Below the pieces are notes generated by a model. That model searched no databases. It was not told the DNA's origin and was given only the letters and a program-made list of their open reading frames with translations. Source: Candidatus Omnitrophota bacterium (GTDB lineage: Bacteria; Omnitrophota; Gorgyraeia; Zapsychrales; Zapsychraceae). Taken from it: a stretch of 64,000 bases of DNA. The position numbers were made by a program, and so were the translations under genes. Positions 1-64,000 of the stretch are shown in pieces; positions within the stretch are counted from its first letter, which is position 1, and each line of letters starts with the position of its first letter. Location: contig JAFGFL010000062.1 of the NCBI GenBank assembly GCA_016931055.1, positions 17,451 through 81,450 on the forward strand, given 5' to 3'.

Positions 1-875
1 CCATTGAGGTTTTTTAACTCCTCAAAAGTGTATTTCTTCACGAAACCGGACAAATCATCTAAACGGTCCTGGTGGACCAACCGGCCATCCTGGACGTTCG
101 CCTTCGCCAACATGGCGTCCCTTACCCAACTTAAAAGGATATTAAATAACCTCTTTGTTTCTTCTTCATCCTTCAGTAAGCCTTTGATGCGGGCGTCTGA
201 CGGGCGGTTTAATATAAACTCATCGATGATCTCATTTTTCCGATCGACAAATCGGCCTTCTTTCAATTGCCGCGCTCTTGTCAAGGACCCTTGCGCGAAA
301 TACGTGTAAACGCGCGAATGGTGCGTGTCAAGCCCATGCCCATTATTTAACCGTTCGGCTAAGTCATGATCAGAGAAAAACGGAAAATGAATGACATGAC
401 ACCGCGACTGGATCGTGCTTAAAACCGTCTCAAGCGTTGACGTCGTCAAAAGGATCAGCGTTTCCGCCGTCGGCTCTTCCAAAGTCTTCAAGAACGCGTT
501 AGCGCCATCCAGCGTTAAGCTTTCGATATTTTTAAGGATAAGGACCTTTTTGCCGCCCATGAACGACCGGAGTTTGTTACAGCTTAGGAGTTCCCTGATT
601 TCTTCGATGCTGATCGGTTCGCCGCCTTCATGGCTGACCACAAATACATCCGGATGGTTCCCGGTATTAACCTGAATACAGGAAGGACAGGCATCGCAGA
701 ACATCTCTTCCCGTCTAGCTTCACAATTCACCAGTTTGGCAATAGCCAGGGCCGTCTCCGTCTTTCCGATCCCGGGTGGCCCGGCAAAAAGGTAAGCATG
801 CCCCAAGCGGTTCTTCCGGTCGAGGACCGCAAACCGCCGGAGAATGGTCTGATTATACTGCAGTTCCTTTTGCAT
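1..875 (-). CDS. holB: DNA polymerase III subunit delta' (HolB); 3' end cut by the window edge
   Basis: Absent from the ORF track because it runs off the window. My translation from ATG 875 reads MQKELQYNQTILRRFAVLDRKNRLGHAYLFAGPPGIGKTETALAIAKLVNCE..., with P-loop GPPGIGKT and a CDACPSC zinc module. The frame stays open to position 1. It follows tmk, as in many bacteria. Confidence 0.8.
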   Translation of the reverse strand, partial: MQKELQYNQTILRRFAVLDRKNRLGHAYLFAGPPGIGKTETALAIAKLVNCEARREEMFCDACPSCIQVNTGNHPDVFVVSHEGGEPISIEEIRELLSCNKLRSFMGGKKVLILKNIESLTLDGANAFLKTLEEPTAETLILLTTSTLETVLSTIQSRCHVIHFPFFSDHDLAERLNNGHGLDTHHSRVYTYFAQGSLTRARQLKEGRFVDRKNEIIDEFILNRPSDARIKGLLKDEEETKRLFNILLSWVRDAMLAKANVQDGRLVHQDRLDDLSGFVKKYTFEELKNLN

Positions 876-882
876 AAACCCT

Positions 883-1506
883 CTAACGCAATTTTAATAA
901 CCGGTCAATATGCCCTTTGACGATATTGAATATTTCTTCTTTTGGCTGATCGGCATTGATCAGTTTGACGCGCCCGGGTTCGCGGCGGGCGATCTGGATA
1001 TAACCTTGGCGGACCCTGTTATGATAGGAAATGGTGCGCCGCTCGATGCGGTCCTTTTTCCTCCCCTGAATACGCGACAATCCCTTCTTGGCGTCAATAT
1101 CAAAGAAAAACGTCATCTTTGGCCGGATATCCTGTGTCGCAAATCTGCCTATCCGCTCAATGGCCTTTATATCGACACCATTGCCATACCCTTGATAGGC
1201 TATCGTCGAATCCAAGAACCGGTCGCAGAGGACAATTTTCCCTTTTTTTAAAGCCGGCGCTATAACTTCTTTGACTAACTGCGCCCGCGCGGCCATATAA
1301 AGCAATGTCTCGCATTCGCTGCCCATTTTTGCATTCCTTATATCCAGCAAAACATTCCTTACCTTCTCGCTGATTTTGACCCCGCCGGGTTCACGCACAA
1401 ATAGAATGGGCTTATTCTTCTTTCTCAAATAGCGGCATACCAATTCAATCTGCGTGCTCTTGCCGCAACCTTCCGAGCCCTCAAATGTAATCAATGTCCC
1501 TTTCAT
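883..1506 (-). CDS. tmk: thymidylate kinase
   Basis: P-loop FEGSEGCGKST and overall Tmk layout. I moved the start to ATG 1506, which has GGAGG 6 nt upstream and an ATGA overlap with the cysS stop, rather than the track start at 1518. Confidence 0.9.
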   Translation of the reverse strand: MKGTLITFEGSEGCGKSTQIELVCRYLRKKNKPILFVREPGGVKISEKVRNVLLDIRNAKMGSECETLLYMAARAQLVKEVIAPALKKGKIVLCDRFLDSTIAYQGYGNGVDIKAIERIGRFATQDIRPKMTFFFDIDAKKGLSRIQGRKKDRIERRTISYHNRVRQGYIQIARREPGRVKLINADQPKEEIFNIVKGHIDRLLKLR

Positions 1507-2888
1507 GCCCGCCTCCAAACCTGGCCTTCTTTTGTGTCCTCAACAATAATTCCTTTTGTCTTTAACGCATCGCGCAATTCATCCGACTTCTTGAAATCCT
1601 TGTTTTCCCGGGCTTTAATCCTTTCCATCAACAGCTTTTCTTCCTCAACAGATATTTCTGATTCTTTAAGAAAATTGATACCGAAAATATCGGATACTTC
1701 CCTTATAAAATCCATTGCCCTGCGCAACAGAAACTGTTTGCCTTCCGTATCGCTATTCATGAACTTGTTGCAATCGTTGACCATATCGTATATGACCGAC
1801 AACGCTTTGGGCGTGTTAAAATCATCGTCCATGGCCGACTCAAATTCCGTCTTTCTCTTAAGACTCCAGTCTGAACCCATTCCGCCAGTGGCTTTATTTA
1901 TTTTATCAAGCTTCTTCATCAAAATACTGACGCGGCCGTACGCTTTTTTCACCTCCTCCATCTTCTCCCACGAAAAATCTACCGGGCTGGCGTAATGCGA
2001 CTGCAAAAAGAAAAGCTTTAAGATATCGCTTGAGTATCTCTCAAAGACTTCATCGAGGGTAATAAAATTTCCCAGCGACTTTGACATCTTCTGGCCGTTA
2101 ATGGTCAAGAGCCCGTGATGGATCCAATGCCTCGCGAAAGGTTTTCCCGTTAAAGCTTCGGATTGCGCGATCTCGTTCTCATGATGGGGAAAGATCAAAT
2201 CGCGGCCGCCGGCATGGATGTCAATCGTTTCGCTTTTCAGTTCATTCATGCTCATGCAGGAGCATTCGATATGCCAGCCGGGGCGGCCTTTCCCCCAGGG
2301 GCTTGGCCAGCATTTCTCGCCTTCCTTCGCCTTTTTCCAAAGAGCGAAATCCAACGGATCGCGCTTTTTGGGGTCTTGTTCGATCCTGGCCGCCTCGATC
2401 ATCTGATCAATGCTTTGGCCGGATAGCCTCCCGTAATTCTTGAATTTGCGAACGCTGTAATACACATCCCCGTCCACCTCATACGCAAAACCTTTCTTGA
2501 TGAGCGCCTCAACAAAGGCAATGATCTTTGGAATATACTTCGTTGCCCTCGGTTCCCTGTCAGCCTTGCGGATCCCGAGATTCTTAAGGTCGCGCTCATA
2601 AGCCTTGATATTTTCCCGGACAACATCGTCAAAAGATTTATTGAGCTCTTTGGCCTTGTTGATAATCTTATCATCAACATCGGTAATATTGCGCACGAAA
2701 CGGATATCATAGCCTCTATACTTCAGATACCGGCGGACCACATCAAAAATATACAGGCTTCGCGCGTGGCCGATATGGCATTTATCATAGACCGTCACCC
2801 CGCACGAATACATGCGCACGGTCTTCCCGTCCAGAGGGACCAATTCTTCTTTCTTCTTCGTCAGTGAATTATGAATAAGGATGGCCAT
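1503..2888 (-). CDS. cysS: cysteine--tRNA ligase
   Basis: 461 aa with class I motifs HIGH (CHIGHARS) and KMSKS. Confidence 0.95.
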   Translation of the reverse strand: MAILIHNSLTKKKEELVPLDGKTVRMYSCGVTVYDKCHIGHARSLYIFDVVRRYLKYRGYDIRFVRNITDVDDKIINKAKELNKSFDDVVRENIKAYERDLKNLGIRKADREPRATKYIPKIIAFVEALIKKGFAYEVDGDVYYSVRKFKNYGRLSGQSIDQMIEAARIEQDPKKRDPLDFALWKKAKEGEKCWPSPWGKGRPGWHIECSCMSMNELKSETIDIHAGGRDLIFPHHENEIAQSEALTGKPFARHWIHHGLLTINGQKMSKSLGNFITLDEVFERYSSDILKLFFLQSHYASPVDFSWEKMEEVKKAYGRVSILMKKLDKINKATGGMGSDWSLKRKTEFESAMDDDFNTPKALSVIYDMVNDCNKFMNSDTEGKQFLLRRAMDFIREVSDIFGINFLKESEISVEEEKLLMERIKARENKDFKKSDELRDALKTKGIIVEDTKEGQVWRRA

Positions 2889-2943
2889 ATGAAGATCAAT
2901 ATATTAACGCGAGGGCACGTCGTTTTACTCCAACGGTTGAAAA

Positions 2944-3636
2944 TCAATCGTTCTTTTCTTTTTCTTCCAAAGCCCTGACCCGCCTGATCAGGTCTTTCAG
3001 GTGCTGCATGATAGGATCGGAAACATGGACATGGTCCATCATCAGGTCAATCCTCTTCCCGTCCTGCTTGGTAATGTGCCCGGGCACGCCGACGACCGTT
3101 GAATTCGGAGGAACGTTCTCCAAGACAACGGCATTCGCCCCGATATAGCTGTTATCGCCAACCGTGATGTTCCCCAACACCTTTGCCCCGGCCCCAATAA
3201 CGACATTGTTCCCGATTGTCGGATGGCGCTTTCCCGTTTCTTTTCCGGTCCCGCCTAACGTCACCCCTTGAAAAAGAGTCACATTGTCCCCGACGATCGC
3301 CGTCTCGCCGATCACGACACCCATCCCGTGATCGATAAAAAACCCTTTCCCGATTAAAGCGCCGGGATGGATTTCAATACCTGTTATAAGCCGCGCCAAC
3401 TGGGAAACAAACCTCGGGAAGAACGGGACCTTTATTTTCCATAAGGCATGGGCTATCTTATAGGCAATAAAAGCATGGAGCCCCGAATAAAGCAGGATGA
3501 TCTGCAGATACCCTTTCGCCGCAGGATCCTTTTCCTGTGTTTCTTTGATCGATTGCTGAAAAAAGATTGCAACCAAAAGGACATAGGCAACAATGATCAG
3601 CAATAAAACAGATACGGTTATGCTCAATCCCATCAT
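2944..3636 (-). CDS. cysE: serine O-acetyltransferase with a hydrophobic N-terminal extension
   Basis: DPAAKGY...GIEIHPGA...FIDHGMGVVIGETA and hexapeptide repeats match short-form CysE. The first ~25 aa (MMGLSITVSVLLLIIVAYVLLVAIFF) look like a TM helix. Confidence 0.85.
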   Translation of the reverse strand: MMGLSITVSVLLLIIVAYVLLVAIFFQQSIKETQEKDPAAKGYLQIILLYSGLHAFIAYKIAHALWKIKVPFFPRFVSQLARLITGIEIHPGALIGKGFFIDHGMGVVIGETAIVGDNVTLFQGVTLGGTGKETGKRHPTIGNNVVIGAGAKVLGNITVGDNSYIGANAVVLENVPPNSTVVGVPGHITKQDGKRIDLMMDHVHVSDPIMQHLKDLIRRVRALEEKEKND

Positions 3637-3640
3637 TCAC

Positions 3641-3717
3641 TCCCGTCATTTTTCCTCATTTCCATTAGGAGGAAATGATGAGACTCGTACCCATCCCTTA
3701 ATCGGATGGTACGGCCT
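3641..3717 (-). promoter_or_regulatory. conserved two-hairpin leader element, copy a (fills the ispF-cysE spacer)
   Basis: The sense sequence AGGCCGTACC...GGGTACGAGTCTCATCATTTCC...GGAAATGAGGAAAAATGACGGGA aligns end to end with the copies at 37488-37567 and 59039-59117. Its terminal GGGAG lies 3 nt before the cysE ATG. Confidence 0.6.
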
Positions 3718-4202
3718 CATCCATTAAGTGGTTCCAACAGCACGGTCGCGAAAGCGGCTATTCCGCGCTTCCGGCCGATAGCGCCCAACTGCTCGTGCGT
3801 GGTCGCTTTAATATTAACCACGCCTTCCTTGACGTTTAATTTACCCGCTATGTTCAAGCGCATTTGCGGCTTATAGGGGCTTAACTTCGGCTCTTCGGCC
3901 AGAATGATGCAATCGACGTTCCCAACCCGATAGCCTTTTGCGCCTGCCAACGCGCACACTTGTTCCAAAAGAACCAGGCTTGATATGTCCTTATATTTTT
4001 TGTCCGTATCCGGAAAGTGCTCGCCAATATCCCCTTCCCCCAAGGCGCCAAGGATAGCGTCACAGACCGCATGCGCGAGCGCGTCCGCATCGGAATGACC
4101 GTCCAACCCGCGTTCGTAAGGGATCTCAACGCCGCCTAAAACGAGTTTGCGGCCCTTCACCAAGCGATGGATATCATATCCTATGCCAATACGCTGTTTC
4201 AT
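3717..4202 (-). CDS. ispF: 2-C-methyl-D-erythritol 2,4-cyclodiphosphate synthase
   Basis: 161 aa with IGYDIHRL and HSDADALAHA motifs. Confidence 0.95.
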   Translation of the reverse strand: MKQRIGIGYDIHRLVKGRKLVLGGVEIPYERGLDGHSDADALAHAVCDAILGALGEGDIGEHFPDTDKKYKDISSLVLLEQVCALAGAKGYRVGNVDCIILAEEPKLSPYKPQMRLNIAGKLNVKEGVVNIKATTHEQLGAIGRKRGIAAFATVLLEPLNG

Positions 4203-4223
4203 ATCTCTTTAAACCCAGACATA

Positions 4224-4910
4224 TTATTGTTTCCGTGAACCGAGCAACGATTTGGCCATCGTTAAATCCTCTTGGGTCGTGATCTTGATGTTCGTGTAAT
4301 CCCCAGGAAGGACCTTCACTCTAACGCCTAAAGACTCGACTAACATCGCGTCATCCGTCGGTGCCGTCTTCTTTTTCCGTTTGTGGGCCTTTATTAAAAG
4401 TTCTTTCTTAAAGACCTGTGGCGTTTGGACCTCCCAAAGGCCATCACGTCTCAGGGTTGCCTCGACCGACAAGTCGCTTGCATTAACCCTTTTAATGGTC
4501 GACGTGACCGGGACAGCCACCACCACCGCTTCTGAATTCTGACAAAGCCCAACAGCCTCGCTGATCACCTTAAGAGAGACCAACGGCCGCGCGCTATCAT
4601 GGACAACAACGATATCCGTGTCCGGGTCCAAGGCCGCAAGCCCGTTGGCAACGGATTCGCGGCGTGTTTTTCCGCCGGCGACAATTCTTGTGACCTTTTT
4701 TAACTGATACTGTTTGACCATCTTTTCAAAATCGGAAAGGTGCTCTTCGTTCCCGACCAAGATGACGCTCTCGATCTCCGGGCTTTGTTCGAATACCTCC
4801 AAGGTATGCACACATAAGGGTTTTCCGCAAAGTTCGACAAACGGTTTGTGAACGCCCGCATGTAACCTGTTTCCGGTTCCTGCTGCTGGTATGATCGCCT
4901 GGATTTTCAC
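4224..4910 (-). CDS. ispD: 2-C-methyl-D-erythritol 4-phosphate cytidylyltransferase
   Basis: IIPAAGTGNRL motif. I trimmed the start to GTG 4910, which is 10 nt after the upstream stop. The track ATG at 5000 would overlap the preceding gene by 80 nt. Confidence 0.85.
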   Translation of the reverse strand: MKIQAIIPAAGTGNRLHAGVHKPFVELCGKPLCVHTLEVFEQSPEIESVILVGNEEHLSDFEKMVKQYQLKKVTRIVAGGKTRRESVANGLAALDPDTDIVVVHDSARPLVSLKVISEAVGLCQNSEAVVVAVPVTSTIKRVNASDLSVEATLRRDGLWEVQTPQVFKKELLIKAHKRKKKTAPTDDAMLVESLGVRVKVLPGDYTNIKITTQEDLTMAKSLLGSRKQ

Positions 4911-4920
4911 GATAGACCGC

Positions 4921-5898
4921 TTACGATAGTTTTGCAAAGACCATTTTCCCGGCCTGTGTTTGTAAAACGGACGTGACGCGAGCGGAGACTTTTTTTCCAA
5001 TCAGGTTGCGCGCGTCACTGACGACCACCATGGTCCCGTCATCCAAATAGGCTAACGCTTGCCCCGGCTCTTTCCCTTCCCGGACCAATTTCAGTTCCAT
5101 GACTTCTCCGGCATAAATCACAGGCTTGACGGCGTTGCACAGGTCATGAATGTTCAGGACCCCGATCCCCTGCAATGCCGCGATGCGGCTTAAATTAAAA
5201 TCCGTCGTGCATAGGCGCGCGTCCAATAATTTCGCCAACTTCATCAGCTTCGCATCCACTTCTTTTTCTTCGTTCAGTTCATCTTCATGAACGCGGACCT
5301 GGATCTTCGGGTCGCTCTGCATCATTCTCAATAATTCCATTCCCCGCCGGCCGCGCTGGCGTTTGTTTTCATCCGATGAGTCGGAGATTTTCTGCAATTC
5401 CTGCAGCACGCACCGGGGGACGACCAAACGGCCGGTCAGAAAATTCGCTTTATAAATGTCCGCCACGCGGCCGTCGATGATCGCGCTCGTGTCCAAAAGG
5501 ATCGAACTGCCGCTCACATCCTGCCGCCGGAACCGGACATAGGGGATAATAATATTGAACTCGTCTTTCCCGCGCAAGGCAACCACCGTGCCCAAATAGG
5601 AAAAAATGATGGTCAGGACCACGCGGGAAATGGACAGAAAGAAAGGGTCGAAGGGAATCAATTCCAGAATATCAGAAATCAATTTTGCCATGAACACGCC
5701 CAAAAGAAGGCCGAAAACCATGCCGGATAACCCTCGCAAAGAAATGCGGTGCAGTCGCTGCTCCAGAAACATCAACACCAAGCCGCTGATGGCCCCCAAC
5801 TCCAAACCCAACATCGGCTGCTCAATAATGGTCCCGATATAATACCCGACGATAGCGCTTAAAACGAGAAAAAAGACCCGGATAAACAATAGTGTCAT
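4921..5898 (-). CDS. PIN/TRAM domain membrane protein (YacL-like)
   Basis: N-terminal TM helices, a PIN-like core (LLDTSAIIDGR) and a C-terminal TRAM-like fold. It sits between radA and ispD, as yacL does in Bacillus. Confidence 0.75.
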   Translation of the reverse strand: MTLLFIRVFFLVLSAIVGYYIGTIIEQPMLGLELGAISGLVLMFLEQRLHRISLRGLSGMVFGLLLGVFMAKLISDILELIPFDPFFLSISRVVLTIIFSYLGTVVALRGKDEFNIIIPYVRFRRQDVSGSSILLDTSAIIDGRVADIYKANFLTGRLVVPRCVLQELQKISDSSDENKRQRGRRGMELLRMMQSDPKIQVRVHEDELNEEKEVDAKLMKLAKLLDARLCTTDFNLSRIAALQGIGVLNIHDLCNAVKPVIYAGEVMELKLVREGKEPGQALAYLDDGTMVVVSDARNLIGKKVSARVTSVLQTQAGKMVFAKLS

Positions 5899-5908
5899 TC
5901 GTCTCCCC

Positions 5909-7273
5909 CTATGTCAGAGCCTCTAAGGCTTCTTTGACTGTTTCCACGCCGATAATGTTGATGTTTTTCTTTTTTAAATCCTTATTCATCTTCAAATTGT
6001 TCTTGGGTACGATGCACGTCTTAAACCCGAGCTTGTCCGCCTCGTTAACACGCACCGCAAGCTGGCTGATGCTGCGGACCTCTGACGAAAGCCCGACTTC
6101 GCCCAGAATAACCGTATCGAACGCAACCGGTTTGTCCAAAAGAGCCGAGGCCAAAGCGATTCCCACCCCTAAATCAGCAGCCGGATCCATCACCTTAACG
6201 CCTCCGGCCACGTTCAAGAAAATATCCTTATCTTGCAGGTTGAGGCCCAATCTTTTCTCAAGGACGGCAACCAGCAAAGACAGCCGGTTTGCGTCAAACC
6301 CCTGGGCCTTTTGCCGGACCATGCTGAAATTCGAACGGCTGACCAATCCCTGGATCTCGACCAAAAACGGCCGGCTGCCTTCCATGATCGGCACAACGAC
6401 AGAGCCTGAGGCGTCACGCGGCCGCTCCGACAGGAAAAGTTCAGACGGATTGGCAACTTCGATTAATCCGGCGGGAGTCATTTCAAAGACCCCGATTTCG
6501 TTGGTGGAACCGAAACGGTTCTTGGTCGTCCTCAGGATACGGTACGTCGAATAGCGTTCGCCTTCGAAATAAAGCACCGTGTCGACAATATGCTCCAAGA
6601 CCCTTGGGCCCGCCAGCATGCCGTCCTTCGTGACATGCCCGATAATAAATAAGGAAATCCCTTTGGACTTTGCCAAATGCGTCAATATCGCCGCGCATTC
6701 CCGGACCTGGCTGACGCTCCCGGGTGATGAAGATATCTCGGGGCTATAGATGACCTGGACCGAATCGACAACAACCACATCGGGTCTCATCTTGTTGATA
6801 TACCCGATCATATCTTCCAGGTTCACTTGATTAACGATATAAAGCGACTTGTTTTCTTTCGCGCTCAAGCGTTGGGCTCTCAGCCTTGTCTGCTGAACGG
6901 ATTCCTCCCCGCTGACATAGAGCACTTTCAGTCTTCTCTCGCTTAAAGCGCAGCCGACCTGCAAAGCTAATGTCGATTTACCGATCCCGGGGTCGCCCCC
7001 GATCAATGTGACCGCTCCGGGAATAATACCCCCGCCCATAACCGTGTCAAATTCCCTGAGGCCCGTGACATGCCTTTTCTCCTCGCCGGTCATGACATCC
7101 GTCAGAAGAACCGGTTCATCTTTTAAAGTGACGCGGTTTCGTTTATCGGTCAACGGGGCATCGATCTCTTCGACCAACGAATTCCAGCTGTCGCACCCGG
7201 GGCATTTTCCGGCCCATCGGGGAGATTGTATCCCGCAATTCTGGCAGATAAATACGGTCCTGGTTTTGGTCAT
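5909..7273 (-). CDS. radA: DNA repair protein RadA
   Basis: Zinc finger CQNCG...CPGC, Walker A GDPGIGKST, a KNRFG motif and a Lon-like C-terminus. Confidence 0.95.
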   Translation of the reverse strand: MTKTRTVFICQNCGIQSPRWAGKCPGCDSWNSLVEEIDAPLTDKRNRVTLKDEPVLLTDVMTGEEKRHVTGLREFDTVMGGGIIPGAVTLIGGDPGIGKSTLALQVGCALSERRLKVLYVSGEESVQQTRLRAQRLSAKENKSLYIVNQVNLEDMIGYINKMRPDVVVVDSVQVIYSPEISSSPGSVSQVRECAAILTHLAKSKGISLFIIGHVTKDGMLAGPRVLEHIVDTVLYFEGERYSTYRILRTTKNRFGSTNEIGVFEMTPAGLIEVANPSELFLSERPRDASGSVVVPIMEGSRPFLVEIQGLVSRSNFSMVRQKAQGFDANRLSLLVAVLEKRLGLNLQDKDIFLNVAGGVKVMDPAADLGVGIALASALLDKPVAFDTVILGEVGLSSEVRSISQLAVRVNEADKLGFKTCIVPKNNLKMNKDLKKKNINIIGVETVKEALEALT

Positions 7274-7287
7274 GGTAAATACTTAGT

Positions 7288-7376
7288 GAAGATTGAAAAT
7301 GGAAAATTGACTATAGACGTTCCTCGACCTTTAAAAGATCCCGTCCCCCCTCTTCCGCCTTCCATTTTCCATCTTC
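7288..7376. repeat. long imperfect inverted repeat in the mlaD-radA spacer
   Basis: GAAGATTGAAAATGGAAAA (7288-7306) pairs with TTCCATTTTCCATCTTC (7360-7376). The arms match at 16 of 17 positions and are separated by 53 nt. Confidence 0.6.
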
Positions 7377-8110
7377 TATCCTCCATCTTCTTTATCTATT
7401 TCTTTTCGCTTAGGCCGATACAACAGTTTCCACGGATGCTCTTTCAAGTCAGCCGTCAATCCCTGCAAATCATCATAAAGCCGCTCATCGTATAATAATT
7501 TCCCAATAGTCCCTTTGCCCTCTTTCATGTCAAAGACCATACCGTCCAAGCTTCCGGTTAAAGAGCTTAAATTTTTTAACGTTGTCCCAATCGAATCAAC
7601 ATTGTTTTTGTCGGTAATCAGCCGGTCAATACCGCCAATAGCGTTTTCCAGCTTGTTCGATACTTCCATAACGCGCGCGGAGATCGCCTCTTGGGCGATC
7701 GGGTCTTTCCCGAGAACAATCTGATCGTCTTGGAAAAAATTCAGGTTATCCTCGCCCGGAGAAATCTCAATATACTTCTCCCCCATCATTCCCAGCTGAT
7801 TGACGGTTATGACTGAATCGCCGGGGATCATGGTATCCTGCCTGATCCGCAGGTCCACTTCAACCTTGGTCTTGCTGTCCGCGCGGTCAAAAAAGAGTTT
7901 GATATCCTGCACAATCCCCTGATCAACGCCGGCGATCCGCACGGGCGCCTTTTTCTTAAGGCCGTTCGCAAACCCGAAAATGACCCGTATGGTCTTCCCT
8001 TTCTCCATAACGGACGAATCGCTGACGGAAAAAATAAACATCGTCAGGGCAGCCAAAGCGATCAGCATGAAGATGCCGACTTTAAATTCAAGATTGGATT
8101 CTCTTGGCAT
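7376..8110 (-). CDS. mlaD: MlaD/MCE-family lipid-transport substrate-binding protein
   Basis: N-terminal TM anchor plus an MCE domain. It is the last gene of a permease-ATPase-MCE triplet. Confidence 0.8.
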   Translation of the reverse strand: MPRESNLEFKVGIFMLIALAALTMFIFSVSDSSVMEKGKTIRVIFGFANGLKKKAPVRIAGVDQGIVQDIKLFFDRADSKTKVEVDLRIRQDTMIPGDSVITVNQLGMMGEKYIEISPGEDNLNFFQDDQIVLGKDPIAQEAISARVMEVSNKLENAIGGIDRLITDKNNVDSIGTTLKNLSSLTGSLDGMVFDMKEGKGTIGKLLYDERLYDDLQGLTADLKEHPWKLLYRPKRKEIDKEDGG

Positions 8111-8187
8111 ATGATGTTCTCCCGTTTAATGGTCTTTATTGTCCAAATACGCTACAGCGCCTCGGGACACAAAATGCTTTTTAAGAC

Positions 8188-8961
8188 TTAGTGCGAATGC
8201 CCGAAAATCAGGTTCTCATTATCCGTGATCGGCCCGTGCGCCTCCCCGTGAATAAACTGTTTGACCACGGGATGCCGCGTGTTGCGTATCTCATCAGGCC
8301 TGCCTTCCGCAATTACCCGGCCATGATAAAACATGGCGATGGAATCCGCAACCTTGTAAGCGGAATTCATGTCATGCGTGACCACGATCGAAGTCACCTT
8401 CAGCTTGTGGCTGAGGTCAATGATCAGGTTGTTAATCGCATCCGCCGTGATCGGGTCCACCCCGGTCGTCGGCTCGTCATAGAAGATCGTGTTTGGCTTC
8501 ATGCACAAAACGCGCGCCAGGCTCACCCTTTTTTTCATGCCCCCGCTTAATTCGGAAGGCATCATCTTCTCGATCCCCTGAAGGCCGACCAGACCCAAAG
8601 CCTCCTCCACTCTTTCCCTTATCGTTTTCTTGTCTAACTTCATGAATTCATCCAGCACGAATGAAACGTTTTCGGCGACATTCAGCGAATCAAAAAGAGC
8701 GCCTCCCTGAAAGACCATCCCCATTTCCATCCGGAATTTATTATATTCTCTCTCGGAAAGGTCCGTGACTTCCTGGCCGTTAATCTTGATCGATCCGGAG
8801 TCCGGCTTCATGATGCCGATGATATTCTTCAAAAAGACGCTTTTCCCGACCCCGGAACGCCCGATCACAACCTTGGTTTCACCGCCATTGACCGTTAAGG
8901 TCAGATCCTTCAGGACAATGTTGTCCCCGAATGCCTTACAGAGGTCTTTGATTTCGATCAT
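8188..8961 (-). CDS. mlaF: ABC transporter ATP-binding protein (MlaF-like)
   Basis: Walker A GRSGVGKS, signature LSGGM and Walker B IFYDEP. Confidence 0.85.
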   Translation of the reverse strand: MIEIKDLCKAFGDNIVLKDLTLTVNGGETKVVIGRSGVGKSVFLKNIIGIMKPDSGSIKINGQEVTDLSEREYNKFRMEMGMVFQGGALFDSLNVAENVSFVLDEFMKLDKKTIRERVEEALGLVGLQGIEKMMPSELSGGMKKRVSLARVLCMKPNTIFYDEPTTGVDPITADAINNLIIDLSHKLKVTSIVVTHDMNSAYKVADSIAMFYHGRVIAEGRPDEIRNTRHPVVKQFIHGEAHGPITDNENLIFGHSH

Positions 8962-8964
8962 GAC

Positions 8965-9753
8965 TCATACCCGCAAGAGAAAATAGAATAATGTCGTGAA
9001 AAAACAATCCGCGATAATGATCAGGATGAACGAGATCACGACCGCGATCGTGGTCGACCTCCCCACCCCTTCAGCGCCGCTTTGAACATTTAAACCCTGA
9101 TGACAGCCGACCAAAGCGATGATCGCCCCGAAAAAGACCGTCTTGGTCAAACCCGTTACGATATCCTTGGCTGTCAAGGCGTCCGCGATCATCGAAAAAT
9201 ACAGCGTGGGGCTGATATACAACTTATAAACGCAGATGACAAATCCCCCCAGCATCCCAACGAGATCGGCAAAGACCGTCAAAACGGGCAACATAATGAC
9301 CAAGCCCAAAAACCGCGGGACCACTAGATATTTCACAGGATTGACCGCAAAAGCCCTCATCGCGTCCACTTGCTCGGTCACGGTCATGGACCCGATCTCG
9401 GCCGTGATCCCCGCTCCGATGCGGCCGGCAACGATCAAGGCCGTCAAAACAGGGGCCAATTCCCTTGTCAATGAGACCGCCACCACCGACGGAATGTAGA
9501 TCTCCGCCGACATCTCAAGCATCAGGTAGGCCATCTGCAGCGCCATGATCATCCCTATGAAGAACGCCACCAACGACGCGATCAGGAAACTTCCCGGGCC
9601 GATCCTCTTGGCCTGGCTTAACACCCGGTACGCGTTAAACGGCGGGGTGAACACATGATAGACCGTCCTGCCCAAAAGCAGCGTTAAATCTCCGACATAC
9701 CGGACAACATGAACAATGATATTTCCCGAATAAGAAACGATATTCGCAAGCAT
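8965..9753 (-). CDS. mlaE: ABC transporter permease (MlaE/YrbE family)
   Basis: 262-aa polytopic membrane protein with the MlaE-like pattern, located directly upstream of mlaF. Confidence 0.85.
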   Translation of the reverse strand: MLANIVSYSGNIIVHVVRYVGDLTLLLGRTVYHVFTPPFNAYRVLSQAKRIGPGSFLIASLVAFFIGMIMALQMAYLMLEMSAEIYIPSVVAVSLTRELAPVLTALIVAGRIGAGITAEIGSMTVTEQVDAMRAFAVNPVKYLVVPRFLGLVIMLPVLTVFADLVGMLGGFVICVYKLYISPTLYFSMIADALTAKDIVTGLTKTVFFGAIIALVGCHQGLNVQSGAEGVGRSTTIAVVISFILIIIADCFFTTLFYFLLRV

Positions 9754-9767
9754 TCAAGAAGTCCCGG

Positions 9768-10760
9768 TTAGAATTTACGCGTCCGCTCAATACCAAGCAT
9801 GTCGATTTCATCCCCTGCCGACGGGCCTGTCCCCAAGGCATCCCCTTTTTTCAGGTGATATTTCAGTTCCGTCGTTCTGGAATCTTGGGGATTAAGGCGT
9901 TTGATCGTCCATTCCGTTTCCGATCCTGAATCGCTGACCAACGGCGCCAATGTTAACGCTTGAATCTGTTTCTTGAAATTCTTTTTATCGCTCAGATTAA
10001 ACGGACCATCCAAAGAGAAGCTCGCGCCGTCCGATTTGGAAACAGTGGAACGGGTGATCTGCATCAAGGGATAGGTCCCTTCGATGTTCAACACAATCGT
10101 ATCGTAGTTCAGCTGTTGGACAAAACCGGTTCTGCTCTGGAGGTTCCCTTTTAGCTCAAGGCGGGCCAGAGAACCCGAAGCCCTGATTTGCCCAAAGACG
10201 TCGCCGGCAGATTCATATTCCTTGCCTGAGCCCCAGAAATTGAGAAAATCTTTCATATCGACTCCAAGCAACCGGACCGTAACATTAAGGGCATAGGGCG
10301 CCGTCAAATCAAGATACCCGTTGGCCGTAAGGTTTCCTACGGACAATGCGATCATATACAGCTTTTTATTTTTGATCTCAAAGCGGCCGGATAGTTCATT
10401 AATGGGCTTAAAATCAACCAAGGAATACTGGCTCCAGATCTTCCCCTGCAAATCATTACTCAAGAGTCCGCCGTCGCCGTTCTTGCCAATAGCCAAGTCA
10501 ACAGAACTTTCGATCTTGCTTAAAAGGTCAAAAAGCGGAGTTTTGAGATGATTGACATCCAGCGAGAAATGATAATTCGATTCGGACATCTTCATCATCT
10601 TCGCCTTTATCGAACTCCCCTCATGGAAGTCCATAACCACTTCCATCTCGCCTTTTGAAAGATCGGCCTGTCCTTCAAAGAAAAACAGGCGCTCGGCAAA
10701 AGAAAGTTTCGGTGTGAAGATAAACAGACAAACTGCCAGAAAGAATTTAAAGACGTTCAT
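9768..10760 (-). CDS. hypothetical secreted protein, first gene of the mla cluster
   Basis: Signal peptide MNVFKFFLAVCLFIFTPKLSFA followed by beta-rich repeats. I do not recognise the family. The stop is 14 nt before mlaE. Confidence 0.6.
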   Translation of the reverse strand: MNVFKFFLAVCLFIFTPKLSFAERLFFFEGQADLSKGEMEVVMDFHEGSSIKAKMMKMSESNYHFSLDVNHLKTPLFDLLSKIESSVDLAIGKNGDGGLLSNDLQGKIWSQYSLVDFKPINELSGRFEIKNKKLYMIALSVGNLTANGYLDLTAPYALNVTVRLLGVDMKDFLNFWGSGKEYESAGDVFGQIRASGSLARLELKGNLQSRTGFVQQLNYDTIVLNIEGTYPLMQITRSTVSKSDGASFSLDGPFNLSDKKNFKKQIQALTLAPLVSDSGSETEWTIKRLNPQDSRTTELKYHLKKGDALGTGPSAGDEIDMLGIERTRKF

Positions 10761-10865
10761 GAATCCTCTTTAAAGCCTTAAGCGCGCCTTGAGCCGAATC
10801 CAAGTGCCGCGCTCAAAACCAACACAGATCATTTGAGCCGTTGGGCCATTTCCCCGATCGTTTTA

Positions 10866-13283
10866 TTATTTAAATACTAAGACATCCCCTTTTCGGTCAA
10901 CCTTGATCTTGCGGCTCTCTTTAAAATGCCCGCCGATGATGTCTTCGGCCAGCGGATCTTCCAGAAGCCTCTGAATGGTCCGCTTCAGCGGCCTGGCCCC
11001 ATAGACCGGGTCAAACCCTTTTTCGACAAGAAGTTCGATGGCATCTTTGGAAAGCTCAATATCGATATCCTTTTCCTTCAGCCGTTTGATCACTTCATTG
11101 ATTTCCAGCTGGACGATACTATAAAGGTTCTCTTTTGTCAGCGATTTAAAGACAATAATATCGTCAACACGGTTTAAGAACTCGGGCTTGAATGTCTTTT
11201 TGACCTCTTCAAGAAGGCGTTCCTTCATGTCTTCGTAAGTCGCACTTTCTTTCTGGGCAACAAACCCCAACGACCCTTGTTTGCGCAGCATTTCCGCGCC
11301 GACATTAGACGTCATAAAAACGATCGTATTACGAAAATCAATCTTTCTGCCCAAACTATCGGTCAACCGCCCCTCCTCAAAAACCTGCAGCAAGATATTA
11401 AACACATCCTGGTGGGCTTTTTCAATCTCATCTAATAAAACGACTGAATAGGGCTTGCGCCGCACTTTTTCCGTCAGTTGCCCTCCTTCTTCATATCCGA
11501 CGTATCCCGGCGGAGCGCCGATCAAGCGGGAGACATTGAACTTGTCCATGTACTCGGACATGTCGATCTGGATCAGGGCGTCCCTGCTGCCGAACATAAA
11601 TTCGGCCAGCACTTGTGCCAACAGCGTCTTGCCGACCCCGGTCGGCCCCAAAAAAACAAAAGAGCCGATTGGCCGACGGGGATTTTTAATCCCCGCGCGC
11701 GATCTGCGGACGGCGCGCGCGATCGCGCTGATCGCCTCTTCCTGGCCGATCACCATGCCCTTCAATCTCTCTTCCATTTGAAGCAATTTCTGGCTTTCCT
11801 CCTGCTCCAGGCGGGCCAAAGGAACCTTTGTCCATTGCGAGACAACCCGGGCAATGTCTTCATAACCCAACGTTAAAGTGATCTTGTCCCTTTCGTTAGA
11901 CCATTCGTTTTTCACATCTTCGAGTTTCTTCCGTTTTTCCCGTTCAAGGTCCCGCATTTTCGCCGCTTTTTCAAAATCCTGGCTCTTGATAAATTCCTCT
12001 TTTTCCTGCTTTAAATCCGCAATTTCACCTTCCAGTTCCTTCACATCCGGAGGCGCGACCATGGCCTTAAGACGCGCCTGGGCCCCGGCCTCGTCAAGGA
12101 TATCGACCGCCTTATCGGGCAAGGCCCGGCCCGAGATATACCGGTCAGAAAGCCGGACCGCCGCATCCAGGGATTCATCGGAAAATTTCACGCGATGATG
12201 CGCCTCATATTTATCGCGCAGGCCCTTTAAGATCTGGATCGTCTCATCGATTGTCGGCGGTTCGACCATGATGGTCTGGAACCTCCGCTCAAGGGCGGCA
12301 TCCTTTTCGATATGTTTGCGGTATTCATCGAGCGTCGTCGCCCCGATACATTGGATCTCGCCCCGCGCCAAAGCCGGTTTAAGGATGTTGGCCGCATCGA
12401 TCGCGCCCTCGGCCGCGCCGGCCCCGACCAGCGTGTGCAATTCATCGATGAACAAAATGATCTGTCCCGAGCGCTTGATCTCATCCATGATCGCCTTGAT
12501 GCGCTCCTCGAACTGCCCGCGGTATTTCGTCCCCGCGATCATCAGCGCCAGATCAAGGACGACAATGCTCTTGTCCCTGAGGATCTCAGGGGTATTGCCC
12601 TCGACAATGAGCTGCGCTAACCCTTCGACGATCGCCGTCTTTCCGACGCCGGCCTCCCCCAAAAGGACAGGATTGTTTTTCGTGCGCCGGCTCAAGATCT
12701 GCAGGATGCGCTGGATCTCTTCCTTGCGCCCGATCACAGGGTCCAATTTCCCTTCCTTCGCCAGCTTATTAAGATTGCGCCCATAAGCGTTGATCGCCGG
12801 CGTTTTATCAGCCTTCACCGCTTCCTCTCCGCCGTATCCGGGGATGCCGGACCCCAAAAGCTCCATCACCTCGTTACGCAACTTCCCAAGATCCAATCCG
12901 AGATTCAAAAGCACCCGATAGGCCATCCCTTCCCCCTCTTTGACCAGACCGAGCAGTAGATGTTCCGTTCCGATATAGTTATGGCCAAGTGATCGGGCCT
13001 CTTCCGCCGAAAGTTCCAGCGCTTTTTTCGAGCGCGGCGTAAAAGGAATGTCGCCTAAGACCTGCGTTTGCGGGCCTGGCTGGACCAATTTTTCCACTTC
13101 GATGCGGATCGTTTCGAGGTCTAAGCCCAGTTTCTGCAGAACCGCCGCCGCAACACCTTCCCCTTCCCGGACCAGCCCCAGAAGCAAGTGTTCCGTTCCG
13201 ATATAATCATGGTTGAACCGCCTTGCCTCCTCTTTAGCGTAAACAATAACCTTTCTGGCCCTCTCGGTAAATCGATTGAACAT
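10866..13283 (-). CDS. clpC: ATP-dependent Clp protease ATP-binding subunit ClpC
   Basis: 805 aa with two N-terminal Clp repeats, two AAA+ modules ([16 protein letters not shown]) and a UVR-like linker. Confidence 0.95.
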
Positions 13284-13287
13284 CTCC

Positions 13288-14337
13288 CTAACCTCCTATC
13301 TTTTCGCGAATAAGACTCGCGCGTTTCGTGTCTCGTTCCGACGTGGACAATTTCTTTCCTTCGATTTTCTGCAAATGTGCCGGCTGGATCATAATGAACA
13401 ATTCGTTGATCGCCATGCGGTCGACATCCTTGACGATCCCCAAATCGACTCCCAAGCGGACCATCGACAACAATTCAACGGTCTCCTGGCTGGAGATGAT
13501 ATGAGCATTCTTTAAGATGCCGTAGGAACGGAAGATCTTATCCTCCAGCATGGGCCTGTTCTGCACCAACAAGGCCTGCCGCGCCTGTTCTTCCTGATCG
13601 ATCACCTGGCGGATCAAGCCGTTGATATTCTGAAGAACGTCCAGCTCGGTATGCCCCATCGACACCTGATTGGAGATCTGATAAAAATTGCCGCTGGCCT
13701 GCGTCCCTTCGCCGTAAAATCCGCGGGACGCAAAATTTAATTTTGAGATCGCCGCCAATACTTTATTAATCTGTTTGGTCATCACCAAAGCCGGCAGATG
13801 AAGCATCACCGATCCGCGCATGGCGGTCCCGGTATTCGTCGGGCATGCCGTCAGATATCCCCAATGAAGCGAATAGGCATAATCCAGTTTTTGGGATAAA
13901 GCATCATCGATGGTGTCGGCGATCTTCCAGGTTTCATCCAGATTAAAACCGGATTGCATCACCTGAATGCGCAGGTGGTCTTCCTCATTGATCATCACGG
14001 ACAAGACCTCTTCCTCAGAAACGATCAAGGCCTTTCCTTCCGGATTGCTGGCATGCTCGTGGCTCATCAGGTGCCGTTCGATCAAAAATTGTTTGTCCAC
14101 GTTATCCAGCTCGTTGATTTTAAGAAAAATGGATTTCTTAAAAAACTCAATCCCATCGGCCGTCTGGTGAACGATCTCTAAAATATCACTCAGGTCTTTT
14201 TTTCTGGCCTTATTGGGAAAGGGCTTATCGACCAAATTGCGCGCCAGACGGATGCGTGAAGACATCACAATATTCGAAAACGCGCCCCGCCCTTTTAACC
14301 ACTGCCCCGTATTACTGATAAAGTCGTCTAGTTTCAT
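13288..14337 (-). CDS. mcsB: protein arginine kinase McsB
   Basis: Guanidino-kinase core ([10 protein letters not shown]) located between mcsA and clpC. Confidence 0.9.
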
Positions 14338-14370
14338 GAGATATCCAATCCTTCGTTTAAAAAACCGTCT

Positions 14371-14868
14371 TTATTCTTTTTTATTTTCTATATCCCGTAT
14401 CTTGTCCCTTATTTCCGCGGCCCGTTCAAAATCTTCCCTTTGGATAGCCTGCTGCAATTGCGTTTTCAACTCCTGGAAACTCTCGATCTTGTCTTTCTCG
14501 GCTTGAGGGATCTTCGCCGGGGCTTTCCCCACATGATGGTTGGACCCATGGACTTTTTTCAGGAGCGTGCTCAAGTGCATTTTAAAAGATTCATAACATT
14601 GGCTGCATCCCAAGCGGCCGAACTTTCTGAACTCGTCATAGGTCATGCCGCAGTTCGGACATTTGATGACTTCATGGGCTTCTTCTTTTGTCGGTTTTCC
14701 GAAATCCGCCAGCCCCGCGAGCAGGTCCGCCAGGCCGAACTGCTGTTCCATTTGCACGCTTTTCTGCCGCGCGCACTCCTCGCAGAGATGCATTTCCGAC
14801 ATCTGATCATCCACGATCTCCGTCAAATGAACCGTCGCTTTTTTCTTCCCGCAAATATCACATTGCAT
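14371..14868 (-). CDS. mcsA: McsA (UvrB/C-motif, zinc-finger activator of McsB)
   Basis: The start MQCDICGKKKA gives N-terminal CxxC pairs (CDIC, CEEC, CPNC, CSQC) and a C-terminal UVR motif. The track start at 14919 adds 17 unlikely residues. Confidence 0.85.
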   Translation of the reverse strand: MQCDICGKKKATVHLTEIVDDQMSEMHLCEECARQKSVQMEQQFGLADLLAGLADFGKPTKEEAHEVIKCPNCGMTYDEFRKFGRLGCSQCYESFKMHLSTLLKKVHGSNHHVGKAPAKIPQAEKDKIESFQELKTQLQQAIQREDFERAAEIRDKIRDIENKKE

Positions 14869-14959
14869 GCTATTTTCCTTATGATGTGCCCCGTCATCCG
14901 CGACCCGTGTTCCGCACACGCCATTTGGAACCGCCTGTCACGAGAAGCGCGGAACAAAG

Positions 14960-15823
14960 TTAATACTTGATTCCAGTATTAGTCGTTTCTGCCTTGAACA
15001 TCCTTATCATTTTTTTGGTCAGAGGACCGGGCTGTCCGTCACCGATCGCCCTGCCGTCTACCTTCACAACCGGAATAATCTCCGCCGCTGTTCCGGTTAA
15101 AAAGCATTCATCGGCCGTATAAACCTCGTGGCGCGTGAGCAGGCGCTCCTCTGCCTTCATTTTCGACTTTGCCGCCAAGGCCAGGACAACATCCCGCGTG
15201 ATCCCCTTCAAGCGCCCTTGGCTCGGTGTCGACAAAATCCCGTTCTTAACGATAAAAATATTGTCGCCTGTGCATTCCGCCACATAGCCCTGAGGATCCA
15301 GCATAATTGCCTCGCAATATCCGGCATTGCTGGCTTCGATCTTCGCAAGGATATTGTTCAGGTAGTTCAAAGATTTCAGCCTGGGGTTGAGCGCCTCCGG
15401 ACAATTGCGCACGGTCGGCACCGTGATAATCTCCATGCCCTTGTCGTACATTTCTTTCGGATAAAGCGTGATCTTATCGGTAATGATAATGACGCAAGGC
15501 TTACCGTAACATTTCTTTGGGTCCAGCCCCAAGTCGCCTTCCCCCCGCGTCACAATGACGCGGATATAAGCATCCTTCAGCTTATTTGCTTTAAGCGTAT
15601 CCACCACGGCCTTGATCATTTGTTTCCTCGTAAGCGGGGCCTCGATCATCAGCGTGTGCGCGGTTTCATAAAGGCGGTCAATATGTTCTTTTAATTTGAA
15701 CACCAAGCCGTTATAGGAACGGATCCCCTCAAAAGCGCCGTCACCGTACAGGAACCCGTGATCAAACACGGACACGGTTGCCTCTTTTTTATCAACAAAC
15801 TTTCCATCAATATAAATTTTCAT
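14960..15823 (-). CDS. ilvE: branched-chain amino acid aminotransferase (class IV)
   Basis: 287 aa with the fold-type IV pattern FDHGFLYGDGAFEG...EGDLGL. Confidence 0.85.
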   Translation of the reverse strand: MKIYIDGKFVDKKEATVSVFDHGFLYGDGAFEGIRSYNGLVFKLKEHIDRLYETAHTLMIEAPLTRKQMIKAVVDTLKANKLKDAYIRVIVTRGEGDLGLDPKKCYGKPCVIIITDKITLYPKEMYDKGMEIITVPTVRNCPEALNPRLKSLNYLNNILAKIEASNAGYCEAIMLDPQGYVAECTGDNIFIVKNGILSTPSQGRLKGITRDVVLALAAKSKMKAEERLLTRHEVYTADECFLTGTAAEIIPVVKVDGRAIGDGQPGPLTKKMIRMFKAETTNTGIKY

Positions 15824-15887
15824 GGTCGCCTCACTTTTTCTACCGATTCCAATTGGTGTTTTTCATAACATTTACATCGCCTGAGGA

Positions 15888-16580
15888 TCAACGGCCAACC
15901 CTTTCTTTTTCCGGGACCAATATTCCATCCCGGATATGAATCCTCCTGTGCGAACGCATGGCAATTTGTTCATCATGCGTCACGATCACAAGCGTCTGAT
16001 GATTCTTCTTATTCAAATCCATCAACAGGCGGATAATCCCATCGCCGCTCTCAGAATCCAGATTCCCCGTCGGCTCATCACAGAAAACGATCCGGGGATT
16101 GTTGATGAGCGCCCGGGCAATGGCCACCCGCTGCTGTTCCCCTCCTGATAATTGATAAGGCTTGTGATCGGCCCGTTGTTTTAATCCGACTTTGTCCAGA
16201 AGGTCTAGCCCTTGGCCCTCAAACTGTTTCTTGGCGCCCTGCCGCATTTGGATCATGGCCGGCAACAGGACATTCTCCAGAGCCGTGAACTCCGGAAGCA
16301 GATGATAGAACTGAAAGACAAACCCAACCTTCGTGTTGCGTATCCTGGCCCGCGCCGCATCTTTTAAACCGTAGATATTCTCGCCGTCAAGATGGACCTC
16401 TCCCTGGTCAGGCTTGTCCAAACCGCCAAGGACATGTAAGAGCGTCGATTTGCCGGCTCCGGAAGGGCCGACCACCGAAACAATAGCACCTTCTTCGATT
16501 CTTAAATCAATCCCTTTAAGAACATGCAAAGCATTGTTAGAGCGGAAGTACGATTTATTGATATTCAAAGCTTCAAGCAT
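15888..16580 (-). CDS. lolD: lipoprotein-releasing system ATP-binding protein (LolD-like)
   Basis: Walker [10 protein letters not shown] and signature LSGGEQQR. It follows a LolC/E-type permease. Confidence 0.8.
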
Positions 16581-16600
16581 CGCAGATCACACGTCCATTT

Positions 16601-17797
16601 CTATTCATACCGCAGGGCATCGACCGGTTGAAGACTTGCCGCTTTGGCCGCCGGGTAAATGGTCGCCAGGTAACTGATCACCATCGCCGCTGCTACAATA
16701 ATGGCGATGTCCGTTGACTGTAAATCAACAGGGACGTGATCGATGGAATATATCTCCTGTGGGACTTGGACATATGTCTTCAGGATATAGCTTAAGCCGA
16801 TGCCGCCGACAAGCCCCCAGAATATCCCTAACATCCCGATAAAAACGCCTTGCTTCGTAAAAATCCTTCTGATCGCGCGTTTCGGCACACCGATCGACTG
16901 CAGGATGCCGATATCATGGATCTTACTCGTCACCGTGACGATCAATGTGCTGACAATATTAAACGACGCCACCAGAACCATCAATGTAAGGATAATAAAC
17001 AAACCCCATTTCTCGAGGAACAGGGCTTCAAAAAGGTTGCGGTTAATATCGATCCACGTCTTGACCAGAAATCCATAGCCGATGACCTCGTAAATTGCTT
17101 TCTTCATTTCCTTAGCCGCATATGGATCCTTTAATTTCACCCCAAGACCCGTTGCTATATGACTGTCTAAACCAAAAATAACCTGAGCTTTTTTTAGGTT
17201 CACAATCACCAAACTAAGATCGTAATCTGCCATTCCCGTATTAAAAATCCCGGCAACCTTCAAATGGTATCGCCAGCCTTGGCCGGCGATGCCCGATCCA
17301 GGTGAAATCACCGTGATGGTGTCTCCAAGCCGATACCCAAAATAACGTGCCAGTTCGCTGCCGATAAAAACCCCGTCATCGGTCAAATCTTTCAACGTCC
17401 CTTTAACCAAATACTGATTAACCTTGGTCACCCGCGCTTCGGTGTCAGGGATGATCCCTCGGATAAAAATGCCTGTCGCCTGGCCGCCGGAACTCTCGAG
17501 AAAAACATTTCCTTGAACATAGGCTGACGAAGCCTCAACGCCTTCGATCCTATTAATCTGCTGACGAAGCTCATTAAAACCGCTCACACCGGTCTCTTTT
17601 TCGACCATCACATGCGGCGTCGTCCCTATGATCTTCTCGCGCAGGTTATTGCCGAAACCGGTCATGACGCCGGTCACAACAATCAGGGAAGTCACCCCGA
17701 TCGCCACGCCGGCAACCGAAACAAGGTTGAGAAACGAAAGGAATCTTCCTTTGCTTGCTGTCAAATAACGGTAACTGATCCAGCTTTCGTAATTCAT
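16601..17797 (-). CDS. lipoprotein-releasing system permease (LolC/E, FtsX-like)
   Basis: 398 aa with four TM helices, a large periplasmic loop (MacB-like) and a C-terminus ...LQPVDALRYE. Confidence 0.8.
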   Translation of the reverse strand: MNYESWISYRYLTASKGRFLSFLNLVSVAGVAIGVTSLIVVTGVMTGFGNNLREKIIGTTPHVMVEKETGVSGFNELRQQINRIEGVEASSAYVQGNVFLESSGGQATGIFIRGIIPDTEARVTKVNQYLVKGTLKDLTDDGVFIGSELARYFGYRLGDTITVISPGSGIAGQGWRYHLKVAGIFNTGMADYDLSLVIVNLKKAQVIFGLDSHIATGLGVKLKDPYAAKEMKKAIYEVIGYGFLVKTWIDINRNLFEALFLEKWGLFIILTLMVLVASFNIVSTLIVTVTSKIHDIGILQSIGVPKRAIRRIFTKQGVFIGMLGIFWGLVGGIGLSYILKTYVQVPQEIYSIDHVPVDLQSTDIAIIVAAAMVISYLATIYPAAKAASLQPVDALRYE

Positions 17798-17810
17798 TAT
17801 GCTTGCCCCT

Positions 17811-19256
17811 TCATTGCACCGGTTTCATCAAGGGAAATAAAATCACATCCCGAATAGACGGAGCATCCGTCAGGATCATGACCAAGCGGTCGATTCCGAT
17901 CCCTAATCCTCCCGCCGGCGGCATCCCGTATTCCATGGCATTCAAGAAATCTTCATCGACACATCGGTTGCCCGTTTCCATATCGTCATTCAGGTCTTCC
18001 TGAAGGCGCTCCCGTTGTTCCAAAGCGTCATTTAGTTCGGAATAGGCGTTCCCAACTTCCAGCCCGGCGATAAAGACCTCAAATCGCTGGGAGATCGCTG
18101 CGTTGTCCGGCGAAGTTTTGGCCAATGGGCAGAGAAACGTAAAATAGTCCGTAAAGAACACCGGATTGCCGGCCTCTTCTTCCTCGAGCATGTCTTCCAC
18201 AATTTTCATCACAGCCGAACGCGTGAGCTTATCCATCTTGATCTTTTGGACTTTATGCGCCTTAAGCTTATCCAGCATCATTTTGGCATCATCGCTGGGA
18301 TCGATGCCAAACTTCTTCTTGACGACCTGAGCGAACGACCTTCTTTCCCACGGCGGCGTAAAATCAATCTCCTTGCCTTGGTAGGTGACTTTATAGGAAC
18401 CTGTTATTTCCTTAGCCAGATGACTGATCAGGTCTTCCGTCAGTTTCATCATGTCCCCGTAATCCCCATAGGCTTGATAAACCTCCAGCATCGTGAATTC
18501 GGGATTATGACGGGTGGAGACCCCCTCGTTGCGGAAATTACGGTTTATTTCATAGACGCGCTCCAGCCCTCCGATCAGAAGCCTTTTCAAATACAGTTCC
18601 GGAGCAATCCTCAAATATACTTCCATATCATAGGCATTGTGCTGGCTTTTGAAAGGGCGGCCGCGCGCGCCACCGGCCATCGGTTGCAGCATCGGCGTCT
18701 CGACTTCCAGGAAGCCCAAATTGTCCAGGAAGGCGCGAATGAGGGAGATGATTCTGCTGCGCTTAATGAAAATTTCCTTGACCTCTTTGTTGGCGATAAG
18801 GTCAACATACCTTTGCCGATAGCGGATCTCGACATCCTTTAAGCCATGCCATTTCTCCGGCAAGGGCAGCAGCGACTTGGAAAGGAATGTTATTTCAGCA
18901 ACGCGGACGCTTTGTTGTCCTGTCTTCGTCGTGAACAATGTCCCCTTGATACCGATGATATCGCCGATATCCAACGCCTTAACGATCTCGAATCTGTTGA
19001 CCGTTACCAGTTGGACTTTTATAAAAAGCTGAATTTTACCGCTTTGATCTTCCAAATCGGCAAACATCACCTTCCCATGACTGCGGCTTGCCATCAGGCG
19101 GCCTGCGATCGTCACTTCTTTTCCTTCTTGAAAATTTCTTAAAACGTCGGAAATGGAACTGGTGCGGTCAAAACGCATTCCATAAGGAGCAATGTCGTGT
19201 TCCTTCAACTTCTTGATCTTGTCTACCCTAACTCTTCTGATTTCATCAACTTCCAT
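17811..19256 (-). CDS. lysS: lysine--tRNA ligase (class II)
   Basis: N-terminal OB fold and class II motifs (FRNEG, GGLGIGIDRL). Confidence 0.95.
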   Translation of the reverse strand: MEVDEIRRVRVDKIKKLKEHDIAPYGMRFDRTSSISDVLRNFQEGKEVTIAGRLMASRSHGKVMFADLEDQSGKIQLFIKVQLVTVNRFEIVKALDIGDIIGIKGTLFTTKTGQQSVRVAEITFLSKSLLPLPEKWHGLKDVEIRYRQRYVDLIANKEVKEIFIKRSRIISLIRAFLDNLGFLEVETPMLQPMAGGARGRPFKSQHNAYDMEVYLRIAPELYLKRLLIGGLERVYEINRNFRNEGVSTRHNPEFTMLEVYQAYGDYGDMMKLTEDLISHLAKEITGSYKVTYQGKEIDFTPPWERRSFAQVVKKKFGIDPSDDAKMMLDKLKAHKVQKIKMDKLTRSAVMKIVEDMLEEEEAGNPVFFTDYFTFLCPLAKTSPDNAAISQRFEVFIAGLEVGNAYSELNDALEQRERLQEDLNDDMETGNRCVDEDFLNAMEYGMPPAGGLGIGIDRLVMILTDAPSIRDVILFPLMKPVQ

Positions 19257-19302
19257 AAAAATTAATACCTCATTTAATATTTATACTAATATGTTTAGTT
19301 AG

Positions 19303-19331
19303 ATTATATAGAAAAAGAACTGGAGTGTCAA
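19303..19331 (-). promoter_or_regulatory. consensus sigma70 promoter for lysS
   Basis: The minus strand reads TTGACA-17 nt-TATAAT exactly. It lies about 45 nt upstream of the lysS ATG and just after the lpxI terminator. Confidence 0.7.
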
Positions 19332-19369
19332 TCAAAACACAGCCGTCTATTTCGCCGAGAAATGGCTGT
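19331..19369 (-). terminator. rho-independent terminator after lpxI
   Basis: The minus strand reads ACAGCCATTTC-TCGGC-GAAAT(AGAC)GGCTGT followed by GTTTTGATT. Confidence 0.55.
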
Positions 19370-19426
19370 TCATATCTTTTGCTATTTCCTAAACATTCAA
19401 GGGAAAATGGAGGAAAAAATATTTGC

Positions 19427-20236
19427 TCAAGTTCCGATAATGCAAATATCCCCTTTGTTGGCAAGTTTAACGCACGCGCCCCGGTCAATAATGAGGGTTC
19501 TTTTCGCTTCAATGCCAAGGCATTTTGCCTTGGACTTTATCATCGTTTTAAGCGTGCACGGGCCGATCACAGGAACATCAAAACGGACATCTTGGTCAGG
19601 TTTGCTCATTTTGACAACGACGGCCCCGGATTGGGCTATTCTTCCACCCCGCAAAATGGTGCGGTCCGTCCCCTCCATGGCCTCAATAGCGACAATCGCT
19701 TTGTCCTTCACGACAACCGTCTGACCAACATCAATGCCCCCCATCTCTTTTGCGATGGTCGCCCCGAAAGCAATGTCATCCAGCTCAGCTAACGTCGGCC
19801 CCCGGCTGGTAATGGTTCCTTTCGGCGCAAGATATTCTTTCAGCAAAAATGTCGAATCGGCCAATTCAAGCCCGTGATTACTTAAACGTTTTGCCACTGC
19901 CGTAAAAATCGTATCTGCTTTGCGATCCTGAAGCGCCTCGAATAGGCTCCGGAACTCATCATCAAAAGCAACGTCTTTTTCAAATAGATTATTGGGGTTC
20001 ACCTGGCCCGCCATGATGACCTGCTGAACGCCACATTTTTTAAAATAAAGAAAAAGCTTGTTGAGTTCACCGACCTTGAACCAGGCGAATTGATCAACGA
20101 GAAACCTTAAGAAAAATGAAGTGTCCCCTTTGATCCCAGCCGCAACCACCTTGTAATTCTGGATTTTGGCTTTTTGGGCGAATAGAAGGGGAAATTTGCC
20201 GTTTCCGGCGATCAGTCCTAGCGGTTTATGGGGCAT
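19427..20236 (-). CDS. lpxI: UDP-2,3-diacylglucosamine hydrolase LpxI (DUF1009 family)
   Basis: N-terminus LGLIAGNGKFP and its position directly after lpxA. Confidence 0.75.
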   Translation of the reverse strand: MPHKPLGLIAGNGKFPLLFAQKAKIQNYKVVAAGIKGDTSFFLRFLVDQFAWFKVGELNKLFLYFKKCGVQQVIMAGQVNPNNLFEKDVAFDDEFRSLFEALQDRKADTIFTAVAKRLSNHGLELADSTFLLKEYLAPKGTITSRGPTLAELDDIAFGATIAKEMGGIDVGQTVVVKDKAIVAIEAMEGTDRTILRGGRIAQSGAVVVKMSKPDQDVRFDVPVIGPCTLKTMIKSKAKCLGIEAKRTLIIDRGACVKLANKGDICIIGT

Positions 20237-20321
20237 TTTCAGAAATCCTTTAGAGGATCGGCGAAAAAAAAGTCACAGTCCGCAAGCAATTTCTCGTCTG
20301 TGACATGTGACTCACGCTTGA

Positions 20322-21107
20322 TTAACTACACAATCCCCGTTCCGTCGTTTTCGTAAAGAACGTCAAATGTTCTATCTCCGGGCAAGGCTCGATGTCTTTG
20401 GCGATCCTCTCTAAGGCGGTCGTCTTGGAAAGGCCGGAATGGAATAACAGTTTAAACGCCTTCTTCAGCCGCTTGATGGACTCTTCAGGGATTTGGGCAC
20501 GGCGCAGACCGATGACATTGGTAGTGATCACCTTGGCCGGATGGCCGTCACACGTCGAGAACGGCGGGACATCCTGAACGACCTTCGAACATCCGCCGAT
20601 GATCGCCAAACGGCCCAGGCGCACAAACTGATGGACGGCAGTCAAGCCCCCCACCATCGCGTTATCTTCAAGCGTTACATGGCCGCCTAACGTGGCGGCG
20701 TTCGCCATGATGCAATTGTTGCCGATTATGCAGTCATGCGCAATATGGGAATAAGCCATAATGAGATTGTTGTCGCCGACAATCGTTTTACTTCCTCCCT
20801 CGACCGTTCCCGGATTAATCGTCACATATTCCCGGATCACATTATTTTCGCCGATGTTCAAAAAAACATTGTCATCCGCCGAATGCTTTTTATCTTGGGG
20901 GGCGCTTCCGATCACTGCTCCCGTATATATCTTACAGTTTCGGCCGATGGTCGTCTGTCCCGTAATCAAACAATGGCTGCCGACGCGCACATTATCCCCT
21001 AGAGAAACTTCTCCTTCGATCACCGAATAAGGTCCGATACTCACTCCCGAAGATAATTTTGCCCCGGGATAAACGACGGCTGTTTTATGTATATTTAAAT
21101 TTTCCAT
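20322..21107 (-). CDS. lpxA: acyl-ACP--UDP-GlcNAc O-acyltransferase
   Basis: 261 aa with hexapeptide repeats and a helical C-terminal domain. Confidence 0.9.
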   Translation of the reverse strand: MENLNIHKTAVVYPGAKLSSGVSIGPYSVIEGEVSLGDNVRVGSHCLITGQTTIGRNCKIYTGAVIGSAPQDKKHSADDNVFLNIGENNVIREYVTINPGTVEGGSKTIVGDNNLIMAYSHIAHDCIIGNNCIMANAATLGGHVTLEDNAMVGGLTAVHQFVRLGRLAIIGGCSKVVQDVPPFSTCDGHPAKVITTNVIGLRRAQIPEESIKRLKKAFKLLFHSGLSKTTALERIAKDIEPCPEIEHLTFFTKTTERGLCS

Positions 21108-21204
21108 AATGCGGGCGCCATGTTTCCAACGTTCCGTGCAACTTTATTTTTATGTTATCCTATAGTTTAAAGTGAGTCAATAGAATACAGAAAAACCTGG
21201 CTCC

Positions 21205-22530
21205 TTATTCCAGGTAATCGGCATCCGTGAAAGAAAATACCATATCAGCTTCGGCGGCGATCTCTCTATCAACCTTAGCTACTCCACGGACCTGAGCGGT
21301 CCGGCTTTTGTCCCGGATGACTTCAACCTCCATGACCAGTTGATCCCCCGGGCTGACCACCTTCCGGAATTTCACGTTATCGACCGCCATAAAAAACGCA
21401 ACTTTGCCGCGATGAAGCTCGTTTGTTAAAATCACGACCCCAGCCACCTGGGCCATGGCCTCAACCATCAAAACCCCCGGCATCACCGGCCGCGTCGGAA
21501 AATGCCCCTGAAAGAAATTCTCATTGATCGTGACATTCTTGATCCCGATCGCTTTCTTGCCCTTGTCAATCTCAATCACCCGGTCTACCAAAAGAAACGG
21601 GTAGCGATGAGGAAGGACGTTCATAATGCCATCAATTTCAATTTCCTTTTTGCCTCTCTTCACAGGGACAGAAACGTTGGTTTTTTTCTCATATCTGACT
21701 TTCTGTTTCAGGATTTTCTTCAGCAATTCGATATTCAGGGTATGTCCGCTCTTGACCGCAAAGAAATGCCCCCGGATCGGCATCCCCAGTAAATACAAAT
21801 CCCCGATAAAATCAAGGACTTTATGCCTGATAAACTCATCCGGGAAACGTACCTTATTCTCCTTAATCCCTTTTTTTCCGACGACAAGTGTATTTTTATA
21901 ATTGGCCCCTTTCCCCACTCCCCGGGCGCGCAATTCCTTCGCCTCGCTCTCCAGGCAGAACGTCCGGCTCGGCGCGATCTCTTTCTCGAAAATCGCGCTG
22001 TCGATCCTGGCGCTGAAAAATTGCGTTTTTATTACGGGGTGATCGTAAACCATCGTATACGAAATCTTCAATTCCTTGGACGGGGCTACAAAAATCGAGC
22101 ATCCATTCAGTTCCACCCCCAGAGGTTCCCGGATCGTAAAATAAGGCGCGTCAATATTCTGCTCAACAACCCCGGCTTCCTTGATAATGTTATAAAAATC
22201 GATGGCGCTGCCGTCCAATCCGGGCAATTCGTTCGCATTAATCTCGACGATCAAATTCGTGATCCCGAGCCCGAAGAGCGAACTCATAAAGTGCTCAACG
22301 GTGTAGATGACCGCCCCGTTCTTCCCGATCGCGGTGCACCGCGGCATGGTCGTGTCAATATGGATATTGAGCGGATCAACCTTAATTTCCGGGCAGCCAT
22401 TCAAATCCGTCCGGATGAAACGGATCCCTGTGTTTTCAGCCGCAGCTTTGCATATCACCTTCACGGGACTACCCGTGTGCAGGCCGATCCCTGAGATTGT
22501 GCACTCTTTTTTGATCGTCTTTTGCTTCAT
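21205..22530 (-). CDS. bifunctional UDP-3-O-acyl-GlcNAc deacetylase / 3-hydroxyacyl-ACP dehydratase (LpxC-FabZ fusion)
   Basis: The N-terminal ~280 aa are LpxC-like. The C-terminal hot-dog domain carries [13 protein letters not shown] and [13 protein letters not shown]. Confidence 0.9.
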
Positions 22531-23588
22531 TTCTGCTTTTTACCCGATGATTTTGTTCGCCTTAAACTTGCTTCAAGTTCTTCGACTTTCTTTTCAAGAT
22601 CCTGAATCATCTTAACATAGAGCGGCAGCCTTTGTGTAAAGGCGTGTATCCGCTTTGCCTCAATGTGGGGCCTCGCCGGATATCCCGAGACCCGCGCGTG
22701 CGCGGGAACGGACTTGGTAATAGCGCTTTGCGCATAAATCACCGCGCCTTCGCCGATAGTAATGTGCCCGGTAATGCCTGCCTGGCCGGCCAAAATCGCG
22801 CCTTTTCCGATATTGACGCTTCCGGAGATCCCAACCTGGGAGACAATGATACAGTTCTCTCCCATGACCACATTATGCGCTACTTGAACCAAATTATCTA
22901 TTTTACTTCCACGGCCGATCACCGTTTGATCAAATCTTGCCCGGTCTATCGCTACATTTGCGCCGATCTCAACATCATCCCCAATGACCACTGTCCCAAC
23001 TTGAGGGATTTTCTTATGGACACCATCGATCTGCACATAACCAAATCCGTCTGAGCCAATAACCGTTCCGCTGTGCACAATCACACGTTGGCCAAGAGTA
23101 ACACGCTCGCGTATAGTGACATTGGGATAAATCAAACAATCGGCGCCAATCTTTGATTCATGCCCTATGTAACTGCCGCCAAAAACGGTCGTGTTATCCC
23201 CGATGGTAACCTTGCTTTCAATGATCGCAAACGCCCCGATAGACACATGGTTCCCAATGACGGCATCTTTTGCGATACACGCTGTCTCGTGTATGCCTCG
23301 AGGATAATAAATCCCTTTTTGGCTGACAGAAGACATAAGTTCGGTAAACGCAAGGGAAGGATTATCGGTGCGGATAACAGATTTTCCCGGAATTTTAATA
23401 TCCCGCGAGGTTATGATCGCCGAGGCTTTGGTTTTCCTGCAAAACGGAAGATACTTCAGATTTGCAAGGAACGTCAGATCGCCTTCTTCTGCTTCTTGAA
23501 TGCCGCTTAATCCGGTTATGATTAAATCTTTGTTACCAACCACCTCGCCATTGACAATTTTTGCTATCTCGGCCAAGGTTTTTTTCAT
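22527..23588 (-). CDS. lpxD: UDP-3-O-acylglucosamine N-acyltransferase
   Basis: 353 aa with an LpxD N-domain and long hexapeptide helix. It has a 4-nt overlap with lpxC/fabZ. Confidence 0.9.
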
Positions 23589-23611
23589 GATACTCCCTAA
23601 TAAAAACCATC

Positions 23612-24112
23612 CTATTGCTTGTTCAAGATGGTCAAAATTCCTTCCGTCAGATCCATCGCGGGGTTCCCGTAGATCAGAACCCGGTCATTAAGAATAACAT
23701 TATATCCTTCTTTTTCGGCATAATCACTGACAACTTTTTCTATTTCCAAGAGAATTTCCCGGATTTTTTCGTTCCGTTCTTTTGTCAAATTAGACTGTTC
23801 TTGATTCACAAATTCCTGCGCTTCTTCTTTCAGCGTTTCGATTTCACTCTTCAATTTCGCTTTTTGGTCTTCTTTTAACAGAGCCAGCCGGCTTTCGGAT
23901 TCCTGGATTTTCTCGATCTTTTCTTTACCGATTTTCTCCAGCTCGCTATGTTTCGCTTCAAGCGCCTGGTCATATTCTTTAGTCTTATGGTACTCGTCGA
24001 ATAATCGGCTTAAATCCACATAACCGATTTTCCCGCTATCCGCCGCATAAGCCCCCCCAGCGGCCATGGACAAAATGAAGACCATCATGGTTAATATTTT
24101 CATCGTTCTCAT
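23612..24112 (-). CDS. skp: OmpH/Skp periplasmic chaperone
   Basis: Signal peptide and a Lys/Glu-rich coiled coil, located between bamA and lpxD. Confidence 0.8.
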
Positions 24113-24152
24113 AAAAACCTCCTTTAAGACACTGTTGTTAACCCATCCTGAA

Positions 24153-26495
24153 TTAAAATCCCCTGCTCACACTGAAATAAAACTTACCAGACCGTTCATC
24201 TTCCCCTGGTTCATCATTCAAAGGATAACCGTAATCCAGATTAACGGGGCCAATCGGCGTCTTGACCCTTAATCCCAATCCGGTTCCAGACTTTAATTCC
24301 CCTGAACCAAAATCCTCGACTTCAGCCCAGACATTTCCAGTGTCGAAAAACGCGGCTAGTTTGATAAACTCGATAATGGGAATCGTACACTCAATATTGG
24401 CCGTTAACAAACCCTCCCCGCCCACAGGGTCTCCCGTGTTAGGATCCAGAGGGCCGACTTTTCGTTCATTATATCCGCGGATCGTTCTGGCGCCGCCGGC
24501 AAAGAATCTTTCAAAAATCGGAACGCTGGTTGAATCACCGTAGGCGTCAACATATCCGGCGCGCGCGCGCAATTCCAGAACAGAATCGAATTTAAAAGGG
24601 ATATAATAGTTCCCGCGAACTTGTAACCTGTAGAAGTCTTTGTCGCCCCCTAAATAAGTGCCTGCAACATCCGCACCGGAATTGACGATCAATCCTCTAG
24701 TCGGCGCAAAACTGCTGTCGGTCGAGTCCCTGGTCGCTGAAATTCCGATAACGCTGACTGCGTTAGTCCCTTCTTCAGCTGCCAACGCCGATGACACGTT
24801 CTCATCCAAATTCTCGATGGTGACATTTCGGTATTTATAGGCAACCTTCCCTGAAACATAATCAGAGAATTGTTTTCCAAGACTGATGCCGCCTCCGACA
24901 CTTTCCTCATCATACGCATAGCCAACGTCGCTTTCCTTATCCCGTTCCGTGCGGAAAGCGTCCAATCCTAATGAAACGGGATGGTCAAAGATCCACGGCT
25001 CGACAAAGCTCAAAAGCAGGTTGTTGCGCGTTTCTCCCGTTTCGGCCCGTAGCTTTAAATTCTGCCCCCCTCCGGTAAATGTCGGCCAATTCGTAAAATC
25101 GAAGTTCCGTTGTTCCACCTCGATAAAACCGACAATCTTATCGACGGTGCTGAACCCGCCGCCAAAACTGAAACTTCCCGTTTTTGTCTCCTTAACCTGA
25201 ACGACAAGATCTTTTTTATCGCTGACATCCGTATCTTCAATATCAAAACCGATGTCTTCGAAATACCCCAGATTCTCCAGCCTCTCCCGGCTCCGGCGCA
25301 ATTTGCCGCCGTCAAAACGATCCCCAGGATTTAACCTCAATTCCCGTCGGATAACAATATCCCTCGTGCGCGTATTGCCTTCGATATTAATGCGATTGAT
25401 AAAGGCAAGCCCGCCTTCCTCGATATTGACTTTGACCTCAACCTTACCGGTCGTTTGGTCCAAGGATGTTGTTTCATCAACATTGGCAAAGATATATCCC
25501 CGGTCAAAATACAGCGTTCTGATATTGGCGATATCAACACTTAGTTTTTGGCGGCTGAAGACCCCGCCCTCTTTTGTTTCCTCCATAACATGCCGGATCT
25601 CCTCCTCTGAGAGGACGTCATGGCCTAATATAGTAACTTTTCCGACAGAGTATTGCTTGCCTTCGCTGACCTGAATTCGGATATTCACAAGCCCTTTGCC
25701 CAATTCTTCCACGGTGTATTCGCAAACCGCATCGATATAACCATTTTGTCCATAAAACGACTTGACCCGTTCCATATCTTCATCCAGGACTTCATCTTTC
25801 AAATAACCCTTTCTGAAAAAACCTTTATTCCTTGTTTTGATCGCCTTGAGTATTTTTTTGTCTTTAAACGCTTCATTGCCATCAACATAAATGCGTTTGA
25901 CTTGAACTTTGTTGCCCTCCGTGACAATAAAGTGAAGCTTCGCCTTGTTGGTAGCCTCATCAATGGAAGTTTCCACTTCAACCTCAGCTAAAGTCAATCC
26001 CTTTTTCGAGTATAATTCCTTGATCGTATCTGTATCGTCTTTGAGCGACTTATGATCAAGGAACTTGCCTTCTTGCGTCTTGATTTTTTTTAGTAAGCTC
26101 CGCGGCTTAAAGTACCGCATTTTAGAAAACGTGATCTCCTCAACAATGGGCTTTTCATCCAAATAGATGATAACTTTAAAACCACCTTCATAACTTTCCC
26201 GGTCCACCCGAACATCGGAGAAATAGCCCGTATTATACAAGCGCTTCAAATCATCGCTGATCACGGACTGCAGATATTCCTGCCCCACGCGAGTCTTGAT
26301 CTTTGAAAGGATCATGGCAATGCTGATCGTTTTGTTCCCCTTGATCTCAATCGACTTCACAATGGTCGACGATAACTCCTGTTTTTCTTCAACGGAAGGA
26401 TCTGGACTTTCTGGAGATTGGGCAAAAAGCGGAGAGGGCAGAATGATAATAAATAAGATATATATTAATATTCCTGATCGCATGTTAACTTTCAT
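24153..26495 (-). CDS. bamA: outer membrane protein assembly factor BamA
   Basis: 780 aa with a signal peptide, POTRA repeats and a C-terminal beta-barrel ending ...FYFSVSRGF. Confidence 0.9.
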   Translation of the reverse strand: MKVNMRSGILIYILFIIILPSPLFAQSPESPDPSVEEKQELSSTIVKSIEIKGNKTISIAMILSKIKTRVGQEYLQSVISDDLKRLYNTGYFSDVRVDRESYEGGFKVIIYLDEKPIVEEITFSKMRYFKPRSLLKKIKTQEGKFLDHKSLKDDTDTIKELYSKKGLTLAEVEVETSIDEATNKAKLHFIVTEGNKVQVKRIYVDGNEAFKDKKILKAIKTRNKGFFRKGYLKDEVLDEDMERVKSFYGQNGYIDAVCEYTVEELGKGLVNIRIQVSEGKQYSVGKVTILGHDVLSEEEIRHVMEETKEGGVFSRQKLSVDIANIRTLYFDRGYIFANVDETTSLDQTTGKVEVKVNIEEGGLAFINRINIEGNTRTRDIVIRRELRLNPGDRFDGGKLRRSRERLENLGYFEDIGFDIEDTDVSDKKDLVVQVKETKTGSFSFGGGFSTVDKIVGFIEVEQRNFDFTNWPTFTGGGQNLKLRAETGETRNNLLLSFVEPWIFDHPVSLGLDAFRTERDKESDVGYAYDEESVGGGISLGKQFSDYVSGKVAYKYRNVTIENLDENVSSALAAEEGTNAVSVIGISATRDSTDSSFAPTRGLIVNSGADVAGTYLGGDKDFYRLQVRGNYYIPFKFDSVLELRARAGYVDAYGDSTSVPIFERFFAGGARTIRGYNERKVGPLDPNTGDPVGGEGLLTANIECTIPIIEFIKLAAFFDTGNVWAEVEDFGSGELKSGTGLGLRVKTPIGPVNLDYGYPLNDEPGEDERSGKFYFSVSRGF

Positions 26496-26534
26496 TTACA
26501 TACTTTTTGATTATACGGTCAACCATAAAATGTG

Positions 26535-27866
26535 TCAATCTCCATAAGCGAGATTTTCAAAGCGCATGTATTCCTTTATAAACGTGAGCTTGATCGTCCC
26601 GACCGGGCCATTGCGCTGTTTGGCAATAATCACATCCGCAATCCCCCGGTTTTCCTCCGTTTGATTGTAATACTCTTCGCGCAACAGCAGGGCAACCAAA
26701 TCCGCATCCTGTTCAATGGCGCCGGACTCGCGCAAGTCCGACAGTTGCGGACGATGATCTTGGCGGGATTCAACAGCCCTTGACAACTGGCTTAAGGCGA
26801 TTATAGGAACCTTCAATTCGCGCGCCAAGGACTTCAGCGACCGTGAGATCTCAGAGATTTCCTGCTGCCGGCTGTCTGCTGTTGTTGATCCTCTCATCAA
26901 CTGAAGATAATCTAGAATGATGAGATCAACTTGATTATTGGCTTTTAAGCGACGCGCCTTGGCCCTGAGCTCCAAAGCCGAGATCGCCGGAGTGTCATCA
27001 ATGAGAATCTTGGATTCGGATAGTTTTCCAGCTGCCGCCGTTAATTTCGGCCAATCAGAGGGTGCTAAAAAGCCGCTGCGCACCTTATGCGCGTCCACGC
27101 GGGCCTGAGAACAAAGCATCCTTTGCACCAATTGCTCTTTGGACATCTCCAGACTGAATATGGCCACCCCCTGCTTCAGATCGACGCCGACCTTTTCCGC
27201 AATCGATATCGCCAAGGCGCTTTTCCCCATCGACGGACGTCCGGCCACGATGATAAGATCGGATGGCTGCAAACCGGAAGTCATATTGTCAAATTTCGTA
27301 AAACCCGTCGCAATACCCGTAATATGTTCTTTGCGCTGATATAAACGGTCGAGTTTTTCAATCCCTTCTTTGACCAGCTCCTTGATATGGGAGGTCTTGC
27401 TGCTCTGCTTCAAATCGGCCACTTCGAAGATCAGCCGTTCGGCGTTGTCAACGGCTTCTTCGATATTACCGGAAAATTTATAACTATCGGTGATAATGCT
27501 CGTCGCATTTTGAATGAGCTTCCGCAAGATGCCCTTTTCTTTGACGATATGAGCGTAATGCTCCACATTCGCCGAGGTGGGAACAGCATCTATGATGCCG
27601 GAAAGATAGGAGGCTCCCCCAATCTTCTCGAGCAGCCCGTCACTTTTTAATTTATCAGACAGCGTGACCAGGTCGACATTCTTGCGGGCTTGATAGAGGT
27701 CCAGAACGGCCTTATAAATCTTGCGATGGGCCTCCTCATAAAACCACATCTCATCGAGCACCTCAACCGCCGCGCCAATGGCTTCTTGGTCGATGAGCAT
27801 CGATCCCAAGACGGATTTTTCCGCGTCAACGTTTTGTGGCGGGATTCTTATTTCTTCGTGACCCAT
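26535..27866 (-). CDS. dnaB: replicative DNA helicase
   Basis: DnaB N-domain, Walker A GRPSMGKSA and the SQLSR motif. Confidence 0.95.
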   Translation of the reverse strand: MGHEEIRIPPQNVDAEKSVLGSMLIDQEAIGAAVEVLDEMWFYEEAHRKIYKAVLDLYQARKNVDLVTLSDKLKSDGLLEKIGGASYLSGIIDAVPTSANVEHYAHIVKEKGILRKLIQNATSIITDSYKFSGNIEEAVDNAERLIFEVADLKQSSKTSHIKELVKEGIEKLDRLYQRKEHITGIATGFTKFDNMTSGLQPSDLIIVAGRPSMGKSALAISIAEKVGVDLKQGVAIFSLEMSKEQLVQRMLCSQARVDAHKVRSGFLAPSDWPKLTAAAGKLSESKILIDDTPAISALELRAKARRLKANNQVDLIILDYLQLMRGSTTADSRQQEISEISRSLKSLARELKVPIIALSQLSRAVESRQDHRPQLSDLRESGAIEQDADLVALLLREEYYNQTEENRGIADVIIAKQRNGPVGTIKLTFIKEYMRFENLAYGD

Positions 27867-28291
27867 AGCCGTATCTTTGCCGTCACCTCAGGATGAAGGC
27901 GAATACCGATTTCGAATATTCCCAATTCTTCGATCGGATTTGGGATGACAATAGTCTTTTTATCAACCGTAAAACCCTCAATTTCCAAAGCCTTAAAGAT
28001 ATCCGCTTCCGAAACTGCACCGTATAGTTTATCAAGGTCGTTAACCTCGACGCTCACCGTGCAGGAAGTTTTATTGAGTTTTTCGGCTAAGTTTTCCGCT
28101 TCTTGTTTTTCTCTCTCATATTGAATTTTACGGTTTTTTTCCTGTTGTTCGATCCTTTTGAGATTGGCCGGAGTTGCGGCGTAAGCCAACTTTCTCGGTA
28201 AAAGAAAATTGCGCGCGTAGCCGTCCTTGACTTTAACAACATCCCCGAGTTTTCCCAAAGCATCGACATTTTGTGACAATATCACTTCCAT
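27848..28291 (-). CDS. rplI: 50S ribosomal protein L9
   Basis: MEVILSQNVDALGKLGDVVKVKDGYARNFLLP. Confidence 0.95.
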   Translation of the reverse strand: MEVILSQNVDALGKLGDVVKVKDGYARNFLLPRKLAYAATPANLKRIEQQEKNRKIQYEREKQEAENLAEKLNKTSCTVSVEVNDLDKLYGAVSEADIFKALEIEGFTVDKKTIVIPNPIEELGIFEIGIRLHPEVTAKIRLWVTKK

Positions 28292-28396
28292 GATCGCTCC
28301 TCAATATTTTTGGCCGCTGTTCCTCCTCAATACCGATACCACGGCCATGATTAACGTTTATACGCCAAAACAAACAAATTTTCTGATAAAGGAATC

Positions 28397-28666
28397 CTAC
28401 TTCTTCATCCCGCCCGATGTGAGCAGTGCCAAATGTCTCGCTCTTTTGATGGAGACAACCAATTGCCGCTGCTCTTTGGCCGTAACGCCCGATATTCTCC
28501 GAGGGACGATCTTCCCCCGATCGTTTAAGTATTTCTGCAAAAGGCTGAAATTCTTATAATCAAGATCCGCGTTTTTGGGAAGCTGGAACCGCGCCGTGTT
28601 CTTCTGACGGTTGTCAAACTTCCTGCGCAGTTTGGCTTTATCTTTGACATTCGTTCTTTTAATCAA
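28397..28666 (-). CDS. rpsR: 30S ribosomal protein S18
   Basis: [28 protein letters not shown]. Confidence 0.95.
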
Positions 28667-28697
28667 TTCTCCCCTCCGATTTAATCATGTTTTAATT

Positions 28698-29135
28698 TCA
28701 TTCATCCCAATTGATGTCTTCCGGCTTAATAACAGCGTCTTCCTGTTGATTGGCTTCATCCGTGAGCCTGGTTTCCGTCGCTTCTTTATTGTTAATTCCT
28801 TTACCGTATTCCCCTAAAAATTGCACGCGTTCGGCACGGACATCAATAGCGCTGCGTTTTTGGCCGTCGCTTGTTTCCCAGAACCGCGACTGCAGGACCC
28901 CTTCGACAAAAATCGGCCGCCCTTTCTTTAAATACTGGCAACAGGCCTCGGCCTGTTTATCCCAAACCGTCACCGTAAGAAAACAGGCCTCCTCTTTTAA
29001 CTCGCCGGAACTGTCTTTAAAACGCCGGTTAACCGCGATGCCTAAATTCGCCACAGCGGTCCCGCCCGGCGTATAACGCAATTCCGGGTCGCGAGTTAAA
29101 TTTCCGATTAAAAAAACCTTGTTTAAATTCGCCAT
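28698..29135 (-). CDS. ssb: single-stranded DNA-binding protein
   Basis: MANLNKVFLIGNLTRDPELRYTPGG OB fold with an acidic tail ending INWDE. Confidence 0.9.
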   Translation of the reverse strand: MANLNKVFLIGNLTRDPELRYTPGGTAVANLGIAVNRRFKDSSGELKEEACFLTVTVWDKQAEACCQYLKKGRPIFVEGVLQSRFWETSDGQKRSAIDVRAERVQFLGEYGKGINNKEATETRLTDEANQQEDAVIKPEDINWDE

Positions 29136-29224
29136 TCAATCCTCCTTACTAACAAACAACCTCTGAAAATGTTTCTGTCTCTTATAAATCCCGATTGGCC
29201 TTCATAGGCAAACCGCAGGCACCG

Positions 29225-29560
29225 TCAGACACGGGCCGTTTCCGCCGCCACCTTTGATTTAAGTCTGATAAAATCAAATCGAAGGATCTTCTCATTTATC
29301 CTAAAAAGGGGTTTTAGCTGACCGATAATTTCCCCTTGACCTTCAAAATTGATAATATAATATGTCCCTTCGCTGCATTTCTTGATCGGAAAAGTCAGTT
29401 TATGCTTTTCAAGCCATACTTGGCTATTGATGATTTTCCCTCCGCGCTTATTGATGGCCTCCGTGATCTCTTTGCGGACGGTTTCTTTTGCCTCATTCGT
29501 CAATTTCGCATCAACAATCGCAACTAACTCATATTTCCTTGTTAATTCATTCTTCTCCAT
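29225..29560 (-). CDS. rpsF: 30S ribosomal protein S6
   Basis: YELVAIVD... pattern, in rpsF-ssb-rpsR order. Confidence 0.9.
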   Translation of the reverse strand: MEKNELTRKYELVAIVDAKLTNEAKETVRKEITEAINKRGGKIINSQVWLEKHKLTFPIKKCSEGTYYIINFEGQGEIIGQLKPLFRINEKILRFDFIRLKSKVAAETARV

Positions 29561-29622
29561 GTTTTTCTCTCCTTAATACAACTTAGCGCATTCAACCTAA
29601 AAGAACAAACACATCTCGACGG

Positions 29623-30207
29623 TCAAGCCTCTTTCCGCCTGTTATGACGGCCCATGGCCGCATTTATTCCCTGCCTTAACCATATGAGGCAGCAAGATAC
29701 TGCCTCGTCAACAAACCCCTTCAGACGGGCCTCCTCTGTTTTTTTGAATTCTCCAAGAACATAGTCAACCGTATCTCGACTATCAGGCGGGCAACCGATC
29801 CCCATTCTTAACCTTGCGAATTCTTCCGTGCCAAGATGCTGGATAACGGAACTTAACCCGTTATGCCCGCCATCACTTCCCCTGGCTCTTAAGCGGATTT
29901 GCTCAAAATCCAAATGAAAGTCATCACAAACAACCAGGATATCGTCCGAGGATAGGTCCTTCTTGGACATGAATTGACTGACGGCCACACCGGAATCGTT
30001 GACATACGTCAACGGCGCCAGCAACCAGAGGGTTTCTCCTTCAAATACTCCCTTGGCCGTCATCCCCTTTGTTAAAGAACTCCGGCTGAACTTCAGCCTG
30101 AGTTTCTCGGCCAGGCGGCGGACGACCAAAAAACCGAGATTATGCCGTGTGTGTTCGTAATCTTTTCCGGGATTCCCTAAACCAACAATGAGTCGCAATT
30201 CTGTCAA
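29623..30207 (-). CDS. pth: peptidyl-tRNA hydrolase
   Basis: LIVGLGNPGKDYEHTRHNLGF. Confidence 0.95.
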   Translation of the reverse strand: MTELRLIVGLGNPGKDYEHTRHNLGFLVVRRLAEKLRLKFSRSSLTKGMTAKGVFEGETLWLLAPLTYVNDSGVAVSQFMSKKDLSSDDILVVCDDFHLDFEQIRLRARGSDGGHNGLSSVIQHLGTEEFARLRMGIGCPPDSRDTVDYVLGEFKKTEEARLKGFVDEAVSCCLIWLRQGINAAMGRHNRRKEA

Positions 30208-30265
30208 TGCTCCAAACTAAATATTCGGCCGATTCTGGATAAACTTGACCGTAAGAAAATCATTG

Positions 30266-31021
30266 CTACGTTTTTTTCTTCCCTTCATCTGCTTTCTTCT
30301 TTCCTTCATCCGCCTTTGCCTTACCTTCGTCCACTTTTGCTTCAGCCTTCTTTTCGCCTTCTTCTTCGACTTCTTCAGCCTTCTTCTCTTTAATGACCTC
30401 AGGTTCGATCTCTTCTTTTTCACCGGCGACCGGTATTTCGACCTCTTTCATCGGGGGGACCACCGAGACGAGAATAGCCTCCGGGTCATGTTCTGTCCTG
30501 ACCCCATCGGGTAAAACAACATCCTTTACATAGATAGCGTCACCAATCTTCAGATTAGTCACATCAACTAAAATCTTGTCTGGGATGTTGGTCGGCAGGC
30601 AAATGACATCCAATTCCCATATGGCATGATCGAGAGAACCCCCGTCGTTCTTGACACCGGTGGCTTCCCCTTTCGCGACAATAGGGACTTTCACTTCAAG
30701 TTCTTCCGTCAATGAAATGCGGTGGAAGTCAATGTGCACCAGGCCATCCGAGACAGGTTCATGTTGTTCTTCTTTGACGATGACCGAACAATCCTTCAAC
30801 TTCTTTTTGCCATCCATCATATTCAGGCGAAAAATAACGCTTTTTCCCTGATGGAGCCGCATGATGCGTTCGTACGTGCGGCGGTCGACCTTGACCGGGG
30901 TCGAGCCTTTCTCTTCCCCGCCATAGACAACTGCCGGGACGCAATTTTCCCGATAGACCTCTTTAACCTTTCGGCTCCCGATCTTATCTCTTAGTTGAAC
31001 ATCCAATGCGATTTCTTCCAT
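30266..31021 (-). CDS. rplY: 50S ribosomal protein L25 / general stress protein Ctc, with a Lys/Glu-rich C-terminal tail
   Basis: Ctc-type two-domain L25, in prs-ctc-pth order. Confidence 0.85.
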   Translation of the reverse strand: MEEIALDVQLRDKIGSRKVKEVYRENCVPAVVYGGEEKGSTPVKVDRRTYERIMRLHQGKSVIFRLNMMDGKKKLKDCSVIVKEEQHEPVSDGLVHIDFHRISLTEELEVKVPIVAKGEATGVKNDGGSLDHAIWELDVICLPTNIPDKILVDVTNLKIGDAIYVKDVVLPDGVRTEHDPEAILVSVVPPMKEVEIPVAGEKEEIEPEVIKEKKAEEVEEEGEKKAEAKVDEGKAKADEGKKKADEGKKKT

Positions 31022-31045
31022 TTTTCCTCTACCGCCTTTTCTTGA

Positions 31046-31993
31046 TTATGCCGTTACATCAAACAAGCAACTAATCGACTCTCCGCTGTGGATCCTTTGA
31101 ATCGCTTCTGCAAGTAACGATGCAACACTGACACATTTTATTTTTGAAATTTGTTTTGCCTTGCTTAACGGGATACTGTCCGTGATGACCAGTTCCTTTA
31201 ACGCCTTGCACTCCTTGATCCTTTCGATGGCATTTCCAGAAAGAATGCCGTGCGTGACCGCGGCATACACATCCAGGACGCCCTTCTTCTTTAAGGCCGC
31301 GACCGCTTCAATCAACGACCCGGCCGTCGCGCAGATGTCATCGACAAGAACCGTGTTCTTTCCTTTAACGTTTCCCAAGATATGCATAACACTTGTCGAT
31401 TCAGGGCTATTGCGCCTTTTATCGACAATGGCGAGGCCCGCGTCCAACCGCTTCGCATAAGCCCGCGCCATTTTGATCCCCCCGACATCGGGAGAAACAA
31501 CAACCAGATTCTTAAGTTTTTTATCATCGAAATATTCACAGAGGGTATTGATCCCATATAAGTGATCAACAGGGATGTCAAAGAATCCCTGGATCTGGCT
31601 GGCGTGCAGGTCCATGGTCAAAACACGGGTTGCCCCGGCTGCCACGATTAAATTCGCGACTAGCTTCGCGGTAATAGGGACCCTCGGCCGGTCTTTCCGG
31701 TCCTGGCGGGCATAGCCGTAATAAGGCAAAACAGCTGTAATACGGTCAGCCGATGCCCTGCGGGCCGCATCGGTGAGGATCAAAAGCTCCATCAAATTAT
31801 CATTCGTCGGAGGGCACGTGGATTGGATGATAAAAACATCTTTTCCCCGGATATTCTGTTTGATCTCAACCCGGGTCTCTCCTTCGCTGAACCTTGAGAC
31901 CAGAACATCCGTCAACGAAACATTCAACTTATCACAAATGCCTTTGGCCAGCTCTGGATTGGAATTCCCTGTAAAAATAGATAGCCCGTTCAT
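31046..31993 (-). CDS. prs: ribose-phosphate pyrophosphokinase
   Basis: 315 aa with YYGYARQDRK and DLHA motifs. Confidence 0.95.
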   Translation of the reverse strand: MNGLSIFTGNSNPELAKGICDKLNVSLTDVLVSRFSEGETRVEIKQNIRGKDVFIIQSTCPPTNDNLMELLILTDAARRASADRITAVLPYYGYARQDRKDRPRVPITAKLVANLIVAAGATRVLTMDLHASQIQGFFDIPVDHLYGINTLCEYFDDKKLKNLVVVSPDVGGIKMARAYAKRLDAGLAIVDKRRNSPESTSVMHILGNVKGKNTVLVDDICATAGSLIEAVAALKKKGVLDVYAAVTHGILSGNAIERIKECKALKELVITDSIPLSKAKQISKIKCVSVASLLAEAIQRIHSGESISCLFDVTA

Positions 31994-33252
31994 TGTCGTT
32001 CCTTCTTTGAAATGATTTTTGCCGGTACCCCGACAGCCACGCTGCCATCGGGAATGGTTTTTCCTTTTAAAACAACGCTTCCCGCTCCTATAACCGCTTT
32101 TTTGCCGATCTTGGCCGGCGCTACCAAAATGGATCCGGATCCGATGAAAGCGCCGTCAGCGATCTTTGTCGGATGTTTTTGCCGGCCATCAAAATTAGCC
32201 GTGACCATTCCTGCCCCGATGTTCACATTCTCACCGACCGAAGAGTCGCCGACATAACTAAAATGTTTCATGAATGTGCCGCTGCCGACTTTCGACCTTG
32301 ACACCTCCGTAAAATTCCCGATCTCCACTTTATCGTCGATTTTCGTGCCTGAGCGGATCCTGGCAAAAGGGCCGATCTTACAATGGCTGCCGATACGGAC
32401 ATCGGCCTCGATAAAAGAAAACGGGTGAATCACCGTATCATATCCGATCCTTGCGTTCGCATGAACATATGTTGTGCTTGGATCCACAATGGTGACGCCT
32501 TCCAACATGAAATACTTTAAAATCTTTCTGCGCATGATGGCTTCAGCCGCCGCCAGATCTTCACGGGTGTTGACCCCCAAACCTTCCGCAGGGTCTTCCG
32601 TCTCGACCGTCGACATCTTAAGCCCCTTTTCGAAAAAGTATTCGATGATATCGGTCAAATAAAATTCTTTCTTCTTCTTGTTAATCTTGATCTCTTTGAG
32701 CGCTTTAAACAATTCCTTGCCTTGGCAGCAATAAACGCCGACATTGATCTCAGCGATATCCCGCTCAAAACCCGCGGCATCTTTGTCCTCGCGAATGGCG
32801 ACAACATTGCCGTTCGTGCCGCGGATGACCCTCCCATAGCCTTTAGGGTTGTGGACGACGGCCGTCAAGAATGTGCATACCGTTTTTGCCTTTTTATGCT
32901 TCTGAACGATTTTTTTGACCGTCGTTTTGTCCAGCAAAGGCGTGTCAGCGCACAGAATGAGGATATCGCCATGGTAGCTTCGAAAATATTTCTCCGCGCG
33001 TTTAACGGCATCGGCCGTTCCAAGCATTTTAGGCTGCTCAACCGTGACAATCTTGTCGCCTAAAATTTTCTTAACCATTCCGCTTTTATGCCCGAGAACA
33101 ACATATGTTCTTAAAGAACCCAGGGCCAGGGCGATATCCAAGACATACTGAATCATCGGCTTGCCGCAAAGAGCATGCAAGACTTTAGGGATATCGGACT
33201 TCATCCGCGTCCCTTTCCCCGCTGCCAAGATGATTGTTCTTAGTTCTTTCAT
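31990..33252 (-). CDS. glmU: bifunctional GlcNAc-1-P uridyltransferase / GlcN-1-P acetyltransferase
   Basis: I set the start at ATG 33252 (MKELRTIILAAGKGTRMKS). The C-terminus is a hexapeptide domain. The extra ~105 N-terminal codons of the 526-aa track ORF read through a tRNA gene. Confidence 0.9.
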   Translation of the reverse strand: MKELRTIILAAGKGTRMKSDIPKVLHALCGKPMIQYVLDIALALGSLRTYVVLGHKSGMVKKILGDKIVTVEQPKMLGTADAVKRAEKYFRSYHGDILILCADTPLLDKTTVKKIVQKHKKAKTVCTFLTAVVHNPKGYGRVIRGTNGNVVAIREDKDAAGFERDIAEINVGVYCCQGKELFKALKEIKINKKKKEFYLTDIIEYFFEKGLKMSTVETEDPAEGLGVNTREDLAAAEAIMRRKILKYFMLEGVTIVDPSTTYVHANARIGYDTVIHPFSFIEADVRIGSHCKIGPFARIRSGTKIDDKVEIGNFTEVSRSKVGSGTFMKHFSYVGDSSVGENVNIGAGMVTANFDGRQKHPTKIADGAFIGSGSILVAPAKIGKKAVIGAGSVVLKGKTIPDGSVAVGVPAKIISKKERQ

Positions 33253-33431
33253 GATTTTAAATGGGTTAACCTCAGAACTGCCTCGGCCTTCGCTGCTGCA
33301 GCGTCTAAGTTTAAAACCACCGTGAACCACTCCCCTGAACCTGAGCAAAGCGAATGGTTCAGGGTCGGGTTCACGGCCATGTACCCGAGCGTAGCCCTCA
33401 ACCGACGGTTCAAGGCGCAGCGAGTGGTACA
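33253..33431 (-). other. structured 179-nt spacer between tRNA-Gln and glmU (three hairpins; possible tRNA terminator plus glmU leader)
   Basis: Sense strand has three helices. The first is TGTACC...GGTACA. The second is CCGTGAACC-CGA-CCCTGAACC[14 nt]GGTTCAGGG-GAGT-GGTTCACGG followed by TGGTTTTAAA. The third is a 9-bp helix GGTTTTAAA/TTTAAAATC that abuts the glmU ATG. Confidence 0.4.
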
Positions 33432-33506
33432 TGGCTGCCCAGCCAGGGCTCGAACCTGGAAAAGCAGATCCAAATTCTGCTGTGTTTCCAATTACACCAC
33501 CGGGCA
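33432..33506 (-). tRNA. tRNA-Gln (anticodon UUG)
   Basis: A manual cloverleaf fits: acceptor TGCCCGG/CTGGGCA (U1-A72), G73, encoded CCA, D arm GTGT-AATTGGAA-ACAC, anticodon arm GCAGA-ATTTGGA-TCTGC, and T arm CCAGG-TTCGAGC-CCTGG. Length is 75 nt. Confidence 0.85.
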
Positions 33507-33620
33507 ATCCTTTATTCCAATAAACAGGCAAGCACCATGTCCCGGTTATGAATATTACTAATGAACACATGGTGCTCGCACTGTAGGAAAGCGCAACATT
33601 TCCTAAAGCCTCAAGGCCCC

Positions 33621-34040
33621 TTAGTTGACTTCAGAGGAAACTCTTTCGGAAGGACTACCTAAACTGCCCTCCGCAACGATTTCCCGATCGTAGGCCTCCA
33701 GAATTTTGGTCTGCAGATACTCACGAAATTGCTGAGTGATGGGATGAGCGATATCGCGGTGTTCTGTCTTGGCATCCAAGAGTTCCGTGTTTTGGCTTTC
33801 CGACTTTATCGTTTCTCCGCAATGATTGCAAAATTTGCTGCCGACTTCATTCTTAAAATGACATTTATGGCATAAACGCTTCATTTTACGCGACGGCATC
33901 GCGATAAATAAGCCGTTTGAGCCCTGAATAACCTTGATATTCCTGACCACAAAGGCATTGTCAAATGTTACCGTCGCGTAAGCCTTTAATTTCTTATCCT
34001 GGCCTTCCTTTTGAAAGACACGTATCTCCGTAATCTCCAT
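33621..34040 (-). CDS. spoVG: SpoVG-family protein with an internal zinc-ribbon insertion
   Basis: MEITEIRVF...AYATVTFDNAFVVRNIKVIQGSNGLFIAMPS and ...HRDIAHPI match SpoVG. A ~36-aa insert, CHKCHFKNEVGSKFCNHCG..., lies between them. Confidence 0.8.
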   Translation of the reverse strand: MEITEIRVFQKEGQDKKLKAYATVTFDNAFVVRNIKVIQGSNGLFIAMPSRKMKRLCHKCHFKNEVGSKFCNHCGETIKSESQNTELLDAKTEHRDIAHPITQQFREYLQTKILEAYDREIVAEGSLGSPSERVSSEVN

Positions 34041-34195
34041 CCCAGACCCCTTAATTTATTGGTTGAATGGTTCCGCCTTTTTCACAATATCGGTACAGAA
34101 CAAAACAATGTTTCATCCTCAACACCCGCTATTCATAAAACCACTTAAAAAGCGAGCATACAGCCCAAAAATTTAAGTTACCAGACAGTCAAAAT

Positions 34196-35143
34196 CTAAA
34201 GAGTCTTAACAACAAATACCTGCGAAAAGCGTTTCAATAAAACCGGCCGCATCAACTCGGCCTCATTTCTTGTCAAGGTCAATCCAAAGACGGAAGGACC
34301 GCTCCCGGAAATCATAACCCCCTTGACATTCAAAGATTTTAGTCTTTTCTTTAATTTTACTAAAGAAGGCAAAAGCCGGATAATCTCACTCTCCAAATCA
34401 TTATCCAGCGATCGGCCGACCTCTAATATATTGCCTTTCTTCAAGTTATGGATAAGGATATTAGCATTATCAATAATCTTTGTCAACACATTCGTACTCT
34501 CCCCTTTCCTTCCCGGGGATGATCCCAGCGCCTGCCTTGAGAAGTCGCTTTCTGACGGAAGACTGGAGGGTCGTAACCGCATCTTAAGCCCTCCATAAAC
34601 CTTCCACGAGTACATTTTTATCCGTGGAACAACCAAAATGTGCCAAAGATTAGTCTTAATATTAAGCGGTTTAATATCGTCACCGCGTCCTCTTCCAAGG
34701 CCAAAACTTGTATCATGTAAGAAAAAGGCGACATCACTGCCGATTTTCCGGGCAAACGGAAGCAATTCCGTCCTGCTTAAATTCAATTTCCATATATGAT
34801 TTAGCCCCAATAGTGCCGTTGCCGCATTACTGGACCCGCCAGCCAAGCCGGCAGCCACAGGGATCCGTTTTTTGATTTTAACTTCCGCTCCCTGATTGGT
34901 CTTGAATTCTTCCTGAAGAAGCCGCGCGGCCTTATAGATCAAATTTCTAGGCCCCAAAGGGACATCCGGATGATCGCATTGAATACAAATATTTTGTTTT
35001 ATTGTCGTGCGGAAATCGATTTCATCAGAAAGGTCAATCCGTTCAAATACCGTAACGATATTATGGTATCCGTCAGGTCGTTTGTTTTGGACTTTCAGAA
35101 ACAGGTTTAGTTTAGCGGGCGAGGACAGGACAATACGGCTCAT
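34196..35143 (-). CDS. ispE: 4-diphosphocytidyl-2-C-methyl-D-erythritol kinase
   Basis: SPAKLNLFL start and the GHMP kinase motif PVAAGLAGGSSNAA. Confidence 0.85.
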   Translation of the reverse strand: MSRIVLSSPAKLNLFLKVQNKRPDGYHNIVTVFERIDLSDEIDFRTTIKQNICIQCDHPDVPLGPRNLIYKAARLLQEEFKTNQGAEVKIKKRIPVAAGLAGGSSNAATALLGLNHIWKLNLSRTELLPFARKIGSDVAFFLHDTSFGLGRGRGDDIKPLNIKTNLWHILVVPRIKMYSWKVYGGLKMRLRPSSLPSESDFSRQALGSSPGRKGESTNVLTKIIDNANILIHNLKKGNILEVGRSLDNDLESEIIRLLPSLVKLKKRLKSLNVKGVMISGSGPSVFGLTLTRNEAELMRPVLLKRFSQVFVVKTL

Positions 35144-35169
35144 TAAGAAAACTCATCATTATTTATGCG

Positions 35170-36180
35170 TCAGGGGGTATTGCGGCGGACCTGGATATTC
35201 TTGACTTCATTAATCTTCGAAATCACCTCATCCTGTTTCGGCAATAACTCCAAGGATAATTCCCAATATTTAATCGCTTCATCGATATTATTCAGTTTAC
35301 GATACACATCTCCGATATGATCATAAATGACCGGATCTTTCAGATATTTATCCGCCTCTATAAGCGTTTTAAGAGCTTCTTCATACATCCCTTTTTTGTA
35401 ATAGACCCATCCCAAACTATCCAAGTAACCGCCATTATTAGGACTGATCACCAAAGCGCGCTCAATTAAAGTTTTCGCTTCGTCCAAGTTAACACTTTTT
35501 TCCGCATATAAATACCCCAGGGTATTGAGTCCATTGTCGTGCTCCGGATCGATCTCAATCGAACGCTTAAGCAGCTCAATAGCCTGATCCTGCTTATGGA
35601 CCTCCCAATACAAAGAGCCAAGCAAATAGAGGACATCGGCATTTTTGGGCTCGATCGTCAGGATCTTCTCATATTGCTCGATGGCTTGATCGTACTTTTT
35701 CTGCGAATAATAGAGCTGCCCGAGATAACTGTAAATTTGGATATTTTGAGGCTCAGCTTCGGAAAACGTCTTCAAGATCAGCTCATATTCTTTGGCCGCC
35801 TTATCATATTCTTTTTGAGTGGAATAAATCAAGGCGAGCAAATAGTGGGACTGGAGATCTTCCGGATTGAATTGATGGACAAGAAGCAGCTCCTCAATCG
35901 CCTCGGGAAGCATATTTAAGCGCGCGTAGGCCGCGCCCAACCTTAAATGGGTTAAGTAACTGTTCTCGTCATACTGGATCGCTTCCTCATATTCCATCGT
36001 AGCCCTGTTTGTCATCCCAAGCAAATCATACACCTGGCCCATGGCATAGTGCGCCAACCCCTTTGCCGCGGAAACCTGGTCCTGATAAGCAAAAGCATCC
36101 GCAGGCCGGGTGCAACAAACAGCTGCTGCCAAAAGACACAGGCAAACGAAAGTCTTGATCATCGAAACATTTCGCATCAT
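35170..36180 (-). CDS. secreted tetratricopeptide-repeat protein
   Basis: Signal peptide followed by ~8 TPR units (recurrent A..Y...I..DP pattern). Confidence 0.75.
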   Translation of the reverse strand: MMRNVSMIKTFVCLCLLAAAVCCTRPADAFAYQDQVSAAKGLAHYAMGQVYDLLGMTNRATMEYEEAIQYDENSYLTHLRLGAAYARLNMLPEAIEELLLVHQFNPEDLQSHYLLALIYSTQKEYDKAAKEYELILKTFSEAEPQNIQIYSYLGQLYYSQKKYDQAIEQYEKILTIEPKNADVLYLLGSLYWEVHKQDQAIELLKRSIEIDPEHDNGLNTLGYLYAEKSVNLDEAKTLIERALVISPNNGGYLDSLGWVYYKKGMYEEALKTLIEADKYLKDPVIYDHIGDVYRKLNNIDEAIKYWELSLELLPKQDEVISKINEVKNIQVRRNTP

Positions 36181-36197
36181 GGAACCTTGTTTAGGTC

Positions 36198-36299
36198 TTA
36201 GCGCGTTTTGCGTTTTTTAAGATGCCGTAAAGCCTTCCGCATTTTCTTGCGTTTATGCGTCGCGATTTTACGTCTCTTTCTTTTTCTTCCGCATGGCAT
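36198..36299 (-). CDS. 33-aa highly basic peptide, bS22-like (AURKAIP1/COX24-type) candidate ribosomal protein
   Basis: Not in the ORF track (<60 aa). My translation is MPCGRKRKRRKIATHKRKKMRKALRHLKKRKTR. An AAAGGAAG SD lies ~8 nt upstream. The ORF starts 20 nt after the hisG stop. Confidence 0.6.
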   Translation of the reverse strand: MPCGRKRKRRKIATHKRKKMRKALRHLKKRKTR

Positions 36300-36318
36300 A
36301 GGACTTCTTCCTTTGTTA

Positions 36319-37209
36319 TTAATAAATCAGTTTGTTCAACGGATACTCGATGATCCCCTGGGCTCCTGCCTTTTTCAATTTTGGGATCAGTGTCCTGACC
36401 GTATTTTCGCTGATAACAATTTCCACCGCCCTCCAGTTATCTTCAGACAAAGAAGACACGGTCGGGTTCTTAAGCGATGTCAGCAAATTTAGGACTTTCT
36501 TCAGATCCCTGATCTCAACATTCATTTTCAACCCGACCATATTGTTCGCGGCGATGGCTCCCTGAAGCAGCATACTGATCTGGTCCATCTTTCCCTTCTT
36601 CCATGGATCCTTTACGGACGTCTTGTTAGCAATGAATTGGGTGGTTGACTCGCAGATCGTCGAGATGATGCGCAACTTGTGCGCCCGCAAACTGCTGCCT
36701 GTTTCGGTCAATTCAACGACCGCATCAACCAATCCATCCGCCACTTTGGCCTCTGTCGCCCCCCAGCTGAACTCAACATCGGCCTTAATCTTATCCTTCC
36801 TTAAATAAGCCTTCGTGACATTAACGACCTCCGTTGCGATCTTTTTTCCTTTTAGGTCCTTGACGGATCTGATGGATGATTTCTCAGGGACGGCCAGGAC
36901 CCAGCGGACCTTGACCGAACTTTGTTTGGCATAGACCAAATCGGCCAAAACAATGACTTTTGAGCCATTCTCAAGAATCCAATCGGCCCCTGTAATCCCG
37001 CAATCAAGAGCGCCTTCCTCCACATACCGGGACATTTCTTGTGCCCTGAGTAAGACCGGCTCAATTTCTCTATCATCTATGGTTGGAAAATACGACCGGC
37101 CGGAAACATAGATCTTAAAACCGGCGCGTTCAAAGACCTTGACCGTCGCTTCCTGCAAGCTTCCCTTTGGCAATCCTAATTTGAGTTTTCGCATCTTACC
37201 GCCACTCAT
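36319..37209 (-). CDS. hisG: ATP phosphoribosyltransferase (long form)
   Basis: [14 protein letters not shown]... HisG core plus a C-terminal regulatory domain. The true start may be the second ATG (MRKLKLG). Confidence 0.9.
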
Positions 37210-37279
37210 CCTTTTCTTAAGTGTATATTATTCCATACTTTGACCATCAAATTCTTTATAGACTCGTTTAAGATAAAAT

Positions 37280-37308
37280 AAACAGCGTATTATAGCCTCG
37301 CTCATCAC
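37280..37308 (-). promoter_or_regulatory. near-consensus sigma70 promoter for hisG
   Basis: The minus strand reads TTTACA-17 nt-TATAAT, ~70 nt upstream of hisG. Confidence 0.6.
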
Positions 37309-37407
37309 CGATGTAAAGATAATTATAATGTATACTATAGTATAATGTTTAATTGCTCTTTTACGCAAGAAATTGACTAAAAAAGCAACAAACTTTACTG
37401 AAATTCC

Positions 37408-37436
37408 TTGTCAAAGGTATCGTTGAAGGCTATAAT
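37408..37436 (+). promoter_or_regulatory. near-consensus sigma70 promoter for the ppiD-like gene
   Basis: The plus strand reads TTGTCA-17 nt-TATAAT. This places leader copy b inside the 5' UTR. Confidence 0.65.
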
Positions 37437-37487
37437 GAACCGATTCGTCTTTCCCATTCTCATCAATATATGAATTCCGATTGTATA

Positions 37488-37567
37488 AGGCCGCACCCAT
37501 TCCTTTATCCGGTGGGGTGCGAGCCTCGTCATTTTACCTTTATGGTAAATGGCAAAAATGACGGGAG
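37488..37567 (+). promoter_or_regulatory. conserved two-hairpin leader element, copy b (5' UTR of the ppiD-like gene)
   Basis: AGGCCGCACCC...GGGGTGCGAGCCTCGTCATTTTACC...GGTAAATGGCAAAAATGACGGGAG. The GGGAG lies 5 nt before ATG 37573. Confidence 0.65.
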
Positions 37568-37572
37568 TTAAA

Positions 37573-39207
37573 ATGCTTAAAATTTTGCGTAAAAAGGGTA
37601 TTGCCAAGAAAATCCTATGGGTTGTCGCCGTTGTCATTATCATTTCTTTTGGATTTTTCGGGACAGCGTACCTTTTAACCGGAAAGGGAGTTGTAGGATA
37701 CGCGGGCAAGATCTTCGGTAAAAAAGTCTCTTTGGAGGATTTTGATAACGTTTACCAAGAGACCCGCATGCAAGCCATCCGCCAATATGGCGCTGACCTG
37801 GACAAAGTGGCCCATCTTCTGAATCTCGAAGCCCAAACGTGGGACCGGATGATCCTTCTTCATGAGGCAAAAAAGAGAAGGATCCATATTTCCAATGAGC
37901 AAGTCGTCCAGGCCATAAGACAAGACCCGTCCTTCCAGAGAAACGGCCGTTTTGACGTCCTTATCTATAACGCCATTCTCCGGACCCTGCGCATCCGGGC
38001 AAGGGATTATGAAGAGACAATGCGCGATAATCTGAAAATCTCCGAGCTCTACAGGCAAGCGACTTCCTCTGTGACAATCTCGGAGGAAGAGGTTTTTGAA
38101 GAATACAAGAAACGCAACGAAAAAATCCAGATCAGTTATGTCTTGGTGTCCCCAGAGTCATTCAAGGATGAGATTACCGCGAACGCCGACCAAATTAAAC
38201 AATATTACGAAGATCATAAGGCCGAATTCCGAATGCCGCCAACCATTGATGTCCGCTATCTAACCTTCGCCTTTCCCGAAGAAATCAAAAAAAATGAAAA
38301 GCTGGTAACTGAAACAGCCGTTGAAGCTGGACAAGAAAATAACGACGAATCAGGAGAGGAAACATCCGCTGAGGAAGGGCAAAAAGAAAACGGCAATGCG
38401 GGAACAGAATCGCCTGCCGATGAGAACGAACAAGAGATCGCCCGCGAAAAAGAAATCGATGTGATCCGGGAAAAGGCAGATGCTGTTTTTCAAGAGCTTT
38501 TAATCAATCCGAATATGGAAGAAGTCGCCGGCAAAAATAACCTTACCGTTGAAAACACCGGATTTTTCAGCATGGAACAACCAAACCTCACGGCAGGCTG
38601 GTCCTACGACATCCTTAATGACCTTTTCCAAATGGATGTGAATGAAATCAGCGAGCCTTATGAAACGGCGGACGGCATCACCATTCTGCAAATCAAAGAA
38701 AATCGAGAATCGTATACGCCTGAATTCCAGGAGGCTAAAGAAAAAGCCCAGGAAGCCGTCATCGAGAAAGAGGCCGGAAAAATCGCCGAACAAAAAGCGG
38801 CTGAAAATCTCAAAGCGATCAAAGAAGAATTAAATAAATCAAAACTGCAGGATTTTCCAAAAGCGGCCAAGGATTTGGGGCTTAAAATTGACCAGACGCC
38901 CACGTTTAACCGCGGCCAGTATCTGCCTCAAATCGGGATCTCCAAAGAATTTCAAGAAGCCGCTTTCGCGCTCACGGAAGATAACAAGGTCAGTGAGGTC
39001 GTCGAAACGGCCAAAGGATACTGCATCCTTCATCTTGACGACTATGTCCCCATAGAGAACAGCGATTACGAAAAAGCCAAAGACGCCTTGGCCCAAGAGC
39101 TTTCGGATGAGAAACGCAATGCCGCCTTTGCGGATTTTGTGTCGCAGTTGAGGATCAAAGCCAATCTGATTGATCATCTCCCTGAATTACGGGCCCGGTT
39201 CCAATAA
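37573..39207 (+). CDS. membrane-anchored periplasmic chaperone / peptidyl-prolyl isomerase (PpiD/SurA family)
   Basis: MLKILRKKGIAKKILWVVAVVIIISFGFFG is a TM anchor, followed by a SurA-N-like domain and a parvulin-like region. I chose this start for SD spacing. The track start at 37549 lies inside the leader element. Confidence 0.75.
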   Translation: MLKILRKKGIAKKILWVVAVVIIISFGFFGTAYLLTGKGVVGYAGKIFGKKVSLEDFDNVYQETRMQAIRQYGADLDKVAHLLNLEAQTWDRMILLHEAKKRRIHISNEQVVQAIRQDPSFQRNGRFDVLIYNAILRTLRIRARDYEETMRDNLKISELYRQATSSVTISEEEVFEEYKKRNEKIQISYVLVSPESFKDEITANADQIKQYYEDHKAEFRMPPTIDVRYLTFAFPEEIKKNEKLVTETAVEAGQENNDESGEETSAEEGQKENGNAGTESPADENEQEIAREKEIDVIREKADAVFQELLINPNMEEVAGKNNLTVENTGFFSMEQPNLTAGWSYDILNDLFQMDVNEISEPYETADGITILQIKENRESYTPEFQEAKEKAQEAVIEKEAGKIAEQKAAENLKAIKEELNKSKLQDFPKAAKDLGLKIDQTPTFNRGQYLPQIGISKEFQEAAFALTEDNKVSEVVETAKGYCILHLDDYVPIENSDYEKAKDALAQELSDEKRNAAFADFVSQLRIKANLIDHLPELRARFQ

Positions 39208-39690
39208 GACTTCCTTATAATCAGGAAGAAGGGCATGTTCCTCGGAAAGGACCCTTCCCTCCCTGCTGAGAAGGAAAAATGTCGGGAAACCGATGATGTT
39301 ATATTTCTCCGAGACAATTCCGTCCTTGTCCAAAAAAGAATCATAGGAAATGTTTTCGGAGTCAACATAAGCCTTCACCTTCCTGGAGTCCTCACCGACA
39401 TCAACCAGAATGACCTTGATCCCTTGTCCTTCAATATCTGCCCGTTGGCCATTCAGCGCCGCCAGTTGGCTCCGGCAGTGGGGACACCATGTTGTCCAAA
39501 AGAACAGAATGGCCGGCTGGCCGGCCCGGACAGAGTTCATGGACTCACTGCGGCCGCTCAATGTCAACAAAGTAAAATCCGGGGCAAGTTGACCTAAAAG
39601 CGGATTGGGGCCTCTTAAAAACGGGCCGCATGACCTAAGAAGGATAAAGACCACAAAAACCGCGAGAAGCGCTTTGATGATTAATTTCAT
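39187..39690 (-). CDS. TlpA/ResA-family thiol-disulfide oxidoreductase
   Basis: Signal/anchor sequence and a thioredoxin motif FWTTWCPHC. Confidence 0.85.
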   Translation of the reverse strand: MKLIIKALLAVFVVFILLRSCGPFLRGPNPLLGQLAPDFTLLTLSGRSESMNSVRAGQPAILFFWTTWCPHCRSQLAALNGQRADIEGQGIKVILVDVGEDSRKVKAYVDSENISYDSFLDKDGIVSEKYNIIGFPTFFLLSREGRVLSEEHALLPDYKEVLLEPGP

Positions 39691-39694
39691 AAAG

Positions 39695-40009
39695 TTATGC
39701 CAAGCAGCTTTCTTCGATCCATTTTAAATAGTCCCGGCTCCCGTCAATGATCGGCAATGCGATGATCTCAGGCACATCATAACTGTGGATCAGCGTTGCC
39801 GCCTTCATGATCGCTTTAAAACAGCTGTGTTTCGCTTTTAAGATCATCAGGACTTCATTGGCCTTATCGGCCTTGCCCTGCCACCAAAAAACGGACCGAA
39901 CGCCTTTGATAATATTCGCGCAGGCAATCAGCTTGTCTTTCACTAATTTTGCCGCGATCTTGTTCGCTTCCTTGACGTCTTTAGCCGTGATAAAAACAAC
40001 AATGTACAT
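39695..40009 (-). CDS. cutA: divalent-cation tolerance protein CutA
   Basis: 104 aa with ...LIACANI...SVFWWQGK...HSYDVPEIIALPI. Confidence 0.85.
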   Translation of the reverse strand: MYIVVFITAKDVKEANKIAAKLVKDKLIACANIIKGVRSVFWWQGKADKANEVLMILKAKHSCFKAIMKAATLIHSYDVPEIIALPIIDGSRDYLKWIEESCLA

Positions 40010-40029
40010 CCTTATCCTCCGTTCTTAAG

Positions 40030-40731
40030 TTAGTGATCTTTTAACATCATCAAAGAAATCATCCTGCCGGCAAAATCCCCTTGCCTCCGATAGGAGAAAT
40101 AGTTTTCGTCACAACAGGTGCAGATGCCGCAGTCTGTAACGTTCTCTTCTTTGACGCCGGATTGAAGCGCCTGATTCCTGTTGACCTCAACTAAATCCAG
40201 ATAATGTTTCCCCTTCTTTGGGATAATATCCTTGGGGAAGCAGGCTTGAACATCGCCCCCGATTTCATAGCAACAGGCCCGGATTGCCGGGCCAAAAGCG
40301 ATCTTAACGCTTTGCGGCCGGGCCTTCATAAGCCTTAATCCTTTAAGAAGAATCTCTTTTGCCGTCCCTTTCCATCCGGCGTGGAAAAGACCGATCTTTC
40401 TCCGGCTGGGATCGTAGGCAAATATCGGAACACAATCGGCCGTGCGCACGACAACGGGCAGGTTTACTGTGTCTGTCACAATTCCATCGGCTTCCTCTAA
40501 AACCTGAGGGGCAATATACGGTTTATCTTTCGGGACAACAATAATCCTGTCGCCGTGGACCTGGCGGATGTTCACTGCTTTTGTGATTTGGAAACCCAGC
40601 TGCGCGGACAAGAAATTTTTTTGGCCCCCGGTCAGAGAGGCCTGGCCTGCCGCCAGGCAAAAATCCTCCGGGCGCCTGCTGATAAATGTGACAACTTCCG
40701 GCGGGAAAACATTATTGAAGAATGGCGTCAT
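40030..40731 (-). CDS. pgeF: peptidoglycan editing factor PgeF (YfiH / polyphenol oxidase-like family)
   Basis: QVHGDRI...TADCVPI...HAGWKGT motifs. I trimmed the start to ATG 40731, which leaves a 20-nt overlap with rmuC. The track start would overlap by 101 nt. Confidence 0.8.
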   Translation of the reverse strand: MTPFFNNVFPPEVVTFISRRPEDFCLAAGQASLTGGQKNFLSAQLGFQITKAVNIRQVHGDRIIVVPKDKPYIAPQVLEEADGIVTDTVNLPVVVRTADCVPIFAYDPSRRKIGLFHAGWKGTAKEILLKGLRLMKARPQSVKIAFGPAIRACCYEIGGDVQACFPKDIIPKKGKHYLDLVEVNRNQALQSGVKEENVTDCGICTCCDENYFSYRRQGDFAGRMISLMMLKDH

Positions 40732-41857
40732 CTTCGATAGGTTCGTCCTGGGAGATCTCGATGACATCGCTGGAACCGTCAAAAGCGATTTTGTTTCCTT
40801 TTTTGTAGCCATCGATCTGCTGGATCTTGCTGTCCAGCTGCTTAAAACTTTTGTTTTTCACATCGGAATAAAGGCCTTCGAGCTTTTCGATCGATTTGCC
40901 GATATCCTCAAAGCGCATTTTGCACCGTTCAAAGATCTTCGCGAACTGGTCGATGGACAAAATGATTTTCTTGAGGTCTTTTTCATACCTGAAGTTTTCA
41001 AAGGCTTGGCGGATGACGCTGAGCATCGCGTACAGCGTGAACGGGGAACACAAAACGACTTTTTGCCTAAGCGCCTCGTCCATCAACTCCGGCATTTCCG
41101 ATTGGATAAATCCGAACACCTGTTCATTGGGGATAAAAAGCAGGACAAAATCCAAGGTGTTCTCGGCAAGGTTGATATAATCCCTGTTCTGTATTTCCTT
41201 GATCCTTGCCTTGACGTTCTTCTCGAATTCTTTGCGGTATTTATCGACTTCCGTGTCAACCTCGGCGGCCATCATGTTCTGATAATTGTCCAAAGGGAAT
41301 TTGACGTCCATGTTGATCTTATGTTTGTCGGGCAGGAAGAACGTGTAGTCAGGTTTGGTGGCCACCGTGTCCAGTTTCGTCTGTTTGCGGTAGTTCACCC
41401 CTTCGGCAAGGCCAGTATAGCGGATAATGTCCTCCGCCATCCGCTCCCCCCACTGCCCTCGCTTCTGATTGCTGCCGAGGATATTATTCAAATTATTGGT
41501 GGTCTCCTGAAGTTTTGCCGTCGCAAGCGAGGCGTTCTTCAGCTCATTCTCCAGGTTGCCGTACTTCTGGGCGCGGTCCCGCTCAAGATCGCGGAGCATC
41601 TGTTGATACCGTTCCAGCTGCTCTTTTAATCCCCTGACCGAATTTTCGACCATCTGTTTGCGTGTTTCCAATTCGGTCGTTGCCTTATTCTGCTCGGCCT
41701 CAAACTGCTGGCGGGCCAGCTGAAGGAACTGCTCCTGGCTTTCTTTGACGTCCTGGTGAATTTGCTTCCTGAAATAGGCCGTCAAGGCAAGAAATACGGC
41801 CACCAAAAACGCGGCAACCAGGAAAAAACCTAAAATGATCATCCCTAAACTATTCAT
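40712..41857 (-). CDS. rmuC: DNA recombination protein RmuC
   Basis: N-terminal TM, a long coiled coil and a C-terminal RmuC nuclease-like domain (PDYTFFLPD...DVKFPL). Confidence 0.85.
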   Translation of the reverse strand: MNSLGMIILGFFLVAAFLVAVFLALTAYFRKQIHQDVKESQEQFLQLARQQFEAEQNKATTELETRKQMVENSVRGLKEQLERYQQMLRDLERDRAQKYGNLENELKNASLATAKLQETTNNLNNILGSNQKRGQWGERMAEDIIRYTGLAEGVNYRKQTKLDTVATKPDYTFFLPDKHKINMDVKFPLDNYQNMMAAEVDTEVDKYRKEFEKNVKARIKEIQNRDYINLAENTLDFVLLFIPNEQVFGFIQSEMPELMDEALRQKVVLCSPFTLYAMLSVIRQAFENFRYEKDLKKIILSIDQFAKIFERCKMRFEDIGKSIEKLEGLYSDVKNKSFKQLDSKIQQIDGYKKGNKIAFDGSSDVIEISQDEPIEDDAILQ

Positions 41858-41895
41858 TCCGTTTTCCCTTAAACAACCGATTGATCTTGCCTATC

Positions 41896-41924
41896 ATAAT
41901 ATATGAAATCCCCGATATAATCAA
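41896..41924 (-). promoter_or_regulatory. candidate sigma70 promoter for rmuC
   Basis: The minus strand reads TTGATT-17 nt-TATTAT, directly downstream of the small-ORF terminator and ~40 nt before the rmuC ATG. Confidence 0.45.
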
Positions 41925-41950
41925 ATTTTTCCTTGGCCGAGCCCGGAGAC

Positions 41951-41994
41951 AAAAAACCCCTGATGGCTTTGGTTCAAAATTGGGCCATCAGGGG
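41951..41994 (-). terminator. rho-independent terminator of the 51-aa ORF
   Basis: The minus strand reads CCCCTGATGGC-[16 nt]-GCCATCAGGGG followed by TTTTTT. It begins 7 nt after the stop. Confidence 0.8.
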
Positions 41995-42000
41995 TAAGAT

Positions 42001-42156
42001 TTACTTTACTTCCTGCTCGAGCAACTTAATGATCTTTTCCAGGCGGGCCGTAATCGCGATAGGCACAAAAATAATCCAGATAAGCAAGAAGACTTTAATA
42101 CCAAAACAAATAATATCAGCGCTTAACCCGCCTTGACCTAAACTGAAAGGGCACAT
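42001..42156 (-). CDS. 51-aa small membrane protein (hypothetical)
   Basis: Not in the ORF track. My translation is MCPFSLGQGGLSADIICFGIKVFLLIWIIFVPIAITARLEKIIKLLEQEVK. It has a strong SD (AAAGGAGAA 6 nt upstream), its own promoter and its own terminator. Confidence 0.7.
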   Translation of the reverse strand: MCPFSLGQGGLSADIICFGIKVFLLIWIIFVPIAITARLEKIIKLLEQEVK

Positions 42157-42200
42157 ATAGTTCTCCTTTCTGGCTCTTTACCAGCAATCTCATTGCTATG

Positions 42201-42229
42201 ATTATACCTGTCGGGCATTTTGATGTAAA
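42201..42229 (-). promoter_or_regulatory. near-consensus sigma70 promoter for the 51-aa ORF
   Basis: The minus strand reads TTTACA-17 nt-TATAAT, ~45 nt upstream of ATG 42156. Confidence 0.6.
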
Positions 42230-42241
42230 GCAACATCTTGC

Positions 42242-42997
42242 TCATTTTGCATCACACTCGCAGCAAAGGTAGCCGGCTTTAGCGGAGATCCGGTCACGTT
42301 TTGAAGGTAACGCCCTGTGGCAGCGGGAACACTTATGGACCAACGAATAATGGAAACTATTCAAAGGGCATTGCGGGCACAGGGGATTCGACTTGCAGAA
42401 GTCTTTTCCCAAGCGCACGATTAAGGCATGGTATTCATTGAACAAGGACACGTCATGGTCCAGCGACCGCATGAACATGTCTTGAACCGCATGATAATCA
42501 GCGTCTTGCTGCGCCATGTTGTGCCGGTAGAGAATCCGTTTGGTGTAGGCGTCAACGACAAAGACCGGTTTGTCCAGCGCGTACAGGAGGATCGAATCGG
42601 CCGTCTCCGGGCCGATGCCGCTTACCTCAAGAAGCTTATGCCGCAACACGGCCATGTCTTCCCGCGCCATCTTCTTTAGGTCCCCGTCATATTCGCGGAA
42701 CATGAAAGAAATGAAGTTCTTGAGCCTCTTGGTCTTGATATTGAAATAACCGGCGGGACGGATCAGTAAGGCGAGTTTCTTAGGCGAAACCTTTTTGAGC
42801 GCCTGCGGCGACAATAATCTTTTTTGTTTCAGATTGTTTAACGCCTTCTCGACATTGCCCCAGTTGGTATTTTGGGTCAGGATGGCGCCAACCATGACTT
42901 CAAAGCGCGTTTGGGCAGGCCACCATTTCTGGGGACCAAAGGCCTTAAACAACCGTTGATACACGGCCATCAAGGCCGTCTTTGTAGCTTCGCTCAT
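42242..42997 (-). CDS. endonuclease III-related HhH-GPD protein with an extra C-terminal Cys cluster
   Basis: HhH motif LLEVSGIGPETAD, a Cys cluster CKSNPLCPQCP, and a C-terminal CSRCH...CCEC. Confidence 0.75.
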   Translation of the reverse strand: MSEATKTALMAVYQRLFKAFGPQKWWPAQTRFEVMVGAILTQNTNWGNVEKALNNLKQKRLLSPQALKKVSPKKLALLIRPAGYFNIKTKRLKNFISFMFREYDGDLKKMAREDMAVLRHKLLEVSGIGPETADSILLYALDKPVFVVDAYTKRILYRHNMAQQDADYHAVQDMFMRSLDHDVSLFNEYHALIVRLGKDFCKSNPLCPQCPLNSFHYSLVHKCSRCHRALPSKRDRISAKAGYLCCECDAK

Positions 42998-43015
42998 ACT
43001 ACTTTAGATTGTAAC

Positions 43016-43100
43016 GCTCCTCCCCCTTTATGGGGGATGTGAGGTGGGGGGTGATGTCGTCGGACTCCCCCTCCCCTATCCCCTCCCGCAAGGGGAGGGG
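43016..43100. repeat. G/C-run palindromic element (two hairpins; G4-type motif on the minus strand)
   Basis: CCCCC-TTTAT-GGGGG lies at 43022-43036 and CCCCTCCC-GCAA-GGGGAGGGG at 43080-43100. The minus strand reads GGGAGGGGATAGGGGAGGGGG at 43067-43087. Confidence 0.6.
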
Positions 43101-43207
43101 AAACTAAAATTTTACAAAGTACTAGTTACCGACGGCGGGCTTTGGAGCGCGCGATATCGTCAAAGGTCCAGTCTCTTTCCTTCTTCGATTGCTGTTCCGG
43201 GACGCTA

Positions 43208-43642
43208 TCATATCTCCTGACGTCCATCCTCTGCCGCGGTTTCTTGCTTGCTTTCCCCATGGGCAGCCTCGATATATTGAATTTTTACAAGATCCCCGTT
43301 CAGGTCAAAGTAAAGGTAAATTTTTTCCCCGCCGAAATAGGCCGTCGCGTAGCGGTAAAGCCACATCTCTAATTCCCGACTTTCTATGGTCTCGTTCCGG
43401 GCAAACACCGGTTCGCCAAAAGCCTTGCGGACCTTTTTTTGATTTGAATACGATTTGAGCGTGCCGGCCTTGGCTTCTTCCAGCATCCGTTCAAAGTTCC
43501 GGTCTTGTGCCTTGATATACTGATTTAATTGCTCTTGCTCATCCGCCAGGCCTTTCAGCGTCAAGAGCTGGTCAAGATGGCTGACTTTCGCGCAGCCGCA
43601 AAGAAACAGGCATCCCGTAAAAATAATCACGAATTTTTTCAA
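43208..43642 (-). CDS. hypothetical lipoprotein
   Basis: Signal peptide with lipobox FLCGC. I do not recognise the family. Confidence 0.65.
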   Translation of the reverse strand: MKKFVIIFTGCLFLCGCAKVSHLDQLLTLKGLADEQEQLNQYIKAQDRNFERMLEEAKAGTLKSYSNQKKVRKAFGEPVFARNETIESRELEMWLYRYATAYFGGEKIYLYFDLNGDLVKIQYIEAAHGESKQETAAEDGRQEI

Positions 43643-43693
43643 GCCAACCGCTCCTTTTTTACTGCCATCAGAATAGTAGAAAAAAAGATTGTC

Positions 43694-43789
43694 TTAACGC
43701 GAATCGTCGCGAATCTAACACTGATTTACGCGAATATCAGTACTGTTATTTGCGACCATTTGCCTTTGATTTGCGTAAATTCGCGTTAA
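43694..43789. repeat. 96-bp CGCGAAT/ATTCGCG palindromic repeat, copy A
   Basis: Terminal inverted repeats TTAACGCGAAT...ATTCGCGTTAA. It matches the copy at 49747-49843 at ~75 of 97 positions (manual alignment) in the same orientation. Confidence 0.75.
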
Positions 43790-43806
43790 AAATATCTCTT
43801 CAAATT

Positions 43807-44055
43807 TTACCACCGGAACCAGACGAAAATCCTTCCCCAGTTTTTATCATCTTTTTCTATCCTATGATAGACCCCTTTATACTCTTTTTCAAGGAAGCGT
43901 AAGACATATTTTTTCAGCTGGCCGCTGCCTTTGCCGGGGATGATCTCAACGCACTTGGCGCGCTTCTCCTGCGCCTCGGCCATAACGGCCGTTAACGCAT
44001 GTTCCAGCTGCCTGCCGCTGGAATAAATATCGTGTAAATCAAGTTTCAGTTTCAT
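43807..44055 (-). CDS. Smr (small MutS-related) domain protein
   Basis: 82 aa with LDLHD...VEIIPGKGSG. Confidence 0.75.
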   Translation of the reverse strand: MKLKLDLHDIYSSGRQLEHALTAVMAEAQEKRAKCVEIIPGKGSGQLKKYVLRFLEKEYKGVYHRIEKDDKNWGRIFVWFRW

Positions 44056-44066
44056 GGCATTGCTGT

Positions 44067-44137
44067 CATTCTGAGCGAAGCGAAGAATCTCGACCGTCCA
44101 AATCCTTCGTCGCTATCGCACCTCAGGATGAAGAATG
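44067..44137. repeat. imperfect palindromic intergenic element
   Basis: CATTCTGAGCGAAGCGAAGAATC...GATTCCTTCG-like...CTCAGGATGAAGAATG. The arms are CATTCT/AGAATG, CTGAG/CTCAG and CGAAGAAT/ATCCTTCG. Confidence 0.55.
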
Positions 44138-44144
44138 TTTATCC

Positions 44145-46091
44145 CTATTTCGTTATCCGCTCTTTTTCCTCGTTCAAGTTCTTGATCGTAGTCTCGATCT
44201 CACGCAACCGGCTTTGGATGTCCTTCAGCCGCCTTCCGTATTCTTTCAGCACGTCGGGGTCCCGCTTATCAAACGATTTGGAAAGATGCCGGGATTTGAC
44301 ATAACTTTCCATCTCAAGGTCTTTTTGCTCTTGTTCCAAATTCTTGACCTCATTCTTGATCTGGGCAATCCTTTTTAAGGCCTGTTTGTGCTGCGCTTTA
44401 AGCTCCGCGAGCGCCCCGCTTTCTTTCTCTTTCTTGTCTTGCTTATGCTTTTCTTTCTTCGCCTTGTTCTCATCCTCTTTCTGCTTACGTTTCTCTTCGT
44501 TGGATTCCGCTTCCGACTCCTTTTTCTTCCCTAAATAATAGTCCAGGCCGCCGGCATAGATCTTGATCTTCCCCTCATTCACATCGATGATGCAATCGGC
44601 GATCTGTTGGATGAAATACAGGTCATGGCTGATGAAACAGGCCGTCCCTTCAAACTTCACAAACGCCGCCGTCAACGCCTGGACACCGTCAAGGTCCAGG
44701 TGCGTTGTCGGCTCGTCCAAAAGCATAAAATTGGGCGGGTCGATCAGAAGCTTGGCCAAGATCAGCCGGCTCTTTTCTCCGCCGGATAAGACCTTGACTT
44801 GCTTAAAGACATCATCCCCGCGGAAATTGAACAGCCCTAAAAGGCTTCTGACCTGGACGGCCGAGACATTCTTCCCGGACAGGCTGACCTCATCAAACGC
44901 CGTCCTGTCCGGATTTAAGACATCGAGCCGCGTCTGCGAAAAATATCCGACATCCACCTGGTGGCCGTAATTGATTGTTCCCGAATCCGGCTTCAGCACG
45001 CCGGCCAGCATCTTAAGCAAGGTCGATTTCCCGGCGCCGTTGGGGCCAACGAGACAGATCTTCTGCCCTTTGACGATCTCCAGATCAAGGCTTTCGTACA
45101 CGGTGATGTCCCCATAGGACTTGGCGACATCCGACAACCGCGCCACCGTGTACCCGCTTTGTTTGATCTGAGAAAATTCAAATTCCTTGATGCTCTCCTC
45201 TTCCTGCGCCAACTCAATGTCCTCGAGCCGTTCGATCATCTTGCGTTTATTGCGCACCGCCGCCGCGCGGTTCGGCTGGGCATGGAACCGCTGCGTAAAA
45301 CGCTCCAGCTGCTGGCGTTTTTTATCGACGACCTTTTTCCTGCGCTCCAGGGACTTTTGCTGGATCCCCTTCTGATCTTCATAAGTTTCATAATTTCCCT
45401 TGACCTTGGTCATCTGGGCGCCTTCCAGGATGATCGTGTAGTTCGTGACGTCGTTTAAGAAAACCCGGTCGTGGGAGATCAGGACAAACGCCCCCTGGTA
45501 AGACGCGAGAAAATCCTTAAGCCACAACGTCGCGCCCAAATCCAGATAGTTCGTCGGCTCATCCAATAGCAGGAGGTCATACGGATAGGTCAGCATTTTT
45601 GCCAGCAGCGTCCGCATCTTCCAGCCGCCGCTTAATTCTTCGATGGGGCGGTGAAAGTCCGTGGTCTTAAAACCGAGCCCCATGAGGATCTTCTCGACTT
45701 TATGCTCGATCTCATAGACGCCCATCATTTCCAGCTCGTGAAGGATGTCGCCATAGCGGTCCGTGTCGGCCTTTTGCGCATCCTCTAATTTCCGCTTTTC
45801 CTCTTTCAGGGCCCGGATCCGGTCATCGCCCGAAGTGAGCTCTTCCATGACCGTTCTTTTAGATTCAAATTTCGCTTCCTGCGGGAGATAACCGATATTG
45901 ATATTCTTCTGGACCTGAATAGTGCCGGCGAGCGGTTCCGTCTGCCCGAGGATGATGGAAAACAGCGTGGTCTTCCCGGCGCCGTTGGGGCCGGTCAGCC
46001 CGATGCGCTCTTTGGGGAAAATGCTTAAGTTCACATCCTTAAACAACGTCCGCTTCGCGAACCCCATCGTTATGTTGTTGATCGTGATCAT
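44145..46091 (-). CDS. ABC-F family ATPase (translation-associated)
   Basis: Two ABC modules (GPNGAGKTT, GPNGAGKST), no TM domain, and a Lys/Glu-rich C-terminal coiled coil. Confidence 0.9.
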   Translation of the reverse strand: MITINNITMGFAKRTLFKDVNLSIFPKERIGLTGPNGAGKTTLFSIILGQTEPLAGTIQVQKNINIGYLPQEAKFESKRTVMEELTSGDDRIRALKEEKRKLEDAQKADTDRYGDILHELEMMGVYEIEHKVEKILMGLGFKTTDFHRPIEELSGGWKMRTLLAKMLTYPYDLLLLDEPTNYLDLGATLWLKDFLASYQGAFVLISHDRVFLNDVTNYTIILEGAQMTKVKGNYETYEDQKGIQQKSLERRKKVVDKKRQQLERFTQRFHAQPNRAAAVRNKRKMIERLEDIELAQEEESIKEFEFSQIKQSGYTVARLSDVAKSYGDITVYESLDLEIVKGQKICLVGPNGAGKSTLLKMLAGVLKPDSGTINYGHQVDVGYFSQTRLDVLNPDRTAFDEVSLSGKNVSAVQVRSLLGLFNFRGDDVFKQVKVLSGGEKSRLILAKLLIDPPNFMLLDEPTTHLDLDGVQALTAAFVKFEGTACFISHDLYFIQQIADCIIDVNEGKIKIYAGGLDYYLGKKKESEAESNEEKRKQKEDENKAKKEKHKQDKKEKESGALAELKAQHKQALKRIAQIKNEVKNLEQEQKDLEMESYVKSRHLSKSFDKRDPDVLKEYGRRLKDIQSRLREIETTIKNLNEEKERITK

Positions 46092-46121
46092 TGATGATGT
46101 AATAAATACTACTTACTTTAG

Positions 46122-46197
46122 TTCAGGTGATGCTCATTTCGTTCAAATCGCCCCTCGTCCCTCGGGGCTCCATTTCACTCCATGAGCATCACCTGAA
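46122..46197. repeat. 16-bp perfect inverted repeat enclosing a 44-nt GC hairpin
   Basis: TTCAGGTGATGCTCAT (46122-46137) pairs with ATGAGCATCACCTGAA (46182-46197). The interior contains AAATCGCCCC...GGGGCTCCATTT. Confidence 0.75.
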
Positions 46198-46202
46198 ATT
46201 TT

Positions 46203-46946
46203 TCATCTTTTCTTTAATTGCTCAATTTCAATTTGGCTAAGCAGTCGCCATTGCCCAATTTTTAACGCCCCTAAGACAAGCGGGCCTTGCGCGAGCCTTT
46301 TTAAATAAATGACCTTGTGCCCGGCAGAAGCGAACATGAGCCGTATTTGGCGCTTGCGGCCTTCGTGAATAGTGATCGCCAACTCCGTCTTGTCTTTGAG
46401 GACCTTAACATCCTTGATCCTGCACGCGGAAGTCTTCTTGCCTTCGATGACGACTCCCTGCTCTAACCGTTTCTTACGATCTTCCTCCAGCCGCCCCGTG
46501 ATCCTGGCAAAATACGTTTTATCCACGTTGAATTTCGGATGCGTCAGCCGGTAAGCTGCATCGCCGTCATTCGTTAAAAGCAGAAGCCCTTCAGTGTCCC
46601 TGTCCAAGCGACCCGCTGGAGACAAATGCCTGAATTTGCCAGGCAGCAAATCCAATATTGTTTTTTCCGCGTGCCGGTCGGATTTCGTTGTCGTATAACC
46701 GGCCGGTTTATTCAAAACAACATAATCATATTCCTTGCCCTGAATCCGCTTGCCGTCAACAAACACCTGATCGCGGCTGGCATCAACGGACGTTGACGGT
46801 TCACGGCATACTTGGCCGTTCAACTCAACGCGGCCTTCCTGAATAATATCCATCGCCCGTCGGCGGGAACAGACGCCGTTATGTGACAAAAACACCTGCA
46901 GTCGCAGTTTATTTGGTTCTTTGCCGGATAGCTTCATAAAGCACAA
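46203..46946 (-). CDS. rRNA pseudouridine synthase (RsuA/RluB family)
   Basis: N-terminal S4 domain (RLQVFLSHNGVCSRR) and catalytic motif GRLDRDTEGLLLLTNDG. Confidence 0.85.
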   Translation of the reverse strand: MCFMKLSGKEPNKLRLQVFLSHNGVCSRRRAMDIIQEGRVELNGQVCREPSTSVDASRDQVFVDGKRIQGKEYDYVVLNKPAGYTTTKSDRHAEKTILDLLPGKFRHLSPAGRLDRDTEGLLLLTNDGDAAYRLTHPKFNVDKTYFARITGRLEEDRKKRLEQGVVIEGKKTSACRIKDVKVLKDKTELAITIHEGRKRQIRLMFASAGHKVIYLKRLAQGPLVLGALKIGQWRLLSQIEIEQLKKR

Positions 46947-47715
46947 TCGCTGCTGAGACAGACACGTTTAAGGAATCGGCAAACCCGCGCATCGGGATAT
47001 TAACCTTAAGGTCCGCGTGATCGGCCCAAAAGCCGGTTAACCCCTCCTGCTCGCTGCCGACCACAAGCGCCAGGGCGCCGGTTAAATTTGCCTTCGTGTA
47101 AACGTCTTTTGCTTCGGGCAGTGTCGCGCAGATTTTTACGCTGTTTGACCTTAGAAACTCCAGCGTCTCTGCGTTTGAAGAGACCGCCGTCTTGACAGAA
47201 AAAATCGTCCCAAGGCTGGCGCGGATCACGTTGGGGTTGTAAATGTCCGTCTTCCCGTCGCAGATGATCACCCCGTCAACGCCCGCTCCATCACAGGTCC
47301 GCAGGATCGCCCCTAAATTCCCGGGCTTCTCGACACCTTCGACGATAACAAAAAGGGGATGCCCCCTTGGCGCGAGATCCTTCACAGTGAAGAGCGAAGC
47401 TTCACAGACCGCTAAAAGTCCCTCACCGCGGTCGCCGTAAGAAATTTTTGAGAACACCGCCTCGGTCGTTTCATAAACAGGGATTTTCTTAAAGGAAATA
47501 TTCCCGGCCAGCGCAAGCGCGTCTTTGGCCCCCTTCAACAATGGATGGCAGACATAGAGCTCTTTGAAAACGACTTTTGCCTCAAAGGCCCGGGCGACCT
47601 CACGCGCCCCTTCCACAATCGTCAAGCCGTCTTCCGTTCTTTGCTTGCGGTTGCGAAGCTGGACAACACGTTTGACTTTAGAATTCGTTAAACTCGTGAT
47701 TTTATCGTAAGGCAT
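46909..47715 (-). CDS. TrmH/SpoU-family RNA 2'-O-methyltransferase
   Basis: SpoU motifs NLGAILRT, LVVGSEQEGL and SLNVSVSAAIVLYE. Confidence 0.85.
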   Translation of the reverse strand: MPYDKITSLTNSKVKRVVQLRNRKQRTEDGLTIVEGAREVARAFEAKVVFKELYVCHPLLKGAKDALALAGNISFKKIPVYETTEAVFSKISYGDRGEGLLAVCEASLFTVKDLAPRGHPLFVIVEGVEKPGNLGAILRTCDGAGVDGVIICDGKTDIYNPNVIRASLGTIFSVKTAVSSNAETLEFLRSNSVKICATLPEAKDVYTKANLTGALALVVGSEQEGLTGFWADHADLKVNIPMRGFADSLNVSVSAAIVLYEAIRQRTK

Positions 47716-48904
47716 CTTTGAGGACCTTCCCTATTTCCTTATTTAACCGGAAATTCTCTGTGCGCCATGACTGCGCCATCGCCTTACGATGTTCCGGCCA
47801 ATGCTGTTTATAGGTATCCCATCCGGTCAGCGGCCCCGGCCGGTTGACCCACGGCGGATTTTCCACATAACTGTAAAGGCCATCCGGGAAAATCCCTCCC
47901 TTAACGGCCTTGTACGTCCAATAGGTCCAGTGAAAACCGTAATCATTGAAACATTTTAAAATATCGGCAAGCCAGCGGTCTTCGCCGGACATCCCGCCGC
48001 AGACGTTGACGCCGAACTCTCCGGCAAACATCGGGACATTCCTCTTCTGCGATATATCCAGATAACGCGAGAGATTCCGCCGGATCTTCGTTTCATTCCA
48101 TCCGCCTCGTGCCGGCTTGAGAGGGTAAGACAAATTCTTGACAAAATTAAACACAAACTCAAGAGGTTCGTAATTATGGATACTTAAAGCATAATTATCA
48201 TCGTCGTATTCTTCCAGGCACTCCACGTCGGTGGCCCACGTGTTGCCCTCAATGAACAAAATGTGGTTCTTGTCGATGCCCCTGATCCTTTTGATCATCT
48301 GTTGATAAAACCGGTTCAGAAGTCCTGTGTCCTTTAAAACAGATTCGTTCAGAAGGTCATAACCGGCAATACAGTCTTCATCCCTGTAACGGTCAGCGAG
48401 GAATTCCCAAAGAGCCCAAGCGCGCTCCTGGTTCTTCCTTTTTGTCCACAATTCGGCCTTGCCCAAACTGTCTGAGTGCCAATCACAGTTTTGCGCTCCC
48501 GGCGCCGCGTGCAGATCAAGGATCAGCCAAATTTTGTATTGGCGGGCCCATCGGACCGCCTGGTCAAGGAAACGGGTCCCGTGTTTGTCATAGCGAAACG
48601 GCGCTTTCTCGACCAGCCGTCCATTGAACGGCAGGCGGATGCAATTAAACCCTAACCGCGAAATGTTCTTAAAATCCCCTTCCGTGATGAAATGGCTGCG
48701 GAACGCGTCCTCAAACGCATGAAGGGCATTCTTTCCCAGCGCATCGGCAAATTCTTTTTTGAATTTCTGCTCAGGGTAATTCGGGGCATGAAGGATGTAG
48801 GCCTCCATCATCAGCCATCCGCCCAAATTGACCCCTCTGAGAAAAACCGGCTTCTTGTCTTCAGTAACAATCCTCGTTTTGTCCGTCTTAAGAAAGTTTT
48901 TCAT
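47702..48904 (-). CDS. glycoside hydrolase family 5 protein (no signal peptide)
   Basis: RGVNLGGWLMME, NCIRLPF and DLLNES (catalytic NE) motifs. Confidence 0.8.
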   Translation of the reverse strand: MKNFLKTDKTRIVTEDKKPVFLRGVNLGGWLMMEAYILHAPNYPEQKFKKEFADALGKNALHAFEDAFRSHFITEGDFKNISRLGFNCIRLPFNGRLVEKAPFRYDKHGTRFLDQAVRWARQYKIWLILDLHAAPGAQNCDWHSDSLGKAELWTKRKNQERAWALWEFLADRYRDEDCIAGYDLLNESVLKDTGLLNRFYQQMIKRIRGIDKNHILFIEGNTWATDVECLEEYDDDNYALSIHNYEPLEFVFNFVKNLSYPLKPARGGWNETKIRRNLSRYLDISQKRNVPMFAGEFGVNVCGGMSGEDRWLADILKCFNDYGFHWTYWTYKAVKGGIFPDGLYSYVENPPWVNRPGPLTGWDTYKQHWPEHRKAMAQSWRTENFRLNKEIGKVLKDALR

Positions 48905-49707
48905 TCGATCAGTCCTTGTTCCTTTAAGAATTGTCTAATTCCATCCCTGACCTTGTCCTCATCATAAATATAGCCGTCATTGTGGTCGCCGCGGATCTCG
49001 ATAAACGCTTTAGGCCCCGGCGCCGCATCATAGAGCTTCTTGCCTAATGCGATGGGAACCATCGTATCCTCAACGCTGTGGATAAAAAGTTTTGGGATCA
49101 TTACGTCTTTGATCTTTGTCTGTGAATCCAATTTCGTCCCGATCAAGAACGCCGGGACAAAAGGATAGATGATTTTGGCGATATCCACAGCCGAACTGAA
49201 CGTCGAATCAACAATCAGACAAGTTAACGGCCTTTTGGCCGCAAGATCAACGGCAACGGCGCCGCCCAAAGACGAGCCGTAACCGATCACTTTTTGTCCC
49301 TTGAGATCTTCCCGCGCTCTCAAATAATCATAAGCGGCAAGCGCGTCTTTATAGACCCCTCTTTCCGTCGGATATCCTTCACTGTTCCCATATCCGCGGT
49401 AATCAATGATCAGGATATTCAGGCCCATCCGGTGAAAAAGGCCGATCTTCCCCAAACGGTCGCCGATGTTGCCGGCATTGCCGTGCAGAAAAATCAGGGT
49501 GCTGCTGGCCGCAGGGGCCTTGATCAGCCAGCCGTGAATCTTAATATGATCTTTTGTCTGGATAAAAACATCCTCAAAAGGAAGGCCCAATTCGCCAGGT
49601 GTGGCCAATAGCGGCCGGCTGGGGAAGAAAACACTCTTGCGTTCAAGATACCGGATATAAACGACAAATACGACAATAATGACGATTAAGTGAAGGATGA
49701 TTTTCAT
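48901..49707 (-). CDS. membrane-anchored alpha/beta hydrolase
   Basis: N-terminal TM helix, HGNAGN, nucleophile elbow GSSLGG, and C-terminal D/H residues. Confidence 0.8.
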   Translation of the reverse strand: MKIILHLIVIIVVFVVYIRYLERKSVFFPSRPLLATPGELGLPFEDVFIQTKDHIKIHGWLIKAPAASSTLIFLHGNAGNIGDRLGKIGLFHRMGLNILIIDYRGYGNSEGYPTERGVYKDALAAYDYLRAREDLKGQKVIGYGSSLGGAVAVDLAAKRPLTCLIVDSTFSSAVDIAKIIYPFVPAFLIGTKLDSQTKIKDVMIPKLFIHSVEDTMVPIALGKKLYDAAPGPKAFIEIRGDHNDGYIYDEDKVRDGIRQFLKEQGLIE

Positions 49708-49746
49708 ATCGTTGACAGAAACCCTTAAAACAAAAGAAAAATTATT

Positions 49747-49843
49747 TTAGCGCTAATAATCGCAAATCCAACGCGAATTTACGCAAATATCAGTACCGAT
49801 TATTCGCGACCATCAGCGTGTAATTCGCGACTATTCGCGTTAA
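49747..49843. repeat. 97-bp CGCGAAT/ATTCGCG palindromic repeat, copy B
   Basis: TTAGCGCTAAT...ATTTACGCAAATATCAGTAC...ATTCGCGTTAA, which aligns with 43694-43789. Confidence 0.75.
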
Positions 49844-49871
49844 AACGAAAGAATAAATCAATCCTGCTCAA

Positions 49872-50945
49872 TCAGACATTGAACCGGACATGCATAATAT
49901 CGCCGTCTTCGACAATATAATCCTTGCCCTTAAGCATGACCTTTCCCGCTTCTTTTAATTTCGTCTCGCTGCCCAGCTCAAAAAGTTCACTGGTTTTCAT
50001 GACCTCGGCCCTGATGAAGCCGCGCTGCAGGTCCGTATGGATCGCGCCGGCGGCGTCAGGGGCCAGGGTGTTTCTTTTGACGGTCCAGGCGCGGACCTCA
50101 TCCTCCCCGACCGTAAAAAAAGAAATCAGGCCCAAGGCCTCAAAACATAACGCGCTTAACTGGTTGAGGGCCGATTCCGTGATATTCAGATCTTTGAGGA
50201 ATGTCTCCTGCTCCCCGGCGTCAAGGGAGGCGAGTTCGGACTCGATCTTGGCCGAAATCTGCATGACCTTCGTCCCATAGTTCTTGTATTTCGCCTTGAC
50301 TTGCTCCAAAAGGGCCGTGTCCGCGATTTTGCCGTCGTCAACATTTAAGACAATGATGACCGGCTTGCGGGTCAGGAATTGATAGCTCGACATGAGTTTG
50401 CGGTCATCCGCGTCCATCGGGAAATTGATCAAAGGCAGATTGTCATCCAAAAGTTTTTTCATCCCATCCAGGATCTCTTTTTCTTTGCCCTGACCCGGAT
50501 TAGTCGCGCCTTTTTTCTGGTCCAAAGCGATCCGTTCAATCCTTTTTTCCGTTAAAATGAGGTCGCCTAAAATCAGCTCGGAATAAACGTTCTGAATGTC
50601 CCGCAGGGGGTCAACGCTGCCGTCCACATGGAACACCGACTCGTCGCTAAAGGCGCGGACGATATGGCAGAGGGCGTCGCATTTCTCCAGGGACTTTAAG
50701 AATTCCCCGCTTGAGACCGTTTCTTTGTCGAATTTCGGCATCACAATGACATCGATGGCCGCCGGAACACTGCGCCTGGGCTTATACATTTCCACCAGAC
50801 GGTCAAAACGGTTATCCCGAATCCTGGCAGACCCGATTTTGACTTCCTGGCCTGCCCCATGTCCTTCCGGGAGTTTCCCGCCCGTGAGCAATTCAAACAA
50901 TGTTTTTTTCCCGACTTGGGGTAATCCGATAATTCCGATTTTCAT
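49872..50945 (-). CDS. ychF: redox-regulated ATPase YchF
   Basis: G1 motif GLPQVGKKT and a C-terminal TGS-like domain ...DGDIMHVRFNV. Confidence 0.9.
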   Translation of the reverse strand: MKIGIIGLPQVGKKTLFELLTGGKLPEGHGAGQEVKIGSARIRDNRFDRLVEMYKPRRSVPAAIDVIVMPKFDKETVSSGEFLKSLEKCDALCHIVRAFSDESVFHVDGSVDPLRDIQNVYSELILGDLILTEKRIERIALDQKKGATNPGQGKEKEILDGMKKLLDDNLPLINFPMDADDRKLMSSYQFLTRKPVIIVLNVDDGKIADTALLEQVKAKYKNYGTKVMQISAKIESELASLDAGEQETFLKDLNITESALNQLSALCFEALGLISFFTVGEDEVRAWTVKRNTLAPDAAGAIHTDLQRGFIRAEVMKTSELFELGSETKLKEAGKVMLKGKDYIVEDGDIMHVRFNV

Positions 50946-50963
50946 AAGAGTTTATCCGCTCAA

Positions 50964-51389
50964 TTAACTTAGGTGTTGTTCATTCCTGATTTCCGAGGGA
51001 GACTTGCGCTGCGGAATCAGGCCGGCCATCAGCTTGATGGCTATGAGAATTCGATCAACCGAGCACGGCTTGACAAGATAGTGCTCAGCTTCCAAGGAAA
51101 GTCCTTTTTTTACATCATCCATTTCCCCCCTCGCGGAAACAATGATCACCGGCTGCCATTTCTCTTCCGGCGGATGCTCCCGCAATTCCTGCAAAACCTC
51201 AAAGCCGTTCTTTTTGGGCATGTTCAGGTCAAGGACAATGATATCCGGCGATTCATTCCGGATCTTCTGCCACGCTTCCTCACCGTCAGCCGCCGAAATA
51301 ACGGCATAGCCCCGTTCGGCGATCTTCTTGGTCATGATCTTTAGGATCTCGGGCTCATCATCAGCAACAAGGATTTTTAAATTCTGCAT
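50964..51389 (-). CDS. stand-alone response regulator receiver protein
   Basis: KILVADDEP...DIIVLDLNMP...K receiver motifs. The start is at MQNLKIL, with GGAG 6 nt upstream. Confidence 0.8.
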   Translation of the reverse strand: MQNLKILVADDEPEILKIMTKKIAERGYAVISAADGEEAWQKIRNESPDIIVLDLNMPKKNGFEVLQELREHPPEEKWQPVIIVSARGEMDDVKKGLSLEAEHYLVKPCSVDRILIAIKLMAGLIPQRKSPSEIRNEQHLS

Positions 51390-51425
51390 TATTTCTCCAT
51401 TAAATGACGATCGTAACGTGTCCGT

Positions 51426-51470
51426 CCTCAACTTAACTTGCTGGCGGATCCGCCTTCAAGTTAAGTTGAG
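51426..51470. repeat. 15-bp perfect palindromic hairpin
   Basis: CCTCAACTTAACTTG-[CTGGCGGATCCGCCTT]-CAAGTTAAGTTGAGG. The loop itself contains GGCGGATCCGCC. Confidence 0.75.
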
Positions 51471-51492
51471 GGCGAGACCTCGCCAAATTTAT

Positions 51493-51972
51493 CTAAATTT
51501 GGCGGGCCGAAGAATAATCTTTAAGGTCATATTTAATCTCGGTAGACGGCATCGCATGTTTATCGATCGTAACCCCGGCCTTGGCAAAGAATCCCGTGGC
51601 CAACGTGTCGTGATATTCCGAAAAGACAACGACCCGCTTGATCCCCGCTGTAATGAGCGCCTTCGCGCAGGTCGTGCACGGCATGTTCGTGACATAAGCC
51701 GTCGCCCCATCGATCGCATGCCCGCGCTTGGCCGCCTGGACCAGCGCGTTCATCTCGGCGTGAACCGTGCGGACGCAATGATTGTCGACCACCAAGCATT
51801 CATCATCTTCGCAATGGACATCGCCGGGGATCGACCCGTTATAACCGGTCGAGACAACATTCTTATCTTTGACCAGGACGCAGCCGCAGTGCATACGCGG
51901 ACACGTCGCGCGCTCAGAGGCCAGCATGGCCAGCTTCAGGAAATATTCATCCCAATCGGGTCTTTTCTGCAT
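51493..51972 (-). CDS. deoxycytidylate (dCMP) deaminase
   Basis: Zinc motifs HAEMNA and PCTTCAKAL. Confidence 0.9.
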   Translation of the reverse strand: MQKRPDWDEYFLKLAMLASERATCPRMHCGCVLVKDKNVVSTGYNGSIPGDVHCEDDECLVVDNHCVRTVHAEMNALVQAAKRGHAIDGATAYVTNMPCTTCAKALITAGIKRVVVFSEYHDTLATGFFAKAGVTIDKHAMPSTEIKYDLKDYSSARQI

Positions 51973-52074
51973 TTTCGATCCTCCAAACTCTATACGCTAA
52001 CGGGTATGTTCCTGTTACCATAACAGGAATAAATTTAAAATTCAATAGCTTTGGGGCTTTGGGGCTTTGTGTCT

Positions 52075-53274
52075 TTAAAGCTCTTTGCCGGATATGCGTC
52101 TTAAGATCCGCCTGACGCCCTCCTGGAAAATCTGTCCCGAAGGCAAAAGGCTCATGACAATAAAAGCTTCCCGGTCGAAATCAAAGAAATATCCCGGATG
52201 AACAAAAATATGGTCTTTGTTCAAGAACGCCAACACCCACTCTTCCTCATTGAACGTGTCGGGGATCCTCACGACCGCATACCAGCCGCCCTCCGCCGGA
52301 AGGAGTTCACAGTCACGCGTTTTTCCCGTTTCCTTCTTTAAAAAAGCAAAATTCTGCCTTAGGCGCAGATTGATCTCTTTCTGGATTTCTTTTCTGCGGG
52401 AAAGCCATGACGCAAGGGCGTTCTCGACCGGCGTATTGACCGAAAGATATGTGTCCGCAATAACCTCAAGTCGCGAACCTGCTTTTTTGACTAATCCTTC
52501 AGGCCCGTTGATAACGATCCAGGACAGTTTCATTTGCGGCAGGCCCAGCGTCTTGGAAATGCCCCCCAGGACAAACGTGAGGACCTGGTCATTATCGACA
52601 AGGCTGAAGCGGCCTTGGCCCTTATCAAAACTAAAGTCCGTAAACACTTCATCGCAGACTAGCGCGGTATTATGAAGCCCGCAAAGCACGTTCAACTCCT
52701 CTAGTTCCTGCCGCTTGACAAATGACCCCGTTGGATTATTGGGGCTGACCAGGACAAAGGCCCTTGTGTCAGCGCAAAAGAGCCCCTGCACGGCTTGAAG
52801 ATCAATGCCCCATTTCCCATCATAGACAAGCGGATAATTTTCCATGCGCACGTCATTCAAATTTCCCAAAAAAGAGAATAACGGGTAACTCGGACAAGGA
52901 AAAAGGACGTGGTCGCTCGGATTGGCCAAAAGGCGGAAGAGATAAGAATAGGCCTCCGACGTGCTCGCCGTCAAAAAAATCCTTTCCGGAGAGACCCTGG
53001 AACCTTTTTCCTCATAATATCGGCTCACGGCTTCCCTGGCCCTGAAATCTCCCCGGGCCGAAGGCTTATAATCCAGGCTGCGTTTATCCGATAAAGGTTT
53101 AAGAACGCTTTCTTGCGAATAATGGAAGCCGCAATGAGTTGGATTGGACTCCGTCAAGTCCAAAAGGAGCTCCCCCTTTTCGCGAAGGCATTGTAAATCG
53201 ACCGTCAGCCTGTTGGACTCCAAAGGCCAATTGGTCCGGCGCGAAAATAAAAACGGTTCTATCGTGGTTCCCAC
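52075..53274 (-). CDS. PLP-dependent aminotransferase (class I/II)
   Basis: SPNNPTG and GGISKTLGLPQMKLSW (PLP lysine) motifs. Confidence 0.8.
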   Translation of the reverse strand: MGTTIEPFLFSRRTNWPLESNRLTVDLQCLREKGELLLDLTESNPTHCGFHYSQESVLKPLSDKRSLDYKPSARGDFRAREAVSRYYEEKGSRVSPERIFLTASTSEAYSYLFRLLANPSDHVLFPCPSYPLFSFLGNLNDVRMENYPLVYDGKWGIDLQAVQGLFCADTRAFVLVSPNNPTGSFVKRQELEELNVLCGLHNTALVCDEVFTDFSFDKGQGRFSLVDNDQVLTFVLGGISKTLGLPQMKLSWIVINGPEGLVKKAGSRLEVIADTYLSVNTPVENALASWLSRRKEIQKEINLRLRQNFAFLKKETGKTRDCELLPAEGGWYAVVRIPDTFNEEEWVLAFLNKDHIFVHPGYFFDFDREAFIVMSLLPSGQIFQEGVRRILRRISGKEL

Positions 53275-53287
53275 AGTTCTATCCCTT

Positions 53288-53980
53288 TCACTGTTGTTTC
53301 GTTTCCCTTTCCATCCTGCGTAATTCTTTTTCCCTTTCCGCCAGCAATCCCGTCACGCGGTCATATTCCGATTTGGCGATCCACTGCGCGTCATCGCTCT
53401 TTTTAGACAATTCAGCCGCTTCTTTCTTCAATTGCGCCATTTCTTTGGCGTTATTCTCGTTTCTTTCTTTCAGCCGGGCATTCTCCATCTCGACGCCCCG
53501 GCAGTGGTCACTGAGGGAATCGTTTTGCTGTTTCAGGTCCTTGAATTCCCGCTCCTGCCGGATGCTCAGCGCGTGCTCTCTTGAAAAACTTTCCTGAATT
53601 TTTTCTAATTCCGTCTTCAACTGGCGGAACTCGTTTTCTCTTTTATCAACGCCGGTCTGTTCCTTCTTATGCCATTCACGCTCCTGGGACATTTTTTCCT
53701 GGAGTTTCTTCACTCTCACCCGCTCGACCATCAATATCTTCTCGCTCTCCTTCTCTTTTTTCTGCAAAGCGAGGATCTTCTCCCGCATCAAACGGATATG
53801 CTTGGTGAGTTTGGAAACCTTCTGCTCCAGGTCATTTTTGTGCTGCACCAACTCTTCCTGAAGCCTTAGGTCCTTCTTCTTTTCTTTCTTTTCGCCAGGA
53901 ATCAAGAAAATGATCCCGAGCAAAACAATAATCAGAACGACGCCCGCCCCTAATAAAACCTCAACGGTCCAATATTCCAT
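53288..53980 (-). CDS. membrane-anchored coiled-coil protein (hypothetical)
   Basis: One N-terminal TM helix followed by ~190 aa of Lys/Glu/Gln-rich heptad-like sequence. Confidence 0.6.
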   Translation of the reverse strand: MEYWTVEVLLGAGVVLIIVLLGIIFLIPGEKKEKKKDLRLQEELVQHKNDLEQKVSKLTKHIRLMREKILALQKKEKESEKILMVERVRVKKLQEKMSQEREWHKKEQTGVDKRENEFRQLKTELEKIQESFSREHALSIRQEREFKDLKQQNDSLSDHCRGVEMENARLKERNENNAKEMAQLKKEAAELSKKSDDAQWIAKSEYDRVTGLLAEREKELRRMERETKQQ

Positions 53981-54000
53981 TTTGGCTGAAATCCTATCGT

Positions 54001-55830
54001 TTAAAACGTCATGTCTTGTCTTTTCTTAAGAAAATCCTCAAGATTCCGTCGCGCCGAAACAGACCCGCTGTCTTTCTCGGCGATCGTCCTTAAAAGCGGC
54101 TCCGCTTGATCATAGCGGCCGATCTCTTGATAACACACGGCCAGGCTGTTCATCACCATCAGGTCGCCTTTGTTCAATTCCAGGGACTTCTCAAAATACG
54201 ATATAGCATTCTGAATGTCCCCCACCTTCAAATAACTGAGCCCGATACTATAGTGAACGACCCCATTGTCCGCTTCCAACTCCAAGGCTTTTTTAAATTC
54301 GGCAAGCGCCTCTCCGTTTTTCCCTAAGATATCAAGACAATATCCCAGGTGGTAGTGAATCCCTTTGATGAACCCCCTGTAAAACTCCTTGACCTCTTCC
54401 TTTTGGACTTTCTGTTCATATCCCTTCATGATGGCCAGCGCCTTGCGGTCTTCGAGGACAGCCTCTTCATGCCTGCCCTCCTTCTCATAAGCTTTCGCGA
54501 GCAAAAAGCGGACCCTTCCAAAATCTTTTTGGAATTGAAGTGTCCTTTCAAACAAGGGGATCTCGCCCCGCCAATAGGCGTTCTGTTTCATATTCATCCC
54601 GATAAAGATCGCACAGATGGCTCCGAAGGCAAGAAATCCTACCGGGTAAGAAATTTTTGCTTTTTGTCCCAACCAATAAATACCGGCCCCCATCACGAAA
54701 AAGAGCATGCCCATAAGAGGGAAATACAGAAAGTGCTCCGCCGTGAAAATCTTGGAAAATTCATTAATCAAAGGGACAATGTTTAAGACCGGAGCCAAAG
54801 AAATCATGAACCAGGCCATCCCGAAGGTCATCCATGTTTTATGCGGTCTTGGCGTCCGGATGATCAAAAAAAGAATGACACACGCAACCAATAACATCAC
54901 CAAAAATGGATTTAAAAATGGGAGCAAGATGTCCTGGCTGCGGTAATAATGCAGATCGTGAGGGAAAAATATAAGGCCAAGATAAATCAAAAGGCTCCTG
55001 GGGATGGCCAGGACCCGCATCCATAATTCCCCTTGGTTATCCGCGGGTCGTAACAGGGTAAAGCCGAAAAGCATTTTCCTCAAGAGGAAATACCCGGCCA
55101 GGACAAGCAGGAAACCTCCTATGGGAAGCCAGTATTTCTTAAACGCCTTCCCAAAAAATCCCGACAGAAAACAAAGCTCATGGACAATGATCAAAAGCGG
55201 CAAAACAACGGCCTGCTCCTTTGCCAGCAAGGCCATAAGAAAAAACATCAGGGAGGTCCCGTAAAGAAACACCCTCTTCTTCCCTTCCGCCGAATGCGCC
55301 GAGATCAAATACGCGTAAAAGCTCATCAGGCATAAAAATGCGAAAACGAGATTCGATATCCCGGAAATGCAGGCGACCGCTTCGTTCTGGACCGGGTGAA
55401 GCAGAAACAAAATCGCCGCTGCCAGAGAAAGGCCGTTGAGACCGATGACAAACCGGATGACGAGATAAACAAGAAAACTGTTGAGGATATGAAGCAGGAT
55501 GTTGAAAAAATGAAATCCGTGGGGATTAATCCCTATGATCCTAAACAAAAGCCTGTTGACCAGCTCCAGGACAGGCCGGTAATACTTATTGATGAGGGAA
55601 AGCTTGTTATCGGGATCAGATGCCGGGGAAAAAATTTCTTCCAGGTCAAGGTTTGCCAGATTGGGGTTCTTTTCAAGGAAAACGACGTCATCATGCACAA
55701 ACGGGTGAAAAACGGCATTGGCATAGGAGAGCATCCCCAAGGCTGCCAGAATAAGAATAATATGAGCCGGTTGAAGCCGGTCGATTCCGTTATGAACATT
55801 AGTTAGCAACACAGGGTTCTCACTGATCAC
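54001..55830 (-). CDS. polytopic membrane protein with C-terminal TPR domain (GT-C / TMTC-like putative glycosyltransferase)
   Basis: About 11 TM segments, an FVHDDVVF loop motif and a YYRPV motif, followed by 4-5 TPRs. Confidence 0.65.
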   Translation of the reverse strand: MISENPVLLTNVHNGIDRLQPAHIILILAALGMLSYANAVFHPFVHDDVVFLEKNPNLANLDLEEIFSPASDPDNKLSLINKYYRPVLELVNRLLFRIIGINPHGFHFFNILLHILNSFLVYLVIRFVIGLNGLSLAAAILFLLHPVQNEAVACISGISNLVFAFLCLMSFYAYLISAHSAEGKKRVFLYGTSLMFFLMALLAKEQAVVLPLLIIVHELCFLSGFFGKAFKKYWLPIGGFLLVLAGYFLLRKMLFGFTLLRPADNQGELWMRVLAIPRSLLIYLGLIFFPHDLHYYRSQDILLPFLNPFLVMLLVACVILFLIIRTPRPHKTWMTFGMAWFMISLAPVLNIVPLINEFSKIFTAEHFLYFPLMGMLFFVMGAGIYWLGQKAKISYPVGFLAFGAICAIFIGMNMKQNAYWRGEIPLFERTLQFQKDFGRVRFLLAKAYEKEGRHEEAVLEDRKALAIMKGYEQKVQKEEVKEFYRGFIKGIHYHLGYCLDILGKNGEALAEFKKALELEADNGVVHYSIGLSYLKVGDIQNAISYFEKSLELNKGDLMVMNSLAVCYQEIGRYDQAEPLLRTIAEKDSGSVSARRNLEDFLKKRQDMTF

Positions 55831-55835
55831 GCTTG

Positions 55836-56180
55836 TTAAAGTCTCTGGCGCAGCTGCCCGATCTCGATCACCAATTCCTCAAATTTCTGGTCAATATCCT
55901 TCAGATCCTGCTCAAAATCCCAGACGCCTCTGGACACTTTTTCTTCCATCCTGACAAAAACGGCCCTCATGGGTTTCGCCGAGATATTGCCGCAAGAACC
56001 CTTCAAGAAATGCGCCACTTGTTTAACCATTTCTGTATTTTTTTGTTCGACAGCCTCATGCAATTCCTTGCGCTTCGTGTGATAATCCTGGACAAAAATA
56101 TCCAGCAATTCGAAAAAGAGCTCTTTATCGTCCTGAACCCTGTTCATGAATTCTTCGAAGTCCAACGCTTTTTCACTCAT
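55836..56180 (-). CDS. Hpt (histidine phosphotransfer) domain protein
   Basis: 114 aa with the HFLKGSCGNISA motif. Confidence 0.75.
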   Translation of the reverse strand: MSEKALDFEEFMNRVQDDKELFFELLDIFVQDYHTKRKELHEAVEQKNTEMVKQVAHFLKGSCGNISAKPMRAVFVRMEEKVSRGVWDFEQDLKDIDQKFEELVIEIGQLRQRL

Positions 56181-56529
56181 CGGTGGTCCTTTTCTTTAGG
56201 AGGTTGTCCCGTAGAATAAACAGGCCGCGCCTGTCCTTCAACCTCGGGAACCTCAGGTTGATCACAATAGAGAACAAACAGAACAAAGTGATAACGACGG
56301 TCAATGAGACCATGCAGACCGTCATGATCGACTGCCAGTTCCTATCAAGGCCGGTATCCATGATTTCATTGCCGACATACATAATGATCGCAAGGGCAAA
56401 AACGATCGTTGAACCCGCGACGATGAAAATAAACAGGCAAAACAAAGCGGAAATCAGGACAACGTAAATATTGTAAAGGGCCAGGTTCCCTTTTGAAATT
56501 TTACTGGCGGCGATACCAATGCGTTTCAT
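56173..56529 (-). CDS. small integral membrane protein (hypothetical)
   Basis: 118 aa with two or three TM helices. It has an 8-nt overlap with the Hpt gene. Confidence 0.55.
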   Translation of the reverse strand: MKRIGIAASKISKGNLALYNIYVVLISALFCLFIFIVAGSTIVFALAIIMYVGNEIMDTGLDRNWQSIMTVCMVSLTVVITLFCLFSIVINLRFPRLKDRRGLFILRDNLLKKRTTDE

Positions 56530-56558
56530 GACAGCCCCCTTTGATCCGATGCAACCGT

Positions 56559-57374
56559 TCAGGAATCCGGCTGATGATCCGTCAGCGAAATCTCTTTCTT
56601 GACAGCCGTGATCCTGTCCGGAATATAGGGATGGCTCCTTAAGATAATAGGAGCATTGATCCCTTTGGATTCCTTCTCAAGCAATTCCAAAGTTTGAATC
56701 ATCGCCTCCGGGTCATAACCGGCCAAGCGCAGGTATTTAACACCCAGGCGGTCGGCTTCGTATTCATCCCTGCGGCTATAAGCGGAAGAGACAAGGCTCA
56801 TGACGACATTGGAACTCATCGATGCGATTTGCCGCGCCCCCTCGCCTCCCACTTGCCCTAAAACAATATTGCCGATCAGATTATACCCCAGGGCCGCCTG
56901 GTATTTTTTCACCGTATGACGGGCGGCGCAATGCCCTACCTCATGCGCGATCACCGAAGCGATCTGATCTTCCGTCGTCAATTCATCGACCAGCCCGGAA
57001 AACAGATAAATATTCCCGCCCGGGGTCGTAAACGCGTTCATCTCGTCCTTTTCGATCAGGTAAAAATGATATTGATAATCCTGCCTGTCAGAAACCTGCG
57101 CCACGCGCTGGCCGATGCGGCGGACCCTCTCGGTCTCCGCGGAATTCCTTGAAAACGTGTATTCTTGGTTCAGCTTCTGCTGGACTTCCTCGCCCAGAGA
57201 TATTTCCTCAGGCGTCGAGATAAAGATAAGCTCGTTGCGCCCGGTGGCCGGATTATATGTCCCCAGCGAAGCGCACCCGCAAAAAAGAAAGACTAAAGAC
57301 AACAGACTAAAGACGAAAGACTTGCTCAGGAAAAATAAAGATTGGCGATCATCTGATTCCAGCTGTATGAACAT
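56559..57374 (-). CDS. M48-family zinc metallopeptidase lipoprotein
   Basis: HEVGH motif. The start is at ATG 57374 (GAGGAGAAGGAA upstream), giving a signal sequence plus an FCGC lipobox. Confidence 0.8.
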   Translation of the reverse strand: MFIQLESDDRQSLFFLSKSFVFSLLSLVFLFCGCASLGTYNPATGRNELIFISTPEEISLGEEVQQKLNQEYTFSRNSAETERVRRIGQRVAQVSDRQDYQYHFYLIEKDEMNAFTTPGGNIYLFSGLVDELTTEDQIASVIAHEVGHCAARHTVKKYQAALGYNLIGNIVLGQVGGEGARQIASMSSNVVMSLVSSAYSRRDEYEADRLGVKYLRLAGYDPEAMIQTLELLEKESKGINAPIILRSHPYIPDRITAVKKEISLTDHQPDS

Positions 57375-57435
57375 TTCCTTCTCCTCTACCGCTTTAATAA
57401 CTTTAACGTCTATGGTCTGCAGTCTATAGTCTGTT

Positions 57436-58056
57436 CTATCGTTCAAACTTGACAATCTCTTCCCACCACCGGCTGCTGTCCCACCGCTTCATTTGCCGCC
57501 AAAGCGTTCTTGCCGTTTTCGTCTTCAAGTGGTCGGGAGCGGTTTTAAAGAATTTTTCCGTCTTAAGATAACCGCCGTCATAATATTCCTTCGCCTGCAA
57601 CAGACATTCTAAAATATCCGCATCCCGGGCCACGAGACTTGCCTTCGTTTTCTGTTCGTCAAATCCCCGCCGTAAAGCCGTCAGCTCGCTTTTTATATCC
57701 TTTTGTAGATGAGCGACTTGGTCTTTAAAGACCTTTTTCTCAGCTTCCTTAAAATCGATATAATGATGCCCCATTTTATGCAGGTCATTGATGCGCGCCT
57801 CATGGATATCGTTAAAAAGCGCCATGGCCATGACCTGAAACGGGTCAACCTTCTCCAGATGCGCCATATAATAGCCGATGACCGCGCAGCGAAATGAGTG
57901 TTCCGCCACGCTTTCGGGGTCCTTAATGCCCGCCACCCACCATCCGCTGCGCTTGATCCTCTTCAGCAGCCCGGCCTCGGCGAACAGATCGATGGCGCTT
58001 TGCAGACTATTGTTTGGATTCTTTCTGGTATTTTTTTTTCTGTCTCGTGATTTCAT
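57436..58056 (-). CDS. HD-domain phosphohydrolase (YfbR-like)
   Basis: ESVAEHSF...HD(I)HE motifs. The start at MKSRDRKK is uncertain and overlaps the rlmB 3' end. Confidence 0.7.
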   Translation of the reverse strand: MKSRDRKKNTRKNPNNSLQSAIDLFAEAGLLKRIKRSGWWVAGIKDPESVAEHSFRCAVIGYYMAHLEKVDPFQVMAMALFNDIHEARINDLHKMGHHYIDFKEAEKKVFKDQVAHLQKDIKSELTALRRGFDEQKTKASLVARDADILECLLQAKEYYDGGYLKTEKFFKTAPDHLKTKTARTLWRQMKRWDSSRWWEEIVKFER

Positions 58057-58747
58057 AGCAAAAAATGGTTGTCGCGTGCGCCGCGTTGAAGGACACGGTG
58101 TCGCAGGCCATAGGGATCGACAATTCCATATCAAGTGTCTTCCGGATAACGTCCCTGATCCCCTTTTGTTCCGAGCCTACCACGAGCCCCAAAGGATAAG
58201 GCAGCCGGGCCTCGTTTAAAGGCTGCCCTCCCTGGACAACGGCCCCGGCGATCCAAAAGCTCTTCTCCTTCGCCTTTTTAATCGCATTGCCCAGATTGGG
58301 GACCCTCGAGATAGGGACATAATTCTCGCCTCCGGACGCCACGCGCAAAACCGATTCGGTCACGCTGACCGAGTCATGCGTCGGCAGGACCAGGGAAAAC
58401 TTCCCCAAACAGGCGAGGCTGCGGATAATGGCGCCGAGGTTCTGGGGATCGGTCAGCCCGTCTAAAAAGACCGGGCAGCGGTTTTTCCTGAGCGCCGCCT
58501 CCAGCAAATCATCGTACGGCACATAGGCGGCATCCTCGACATCCGCCAGAATCCCTTGCGTGTTCTTATCCCGGCCGATCTTCATCATTTTCGATGCCGG
58601 GATCTGATAGACCGGGATGCCCCATTGCCGCGCCTTTTTATGGATGAACAAGGTGCCCTGAAAGCCGTGCTGGATATAGATCTTCGTAATGCTCGTCGGA
58701 TTTGACCGCAAGCGCTCAATGACCGGATTTCTCCCAGAGAGTTTCAT
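58007..58747 (-). CDS. rlmB: 23S rRNA 2'-O-methyltransferase RlmB
   Basis: SpoU motifs NLGAIIRS, LVVGSEQKGI and SFNAAHATTIFCYE, plus an N-terminal substrate-binding domain. Confidence 0.85.
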   Translation of the reverse strand: MKLSGRNPVIERLRSNPTSITKIYIQHGFQGTLFIHKKARQWGIPVYQIPASKMMKIGRDKNTQGILADVEDAAYVPYDDLLEAALRKNRCPVFLDGLTDPQNLGAIIRSLACLGKFSLVLPTHDSVSVTESVLRVASGGENYVPISRVPNLGNAIKKAKEKSFWIAGAVVQGGQPLNEARLPYPLGLVVGSEQKGIRDVIRKTLDMELSIPMACDTVSFNAAHATTIFCYEITRQKKKYQKESKQ

Positions 58748-58770
58748 TATGGCCGTGCCGTTTAAAGGGA

Positions 58771-59031
58771 TTATTCCTGCGATATGATCTTGTTTGTCCG
58801 TTCCTGCACTTCTCTGTCATATTTCGCGTCCAGATGGTCTCTTTGTTCGATATATTCAGCGTACGTGATCTCTTTATGCAGATATTGACGCTCCAGGCCA
58901 TCCCGGTTTTCTTTGTAGTTGGCAAAATGCGGGTCCTGAATCAATGTCTCAGGATTCTCCAGATAATTCTGCCCGTAAGTACACCCGAACAATACCAAGG
59001 CGCAGGACAATAAAAGACTTTTTTTGATCAT
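58771..59031 (-). CDS. small lipoprotein (hypothetical)
   Basis: 86 aa with signal plus lipobox LFGC. Confidence 0.6.
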   Translation of the reverse strand: MIKKSLLLSCALVLFGCTYGQNYLENPETLIQDPHFANYKENRDGLERQYLHKEITYAEYIEQRDHLDAKYDREVQERTNKIISQE

Positions 59032-59038
59032 CGCTTTT

Positions 59039-59117
59039 TCCCGTCATTTTTCCGCATTTCCTTTAGAAGGAAAGGACGAGGCTCGCACCCTATCACATAC
59101 TAGGCAGGGTACGGCCT
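59039..59117 (-). promoter_or_regulatory. conserved two-hairpin leader element, copy c
   Basis: Sense sequence AGGCCGTACCCT...AGGGTGCGAGCCTCGTCCTTTCC...GGAAATGCGGAAAAATGACGGGA, ending 7 nt before ATG 59031. Confidence 0.6.
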
Positions 59118-59139
59118 TTTTTAATCGCGTTCTTGAAAT

Positions 59140-59874
59140 CTATTTTTTGATCCCCCATCCCAAATAAAATAAGGGGCGTAAAATACTCCACCATCCGGAG
59201 AGCGGCCGCATCTTGGTGTAACCGACTTTCCTCGACGGGTAGATCTTCGTTACAGGGGCTTCCGTCACTTTAAATCCCAGCGTAATGGCTTTATACAACA
59301 AATATGGCTCCATCTCATAGTGGTCAAGCCAAGGCTGGTCAATATTGATCTCCCGATGGCCAAAGATCGAAAGCCTGAACGCCCGAAAGCCGTTTGTGCT
59401 GTCGGTAACTTTCTTCTTTGTCAGAAACGACATGAGCCGGGGATGTATCCTTGTCGCGATTTTCCTGTAAAACGGCATGTCTCCGCCGGCGCCGTCATGC
59501 CCCATATAACGGGACCCCTGGACAAAATCATAACCTTCTTTAAGAATCGGGCCGATCAGCCGCGGGATCTCATCCGGGTTATCTTTATTGTTCCCCGCCA
59601 TGATCACAAGGATTTCGTATCCCTGTCGGCGCGCGTATTGGACCGCCGTCCGGATGGCCGCGCCAACGCCCCGCCTCTTTTCATGCCTGATCGTTTTCAC
59701 TCCCTGAGCCGCGAAACCGTTGATGATCTGGGTCGTGCCGTCATTGGAGGCATCATCCACGATAAGATAGTCAGCCTCAGACCGTACACGGCATTTCAAA
59801 AAACGTTCAATAACCTTCCTGAGCTTCTCATTTTCATTAAACGCAACGGGACAAACCAGAACCTTATTCATCAA
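59140..59874 (-). CDS. family 2 glycosyltransferase
   Basis: N-terminal GT-A fold with [11 protein letters not shown] and a DXD-like motif. Confidence 0.8.
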
Positions 59875-60421
59875 TTTTCAGTCCTCGACCTTTACGCTGA
59901 TATCGCGCGCCACAGGCGCATTGGAATTTGCCGTTGAGCTTGCGCCCGCACCGGCATGCGTATCCTTCAGCCTTGGCCGGATTGCCAAAGACCACCGCGT
60001 GCGCCGGGACATCTTTTGTCACAACGCTCCCGGCCCCGACAACGGCGTACTCGCCAATCGTCACACCGCAGAGAATGACGCTGTTGCTTCCCAATGTCGC
60101 CCCTTTTTGGACAACCGTCTTCTCTAAAGTCCATGGATCAGCCCGATGGCTGCGCGGATGCCGGTCATTGATGAACGCGACATTCGATCCCACAAAAACA
60201 TCATCTTCAATGGTCACGCCGTCAAACACGGCCACATGATGCTTGATCGTGACATGATCGCCGATCACGGCCCCTTTCTCAACAAAGCTTCCGTCGCAAA
60301 TATTACACTCCCGGCCGATGACCGCTCCGCCTTGAATATTGGTAAAAGCCCACACCCTCGTCTTTTCCCCTATTTGGGCCTTTTTGTCGACTATGGCCTG
60401 TTCATGCTTGAAATAACTCAT
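59864..60421 (-). CDS. hexapeptide-repeat sugar N-acetyltransferase (WbpD-like)
   Basis: [12 protein letters not shown]...RVW.F..I start, a left-handed beta-helix, and a C-terminal Cys pair region. Confidence 0.75.
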
Positions 60422-60481
60422 GTTTCACTCTTAACCATAAACATTCAAAATTTAAAGCAAATATACAGTTTTATGTTACGA

Positions 60482-60636
60482 AAGTTATAAATGTTATAGA
60501 GGTTATGGAAGTTGCCGTTAATAGGTAGCTTTATGTTGCACAAGGTTGGGAACCTGAAATAACATCGTGTAACCTGAAACTGTTTTTTAACGGCAACCTT
60601 TCCAACCTTAATGACCTCATCCAACATCTATAACTT
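60482..60636. repeat. 155-bp AT-rich long inverted repeat (MITE-like or structured RNA) inside the sugar operon
   Basis: Arms AAGTTATAAATGTT...AGGTTATGGAAGTTGCCGTTAA and TTAACGGCAACCTTTCCAACCT...AACATCTATAACTT. GTTA(T/C) recurs about every 9-10 bp in the left arm. Confidence 0.55.
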
Positions 60637-60658
60637 AAACGATTCTTCAATATCCCCT

Positions 60659-61687
60659 TCAAGAAACAGTTACCAAAGCGCCGTTTTGCCCCATCGAAGA
60701 CTGGATGGCGCACAAGGTCCTGACAACATCGAGCCCCTTTTGCGCATCCGACAGTTCAGGCTCAGATGAATCCGTTATGCATTTTAAAAAATATTCCCCC
60801 TGCTTCTTCAACGGCTCACCCACGCCGACTTTCGGGATCGTGATGCTTCCCTCTTTCGAAAGCAGCTGAAATTCGCCGTAAGTCTCATAGAACGTCTTCG
60901 TCTTCTCCACATGCTTGTCATAAAGCTTGATGGGGCCGACATTGTCCAGGTCGTCCCAGACGACCATTTTCTTATCGCCGACGATCGTGATCTGCCTGAC
61001 CTTTTTGGGGTCAAGCCAGCTGACGTGCACATTGGCCAGAACAGGGCCGGGATATTCGAGGGCGGCAAAGGCCAAATCCTCCAAAGACTCTCCCAGGCAT
61101 TTTTGGCCGCGGCCCGAGACGTTCAACGGGCAACTGTCAAACAAATAGTTGAAAATGGAAATATCATGCGGCGCTAAATCCCATAAAGCGTTGACATCAT
61201 AACGGAACGGCCCCAGATTCGTCCTCGTTGAATACGCGTAATAGATCTTCCCCAATTCCCCGGAGCGGATATATTCCTTAAGCCGGACGATGCCCGCGTT
61301 GAAAAGGAAAATATGCCCGACCATAAGGACTTTCCCCGATTGGTCGGCGAGACGTTTAAGCTCCCGGCATTCCTCAGGGGTCATCGCCAAGGGTTTTTCG
61401 CAAAGGACGTGCTTCCCGCACTTCAAGGCTTCTTTCGTCAGGGAATAATGCAGGTCCGTTGGCGCCGCGATGCAGACCGCGTGAATATCCGGGTGATTCA
61501 GGATCTCTTTGTAATTCTTTGTCCCCCGGACATTCAAGAAAGTTTTTTGGATCGCATCCAGCCGCGATGAATCGGGATCAGCGCACATCAAAACCTTCGA
61601 GCCCGCCAAATGCGAGAAAATCCGTATATGGTTGGGCCCCCAGTGGCCGCATCCGATCACGCCGATATTAATAAATTTCGATGCCAT
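60659..61687 (-). CDS. Gfo/Idh/MocA-family sugar-nucleotide oxidoreductase (WbpB-like)
   Basis: Rossmann N-terminus IGVIGCGHWG and EKP motif. Confidence 0.8.
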   Translation of the reverse strand: MASKFINIGVIGCGHWGPNHIRIFSHLAGSKVLMCADPDSSRLDAIQKTFLNVRGTKNYKEILNHPDIHAVCIAAPTDLHYSLTKEALKCGKHVLCEKPLAMTPEECRELKRLADQSGKVLMVGHIFLFNAGIVRLKEYIRSGELGKIYYAYSTRTNLGPFRYDVNALWDLAPHDISIFNYLFDSCPLNVSGRGQKCLGESLEDLAFAALEYPGPVLANVHVSWLDPKKVRQITIVGDKKMVVWDDLDNVGPIKLYDKHVEKTKTFYETYGEFQLLSKEGSITIPKVGVGEPLKKQGEYFLKCITDSSEPELSDAQKGLDVVRTLCAIQSSMGQNGALVTVS

Positions 61688-61720
61688 AAATCACCGCTCT
61701 CATTGTCCCTATCGTTAAAC

Positions 61721-62194
61721 TCAAGGGCGCTCGATCTTTAAAACTCGGTACTTTAAGACTCCCGCGGGAACGGGGATCATTAATTCCTCACCTTCCGCAT
61801 GCCCCAGCAATGCCTTCCCGATCGGGGAAAGAATCGAGATCTTATTGTCTTCATAACTGGACTCTTCGGGTGAAACCAGCATGTAGTTGATCTCTTCTTC
61901 CGTCTCCAGGTCTTTCAGCGTTGCGATCGCGCCGATATAGATTTTATCCGACGGGATGTTCTGATCCTCAATGATCTTGACCCTGGCCAGCTTGTCTTCC
62001 AGTTCCAAGCGCCTTGCCGCGTTCTGCGCCTGGGCTTCCTTGGCCGCGTCATATTCGGCATTTTCCGAGAGGTCCCCCTGCAAACGGGCCGCCTCGATCT
62101 CCTTGGAGATCCTCATGCCGTCTTTTTTCAACTGCTCGAATTCATCGTGCAGTTTATGAAAGAAGTCCCGCGTTAAATAAATATCTTCAGACAT
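61721..62194 (-). CDS. greA: transcription elongation factor GreA
   Basis: GDLSENAEYDAAKE motif. The start is at ATG 62194 (AAAGGA SD). Confidence 0.9.
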   Translation of the reverse strand: MSEDIYLTRDFFHKLHDEFEQLKKDGMRISKEIEAARLQGDLSENAEYDAAKEAQAQNAARRLELEDKLARVKIIEDQNIPSDKIYIGAIATLKDLETEEEINYMLVSPEESSYEDNKISILSPIGKALLGHAEGEELMIPVPAGVLKYRVLKIERP

Positions 62195-62282
62195 GTTTCC
62201 TTTCATCCCGACAACAGCCTGTCTTTTTGCATTTTAAAAACTCATGGAACCAGACACAAAAACAATTGGGCAGCCCAAACGT

Positions 62283-62516
62283 TTACATGGTTTCGAGGGC
62301 CTTTGCCATAATCGGGATGATCTCTTTAGCTTCCTCTTTGGTCATGCGCCCTAATTTCGCGAATCGCCATTCTTCATCTTGGTTCCGGTTTTCGCGGGAA
62401 ACCTGGAGTTTCTTGGCTCCTCCATTATATGAAAAGACCCCCACCGTGATCCGTGTGTCCTGAAATTCCTTTGTTTCCTTAAATGTGGCAACATCCAGTG
62501 ATTGATCGTAAGGCAT
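62283..62516 (-). CDS. PC4/YdbC-like small ssDNA-binding protein (tentative)
   Basis: 77 aa. The pattern VFSYNGGAKKLQVSR...GRMTKEEAKEI resembles bacterial PC4-fold proteins. This comes from memory of the family, not a search. Confidence 0.45.
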   Translation of the reverse strand: MPYDQSLDVATFKETKEFQDTRITVGVFSYNGGAKKLQVSRENRNQDEEWRFAKLGRMTKEEAKEIIPIMAKALETM

Positions 62517-62551
62517 GTTCGTTCCTTTCTTTTGTTGTGAATGGACTATGT

Positions 62552-62842
62552 TTACATCCCCGGGAAACCGGGCAAAACTGCTTTCATTCTCTGAGCGGCC
62601 GCACTTTGAGATTTTTGGATAGCCGCGTTAACGCTGCGGAGGATGTCATTCTCCAGCTTCTTTTTGTCCCCGGCATTGACAAGGGCATCATCGATTTCCA
62701 GAGATTGAAAATTCTGCGAACCGTTAATGACGATCCTCACGCCTTTGACTTCATTGACTTCAACGACCGCATTGTCCAGTTCCCTTTTGATGCGGTCAGC
62801 CTGCTTCTTCATTTCCATCAATTCTTTCATTTTATCAAACAT
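62552..62842 (-). CDS. ybaB: nucleoid-associated protein YbaB/EbfC
   Basis: MFDKMKELMEMKKQ...LPGFPGM. The start is at ATG 62842 (AAAGGAA SD). Confidence 0.85.
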   Translation of the reverse strand: MFDKMKELMEMKKQADRIKRELDNAVVEVNEVKGVRIVINGSQNFQSLEIDDALVNAGDKKKLENDILRSVNAAIQKSQSAAAQRMKAVLPGFPGM

Positions 62843-62942
62843 GAAAATTCCTTTTGATAAACTTTTTTGCGATCTTAATGGGTTCTGCAATGATCTCCAG
62901 ACACCCGTAGAATCTCAAGGACTACTTTTCCGGAAAACGCTG

Positions 62943-63236
62943 CTATCGCAATTGGTAACTGATGTCAACAAGCGTGGCAACGAGGAATCCCCTTAAGAAT
63001 ATGATTGCGATGAAAGCAATGATAGGTGATAAATCAAAGCCCATTGGCGGCAGCAATCTTCTGATCGGCTGCAATACCGGTTCTGTCACCCTGTAAAGGA
63101 ACTGCACAATCGCGTTATAGGGATCCGGATTGACCCAACTGATCAGTGCCCGAACAAAGATAAGCCAGAAAAATATGTTCAAGACGATATCGATGACACT
63201 TGCCAGAGCCCTTATGAGATTTCCTAAAACGAACAT
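62943..63236 (-). CDS. yggT: YggT-family membrane protein
   Basis: 97 aa with two TM helices and the YggT pattern ...ISWVNPDPYN...P. Confidence 0.8.
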   Translation of the reverse strand: MFVLGNLIRALASVIDIVLNIFFWLIFVRALISWVNPDPYNAIVQFLYRVTEPVLQPIRRLLPPMGFDLSPIIAFIAIIFLRGFLVATLVDISYQLR

Positions 63237-63266
63237 GCTGACGACCCCCTTTTTGGTTAATGCTCC

Positions 63267-64000
63267 CTATCTGTCTTTTCCCGAATCCTCAAAGGCCTTC
63301 TCCTGCGAATAATTGATCGCCCGTATAGGATAAGGGATCGCGATCCCTTCCTTGGCATAACGTTTATGCAGCCTTTTGATGAATTCATGCTTAATGAGAT
63401 AATTATCGACAAACTCTTTCGCGCGCAGGATGACCGAAAAATTGATGCTGAAATCCGAAAAGGTATGGTAGCGGATAAACGGTTCAAAATCTGCCACCCC
63501 TCCCGGGACCTCTTTTAATGTCTCTTTGGCGACCTCGATCGTGACCCGTTCCACATGCTCTAAGTCTGAGTCATAATGTACACCGACCTGAACCAGGACC
63601 GACAATTCTTTTTGAGGATAATAATAGTTGATCACCTTCGCACTGACGATCACTTTGTTGGGAATGATCACCATATTATTGGGAAGCATTTTCACCCAAG
63701 TCGAGCGCCAGCCGATCTTATGGACATACCCTTCTTCCCCCGATTCCAATTTAACGAAATGCCCGACCTTGATGGGTTTATCCATAACCAACTGGATGCC
63801 GGAGAAGAAATTTTCCAATGTCGGCTGTAAAGCCAACGCCACCGCCAGGGAACCGACGCCCAACGAGGCCAAGATGGGTGTTATCGAAACGCCGAAACTG
63901 TCCAAAAGAACCAAAAGGCCGAGGCCGATTACAAGAATACGGATAAAGCCCCTGGCAACACCTCCGGAAGTCTTTAAGATCTCCACCTGCCCCGAATAGG
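63267..64000 (-). CDS. mechanosensitive ion channel (MscS family); 5' end beyond the window
   Basis: The pore helix and beta-domain pattern GVGSLAVALALQ...NFFSG...DKPIKVGHFV is present. The frame stays open upstream of the GTG at 63986 to position 64000. Confidence 0.8.
   Translation of the reverse strand, partial: YSGQVEILKTSGGVARGFIRILVIGLGLLVLLDSFGVSITPILASLGVGSLAVALALQPTLENFFSGIQLVMDKPIKVGHFVKLESGEEGYVHKIGWRSTWVKMLPNNMVIIPNKVIVSAKVINYYYPQKELSVLVQVGVHYDSDLEHVERVTIEVAKETLKEVPGGVADFEPFIRYHTFSDFSINFSVILRAKEFVDNYLIKHEFIKRLHKRYAKEGIAIPYPIRAINYSQEKAFEDSGKDR

Follow-up and report, generated by a model that had tools for sequence, protein, structure and literature searches.

The ispF-cysE spacer lies on the minus strand of a 64,000-nucleotide stretch of DNA, the whole of which is here called the window. 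The ispF ORF (3717..4202, minus strand; Pfam YgbB/IspF, E 3e-67) ends in a TGA at 3719-3717, and the cysE ORF (2944..3636, minus strand; Pfam hexapeptide-repeat transferase) starts with ATGATG 80 bases past the ispF stop; Pfam identifies the ORF before ispF as IspD and the ORF after cysE as CysS. The start codons AUGAUG (3631..3636, minus strand) offer starts at 3636 and 3633. The annotated product begins at 3633, and serine O-acetyltransferase is the annotation of the exact 229-aa product read from this second ATG. CysE has about 100 homologues that match it over the whole 229-230 aa with near-complete coverage, so that the start assignment is sound and a later start (a TTG near LVAIFF) is ruled out.

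The 77-base gap between the two genes (3717..3641, minus strand) is entirely filled by a structured element, which we call copy a. The inserted unit itself, GGCCG...AAUGACG (73 nt, 3644..3716, minus strand), as delimited by the alignment of filled and empty sites, lies between the ispF stop and the native Shine-Dalgarno (SD) sequence of cysE, GGAG at 3640..3643 (minus strand), which has an equivalent at the empty sites of relatives. On its 3' side, GGGAG (3644-3640) is followed by TGA and then by ATGATG. A first-pass annotation, made from the sequence alone, had the element occupy the whole spacer and had placed GGGAG, TGA and ATGATG (3636/3633) at the cysE end, and the sequence together with the ORF list confirms both points. 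Its description of an operon-internal structured spacer is likewise borne out by the fold and the gene order.

Structure of copy a

Copy a folds with an energy of -33.7 kcal/mol (z = -4.15 against shuffled sequences). Hairpin 1 (H1; 3682..3716, minus strand) has a conserved base, GGC-CG opposite CG-A-GUC with a bulged A at 3685, and its arms run GGC/GUC, CGUACC/GGUACG and AUCC/GGAU. The UGA stop codon of ispF (3717..3719, minus strand) pairs with UCA at 3681-3679 and so lengthens the hairpin in this copy. Those parts of H1 that differ among copies are the upper stem ACCAUCC/GGAUGGGU and the loop GAUUAAG. The inner hairpin H2 (3656..3678, minus strand) consists of UCAUUUCC, the loop UCCUAAU and GGAAAUGA. 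At its 5' side lies an anti-SD strand, CUCAUC (3677..3682, minus strand; consensus CUCGUC), able to pair with GACGGG at 3647-3642, and towards the 3' end follows an A-rich internal loop, GAGGAAAAAU (3648..3657, minus strand), which includes a non-coding AUG at 3649. The arms of hairpin 1 and a strand complementary to the SD had both been proposed in the first-pass annotation; the fold agrees with the former, with the bulged A, and the latter is present as CUCAUC.

A strong hairpin directly after a stop codon might end or attenuate transcription between ispF and cysE. An intrinsic terminator is a G+C-rich hairpin followed by a U-tract, and the sequence directly after H1 is CAUCAUUUCC, not a U-tract; the terminator scan had no match at copy a, nor was any terminator-like site found by scan inside the element. 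Moreover, a functional-looking SD and a start codon at operon distance follow in about 70 loci of the repeat family described below, some of which separate genes whose joint expression is required, for example around rpoC and a ribosomal S3-like gene. We therefore regard termination as very improbable, in keeping with the initial view that H1 is no obvious terminator.

Still less credible is a short peptide encoded from the tail AUG at 3649. This AUG opens a 63-codon ORF in copy a (3458..3649), and in many copies of the family an SD-like GAGGA stands 5 nt upstream of it. However, its frame relative to the downstream gene differs among the three copies in the window, that of copy b being different and that of copy c being in frame with the gene downstream, so that there is no conserved coding frame. 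It is also common for copies to differ by one base in the length of the A-run and to show G/C/A/U substitutions in GAGGA. The AUG had been taken as non-coding from the outset, and the varying frame upholds this.

A dispersed two-hairpin repeat family

Copy a is one of three copies in the window. Copy b (75 nt; 59042..59116, minus strand) separates a family-2 glycosyltransferase gene from the native SD (AGGA/GGAA) that serves an 86-aa lipoprotein-like ORF. Copy c (75-77 nt; 37487..37563, plus strand) belongs to a ppiD-like gene, in whose 5' UTR it directly precedes the native GGAG; a conserved TTGTCA-17-TATAAT promoter lies about 50 nt upstream of it. Repeat and pattern searches first brought copies b and c to light. 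Under a covariance model trained on 71 distinct copies, a, b and c reach 64.9 (E ~5e-14 in the window), 68.2 and 60.0 bits respectively. An unfiltered scan of the full window with this model yields exactly these three significant copies, a density of 3 in 64 kb; the next best match reaches 14.8 bits, and no diverged additional copies were detected.

Beyond the window, Omnitrophota metagenome contigs contribute about 70 more distinct copies. When one genome per species was scanned with a pattern, a Candidatus Omnitrophota metagenome-assembled genome yielded at least four copies, spread over four contigs; the genes that follow them encode the ribosomal proteins S6 and L31, DnaK and a membrane protein. 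Of the 98 stretches that a looser pattern returned from metagenome contigs, about 80 clearly belong to the family. When 566 kb of these loci were scanned with the covariance model, the known copies were recovered along with only three that the pattern had missed. All loci carrying a source name, including the proteins of the window, are labelled Candidatus Omnitrophica/Omnitrophota. Both large scan patterns fixed the segments CGAGYCUCRUC and AAUGACGGGA, so that variation within these segments and the true taxonomic breadth of the family are under-sampled.

The family has so far gone undescribed, in that it has no Rfam model and we found no paper on it. Rfam 15 searched with the whole window at gathering thresholds returned only a tRNA, copy a searched at E values up to 10 gave chance matches well below threshold, and five loci with near-consensus copies gave only tRNAs. 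A literature search on Omnitrophota RNA motifs, Velamenicoccus and words of the sequence returned no published description of the element. No copy was found in a viral contig collection, which rules out carriage by the phages represented there.

Filled and empty sites

The nearest relatives were retrieved through the proteins flanking each copy, the flanking-gene protein identity being 69-85%. Four relative contigs share the gene order radA-PIN/TRAM-ispD-ispF-cysE, with CysE 75-85% identical, and in all four the ispF-cysE gap is only 2-18 nt with a native SD already there. The alignment at this site reads TGA|GGGGGAAATGATGGGA in L105 against TGA|[73 nt]|GGGAGTGAATGATGGGA in the window or, over a longer stretch, TGA|GGGGGAAATGATGGGATT against TGA|GGCCG...ATGAC|GGGAGTGAATGATGGGATT. 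At these empty sites the SD occupies the same place, as GGGGG in L105 and GAGG in L106.

The other two sites show the same arrangement. For copy c, the hisG-ppiD intergenic region of L109 (69% identity) aligns throughout with that of the window, the TTGTCA-17-TATAAT promoter included, and reads GAAT|GGAGTAATTATG against GTAT|[77 nt]|GGAGTTAAAATG; relative to L109, the window ppiD has an extra AAGGCCG...ATGACG exactly before GGAGT. For copy b, L112 and L113 (glycosyltransferase identity 80% and 78%) read AAAAAAA|GGAAAAAGCGATG against AAAAAA|[75 nt]|GGAAAAAGCGATG in the window and, in the longer alignment, GATTAAAAAAA|GGAAAAAGCGATG against GATTAAAAAA|GGCCG...ATGACG|GGAAAAAGCGATG. The covariance model detected no copy anywhere over the loci of these relatives.

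By these alignments, whose flanks match well, all three window copies are precise insertions of 73-77 nt directly 5' of a pre-existing SD. Parsimony favours gain in the lineage of the window; precise loss in every sampled relative is the less parsimonious alternative. Since GGAG or GGAA already stands at the empty sites, the SD is native to the gene and not borne by the element, and copy b ends in GGGAA rather than GGGAG because its last bases are the gene's own SD. Two claims of the first-pass annotation thus have to be given up: the spacer does not carry an SD of its own, the GGAG being that of cysE, and copy a is not a cysE leader, being a 73-nt insertion of a dispersed repeat. Target-site duplication amounts to GG at most (GG|CCG...GACG|GG), and zero duplication fits the three comparisons equally well.

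Consensus and covariation

The consensus of the family is (AA)GGCCG, a variable hairpin, CGAGCCUCGUCAUUUCC, a loop, GGAAAUGAGGAAAAAUGACG, GGAG, 6-8 nt and AUG; written more fully, the element is (A)AAGGCCG, a stem-loop, CGAGCC UCGUC AUUUCC, a loop and GGAAAU GAGGAAAAAU GACG, abutting GGAG. Its size is about 62-95 nt. The base of H1 is near-invariant (GGC-CG paired with CG-A-GCC, with a bulged A), and above this base lie 18-54 nt of many unrelated sequences, all of which form a hairpin. There are no terminal inverted repeats, the ends (AA)GGCCG... and ...AAUGACG not being inverted copies of each other, and no sigma-70-like promoter was detected inside copies a or c.

Both hairpins are supported by compensatory base changes. 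In H1, the pair at columns 10/69 is CG in 40 of the 71 copies and UA in 27, and the next variable pair is CG in 58 copies and AU in 9. Double changes occur at each of the six pairs modelled for the inner H2, and one variant, GUCCCGCCA...UGGCGGGAG, replaces the helix wholesale. Taken together, 95% of cells pair; sliding the partners by 1-3 columns reduces this to 32-55%. Two partners are available to the strand CUCGUCAUUU: pairing with a proximal GGAAAUGAnG leaves the SD free, and pairing with a distal AAAUGACGGG covers the first SD bases. Both pairings occur among minimum-energy folds. The sequence of the distal helix was fixed by the search pattern, so that its covariation holds no information.

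The strands differ in their folding. H2 together with the tail folds better on the sense strand in 49 copies and on the antisense strand in 20 (p = 7.5e-4), with 45 G-U pairs against 18 A-C oppositions, which hints at a constraint at the RNA level; for H1 the two strands fold alike. A DNA operator was considered as well, and the spacing of the inverted repeat in H2 varies among copies, which makes a dimeric DNA-binding site unlikely. A self-cleaving ribozyme or riboswitch aptamer was also rejected, the conserved positions being mostly helical, the loops free and the associated genes without a theme.

Genomic placement

In 50 of 69 copies, 6-8 nt separate ...GGGA from the start codon. On the upstream side, a same-strand ORF of at least 80 aa stops between -3 and +5 nt from GGCCG in 17 of 62 evaluable copies, and 6-31 nt before it in a further 18; the triplet before GGCCG is often the stop codon itself. 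With a same-strand ORF ending 0-31 nt upstream in 35 of the 62, copy a is typical of its family in lying inside an operon, although these counts are approximate because they rest on mechanical ORFs rather than curated genes.

The downstream genes share no common function or pathway. Those in the window encode CysE, the PpiD-like chaperone and the small lipoprotein. Elsewhere they encode ribosomal and information-processing proteins (S6, L31, L27, an S3-like KH-domain protein, RpoC and RecA), together with DnaK, Hsp20, V-type and F-type ATPase subunits, TatA, ParA, ParB, GcvH and P-II, and further an AsnC-type regulator, a secretion ATPase, a solute-binding protein and isocitrate dehydrogenase. 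Some copies are 90-96% identical from end to end, the upper part of H1 included, in front of unrelated genes (the locus pairs L066/L092, L058/L072 and L032/L072), such as isocitrate dehydrogenase and a small protein, or TatA and a V-ATPase c subunit. The flanks of these copies agree at only about 55-60% of positions, as unrelated sequences would, and the near-identity of the copies at unrelated genes thus points to recent spread.

The usual placement between co-directional genes could also reflect a role in RNA processing or stability. The first-pass annotation had suggested such a processing or stabiliser site, which might uncouple cysE from the upstream isp genes. On this view an endonuclease would cut at the hairpins and H1 would protect the upstream 3' end or the downstream 5' end, giving the cistrons of one operon different levels, as with REP, ERIC and Correia repeats. 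In keeping with such a role, H1 is stable, G+C-rich and lacks a U-tract, and the element often precedes a cistron expected in higher amounts (ATPase c subunit, TatA, GcvH). Co-transcribed repeats with an influence on mRNA decay have also been described (PMC3184786). Yet an H1 length varying from 18 to 54 nt is a poor fit to a length-dependent double-strand nuclease site, and copy c is found in a 5' UTR, not between cistrons. We consider this explanation distinctly improbable.

Predicted consequences for cysE

The insertion of copy a would have stretched the distance from the ispF stop to the cysE start from about 2-18 nt to about 80 nt. This should abolish close termination-reinitiation coupling, and initiation at cysE would then rely on the SD of that gene alone. 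Partial masking of this SD is predicted: the UCUCAUCAUUU strand of copy a can pair, by prediction, with the cysE start region GAAUGAUGGGA, and this strand together with the loop CUCCU would engage GGGAG and the start codons. Copy a is an exception in that its SD and both AUGs are predicted to be paired. Its predicted SD exposure of 0.18 is the lowest but four among 68 modelled copies.

These predictions do not generalize to the family. Predicted SD accessibility ranges from 0.09 to 0.98 across copies, and at the three window sites there is no consistent shift between filled and empty states: 0.29 filled against 0.80, 0.52 and 0.22 empty for copy a, 0.34 against 0.26 and 0.12 for copy b, and 0.11 against 0.25 for copy c. 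On the folding models, the net effect of the insertion on cysE is likely to be neutral to mildly repressive, or conditional.

Two specific arrangements were considered and set aside. One is a coupling switch in which a terminating ribosome melts H1 and frees the SD; blocking the 5' strand of H1 in the model lowers mean SD exposure from 0.58 to 0.42. The other has H1 as the 5'-terminal hairpin of a primary transcript; the promoter of copy c lies about 50 nt upstream, and many copies are intercistronic.

Discussion

We interpret copy a as one copy of a small, non-autonomous dispersed repeat of the Omnitrophota whose insertions fall just 5' of an SD and read in the same direction as the gene, a reading to which we assign a probability of about 0.6. 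Because it is inserted before the SD of cysE and of many other genes, it is better seen as a mobile element than as a dedicated regulator of cysE. Under this reading the repeat would spread within genomes by precise insertion, leaving the native SD and start codon intact, and would be co-transcribed with the operon as a structured intercistronic RNA spacer. Its strict abutment on GGAG suggests a sequence-directed choice of target.

Several observations sit less easily with a mobile repeat. Between lineages whose PpiD proteins are only 41-69% identical, the H1 base and H2 have kept their sequence, and copies recur in diverged genomes before the same gene families (rpmE, tatA, the V-ATPase c subunit gene and an asnC-type regulator gene); both facts would also fit a selected RNA function, and the sense-strand folding bias of H2 and the tail counts in the same direction. 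Target-site duplication is not clear, as seen above. Isolated 5' or 3' halves of the element, the mark of an autonomous parent, were sought in 707 kb and none was found, so that no candidate parent emerged from that search.

These points bear on the main alternative, that the element is a selected cis-regulatory leader, a translational control or enhancer module that would toggle SD exposure and co-regulate abundant housekeeping proteins by binding a protein, a small RNA or a ligand, with duplication as its route of recruitment to new genes. Such recruitment has also been proposed for the REP2/CREN repeats of Neisseria. The maintenance of the sequence across diverged Omnitrophota, with PpiD identities reaching down to 41-46%, while the upper part of H1 and both loops vary, speaks for such a leader, as do its recurrence at the four gene families named above and its sense-strand bias. 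The two partners of the 5' strand CUCGUCAUUUCC, proximal GGAAAUGAnG and distal AAAUGACGGG, have the layout of a bistable switch, and many of the downstream products (ribosomal proteins, RpoC, RecA, DnaK, Hsp20, TatA and ATPase subunits) are normally abundant. However, the element is missing from the orthologous cysE, ppiD and lipoprotein sites of the nearest relatives, unlike what a core regulon would show, its genes have no functional theme that would indicate a ligand, and its conserved nucleotides lie chiefly in helices and not in junctions. The wide range of predicted SD accessibility, with no consistent shift relative to empty sites, also weighs against it. We hold a regulatory leader to be unlikely, though it deserves serious consideration, and it and the mobile repeat are not mutually exclusive.

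A mobile repeat might find its sites by base pairing. The anti-SD-like strand GAGCCUCGUC is complementary to the 3' end of the element (GACG) together with the adjoining target (GGAG), a complementarity that follows the logic of guide-directed cleavage-site choice in single-strand transposition. If this held, the repeat would represent a hitherto unknown class of mobile element, one targeted specifically to ribosome-binding sites. It may in addition have been co-opted across the Omnitrophota as a portable, bistable module controlling ribosome binding in front of abundant proteins. We put both ideas forward as a speculative and rather unlikely extension.

For the reading of this DNA, the mobile-repeat interpretation means that the ispF-cysE spacer and the other two "leaders" of the window are to be taken as insertions of a phylum-specific repeat and not as leaders that evolved with their genes. 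The position rule is unusually strict, in that the element lies in gene orientation, directly 5' of a native SD, and often makes up the whole intercistronic gap, and the core-operon spacers affected include those before rpoC and the ribosomal S3-like gene. The family can thereby serve as a natural test of the amount of structured RNA that ribosome-binding sites and translational coupling in bacteria will tolerate. In practical terms, the covariance model could be used to flag these elements in Omnitrophota assemblies, and filled and empty sites could serve as strain and lineage markers.

Comparison with known systems

Small multi-copy repeats that form hairpins and do not code for protein are well known from proteobacteria, where REP/BIME, ERIC and Correia (NEMIS) repeats are often co-transcribed in operons, vary in presence or absence between related genomes and have known effects on mRNA stability. 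REP sequences are imperfect palindromes of 20-40 nt headed by a GTAG-type tetranucleotide; ERIC and Correia repeats have terminal inverted repeats and TA duplications, and most repeats of these kinds lie 3' of genes. The Omnitrophota element resembles them in being small, multi-copy, hairpin-forming, non-coding and variably present. It differs in having neither a GTAG head nor terminal inverted repeats, in its two unlike hairpins, and in its strict orientation against the SD of the downstream gene. Measured against classical MITEs, it is likewise small, non-coding, multi-copy and variably present, with near-identical copies at unrelated loci, but the terminal inverted repeats of that class are absent.

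Palindrome-associated elements derived from IS200/IS605 carry hairpins near their ends, insert beside a short specific sequence and make no target-site duplication. The Omnitrophota element also has hairpins near both ends, and the complementarity of CCUCGUC to the element end plus the target recalls their guide pairing. On the complementary strand, YTCC (CTCC or TTCC) immediately precedes each copy, although the search pattern fixed GGGA and selection for an SD would give the same picture. Unlike in the IS200/IS605-derived elements, H1 and H2 are unrelated to each other in sequence, and the geometry of the would-be guide is different.

Mycobacterial MIRUs are short repeats in the intercistronic spacers of operons, oriented with the genes and touching stop and start signals, a placement that the Omnitrophota element shares. 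MIRUs form tandem arrays with small ORFs that overlap stop and start codons; the Omnitrophota element is single at each site, hairpin-based and non-coding. With SD-sequestering riboregulators, such as riboswitch platforms and RNA thermometers, it has in common a CCUC anti-SD that pairs with GGAG and has an alternative internal partner. A riboswitch or dedicated leader is conserved at orthologous genes and serves one pathway or ligand, a pattern that the element does not show: unlike these riboregulators it has no Rfam match and no shared pathway, and it is absent from the orthologous sites of relatives.

The closest described kinds are the REP2 (CREN) repeats of Neisseria and the IR repeats of Borrelia. 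REP2/CREN and Borrelia IR-A are dispersed repeats without terminal inverted repeats and with two predicted RNA stem-loops; REP2/CREN and the Borrelia IR repeats lie immediately upstream of genes together with the RBS, REP2 being reported to bring its own promoter, RBS and ATG (PMC3184786). Like REP2, the Omnitrophota element has two internal stem-loops, lacks terminal inverted repeats and lies immediately upstream of ORFs. Set against REP2 by description, it is shorter, mostly intercistronic and from another phylum and, unlike REP2, it has no detected promoter and leaves the SD and ATG native at all three sites compared.

Gene neighbourhood and product of cysE

The copy of the two-hairpin repeat that fills the ispF-cysE spacer (3644-3716, minus strand) lies in a gene neighbourhood that is conserved among four relatives (L105-L108) whose cysE site is empty, meaning that the orthologous position lacks the element. 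All four keep the order radA, PIN/TRAM, ispD, ispF, cysE, and a PIN/TRAM-domain protein gene between radA and ispD is present both in the window (4924-5898, minus strand) and in each of these relatives. The gene cysS follows 3' of cysE in three of the four, its place being taken by two small ORFs in L108. The serine acetyltransferase encoded by cysE (2944-3636, minus strand) is hydrophobic over roughly 25 residues in its N-terminal part (MGLSITVSVLLLIIVAYVLLVAIFF) and is matched over 88-100% of its length by many homologues of 229-230 aa, suggesting a short form of CysE that is anchored in the membrane.

Element tail and variation among copies

At positions 3631-3650 (minus strand), a similar-looking unit, AAUGAUGGGAUUG, which contains the cysE start, comes after the element tail, AAUGACGGGAGUG. 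Because this second unit is also found at the empty site of L105, it is ancestral, so that the apparent tandem duplication of AAUGACGGGAGUG and AAUGAUGGGAUUG is a likeness of the element to its target. Complementarity to the cysE start region is given by a G-to-A change in the element (CUCGUC to CUCAUC).

One copy of the element (L073, 4596-4668, plus strand) carries an extra nested hairpin, CCCGCCUUGCCGAGCAAGGCGAGG, added between CGAGCC and GUCAUUUCC, and the junction between the first (H1) and second (H2) hairpins therefore tolerates insertions. In some sample groups, copies at unrelated genes share the same, or almost the same, 48-nt H1 (L058, L072 and L032; L066, L092 and L059), yet the H1 sequences of two copies on a single contig can be quite dissimilar (L010, L065). 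The turnover rate of H1 subfamilies seems to differ between lineages.

Other RNA signals and repeats in the window

The best sub-threshold match to the covariance model, which was built from 71 copies of the element, lies at 32367-32428 (plus strand; 14.8 bits, E 0.087). A GGCCG...CG-GCCUCG hairpin is present there, but the H2 and tail sequence are missing, and the match is probably due to chance. The only RNA gene detected by our tools within the window is a tRNA-Gln with anticodon UUG (33432-33506, minus strand).

A second intergenic repeat of about 115 nt, unrelated to the hairpin element, occurs at 43680-43795 and 49733-49850 (plus strand), its two copies being 79% identical. Both copies have an 11-nt terminal inverted repeat at their ends (TTAACGCGAAT...ATTCGCGTTAA) and are rich in CGCGAAT/TTCGCG words. 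The repeat resembles a classical MITE of the type that has terminal inverted repeats.

What the first reader, a model, noticed from the sequence alone, without database searches (positions are those of the whole stretch)
36198..36299. Unannotated 33-aa hyper-basic ORF resembling ribosomal protein bS22
The hisG-TPR spacer encodes MPCGRKRKRRKIATHKRKKMRKALRHLKKRKTR, with an AAAGGAAG SD. It starts 20 nt after the hisG stop and ends 17 nt before the next gene. From memory, this resembles the small 'AURKAIP1/COX24 domain' peptides of Bacteroidota and relatives (MPSGKKRKRHK.ATHKRKK...). Those correspond to bS22, seen in mycobacterial and Flavobacterium ribosome structures. The ORF is below the 60-aa cutoff of the track and would be missed by many gene callers.
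Basis: partly seen in the sequence, partly recalled or inferred. Interest (0 to 1): 0.55.

Follow-up and report, generated by a model that had tools for sequence, protein, structure and literature searches.

The report
Missed ribosomal protein bS22 gene, Omnitrophota
A 33-codon gene that gene finders skip, sitting between hisG and a TPR gene in a Candidatus Omnitrophota genome, encodes a close relative of the tiny, very basic ribosomal protein bS22 seen in Borrelia and Bacteroidota ribosome structures; it is a real gene, but an ordinary new member of a known family.

Summary
On the minus strand, 36299→36198 is an ATG…TAA ORF of 33 codons (MPCGRKRKRRKIATHKRKKMRKALRHLKKRKTR). An AAAGGAAG Shine-Dalgarno lies 7 nt upstream. 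The ORF starts 19 nt after the hisG stop and ends 17 nt before the TPR gene.

It is a real gene:
- An ORF of exactly 33 codons sits at the same place in every Omnitrophota relative examined (15 orthologues, hisG identity 100% to 67%).
- Synonymous sites are saturated (pS 0.92) while pN is 0.19. The flanking spacers vary in length and sequence.

It is homologous to experimentally seen bS22. phmmer gives E = 6e-6 against Borrelia 8FMW chain V, 1.5e-5 against Flavobacterium 7JIL and 6e-4 against Porphyromonas 9I5V. Identity is 20/28 to 20/30, and 0 of 5000 composition-matched shuffles reach the score.

The Pfam COX24_C and NCBIfam ribo_bS22 models do not hit it. They also miss the Borrelia and Flavobacterium proteins, so that negative says nothing. 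There is no sequence similarity to mycobacterial bS22 beyond composition.

A genome scan found at least 120 such peptides in about ten phylum-level lineages. Omnitrophota mostly carry a distinct 33-aa subtype (…LRHLKKR…).

Verdict: interpretation supported; a new member of a known kind; modest interest. Ribosome binding is inferred, not shown.

The parts
36198..36299 (-). 33-codon CDS (ATG..TAA) encoding a bS22-type peptide, MPCGRKRKRRKIATHKRKKMRKALRHLKKRKTR
   Evidence: ORF. (PDB bS22 hits). (shuffle test). (conserved frame, pN/pS about 0.2). (family HMM E = 2.2e-12, the only strong hit among 1833 six-frame segments of the window). (predicted helix 4-32).
36307..36314 (-). Shine-Dalgarno-like AAAGGAAG, 7 nt upstream of the ATG
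   Evidence: An SD-like motif is present upstream of 13 of 15 Omnitrophota orthologues, against 5 of 72 in mostly Bacteroidota copies, a lineage that lacks SD.
36319..37209 (-). hisG (ATP phosphoribosyltransferase, long form), the upstream co-oriented gene. There is no terminator-like site between it and the small ORF.
   Evidence: HisG + HisG_C. (no terminator on the minus strand). (the hisG then small ORF order is conserved down to 62% hisG identity in Omnitrophota, and at 58% in a PVC-group bacterium).
35170..36180 (-). Downstream co-oriented TPR protein gene with a hydrophobic N-terminus, followed by ispE and spoVG. Probably the same transcription unit.
   Evidence: TPR families. (conserved order hisG, ORF, TPR, ispE, spoVG).
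37289..37317 (-). Promoter-like TTTACA-17-TATAAT about 80 nt upstream of hisG. Candidate promoter of the unit (consensus match only).
   Evidence: 11 of 12 matches. The number of promoter-like sites in the region is not above the shuffle expectation, so this is weak.

Best explanation
The ORF is a real, translated gene for the small-subunit ribosomal protein bS22 of the Bacteroidota/Spirochaete sequence type (relatives of Fjoh_1533 and bb0822), in a Candidatus Omnitrophota genome. It is probably co-transcribed with hisG and the downstream TPR-ispE-spoVG genes, and translated from its own Shine-Dalgarno. By homology, the 4.2-kDa, roughly 58% Lys/Arg peptide forms a single alpha-helix. That helix inserts into the rRNA pocket between 16S helices h44/h45 (with h2 and h27) at the subunit interface, and its basic C-terminus reaches 23S H67-H70 to add an inter-subunit bridge. 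Shown here: the ORF, its conservation under purifying selection, its homology to bS22 chains in solved ribosomes, and its lineage distribution. Inferred: expression, ribosome incorporation and the binding site in Omnitrophota.
For: - PDB: the top three hits are bS22 chains from cryo-EM ribosomes, with 20/28 to 20/30 identity, including the non-basic positions M1, P2, C3/G4, I12, T14 and H15.
- Shuffles: 0 of 5000 composition-matched shuffles reach the score; z = 11.2, 11.4 and 9.6.
- HMM: a profile of 60 unique short-type peptides from other lineages hits only this segment strongly in the window, E = 2.2e-12.
- Orthologues: a 33-codon ORF lies in the same hisG-TPR spacer in all relatives, and the other two frames carry stops.
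- Selection: over 105 pairs of 15 orthologues, mean pS is 0.915 against pN 0.185.
- Flanks: the spacers differ in length (19-77 nt upstream, 17-140 nt downstream) and do not align.
Of these, 119 follow an ATG or GTG directly (one is cut by a contig end) and 118 read through to a stop at 28-35 aa.
- Initiation signals fit each lineage: SD in Omnitrophota and Spirochaetes, none in Bacteroidota, GTG starts in spirochaetes as published for Borrelia.
- AlphaFold2 predicts a helix over residues 4-32, pLDDT 92.7.
- Literature: bS22 binds the h44/h45 pocket and bridges to 23S. The Borrelia authors predicted further unannotated copies in other bacteria.
Against: - There is no expression, proteomic or structural data for any Omnitrophota ribosome.
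- Curated family models (PF08213, NF047430) do not recognise the peptide.
- It has no detectable sequence similarity to the founding mycobacterial bS22.
- The Omnitrophota subtype has a different, longer C-terminus (…LRHLKKRKTR against …NRHKKK), so the contacts with the 50S subunit may differ.
- The genome-scan pattern was designed from the query. It therefore shows distribution; it is not independent evidence of homology.
- The AlphaFold2 helix for a 33-aa polybasic peptide is weak evidence, and Foldseek returned nothing.
Confidence: 0.88

Rival explanations
1. Chance ORF: a purine-rich intergenic spacer that happens to be open for 33 codons and looks 'basic' because AAR/AGR codons abound.
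For: A 33-codon ORF is not rare by chance (about 0.2 per start). Polybasic low-complexity peptides give inflated similarity scores. There is no Pfam or NCBIfam hit.
Against: Composition-matched shuffles never reach the observed similarity to solved bS22 chains. Frame, length and start are conserved in 15 orthologues with saturated synonymous change. The same peptide is found in unrelated genomic contexts in many phyla, directly behind a start codon in all 119 loci where the upstream bases are present.
Confidence: 0.01
2. The peptide acts mainly outside the ribosome, as a free cationic peptide (antimicrobial or bacteriocin-like, or a nucleic-acid-binding peptide).
For: Synthetic Cutibacterium acnes bS22 inhibited growth of E. 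coli and staphylococci and inhibited cell-free translation (PMC10085706). The composition resembles that of cationic helical peptides.
Against: There is no signal peptide, no export, immunity or maturation genes nearby, and the neighbours are housekeeping genes (hisG, ispE, spoVG). Extreme conservation across phyla fits an rRNA-binding core component better than a fast-evolving bacteriocin. All close homologues with experimental data are ribosome-bound.
Confidence: 0.04
3. A regulatory leader or upstream ORF whose translation controls the downstream TPR-ispE-spoVG genes or couples them to hisG. The act of translation would matter, not the product.
For: Tight spacing (19 nt after hisG, 17 nt before the TPR gene) and no terminators. 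The hisG, ORF, TPR order is fixed across Omnitrophota.
Against: Leader peptides are not conserved at the amino-acid level across phyla and contexts. This one is, including in Bacteroidota and spirochaetes with other neighbours (only 10 of the 120 scanned loci carry hisG nearby). In relatives the downstream spacer stretches to about 140 nt, which does not fit obligatory coupling.
Confidence: 0.03
4. The conserved element is a structured RNA (riboswitch, attenuator or sRNA) rather than a coding sequence.
For: It lies in an intergenic spacer next to an amino-acid biosynthesis gene.
Against: There is no Rfam match even at E <= 1. The fold energy is ordinary, z = -1.1. Variation is concentrated at third codon positions with no indels in the ORF, which is a coding signature.
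Confidence: 0.01

Closest known systems
Borrelia burgdorferi bS22 (bb0822; PDB 8FMW chain V; Sharma et al. 2023, PMC10618245)
   Same: Identical N-terminus MPCGRKRK. 20 of 28 residues are identical without gaps. It is short, about 60% K+R, and was unannotated in its genome because of its size. A Shine-Dalgarno precedes the gene in the Borreliella and other spirochaete loci scanned.
   Different: Borrelia uses a GTG start and is 28-31 aa, with a C-terminus …KKKRRKNRHKK. The window peptide uses ATG and is 33 aa with …KKMRKALRHLKKRKTR. The phylum and gene neighbourhood differ. The Borrelia protein was seen in cryo-EM density; this one has not been.
Flavobacterium johnsoniae bS22 (Fjoh_1533; PDB 7JIL; Jha et al. 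2020, PMC7797042) and Porphyromonas gingivalis bS22 (PDB 9I5V/9I5X; PMC12123416)
   Same: 20 of 30 residues identical. Shared motif MPxG[KR]KRK..K[IVM]ATHKRKK. Single basic helix.
   Different: Ser or Asn at position 3 instead of Cys. 30 aa ending in a Lys run. These genes lack a Shine-Dalgarno, as is typical of Bacteroidia. The Omnitrophota C-terminus is longer and contains Leu24 and Leu27.
Mycobacterium smegmatis / Cutibacterium acnes bS22 (PDB 5O61; Pfam PF08213 COX24_C; NCBIfam NF047430 ribo_bS22)
   Same: Same length (33 aa), the same extreme basicity and, according to the literature, the same binding pocket as the Fjo and Bbu proteins.
   Different: No sequence similarity beyond composition (6 of 33 identical, z = -0.5). 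The curated models that recognise the mycobacterial protein (46 and 63 bits) give no hit for the window peptide.
Mitochondrial mS38 (AURKAIP1/Cox24) C-terminus and eukaryotic/archaeal eL41
   Same: Published structural analogues that occupy the equivalent small-subunit pocket.
   Different: mS38 is much longer and eL41 is a 25-aa straight helix. Neither human eL41 nor Msm bS22 is detected by the HMM built from this peptide family. Homology versus convergence is unresolved in the literature.

Membership tests
bS22, Bacteroidota/Spirochaete sequence type (Fjoh_1533 / bb0822 relatives) | Free-standing ORF of about 28-33 codons | tested here: met
   33 codons, ATG to TAA. The family members found are 28-35 aa.
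bS22, Bacteroidota/Spirochaete sequence type (Fjoh_1533 / bb0822 relatives) | Extreme basicity (about 55-65% Lys+Arg, pI above 12, per PMC10085706 and PMC10618245) | tested here: met
   19 of 33 residues are K+R (58%), no Asp or Glu, computed pI 12.0.
bS22, Bacteroidota/Spirochaete sequence type (Fjoh_1533 / bb0822 relatives) | Sequence similarity, beyond composition, to bS22 chains modelled in solved ribosomes | tested here: met
   phmmer E = 6.4e-6 (8FMW_V), 1.5e-5 (7JIL_5) and 6.3e-4 (9I5V_10). z = 9.6-11.4, with 0 of 5000 shuffles reaching the score.
bS22, Bacteroidota/Spirochaete sequence type (Fjoh_1533 / bb0822 relatives) | N-terminal motif M-P-[CSN]-G-[KR]-K-R-K-x-x-K-[IVM]-x-T-H-K-R-[KR]-K | tested here: met
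   The window has MPCGRKRKRRKIATHKRKK. The motif is present in the three PDB proteins and in the scanned peptides. The scan pattern itself imposed part of the motif on the latter.
bS22, Bacteroidota/Spirochaete sequence type (Fjoh_1533 / bb0822 relatives) | Reading frame maintained by purifying selection in related genomes | tested here: met
   15 orthologues, all of 33 codons, pS 0.915 against pN 0.185. The alternative frames contain stops.
bS22, Bacteroidota/Spirochaete sequence type (Fjoh_1533 / bb0822 relatives) | Alpha-helical fold | tested here: inconclusive
   AlphaFold2 on the single sequence predicts a helix over residues 4-32, pLDDT 92.7. This is a prediction only, without the published bend, and Foldseek against the PDB returned no match.
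bS22, Bacteroidota/Spirochaete sequence type (Fjoh_1533 / bb0822 relatives) | Stoichiometric presence in the 30S pocket between h44 and h45, with a contact to 23S H67-H70 | not testable with these tools
   This needs purified Omnitrophota ribosomes (cryo-EM or mass spectrometry). No rRNA gene lies in the window, so even the pocket sequence could not be compared.
Pfam PF08213 COX24_C / NCBIfam NF047430 ribo_bS22 (mS38 and actinobacterial bS22) | Score at or above the curated cut-off of the family model | tested here: not met
   No hit at E <= 10 to either model. Controls: Msm bS22 scores 46.2 and 62.6 bits, while the Fjo and Bbu bS22 also give no hit and the Pgi protein reaches only 11.8 bits. 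Not a member as these models define the family.
Pfam PF08213 COX24_C / NCBIfam NF047430 ribo_bS22 (mS38 and actinobacterial bS22) | Pairwise similarity to M. smegmatis bS22 beyond composition | tested here: not met
   Score 38 against a shuffle mean of 41 (z = -0.5); 3566 of 5000 shuffles do as well.

The most novel reading that the evidence does not exclude
The Fjo/Bbu-type bS22 may not be a speciality of Bacteroidia, mycobacteria and Borrelia. It may be an ancient component of the ribosomes of a large part of the bacterial tree, systematically missed by gene callers: Bacteroidota, Ignavibacteria/Chlorobiota, Rhodothermales, Marinimicrobia, WOR-3, Latescibacterota, Spirochaetota, Omnitrophota and a PVC-group bacterium. 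Within it, Omnitrophota would have evolved a distinct 33-aa subtype. Its extended, partly hydrophobic C-terminus (…LRHLKKR-x-WG or …KTR) would make a lineage-specific contact with the 50S subunit. Its invariant position directly behind hisG would reflect co-regulation with amino-acid supply rather than historical accident.
Probability: 0.12. Interest if true: 0.5.

Novelty: new member of a known kind. Interest (0 to 1): 0.35.

Why it matters
It adds a ribosomal protein to the inventory of Candidatus Omnitrophota, an uncultured phylum for which no ribosome has been studied.

It is also a concrete example of a conserved, probably essential gene that standard gene calling drops:
- It was not called on any of 7 public contigs of this locus and its relatives.
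- Only 2 similar entries exist among 1.84 billion representative predicted proteins.
- The curated Pfam and NCBIfam models miss this sequence type, including the proteins proven in Borrelia and Flavobacterium structures.

Two practical consequences follow. A dedicated profile for the MP[CSN]G[KR]KRK…THKRKK type would recover the gene in many phyla. Statements in the literature up to 2026 that bS22 is found in 'Mycobacteria and Bacteroidia' understate its distribution. It does not change what bS22 is understood to be or do.

Tried and rejected
- Pfam and NCBIfam scans of the peptide gave no relevant hit. Positive controls showed the models also miss the Fjo and Bbu bS22, so the negative is uninformative.
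- Exact look-up in the 15-billion-protein collection did not find the window peptide or four orthologues. The annotated Fjoh_1533 sequence is absent too, so this cannot be read as 'never annotated'.
- Foldseek of the AlphaFold2 helix against the PDB returned 0 matches. A single short helix carries too little information.
- Structured-RNA reading: no Rfam match at gathering score or at E <= 1, and fold z = -1.1. Rejected.
- The terminator scan found no site separating the ORF from hisG or the TPR gene. A weak promoter-like site inside the hisG 3' end (36378-36350, 9 of 12 matches) is not above chance.
- A second, weak HMM hit in the window (+56741-56800, E = 0.007) is a 20-aa fragment, HPGGRLRIHPCGYKRKRQGS, with no start codon. 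Dismissed as chance.
- A full-text search found no paper that mentions bS22 together with Omnitrophota.

Full report
**1. What is there**

The window is from a Candidatus Omnitrophota (Omnitrophica) metagenome-assembled genome. Its hisG product is 100% identical to an NCBI protein named 'MAG: ATP phosphoribosyltransferase [Candidatus Omnitrophica bacterium]' on a 93.6-kb contig, and the next 100 homologues are almost all Omnitrophota.

All relevant features lie on the minus strand:
- hisG occupies 37209-36319 (Pfam HisG + HisG_C).
- After 19 nt that contain AAAGGAAG (36314-36307), an ATG at 36299 opens a 33-codon ORF that ends with TAA at 36200-36198.
- 17 nt later a TPR protein gene starts at 36180, followed by ispE and spoVG.

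The peptide has 19 of 33 Lys+Arg, no acidic residue and pI 12.0. No terminator-like hairpin separates the three genes, so co-transcription is likely. That is an inference.

**2. Is it a gene?**

I fetched the same locus from relatives through their hisG proteins and from a genome-collection scan.

- Every Omnitrophota locus with enough sequence has the order ppiD (divergent), hisG, small ORF, TPR, ispE, spoVG. This holds down to 62% hisG identity.
- 15 loci, the window included, carry an ORF of exactly 33 codons in that spacer, for example MPCGKKRKSRKIATHKRKKLRKSLRHLKKRKTR. One more (L013, the 62% case) carries a 29-codon short-type ORF in the same position. In the four relatives fetched through hisG, the other two frames are full of stops.
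- Across 105 pairs of the 15 orthologues, the synonymous proportion is saturated (mean pS 0.915) while the non-synonymous proportion is 0.185.
- In the aligned relatives the ORF has no indel. The flanking spacers vary from 19 to 77 nt upstream and from 17 to about 140 nt downstream, and do not align.

This is the signature of a protein-coding sequence under purifying selection. It does not fit an RNA element: there is no Rfam match even at E <= 1 and the fold energy is ordinary, z = -1.1.

Gene calls attached to the public contigs skip the spacer in 7 of 7 cases.

**3. What is it?**

A sequence search of all PDB chains gave four hits. The top three are bS22 proteins modelled into cryo-EM ribosomes (PDB identities confirmed):

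| PDB chain | Organism | E-value | Sequence |
|---|---|---|---|
| 8FMW_V | Borrelia burgdorferi | 6.4e-6 | MPCGRKRKLKKISTHKRKKKRRKNRHKK |
| 7JIL_5 | Flavobacterium johnsoniae | 1.5e-5 | MPSGKKRKRHKVATHKRKKRARANRHKKKK |
| 9I5V_10 | Porphyromonas gingivalis | 6.3e-4 | MPNGKKRKRHKMATHKRKKRLKKNRHKKKK |

Low-complexity basic peptides can score spuriously, so I shuffled the query 5000 times while keeping its composition. No shuffle reached the observed scores, with z = 11.2, 11.4 and 9.6. The identities include the non-basic landmarks M1, P2, G4, I12, T14 and H15.

An HMM built from 60 unique short-type peptides of other lineages finds this segment at E = 2.2e-12. It is the only strong hit among 1833 six-frame segments of the window.

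AlphaFold2 predicts one helix over residues 4-32, pLDDT 92.7. This agrees with the helical bS22 but is weak evidence, and Foldseek found nothing for so short a helix.

**4. Where the family label needs care**

The result:

| Protein | Pfam PF08213 COX24_C | NCBIfam NF047430 ribo_bS22 |
|---|---|---|
| Window peptide | no hit at E <= 10 | no hit at E <= 10 |
| M. smegmatis bS22 | 46 bits | 63 bits |
| F. johnsoniae bS22 | no hit | no hit |
| B. burgdorferi bS22 | no hit | no hit |
| P. gingivalis bS22 | 11.8 bits, below cut-off | no hit |

The window peptide also has no similarity to mycobacterial bS22 beyond composition (z = -0.5).

By sequence it therefore belongs to the Bacteroidota/Spirochaete type of bS22. 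The equivalence of that type with mycobacterial bS22, mS38 and eL41 rests on published structural superpositions, not on anything I could test.

**5. Distribution**

I scanned 185,579 species genomes with a degenerate DNA pattern for PCG[KR]K[R]K-xx-K-xx-THK[R]. By my estimate, assuming equal base frequencies, chance would give about 1e-3 matches.

- In 119 of the 120 the match follows an ATG or GTG directly; the other is cut by a contig end. 118 read through to a stop and encode a peptide of 28-35 aa; one more is cut short by a contig end.
- The labelled lineages include Bacteroidota (Chitinophagales, Cytophagales, Flavobacteriales, Saprospiraceae), Ignavibacteria/Chlorobiota, Rhodothermales, Spirochaetota (Borreliella, Treponema, Sphaerochaeta), Neomarinimicrobiota, WOR-3, Latescibacterota, a PVC-group bacterium and Omnitrophota.
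- Translation signals fit each lineage. SD-like motifs precede 13 of 15 Omnitrophota copies, 14 of 14 spirochaete copies and 10 of 11 Ignavibacteria/Chlorobiota copies, but only 5 of 72 in the remaining, mostly Bacteroidota group. 13 of 14 spirochaete copies start with GTG, as published for Borrelia.

Two subtypes appear:
- A 29-31-aa form ending …RKKRLRKNRHKKK, found in most lineages.
- A 33-aa form ending …RKKMRRKLRHLKKR(A/D)WG or …KTR. It occurs in Omnitrophota and in MAGs labelled Planctomycetales that share the Omnitrophota gene order.

The window carries the 33-aa form. One Omnitrophota MAG (L013) has the short form in the same hisG-linked position.

The pattern required Cys3, so Ser3 and Asn3 forms (as in F. 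johnsoniae and P. gingivalis) and any other variants were not counted.

**6. How it most likely works**

From the cryo-EM literature:
- bS22 lies in a pocket formed by 16S h2, h27, h44 and h45, beneath the platform and neck.
- Its basic C-terminus touches 23S H67-H70, giving an extra inter-subunit bridge.
- It dissociates from isolated F. johnsoniae 30S subunits at low Mg2+ but is present in 70S complexes.
- In M. smegmatis, its loss increases aminoglycoside susceptibility (which cites the preprint listed).
- The Borrelia gene had no transposon insertions.

I infer the same role for the Omnitrophota peptide. The longer C-terminus with Leu24 and Leu27 may alter the 50S contact. None of this is shown for Omnitrophota.

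**7. Novelty**

bS22 is known. The Borrelia paper explicitly predicted more unannotated copies in other bacteria, because the ORF is short and the pocket is conserved.

I found no paper that connects bS22 with Omnitrophota. [quoted passage not shown]

Only two proteins in a library of 1.84 billion representatives resemble the peptide at E <= 1e-3. The family is therefore almost absent from predicted proteomes.

The finding is correct and tidy. It is useful for annotation and as a hint of a wider distribution. It remains a new member, and a mild subtype, of a known kind, so interest is modest.

Noticed in passing
window 33621-34040 (-): The SpoVG homologue is 139 aa instead of about 95. A roughly 37-aa zinc-ribbon-like insertion (residues 57-79; CxxC…CxxC; weak Pfam Zn_Ribbon_1/DZR hits) interrupts the SpoVG domain. 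Weak zinc-ribbon hits are also on record for the orthologues in L002 and L005.
   Followed up: partly
L014, L071, L094, L110 (genome contigs): MAG contigs labelled 'uncultured Planctomycetales/Planctomycetia' carry the 33-aa subtype. L014, L071 and L110 also have the Omnitrophota gene order ppiD/hisG/bS22/TPR/ispE/spoVG and 67-72% hisG identity to the window. L094 is too short to include hisG. They are probably Omnitrophota with a wrong taxonomic label.
   Followed up: partly
L042 ('Streptomyces griseus' MAG) and L092 ('Citrobacter sp.' MAG): Both contigs carry a peptide identical or nearly identical to the Chitinophagaceae type, with an A-rich upstream region that lacks a Shine-Dalgarno. They look like mis-binned or mislabelled Bacteroidota contigs.
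   Followed up: no
L017:2036-2987 (PVC group bacterium ex Bugula neritina AB1): The hisG then bS22 adjacency seen throughout Omnitrophota also occurs here (hisG 58% identical), but with the short peptide subtype. The linkage may therefore predate the 33-aa subtype.
   Followed up: partly
Spirochaete loci L009, L037, L039, L046, L050, L051, L061, L077, L087, L088, L115, L120, L121: 13 of 14 spirochaete bS22-type ORFs start with GTG, behind a strong GGAG. This extends the non-canonical start reported for Borrelia to Treponema, Sphaerochaeta and other spirochaete MAGs.
   Followed up: partly
P0123 (48 aa, representative protein library): A bS22-like protein with a tandem duplication of its first 19 residues: MPSGRKRLRQKMATHKGVY + MPSGRKRLRQKMATHKRKKRLRKNRHKKK. 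It may be a real duplication, an assembly artefact or a mis-called start.
   Followed up: no
L002:98-862 and L003:211-975: In one close relative (hisG 90% identical) an IS66-family transposase gene sits upstream of hisG, where the other relatives have ppiD. The hisG-bS22-TPR unit itself is left intact.
   Followed up: no
window 37289-37436: Two near-consensus promoter-like sites face away from each other in the hisG/ppiD intergenic region: TTTACA-17-TATAAT on the minus strand (37317-37289) and TTGTCA-17-TATAAT on the plus strand (37408-37436). Each matches 11 of 12 positions.
   Followed up: no

Follow-up and report, generated by a model that had tools for sequence, protein, structure and literature searches.

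The window, by which we mean the whole stretch of 64,000 nucleotides that was analysed from a Candidatus Omnitrophota assembly, contains three segments of about 80 nt that each form two hairpins and that each end directly before a start codon. One precedes a ppiD-like gene (copy b), one lies between ispF and cysE (copy a), and one separates a GT2 glycosyltransferase gene from the gene for a small lipoprotein (copy c). An earlier note on this DNA had taken the segments for a candidate cis-regulatory RNA, and its physical description is correct: the three segments exist where it had placed them and with the sequences it had given, and hairpins 1 and 2, the first with the bulged A, and the invariant tail AAAAATGACGGGA are all present. 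The copies align end to end with a mean column identity of 78 to 83%, and they end in GGGA(G/A), with the start codon 4 to 7 nt beyond. The first base of the AGG of copy a is the A of the ispF TGA stop codon, and cysE starts at 3636 or 3633. Copy c was also found in a contig of the same strain (L174). The coordinates are given in Table 1.

Table 1. Copies of the repeated segment, their parts and associated sites in the window
Feature	Position	Strand	Remarks
Copy b, whole (AGG...GGGAG)	37488..37567	+	5' UTR of ppiD-like gene; 57.9 bits
Copy b, inserted segment (CCG...GACGGG), 75 nt	37491..37565	+	From filled/empty comparison
Copy b, hairpin 1 (AGGC-CGCACCC ... GGGUGCG-(bulged A)-GCCU)	37488..37526	+	
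Copy b, hairpin 2 (CAUUUUACC ... GGUAAAUG)	37530..37551	+	
Copy b, tail (AAAAAUGACGGGAG)	37554..37567	+	3' GGG + host AG = rebuilt SD; start codon 37573
ppiD promoter, sigma-70-like (TTGTCA-17-TATAAT)	37408..37436	+	11/12 matches; outside the element
Copy a	3641..3717	-	Occupies whole ispF-cysE intercistronic gap; 71.4 bits
Copy a, inserted segment	3714-3642	-	
Copy c	59039..59117	-	Between GT2 glycosyltransferase gene and 86-aa lipoprotein gene (start 59031); 72.2 bits
Copy c, inserted segment	59114-59040	-	
Empty target, pth-rpsF spacer	29561..29622	-	Intact SD, ...tattAAGG|AGAGAAAAACATG; L162 is filled here

With a covariance model made from members of the family, the window copies score 57.9 to 72.2 bits (E values of 3e-17 to 6e-22). 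The same model detects no fourth genuine copy in the window. Its next match, of 18.5 bits at 39229-39290 (+), falls within a real AhpC/TSA gene of the opposite strand and is followed by ATGs that open no ORF. A double hairpin at 51446-51514 (12 to 18 bits) is a palindrome unrelated to the element. No transposase is evident within the window, and a contig of the same strain that extends past the window end contains neither an additional copy nor a transposase.

Where the window has its three copies, close relatives have at each orthologous site an uninterrupted Shine-Dalgarno (SD) sequence, AAGG|AG. The ppiD site is filled in the window and empty in L162-L165; the ispF-cysE site is filled in the window and empty in L166-L169, where the spacer is just 2 to 13 nt; and the GT2-lipoprotein site is filled in the window and in L174 and empty in L170-L172. 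When copy b is excised in silico, the site reads tatAAGG|AGTTAAAATG and is collinear with the empty site of L162, gaATGG|AGTAATTATG. Excision of copy a gives TGAGG|AGTGAATGATGGGA, equal in length to the TGAGGGGGAAATGATGGGA of L166, and the empty sequence of L170-L172, GATTAAAAAAAGG|AAAAAGCGATGATC, is identical to the excised window site except for one A. The fourth difference is at rpsF, where the window is empty and L162 carries a copy; L163 and L164 are empty there too, judged by gene gaps of 9 to 14 nt and by the absence of a model match. In each of the four filled/empty pairs the boundaries are identical, AAGG[CCG...GACGGG]AG, and the insertion boundary of copy b can be placed only to within 2 nt, as GG is found on both sides. 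By parsimony, all four presence/absence differences are gains, and with that polarity the comparison shows that copies were gained lineage by lineage. Pairwise identity among the window copies and the L162 copy is 76 to 83%, and given this divergence we see no sign of very recent activity. As four ppiD, four ispF-cysE and three GT2-lipoprotein loci lack a copy, the element is dispensable at each orthologous site checked. The copies are missing at the orthologous sites of relatives and therefore do not form a conserved leader of these genes, and the proposal of a cis-regulatory leader is not supported.

The in silico excision of 48 copies gives the target (A)AAGG^AG(G/A). AAGG^AG is found in all 48, and the positions that were free of any constraint from the search pattern are 83-85% conserved, with A at -4 in 40/48 and G at +2 in 41/48. 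To the left of the element stands AAGG or a similar sequence in every copy. GG flanks both sides in 48/48 copies, which fits either a 2-bp duplication or no duplication. The ends of the element are GG-CCG...hairpin 1...CGAGCCTCGTC on the left and AAAAATGACG-GG on the right. Inverted termini of 9-10 nt (CCGTCATTT...AAATGACGG) occur in a subset only, such as L001, L014, L026, L037, L038, and L134; most copies have no terminal inverted repeat (TIR) and start with CCGCCCC, CCGTCCC or CCGYACC, unlike the 3' end. In L005 the terminal GG of the element forms nucleotides 1-2 of a tRNA-Ser (GGAGAGG...) and an orphan AAGG stands at the left edge. This copy lies in the GGAG of a tRNA, and the target is therefore a sequence and not the ribosome-binding function. 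In the 1.2 Mb examined, we found no half-elements bracketing a transposase or another gene and no longer autonomous element with these ends; apart from chance matches, the search for half-elements returned a decayed copy without a tail (L048) and, in L008 at about 902, a weak and partial one.

The family numbers 48 copies or more, found in about 20 MAGs of Omnitrophota and also in metagenome contigs, all non-coding and dispersed and with lengths of about 73-105 nt. A scan of public genomes gave 33 genuine copies, nearly all of them in Omnitrophota MAGs and at most 5 per genome, besides 8 chance matches. The metagenome scan left the linker and the tail free and returned mostly chance matches from GC-rich contigs; among the matches listed, about 25 rows are genuine, including duplicates of the same locus, and at least about 15 are non-redundant and new. 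The covariance model cleanly divides the genuine copies (at least 34 bits) from the others. Copy density is patchy, with 3 per 64 kb in the window versus 1 per about 218 kb in the syntenic sequence of relatives. A 28-nt hairpin in the linker is present in one and absent from the other of the orthologous sufS sites L013 and L040 and recurs in L008, L023, and L047, and hairpin 1 of L159 differs from that of L086, at the same locus, by a nested palindrome. Such modular turnover is typical of dispersed repeats. The suspicion that the motif is absent from Rfam was justified: Rfam 15 has no family that matches the whole window at the gathering score or copy b at E<=10, and six other members representing further subtypes gave none at E<=1, the best match overall being a 12.8-bit chance one to mir-541. 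Searches of the literature on Omnitrophota RNA motifs and on SD-targeting repeats yielded nothing specific.

All copies share one orientation relative to the target and to the downstream gene. The start codon of a real ORF follows GGGA by 4-10 nt (mode 7) in 35/36 copies, and 21 of the 36 begin between -2 and +15 nt from a co-oriented upstream stop codon. The earlier note had argued that copies in both orientations, at random distances from start codons and with no compensatory substitutions, would mark a simple repeat. Orientation and distance have now been tabulated: the element points in the direction of the downstream gene and ends in the SD, 4-10 nt before the start, and its stems do show compensatory changes. 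It thus does not look like a simple repeat on any of the three counts, but the filled and empty sites still make it a dispersed insertion element. The reasoning was too narrow because the target site has an asymmetry of its own and a set spacing to start codons. If the element is confirmed as mobile, a single orientation, constant spacing to the start and compensatory change would, even in combination, not be enough to exclude a mobile repeat.

We consider it likely that the segments are copies of a small, non-autonomous insertion element of the Omnitrophota that targets the SD and regenerates it. The filled and empty sites show that the element sits inside the putative SD core, AAGG^AG, in one orientation to this asymmetric target. 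They also show that the 3' GGG of the element and the AG of the host regenerate a predicted SD, GGGAG, with the spacing to the start codon left as it was. As the short spacers of operons consist of little beyond a stop codon and an SD, the whole gap between stop codon and SD is often filled. A transposase or recombinase acting in trans would move the element, reading the single-strand hairpins and/or the GG as a crossover dinucleotide. In its GG flanks and its lack of general TIRs the element resembles those mobilised in the IS607 or IS200/IS605 manner, and candidate mobilisers would be a Y1 transposase of the IS200/IS605 type or a serine transposase of the IS607 type. The conserved GCCU at the foot of hairpin 1 can pair with the target-derived AGG(C), and this may be how the SD is recognised. 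Insertions would be tolerable through the rebuilding of the SD and its unaltered accessibility, and any effects on the mRNA, such as those of a 5' or intercistronic hairpin, on stability or on coupling, would be secondary. More tentatively, the element may represent a new class of miniature mobile element that recognises the SD itself, possibly by GCCU/AGG pairing as in the guide/target pairing of IS200/IS605. By inserting in the sense direction and regenerating the ribosome-binding site (RBS), such an element would ensure its own transcription and near-neutrality, and it would have seeded structured RNA modules, 5' or intercistronic, throughout the phylum, some of them perhaps co-opted since to control mRNA or translation. 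This wider proposal is possible, but we would not call it probable.

Another explanation is that the element is mobile in origin but is now a functional mRNA module, kept for its transcribed hairpins. The hairpins might shield the upstream cistron from 3' exonucleases, protect the new 5' end as a stem-loop after processing, or uncouple translation between neighbouring cistrons, and the element might give the downstream gene an A-rich standby site with a strong SD. A point in its favour is the upkeep of both hairpins by compensation. Among 44 copies, 8/14 pairs of hairpin 1 have changes on both sides, as have 6/8 pairs of hairpin 2, including the CCCGCC/GGCGGG variants of L018, L034, and L039. 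For the two hairpins together, 92% of cells are paired and double changes are found at 14/22 pairs. The alignment of the copies thus shows predicted pairings that are conserved while the sequences diverge between lineages, and it bears out the claim that the element is structured, multi-copy and real. The earlier note had also argued that the stem changes are compatible with pairing in the mRNA sense only. This holds only weakly: hairpin 1 has more G.U than A.C on the sense strand (23 versus 9), but both strands fold equally well, with a mean difference between sense and antisense folding energies of 0.05 kcal/mol over 47 copies (p=0.93). The 5' arm is C-rich (CG 123 versus GC 18). The strong compensatory upkeep and the excess of sense G.U may result from selection that acts on the RNA and not on a DNA intermediate. 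Different genomes have kept copies at the orthologous sufS (L013/L040) and atpK (L016/L036/L041) sites, which could point to a function. In addition, the copies are always inside transcripts, either intercistronic or downstream of a native promoter, and REP, ERIC, Correia and BOX repeats are known to affect mRNA fate (PMC3184786, PMC3049150). However, a single-strand DNA hairpin needed for mobilisation predicts the same features. The downstream genes, which include those for response regulators, SufS, thioredoxin, rpsF and V-ATPase subunit K, have no theme in common, relatives do without the element at every orthologous site that was inspected, and no effect on SD accessibility is predicted. 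We regard a role as a functional module as unlikely.

The earlier note itself had proposed a translational switch or thermometer, in which hairpin 2 (SD free) alternates with a helix between linker and tail (SD occluded) to control a regulon of exported or membrane proteins. The complementarity on which this was based is real. The tail can pair with the linker and the 5' arm of hairpin 2, and RNAfold favours that helix in copy b; across the family, with few exceptions, the linker CUCGUCAUUU can pair with the tail AAAUGACGGG (94.8% of the cells are paired), and both RNAfold and RNAalifold use part of the helix. AAAUGA is present in the 3' arm of hairpin 2 as well as in the tail, which would lead to competition for one 5' arm, and three copies upstream of different genes (L053, L082, and L119) carry a double change from U-A to C-G in the linker/tail helix. 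However, double changes are found at 1/8 pairs of the linker/tail helix compared to 6/8 in hairpin 2, so the two alternative helices do not both covary as the proposal implies. The other changes in the linker/tail helix are mismatches (copies a and c, L001, L061, L104, and L134), except for one wobble in L015, and the copies of the CCCGCC type lose half of the helix uncompensated, yet retain hairpin 2. A single transposase binding both linker and tail would equally predict their co-variation. When hairpin 1 is formed, the anti-SD helix pairs only the first G of GGGAG. In silico, the probability of the SD being unpaired is 0.50 with the element and 0.47 after excision (p=0.20), and it goes from 0.43 at 15 C to 0.53 at 45 C; the element is thus predicted to leave SD accessibility unchanged and nearly independent of temperature. 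The empty orthologous sites largely refute a switch, and one copy is followed by a tRNA. As to the regulon, the hydrophobic N-termini that had been noticed are a property of the three window genes, whereas the proteins encoded downstream across the family are mostly non-membrane, and the gene list contradicts a common link to membrane or exported proteins. A switch or thermometer is thus very unlikely.

Hardly any credence can be given to the element as a portable expression signal like Neisseria REP2/CREN, with its own promoter and RBS and a common transcriptional regulator, even though the two internal inverted repeats, the RBS next to ORFs and the lack of general TIRs are the layout of REP2 and of the Borrelia IR (PMC3184786) and AT-rich, -10-like hexamers lie directly upstream of some copies. 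More than half of the copies begin where the preceding gene stops and are therefore operon-internal, the palindrome of hairpin 2 covaries and provides no fixed operator sequence, and in a promoter scan of the copy b region (37210-37600) no sigma-70-like match fell within the element. The sole promoter-like match around copy b is outside it and is also present at the empty orthologous L162 site; this putative ppiD promoter is native and older than the insertion, and it agrees with the claim that copy b is transcribed. Several other candidates were discarded upon inspection. There is no R'/R'' core as in an integron attC, the single bulged A does not make a k-turn or an MS2-like hairpin, no U-run follows hairpin 1 as an intrinsic terminator, alone or combined with a promoter, would require, and the AUG in the tail does not open a conserved upstream ORF, as its spacing to the start codon and its frame vary.

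If an SD-targeted insertion element is confirmed, it would be a bacterial mobile element that uses the RBS as a safe haven, where it stays transcribed and oriented; insertion there would do no harm, since the element brings along an SD to replace the interrupted one. This would add a strategy of target choice to those that use terminators, REPs, tRNA genes and attTn7. It would also explain conserved structured motifs in 5' UTRs that RNA-discovery pipelines would flag as riboswitch candidates. For the uncultivated Omnitrophota, the element would provide a strain-level insertion marker, and it would let nature itself show what happens to the expression of an operon when about 75 nt of structured RNA come to lie directly before an SD.

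Among the known systems, ROSE and fourU thermometers and translational riboswitches share with the element a structured 5' leader and a ribosome-binding region that can pair upstream. They recur at orthologous genes, and in them the SD or the AUG itself is paired, whereas here the orthologous sites are empty and only the first G of the SD is paired. The REP/BIME, ERIC and mycobacterial MIRU repeats resemble the element as transcribed palindromic or oriented repeats within operons. REPs were first described as intercistronic elements. They are palindromes of 20-40 nt that occur in both orientations and in clusters, usually 3' of genes, and they depend on RAYT and have a conserved GTAG-type head; the element has a single orientation and is always 5' of a gene, and neither GTAG nor clusters of copies are found. 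MIRUs are reportedly intercistronic, in one orientation and abutting the flanking stop and start codons; unlike the element, they are tandem minisatellites with small ORFs. No repeat of this group is known to target an SD or to rebuild it.

MITEs and the PATEs derived from IS200/IS605 are, like the element, small, non-coding and multi-copy, present or absent between relatives, and made up of lineage-specific subfamilies with hairpin-forming ends and a fixed short target. The layout is that of a PATE, with hairpin 1 at the left end, hairpin 2 or a linker/tail hairpin near the right end, a fixed left target and one orientation. The difference from a classical MITE is that most copies have no TIR and that the target is the SD core, which the element restores; in the searchable literature we found no description of a mobile element that targets and restores the SD core. 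Elements of the IS607 family have neither TIRs nor target site duplications and recombine at a GG overlap dinucleotide (PMC4058570, PMC6188088). The lack of general TIRs and the GG at both junctions, as expected from recombination at such a dinucleotide, are shared with them. However, IS607 elements are 1.6-2.5 kb long, encode tnpA and tnpB and have minimal target specificity, whereas the element is confined to AAGG^AG.

The nearest described analogue is the Neisseria REP2/CREN repeat, which has been reviewed together with the Borrelia plasmid IR (Parkhill 2000, Morelle 2003, Dunn 1994; reviewed in PMC3184786). REP2/CREN, too, is about 100 nt long, intergenic and free of terminal inverted repeats, and it has two internal stem-loops and an RBS upstream of ORFs, in one orientation. 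The two are found in different phyla and a sequence relationship is not expected. REP2 has a promoter and an ATG inside; the element has neither, its ATG being 4-10 nt outside. For the element, the boundaries are shown by filled and empty sites and most copies are intercistronic. Unlike that of REP2, its SD is half host and half element, since it is placed inside a pre-existing SD.

Our best explanation for the ~80-nt, two-hairpin element present in three copies (a, b and c) in the window, and a probable one, is a family of Shine-Dalgarno (SD)-targeted miniature insertion elements of Omnitrophota. The location and sequence of the three segments are exactly as the earlier note gave them, their end-to-end alignment was reproduced, and as RNA each forms a strong 5' hairpin, which contains a bulged A, and then a second structure. 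A covariance model from family members scores them at 57.9 to 72.2 bits and, with filters off, finds no fourth true copy in the 64-kb window. Rfam 15 has no matching family: there was no match at gathering score across the whole window, at E<=10 for copy b or at E<=1 for six further members of different subtypes.

Coordinates of the element copies and neighboring features (L-numbers, loci from other genomes or metagenomes)
Feature	Location	Context
Copy a	window 3717-3641 (-)	ispD-ispF-[a]-serine acetyltransferase-like gene
Copy b	window 37488-37567 (+)	hisG (divergent), promoter-[b]-ppiD-like gene
Copy c	window 59117-59039 (-)	GT2 glycosyltransferase-[c]-86-aa lipoprotein-SpoU methylase
Next-best model match	window 39229-39290	rejected; inside genuine AhpC/TSA gene, opposite strand
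Gene overlap	window 39187-39207	ppiD-like gene and convergent AhpC/TSA gene, 21-nt 3' overlap; same in L162
tRNA gene	window 33435-33506 (-)	53.5 bits; within 5' part of mechanical ORF 31990-33570, so the true protein start must be farther downstream
Unrelated repeats	window 43680-43795 and 49733-49846	two ~115-nt intergenic copies, ~78% identical
Inverted repeat	window 51423-51474	26-nt arms, no spacer, 88% complementary; between minus-strand ORFs 50964-51431 and 51493-51972; weak model matches, both strands
sufS site without 28-nt module	L013 7794-7873
sufS site with 28-nt module	L040 4753-4860	orthologous to L013 site
One locus, two metagenome contigs	L086 11970-12047 and L159 321-416	near-identical flanks
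Copy under Nitrospirota label	L034 5155-5243 (SBBT01000126.1)	MAG labelled Candidatus Troglogloeales
Decayed copy	L048 565-636	hairpins 1 and 2 kept, tail and SD missing; between pnp and FtsK-like gene
Different insertion	L173 10733-10837	~72 nt, contains AACGCGAAGAGCGCGAAAAA; upstream of intact TTAAAAAAGGAAAAAATGATG, in spacer equivalent to copy c's

The main evidence comes from orthologous sites. Loci around the flanking-gene orthologues of relatives were scanned with the covariance model, filters off. None of the four ppiD loci (69 to 50% protein identity) carries the element, all four ispF-cysE junctions (85 to 75% identity) are just 2 to 13 nt long, and three of four GT2-lipoprotein spacers are empty at 32 to 33 nt, the fourth (L173) holding a different insertion. 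At rpsF, a copy lies between pth and rpsF in L162, the closest relative, and the 62-nt window spacer has none. With ^ marking the insertion point, the empty rpsF site of the window reads tattAAGG^AGAGAAAAACATG and the filled site of L162 tgttAAGG(CCG...GACGGG)AGAAAAAAATG; the ppiD sites read gaATGG^AGTAATTATG when empty and tatAAGG(CCG...GACGGG)AGTTAAAATG in the window. The empty ispF-cysE site is TGAGGGGGAAATGATGGGA, and the filled one after excision, TGAGG^AGTGAATGATGGGA, has the same length; the excised GT2-lipoprotein site equals the empty one (GATTAAAAAAAGG^AAAAAGCGATGATC) except for one A. Compared base by base, the boundaries are the same at all four sites, so the ~75 nt are an insertion inside a pre-existing SD. 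The insertion is flanked by GG on both sides, and the SD is rebuilt from the element's 3' GGG and the host's AG. By parsimony the element was gained in individual lineages, and its insertion is precise, oriented, specific for the SD core and regenerates the SD. The L173 insertion may be related to the CGCGAAT repeats of the unrelated ~115-nt family, which would make this spacer a possible hot spot for insertions. Copies of that family end in inverted repeats, TTAACGCGAAT...ATTCGCGTTAA, contain CGCGAAT repeats in their interior (CGCGAAT-N-CGCGAAT, 2 matches against 0.02 expected) and look like a classical MITE.

In 35 of 36 copies the start codon of a real ORF follows GGGA by 4 to 10 nt (mode 7). 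In 21 copies a co-oriented ORF lies upstream and the element starts within -2 to +15 nt of its stop codon, thereby filling the whole intercistronic gap. No common theme was found among the genes downstream of these 36 copies, which include response regulators, SufS, thioredoxin, V-ATPase subunit K, rpsF, lipoproteins, PpiD and CysE. Excision in silico of 48 copies leaves (A)AAGG^AG(G/A), a canonical SD, with A at position -4 in 40 and G at position +2 in 41, both positions being free of search-pattern constraint. The one copy of the 36 that has no such start codon (L005) adjoins tRNA-Ser, whose first two G's (5' end by ARAGORN and Rfam) are the element's terminal GG, with an orphan AAGG at the left edge. 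Here the element entered a GGAG that is no ribosome-binding site, which argues that the target is a DNA sequence and not translation.

In a public scan that took a single genome for each species, a pattern fixing only AGGCCG, CGAG and the tail returned 41 loci, ~33 genuine (almost all Omnitrophota MAGs, up to five per genome) and 8 chance matches in unrelated taxa. A metagenome scan that left linker and tail free and was anchored on the base of hairpin 1 and on hairpin 2 added at least ~15 non-redundant copies amid many chance matches. Members have in common A-AGG-CCG, a hairpin top whose sequence is free and CGA-GCCU, then linker CGUC, hairpin 2 (AUUUCC...GGAAAU, or CCGCC...GGCGG in L018, L034 and L039) and RGG-AAAAAUGACGGG-AG. 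Modular turnover is evident. In some copies hairpin 1 holds a long nested palindrome, and four (L008, L023, L040, L047) have an identical 28-nt linker hairpin, CCCGCCTTGCCGAGCAAGGCGAGGCAGG, whose 3' AGGCAGG mimics the element's 5' AGGCCG. Between L086 and L159, hairpin 1 differs by a perfect nested palindrome, CCTGCCTGATGCAGGCAGG, suggesting that the loop turns over rapidly, and the decayed L048 copy shows that copies can erode in place. Several copies among L008, L014-L016, L023, L026, L035 and L039 lie in MAGs labelled 'uncultured Planctomycetales'; given these labels and that of L034, either Omnitrophota contigs were mis-binned or mislabelled, or the element has spread past the phylum. At 76 to 83% identity, the window copies do not stem from a very recent burst, copy c is unchanged in a same-strain contig, and density is patchy (3 in the 64-kb window versus 1 in ~218 kb of syntenic sequence of relatives).

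A secondary, co-opted RNA role of the element is unlikely. In an alignment of 44 copies, 92.3% of hairpin 1 and 2 cells are paired (39 to 47% with slid partners), and 14 of 22 pairs have changed on both sides, so both hairpins are real, conserved pairings. Sense and antisense fold equally well; for the strand-specific RNA fold argued in the earlier note, the only signals are an excess of G.U over A.C (23 to 9) and a 5' arm rich in C. In the proposed switch, a linker/tail helix would occlude the SD and exclude hairpin 2. The linker/tail complementarity is real (94.8% of cells paired), but double changes occur at only one of eight pairs (U-A to C-G in L053, L082 and L119, each before a different gene). 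Almost all other changes are mismatches (copies a and c, L001, L061, L104, L134), and in CCCGCC-type copies half the helix is destroyed and hairpin 2 compensates. Such co-variation is equally expected if a single recombinase recognises both linker and tail; in fact, true inverted termini, CCGTCATTT...AAATGACGG, occur in a subset of copies, where the linker CGTCATTT forms an internal direct copy. Once hairpin 1 has formed, the helix reaches only the first G of GGGAG. Partition functions over 46 copies predict an unpaired 6-nt SD with probability 0.50 when the element is present and 0.47 once it is excised in silico (p=0.20). With this unchanged accessibility, the single covarying pair and the empty orthologous sites, a cis-regulatory switch is unsupported; the oriented, structured, SD-ending unit absent from Rfam is borne out. 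An RNA thermometer (predicted 0.43 unpaired at 15 C, 0.53 at 45 C) or gene-specific leader was rejected.

An SD-targeted insertion element of this kind would be mobilised in trans, and two candidates each fit part of its anatomy. One would be an IS607-family serine transposase; this family lacks TIRs, makes no duplications and uses a circular intermediate, which recombines through a GG overlap dinucleotide and the dinucleotide in the target that matches it (PMC4058570; PMC6188088). The GG...GG flanks agree with this, but the strict target does not. The other would be an IS200/IS605 Y1 transposase or PATE derivatives. These use subterminal single-strand hairpins and insert in a single orientation on the 3' side of a fixed tetranucleotide, a guide at the foot of the hairpin reading the target by pairing. 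The element's two hairpins, fixed left flank AAGG and strand asymmetry match this, as does the pairing between hairpin 1's invariant GCCU foot and the AGG derived from the target. Neither a transposase nor a full-length partner element was found in the 1.2 Mb searched.

Dispersed, MITE-like intergenic repeats are a known kind, and it is the choice of target that is unusual and, as far as we found, undescribed; the searchable literature yielded no SD-targeting, SD-restoring repeat, which is no proof of absence. The element is not a REP, since REPs carry GTAG and lie on the 3' side of genes in both orientations. It resembles MITEs and PATEs in size, copy number and presence/absence behavior, but has no general TIRs. 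Among described repeats, Neisseria REP2/CREN and the similar Borrelia IR sequences come closest; they are dispersed and without TIRs, contain two internal stem-loops and place an RBS directly upstream of ORFs, also carrying promoter and ATG (PMC3184786). Unlike these, the Omnitrophota element brings neither promoter nor ATG, and the SD is its insertion target.

Follow-up and report, generated by a model that had tools for sequence, protein, structure and literature searches.

A short hairpin element of Candidatus Omnitrophota, probably mobile, in the Shine-Dalgarno core of unrelated genes

Introduction

Between a glycosyltransferase gene and a small lipoprotein gene of a Candidatus Omnitrophota genome, a two-hairpin element occupies the minus strand at positions 59114..59040 of the stretch of DNA analysed here (64,000 nt, hereafter the window). 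It has the same sense as the 86-aa lipoprotein gene and ends at its ribosome-binding site. An earlier note on this DNA described it as copy c of a leader, by implication a regulatory one; the window contains two further copies. The locus thus raises the question of what such an element is, and how it came to lie at the most sensitive position of the gene.

Results

Structure and boundaries of copy c

The features of the locus are the following.

59140..59874, minus strand: GT2 glycosyltransferase gene, upstream (Pfam annotation from syntenic loci); its stop codon is 23 nt before GGCCG
59115..59122, minus strand: native A-run and GG (AAAAAAGG), left half of the presumed original ribosome-binding site, displaced upstream by the putative insertion
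59040..59114, minus strand: copy c, putatively inserted 75-nt element (CCG...GACGGG), delimited by the alignment of the filled site with the empty sites L139/L140; 70 bits with covariance models
59084..59113, minus strand: hairpin 1 (P1), CGUACCCU (59113-59106) / AGGGUGCG (59091-59084), one U-G wobble, 14-nt loop
59078..59082, minus strand: central GCCUC, a segment resembling an anti-Shine-Dalgarno (anti-SD), read from the sequence, with alternative folds computed
59052..59078, minus strand: hairpin 2 (P2), CGUCCUUUCC (59078-59069) / GGAAAUGCGG (59061-59052), C-U and U-C mismatches
59040..59051, minus strand: right end, A5 linker (59051-59047) and UGACGGG (59046-59040)
59029..59039, minus strand: native spacer AAAAAGCG and ATG of the lipoprotein gene, same as in the empty sites
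58771..59031, minus strand: 86-aa lipoprotein gene of a conserved family (ORF call, homologues)

Read on the minus strand from 59122 to 59029, the sequence is AAAAAA GG CCGUACCCUGCCUAGUAUGUGAUAGGGUGCG A GCC U CGUCCUUUCC UUCUAAA GGAAAUGCGG AAAAA UGACGGG AAAAAGCG AUG, with A6 at 59122-59117 and GG at 59116-59115. As GG flanks both junctions, the limits of the element could equally be set at 59116..59042. Pairing of AGGC with GCCU, past a bulged A at 59083, lengthens hairpin 1, and in this extension (helix P1a) the native A-GG is paired with the GCCU of the element. The 3' strand of hairpin 2 is a near-copy (decoy) of the tail proximal to the Shine-Dalgarno (SD) sequence. GGG at 59042-59040 takes the place of the displaced GG of the native SD, and 8 nt separate UGACGGG from the ATG at 59031. 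In the predicted folds, three partners are available to GCCUC, namely the left junction (AGGC), the decoy and the G-run of the rebuilt SD, and an alternative helix (P3) can arise between AAAUGACG and CGUC(C)UUU. The two-hairpin layout, the A6, the U-G wobble in hairpin 1 and the C-U mismatch in hairpin 2 were all present in the sequence as they had been described, and so was an alternative helix reaching the SD (CGUC.../...GACG).

The lipoprotein gene, said to follow directly in the same sense (ATG at 59031), is real and conserved. It has 40 homologues with 46-100% identity and an invariant lipobox G-C, and the gene order greA, oxidoreductase, acetyltransferase, GT2, lipoprotein, SpoU methylase, HD protein and M48 peptidase is conserved.

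On the plus strand the extended hairpin 1 is followed by TTTTTT and resembles an intrinsic terminator of antisense or convergent transcription. Such a function has next to no probability: no credible plus-strand gene ends at copy c, the scan called no terminator on the plus strand, most other copies lack such a run, and the A/T run predates the element, AAAAAAAGG being also found in the empty orthologous sites L139/L140 and L141. Moreover, the plus strand folds less well (-24.9 kcal/mol, z -2.3, against -30.1 kcal/mol, z -3.1, for the sense strand) because the wobble pair turns into a C-A mismatch there. The terminator appearance is therefore coincidental, as the earlier note had supposed with the same mismatch in mind.

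A family of related copies

Covariance models built from relatives gave copy c a score of 70.0-70.3 bits (E about 1e-13 to 1e-20). As described in the earlier note, copy c and the two further copies of the window represent one and the same element. A pattern scan of 185,579 species genomes returned 46 stretches, of which 44 were real copies in 18 assemblies, and a relaxed pattern applied to metagenome contigs returned 92, about 75 of them real. About 90 distinct copies (89 analysed) are present in public assemblies, almost all of Candidatus Omnitrophota. The copies from species genomes were labelled Candidatus Omnitrophota/Omnitrophica or "uncultured Planctomycetales", with one exception from Nitrospirota. 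This exception (L034 5155-5244, SBBT01000126.1, Candidatus Troglogloeales) is the only copy labelled outside Omnitrophota/Planctomycetales, and its hairpin 2 is G+C-rich and wholly different in sequence; mis-binning or horizontal spread could account for it.

The consensus of the family is AA-GGC/CG-(P1, variable)-CG/A/GCC-U/CGUCAUUUCC-loop-GGAAAUGNNG/AAAAA/UGACGGG/AG(G) ... 4-6 nt ... AUG, in which GGCCG, CGAGCCUCGUC and AAAAUGACGGG are strongly conserved phylum-wide. No two copies are identical. Copies of the same genome at unrelated loci are 90-96% identical, the "variable" loops included, with flanks at background similarity, which suggests that copying was recent. The copy number is modest, with 1-8 per species genome (strict pattern) and three in about 80 kb of the present genome. 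No further copy was detected in the about 15 kb of the same contig beyond the window, and the covariance models found only weak candidates for more copies within the window (51444-51510 and 39228-39290). When second copies were sought within the public loci of 8-14 kb, one short variant was obtained (L106 13703-13771, plus strand). It scores 24-34 bits, carries GAGCCGCGCC in place of GAGCCUCGUC and has a single second hairpin (CGCC...GGCG) with no decoy; it still lies at AAAGG^...GGCGGG^AG (^ marks a junction here and below), 8 nt before an ATG. The decoy is missing in some copies (L005, L037, L055, L106b).

The window contains a second, different palindromic intergenic element (51385-51525, minus strand), which precedes a response-regulator gene and is very stable (-58.5 kcal/mol, z -7.7). 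At its start is GGCC/CGCCAAAUUU-AGAU-AAAUUUGGCG/A/GGUC, which is the hairpin-with-bulged-A layout of the left end of copy c, and continues with a 15-bp palindrome and then CGUCAUUUAAUGGAG before the ATG; the covariance models give it a weak score of 17 bits. Elsewhere, long inverted repeats of the form CCCGCCAATTTC...GAAATTGGCGGG or CCCTGTCAATTTT...AAAATTGACGGG (L038 about 6380-6480; L046 and L108 about 6090-6190, and identical loci) enclose a terminator-like hairpin beside tRNA genes, and their CCGCCAAATTT motif is common with one P1 subfamily.

Genes next to the element

The copies are placed at a fixed position and before unrelated genes. A start codon follows at a distance of 4-13 nt (mode 8) in 85 of the 89 copies, and 38 of the 89 start at most 16 nt from the stop codon of an upstream co-directional ORF. 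The proteins encoded downstream have no common function: 148 Pfam families were counted among 83 proteins, with at most four proteins in any one family, and examples include solute-binding proteins, a V-ATPase proteolipid, RecA, L31, Hsp20, TatA, response regulators, DnaK, thioredoxin and S6. One copy (L005) is located directly before a tRNA-Ser gene, and a few copies have no nearby ORF. Two related copies (L089 263-354, L123 5274-5368) have GGGAGTCCAAC(C/G)TCAACGCGTAATTAC on their 3' side and lack a start codon in the next 20 nt; these copies are insertions at an SD-like site other than a ribosome-binding site.

Filled and empty orthologous sites

The comparison of orthologous loci carries most of the argument. 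Copies a and b are defined as follows.

3642..3714, minus strand: copy a, between the stop codon of ispF and cysE, putative insertion point TGAGG^AG (covariance model; empty orthologous sites L144-L147)
37491..37565, plus strand: copy b, 5' UTR of a PpiD/SurA-like gene, putative insertion point TAAGG^AG (covariance model; empty orthologous site L148)

For copy c, the spacer between the GT2 and lipoprotein genes measures 108 nt in the window and 23-69 nt in five orthologous loci (L139-L143), all of them free of the element. The empty site of L139/L140 reads GATTAAAAAAAGG^AAAAAGCGATG and the filled site of the window GATTAAAAAAGG(75 nt)AAAAAGCGATG; read over a longer distance, L139 has GATTAAAAAAAGG^AAAAAGCGATGATC and the window GATTAAAAAAGG(CCGTACCC...AAAAATGACGGG)AAAAAGCGATGATC. 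As the element is missing from five orthologous spacers, copy c is best explained as a lineage-specific insertion into a native ribosome-binding site. For copy a, the gap between ispF and cysE is 83 nt in the window and only 2-13 nt in four orthologous loci (75-85% identity), and the flanks match TGAGG^AGTGAATG. Copy b lies downstream of a near-consensus, sigma-70-like promoter (TTGTCA-17-TATAAT, 37408-37436, plus strand). Two orthologous loci, L148 and L150, share this promoter, and L148 also shares the 5' UTR, which reads ...AATGG^AGTAATTATG there and is free of the element. When the flanks of the three copies are rejoined, GATGAGG-AGTGAATG, TATAAGG-AGTTAAAATG and AAAAAAGG-AAAAAGCG are obtained for copies a, b and c, respectively. 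Both filled window alleles were obtained again when the reads of this sample (SRR13394437) were assembled independently, so that assembly artefacts do not explain them.

Eight further filled/empty pairs show the same junction, which gives at least 11 pairs in all; one pair (L119 and L114) shares 97% protein identity and another (L035 and L123) 92%. The tRNA-Ser case is informative about the target. The L005 copy (3632-3724, minus strand), one of those with no decoy hairpin, is inserted two bases inside the tRNA gene (GG^AGAGGTGGCC; GG^AGAGGTGGCCGAG), the corresponding site of L037 is empty, and the terminal GG of the element restores the 5' end of the tRNA. This insertion indicates that a sequence, and not a function, is targeted. 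The rpsF site is filled in L002 (MAG CSMAG_1994) and empty in the window (29552-29581, minus strand). The ribosome-binding site of rpsF (ribosomal protein S6) in the window, TTGTATTAAGG^AGAGAAAAACATG, is thus a vacant target, and the L002 copy is located at exactly that position.

In L150, a PpiD orthologue (68% identity) carries a different insert of about 170 nt in the same 5' UTR (about 1030-1195). It contains a GTCCGCCC...GGGCGGAC hairpin and CGTCCCGCC...TGACGGGG, and is missed by the covariance models; it may be a decayed or distinct relative of the element.

Dispersed copies, unrelated flanks, presence and absence at orthologous sites and a constant junction are the general marks of mobile repeats, and all were found here. 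The sequences thus point to a repeat that was gained at many independent sites; that the copies were inserted, and not precisely deleted elsewhere, we infer by parsimony rather than from a dated tree. Copy c is therefore probably one insertion of a non-autonomous mobile element of about 75 nt, which homes to SD sequences and occurs almost only in Candidatus Omnitrophota.

Junction and target

In the filled/empty pairs, the junction is constant (...RGG^AG...), lies inside the SD core and is found in a single orientation. The consensus of the flanks is AA-GG on the left (77 and 72 of 89 copies) and AG(G) on the right, i.e. the canonical SD AAGGAGG split in two, and the empty sites correspond to the filled flanks rejoined. 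In the filled sites, the target's own GG lies to the left of the element, and the terminal GGG of the element (CCG...GACGGG) replaces it on the right. The SD is thereby rebuilt at its native spacing from the start codon, as GGGAG(G) in general and as GGGAA in copy c, whose odd GGGAAAAAG is explained by its native site AAGGAAAAAG. The element ends have in common only CCGYC...GACGG, which makes 5 nt, or 9 nt in the CCGTCATTT subfamily; a MITE derived from a DDE transposon would be expected to have terminal inverted repeats of about 10 bp or more and a target-site duplication of fixed length. The sequence around the junctions, with GG on both sides, allows three models: the target is not duplicated, 2 nt of it are duplicated, or the two junctions share a recombination core of 2 nt.

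In the window, AAGG occurs 827 times and AAGGAG 26 times, five of the latter in the context of a ribosome-binding site. A target preference for 6 nt, combined with purifying selection against hits in coding sequences, would suffice to account for the location of the surviving copies and for their bias to genes with a strong SD.

This bias bears on another explanation, in which the element would benefit the host as a translation-initiation cassette (an insulator or enhancer with a strong, protected SD) spread by recombination to highly expressed genes. Many of the downstream genes are typically abundant in their products (S6, L31, DnaK, Hsp20, RecA, thioredoxin, TatA, V-ATPase proteolipid, solute-binding proteins), the rebuilt SD gains a G, and the copies close to an upstream co-directional stop codon could be seen as fillers of operon spacers. 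The same bias, however, follows from a preference for the canonical AAGGAG carried by strong ribosome-binding sites, and the insertions at the tRNA gene and away from ORFs have no translational logic. Presence and absence at 92-97% protein identity also point to rapid turnover and not to a fixed adaptive feature, which leaves the cassette improbable.

Folding, covariation and the two conformers

The folds of the element were supported by covariation. Across the 89 distinct copies, P1 and hairpin 2 covary strongly, with 86% of cells paired and 12 pairs changed on both sides; both-side changes amount to 132 cells against 41 in shuffles, and none of the 500 shuffles reached the observed value. 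The pair counts of P1 include CG:47 and UA:35, and both-side changes affect nine of the ten pairs of helix 2 across the family. Many G-U pairs are specific to the sense strand. Helix P3 (CGUCAUU/AAUGACG), the alternative pairing, is 96% paired and nearly invariant; one of its pairs shows a compensatory change from U-A to C-G in five copies, and in two of these the decoy is unchanged, so that the change speaks for P3 itself.

The conformers with hairpin 2 and with P3 differ by no more than about 1-2.5 kcal/mol in each of the three window copies, and the predicted minimum-energy folds switch between the two across the family. According to the earlier note, the odd C of copy c affects both conformers equally. 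This was not the case: replacing it with the consensus A gains 4.0 kcal/mol for hairpin 2 and only 1.5 kcal/mol for the SD-proximal helix P3. With P1a formed, the SD has a mean probability of being unpaired of 0.56 in the family as a whole and of 0.72 in copy c.

Such features could be those of a cis-regulatory translational switch, whether riboswitch, RNA thermometer or operator of a global RNA-binding factor, in which the anti-SD CCUC would alternate between the decoy (ON) and the true SD (OFF) and a shared signal would control a post-transcriptional regulon. The element always includes or abuts the SD, nearly always at 4-13 nt from a start codon; its conformers are close in energy and alternate in the family; compensatory changes are seen in both helices; and the single-stranded tail AAAAUGACGGGAG is highly conserved. 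Nevertheless, a switch as the primary explanation is unlikely. Rfam 15 gave no match for the region 58700-59400 at E up to 10, and only a tRNA elsewhere when the whole window was searched at gathering thresholds. The downstream genes have no common function, the element is missing from the orthologous leaders of close relatives at at least 11 loci, one copy precedes a tRNA gene and a few precede no ORF, some copies lack the decoy, and the SD is mostly unpaired in either conformer when P1a is formed. Covariation can also arise from selection on transposition-competent hairpins. The structural description of a leader given in the earlier note was accurate, but the absence of an Rfam family, the incoherent set of genes and the empty orthologous sites argue against a conserved, riboswitch-like leader. 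A switch and mobility do not exclude each other, since a mobile element could carry a switch.

Other candidates rejected

Several other identities were considered and rejected. A metabolite riboswitch or gene-specific leader does not agree with the incoherent downstream genes and the empty orthologous sites, nor does an RNA thermometer (ROSE, fourU) agree with an SD that is mostly unpaired and with downstream genes that range from ribosomal proteins to transporters. A leader peptide or uORF that begins with the conserved AUG of AAAAAUGACG would lie at a variable distance from the main start (most often 15-17 nt), so that neither frame nor stop is conserved. CsrA-type GGA sites are missing from the decoy of copy b and from that of the CSMAG_1994 copies. 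For a DNA operator, the arms of the CGTCATTT/AAATGACG inverted repeat are spaced by a variable distance of about 20-38 nt and the stems covary, and for a self-cleaving ribozyme no Rfam match and no known core were found. An integron attC site would require R''/R' (RYYYAAC ... GTTRRRY), whereas the element ends are CCG... and ...GACGGG with no GTT core. REP/REPIN-RAYT elements were discarded as the GTAG head is absent, 85 of the 89 copies are directly 5' of start codons, and only 1-8 strict copies occur per genome.

Discussion

A possible course of events

If copy c is a mobile element, the following picture can be proposed. From its location, the element is very likely co-transcribed with the downstream gene, and the RNA is predicted to fold as hairpins 1 and 2. 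The central GCCUC, complementary to the target and to the SD, could pair with the left junction, with the decoy that copies the tail, or with the SD once it is rebuilt (P3). The decoy hairpin would occupy the anti-SD and the rebuilt SD would stay open. With the anti-SD kept occupied in this way, the host gene would remain translatable, and the insertion would be close to neutral or mildly modulating. The effect on the lipoprotein gene would probably be small. According to the predicted folds, the transcript of the element could toggle its internal anti-SD between the decoy and the rebuilt SD, and a real two-state translational control would be compatible with mobility. Selection on the RNA, i.e. 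a host-level function beyond the needs of a mobile element, could stand behind the conserved blocks, the compensated but mutually exclusive helices and the near-equal energies of the conformers.

By analogy with the IS200/IS605 type (PATE, REP/RAYT), the element may move by a single-strand, hairpin-guided peel-and-paste reaction. AAGG would then act as the transposon-adjacent motif (TAM), CGGG as the transposon-encoded end motif (TEM) and GCCUC as the internal guide, and excision would produce a circle with the junction ..ATGACGGG-CCGYC... A tblastn search of about 1 Mb of sequence with IS200 TnpA and RAYT queries gave no match, a weak negative result, and no pair of left and right ends split around a gene, as in an autonomous element, was present in the searched loci.

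A more specific scheme can be imagined, in which the transposon would choose its target by base pairing. The GCCUC guide would read the AAGG/GAGG of a ribosome-binding site on single-stranded DNA, the terminal GGG would repair the site, and the decoy hairpin would silence the guide in the mRNA so that essential genes with high expression tolerate the insertion. This scheme is speculative and has a rather low probability. If true, it would represent a ready-made anti-SD/decoy switch that can be plugged into any gene, in other words a mobile builder of regulons.

Comparison with known systems

For the comparison with PATEs, the properties of the IS200/IS605 family were taken from PMC10055086. 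Like these, the present element is small and gene-less, with a stem-loop near each end (P1 and P2/P3, supported by covariation). Its insertion is oriented and takes place directly 3' of a fixed short sequence, AAGG, which would correspond to a TAM; a similar sequence at the end of the element itself, CGGG, would correspond to a TEM. No clear target duplication is seen and the empty sites are scarless, within the ambiguity of the GG at the junctions, and the internal GCCUC resembles a DNA guide in its complementarity to the motifs of both junctions. In contrast to PATEs, where the left motif is about 15-20 nt away from the hairpin, here it abuts the hairpin; moreover, a single central segment would guide both ends, and the SD core is no reported TAM.

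REPs and REPINs are likewise short, palindromic and non-autonomous repeats with vertical persistence, diverged copies per genome and sequence subfamilies. REPs have a GTAG-type head, are mostly located downstream of genes or between convergent ones, reach hundreds of copies and occur in either orientation. The Omnitrophota element, however, has 1-8 or more copies, always in sense, upstream of a start codon and inside the ribosome-binding site. The term Shine-Dalgarno was absent from the REPIN/RAYT literature retrieved.

To our knowledge, none of the ERIC, Correia/NEMIS, BOX, RUP and MIRU repeats has been described as targeting and rebuilding an SD. As may be the case for the present element, these intergenic repeats are part of operon transcripts, adopt hairpin folds and can influence how adjacent genes are expressed; mycobacterial MIRUs also share the location in operon spacers and the orientation of the gene. 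ERIC and Correia repeats differ by long terminal inverted repeats and TA-type duplications, and MIRUs are tandem minisatellites (this comparison is based in part on PMC3049150 and the review PMC10969869). Ribosome-binding sites are not mentioned in that 2024 review of prokaryotic MITEs (PMC10969869).

With riboregulators that sequester the SD (translational riboswitches, ROSE, fourU), the element shares an anti-SD/SD helix, a competing hairpin and nearly isoenergetic folds. Unlike them, it has no conserved gene association, no junction resembling a ligand pocket and no Rfam match; it is gained or lost between close relatives, and a decoy of the SD-proximal strand is foreign to those families. 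By analogy, the element would work most like a PATE or a REP-type repeat, from which it is set apart by the SD-core target, the sense-only 5' position, the self-repair and the decoy/anti-SD pair. No description of an RNA motif of Omnitrophota or of an SD-targeting repeat was found in the 2024 MITE review, the REPIN/RAYT literature and the main Omnitrophota genomics paper.

Significance

The usual place of a small mobile repeat is downstream of a gene or at a neutral site. Landing in the SD core of housekeeping genes (ribosomal proteins, DnaK, RecA, ATPase proteolipid, tRNA) and restoring the signal would therefore be an unusual, harmless niche for a parasite at the most sensitive position of a gene. 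The finding also calls for caution in the discovery of RNA motifs. With its strong covariation, its fixed position at the SD and its two alternative folds, the element could be taken for a riboswitch as long as its filled sites are not set against the empty orthologous ones. If its internal anti-SD serves as a DNA guide, the element would constitute a natural and compact system for SD-directed insertion. Should the decoy/anti-SD toggle operate in the RNA, it would be a transposable module of translational control in an uncultivated phylum.
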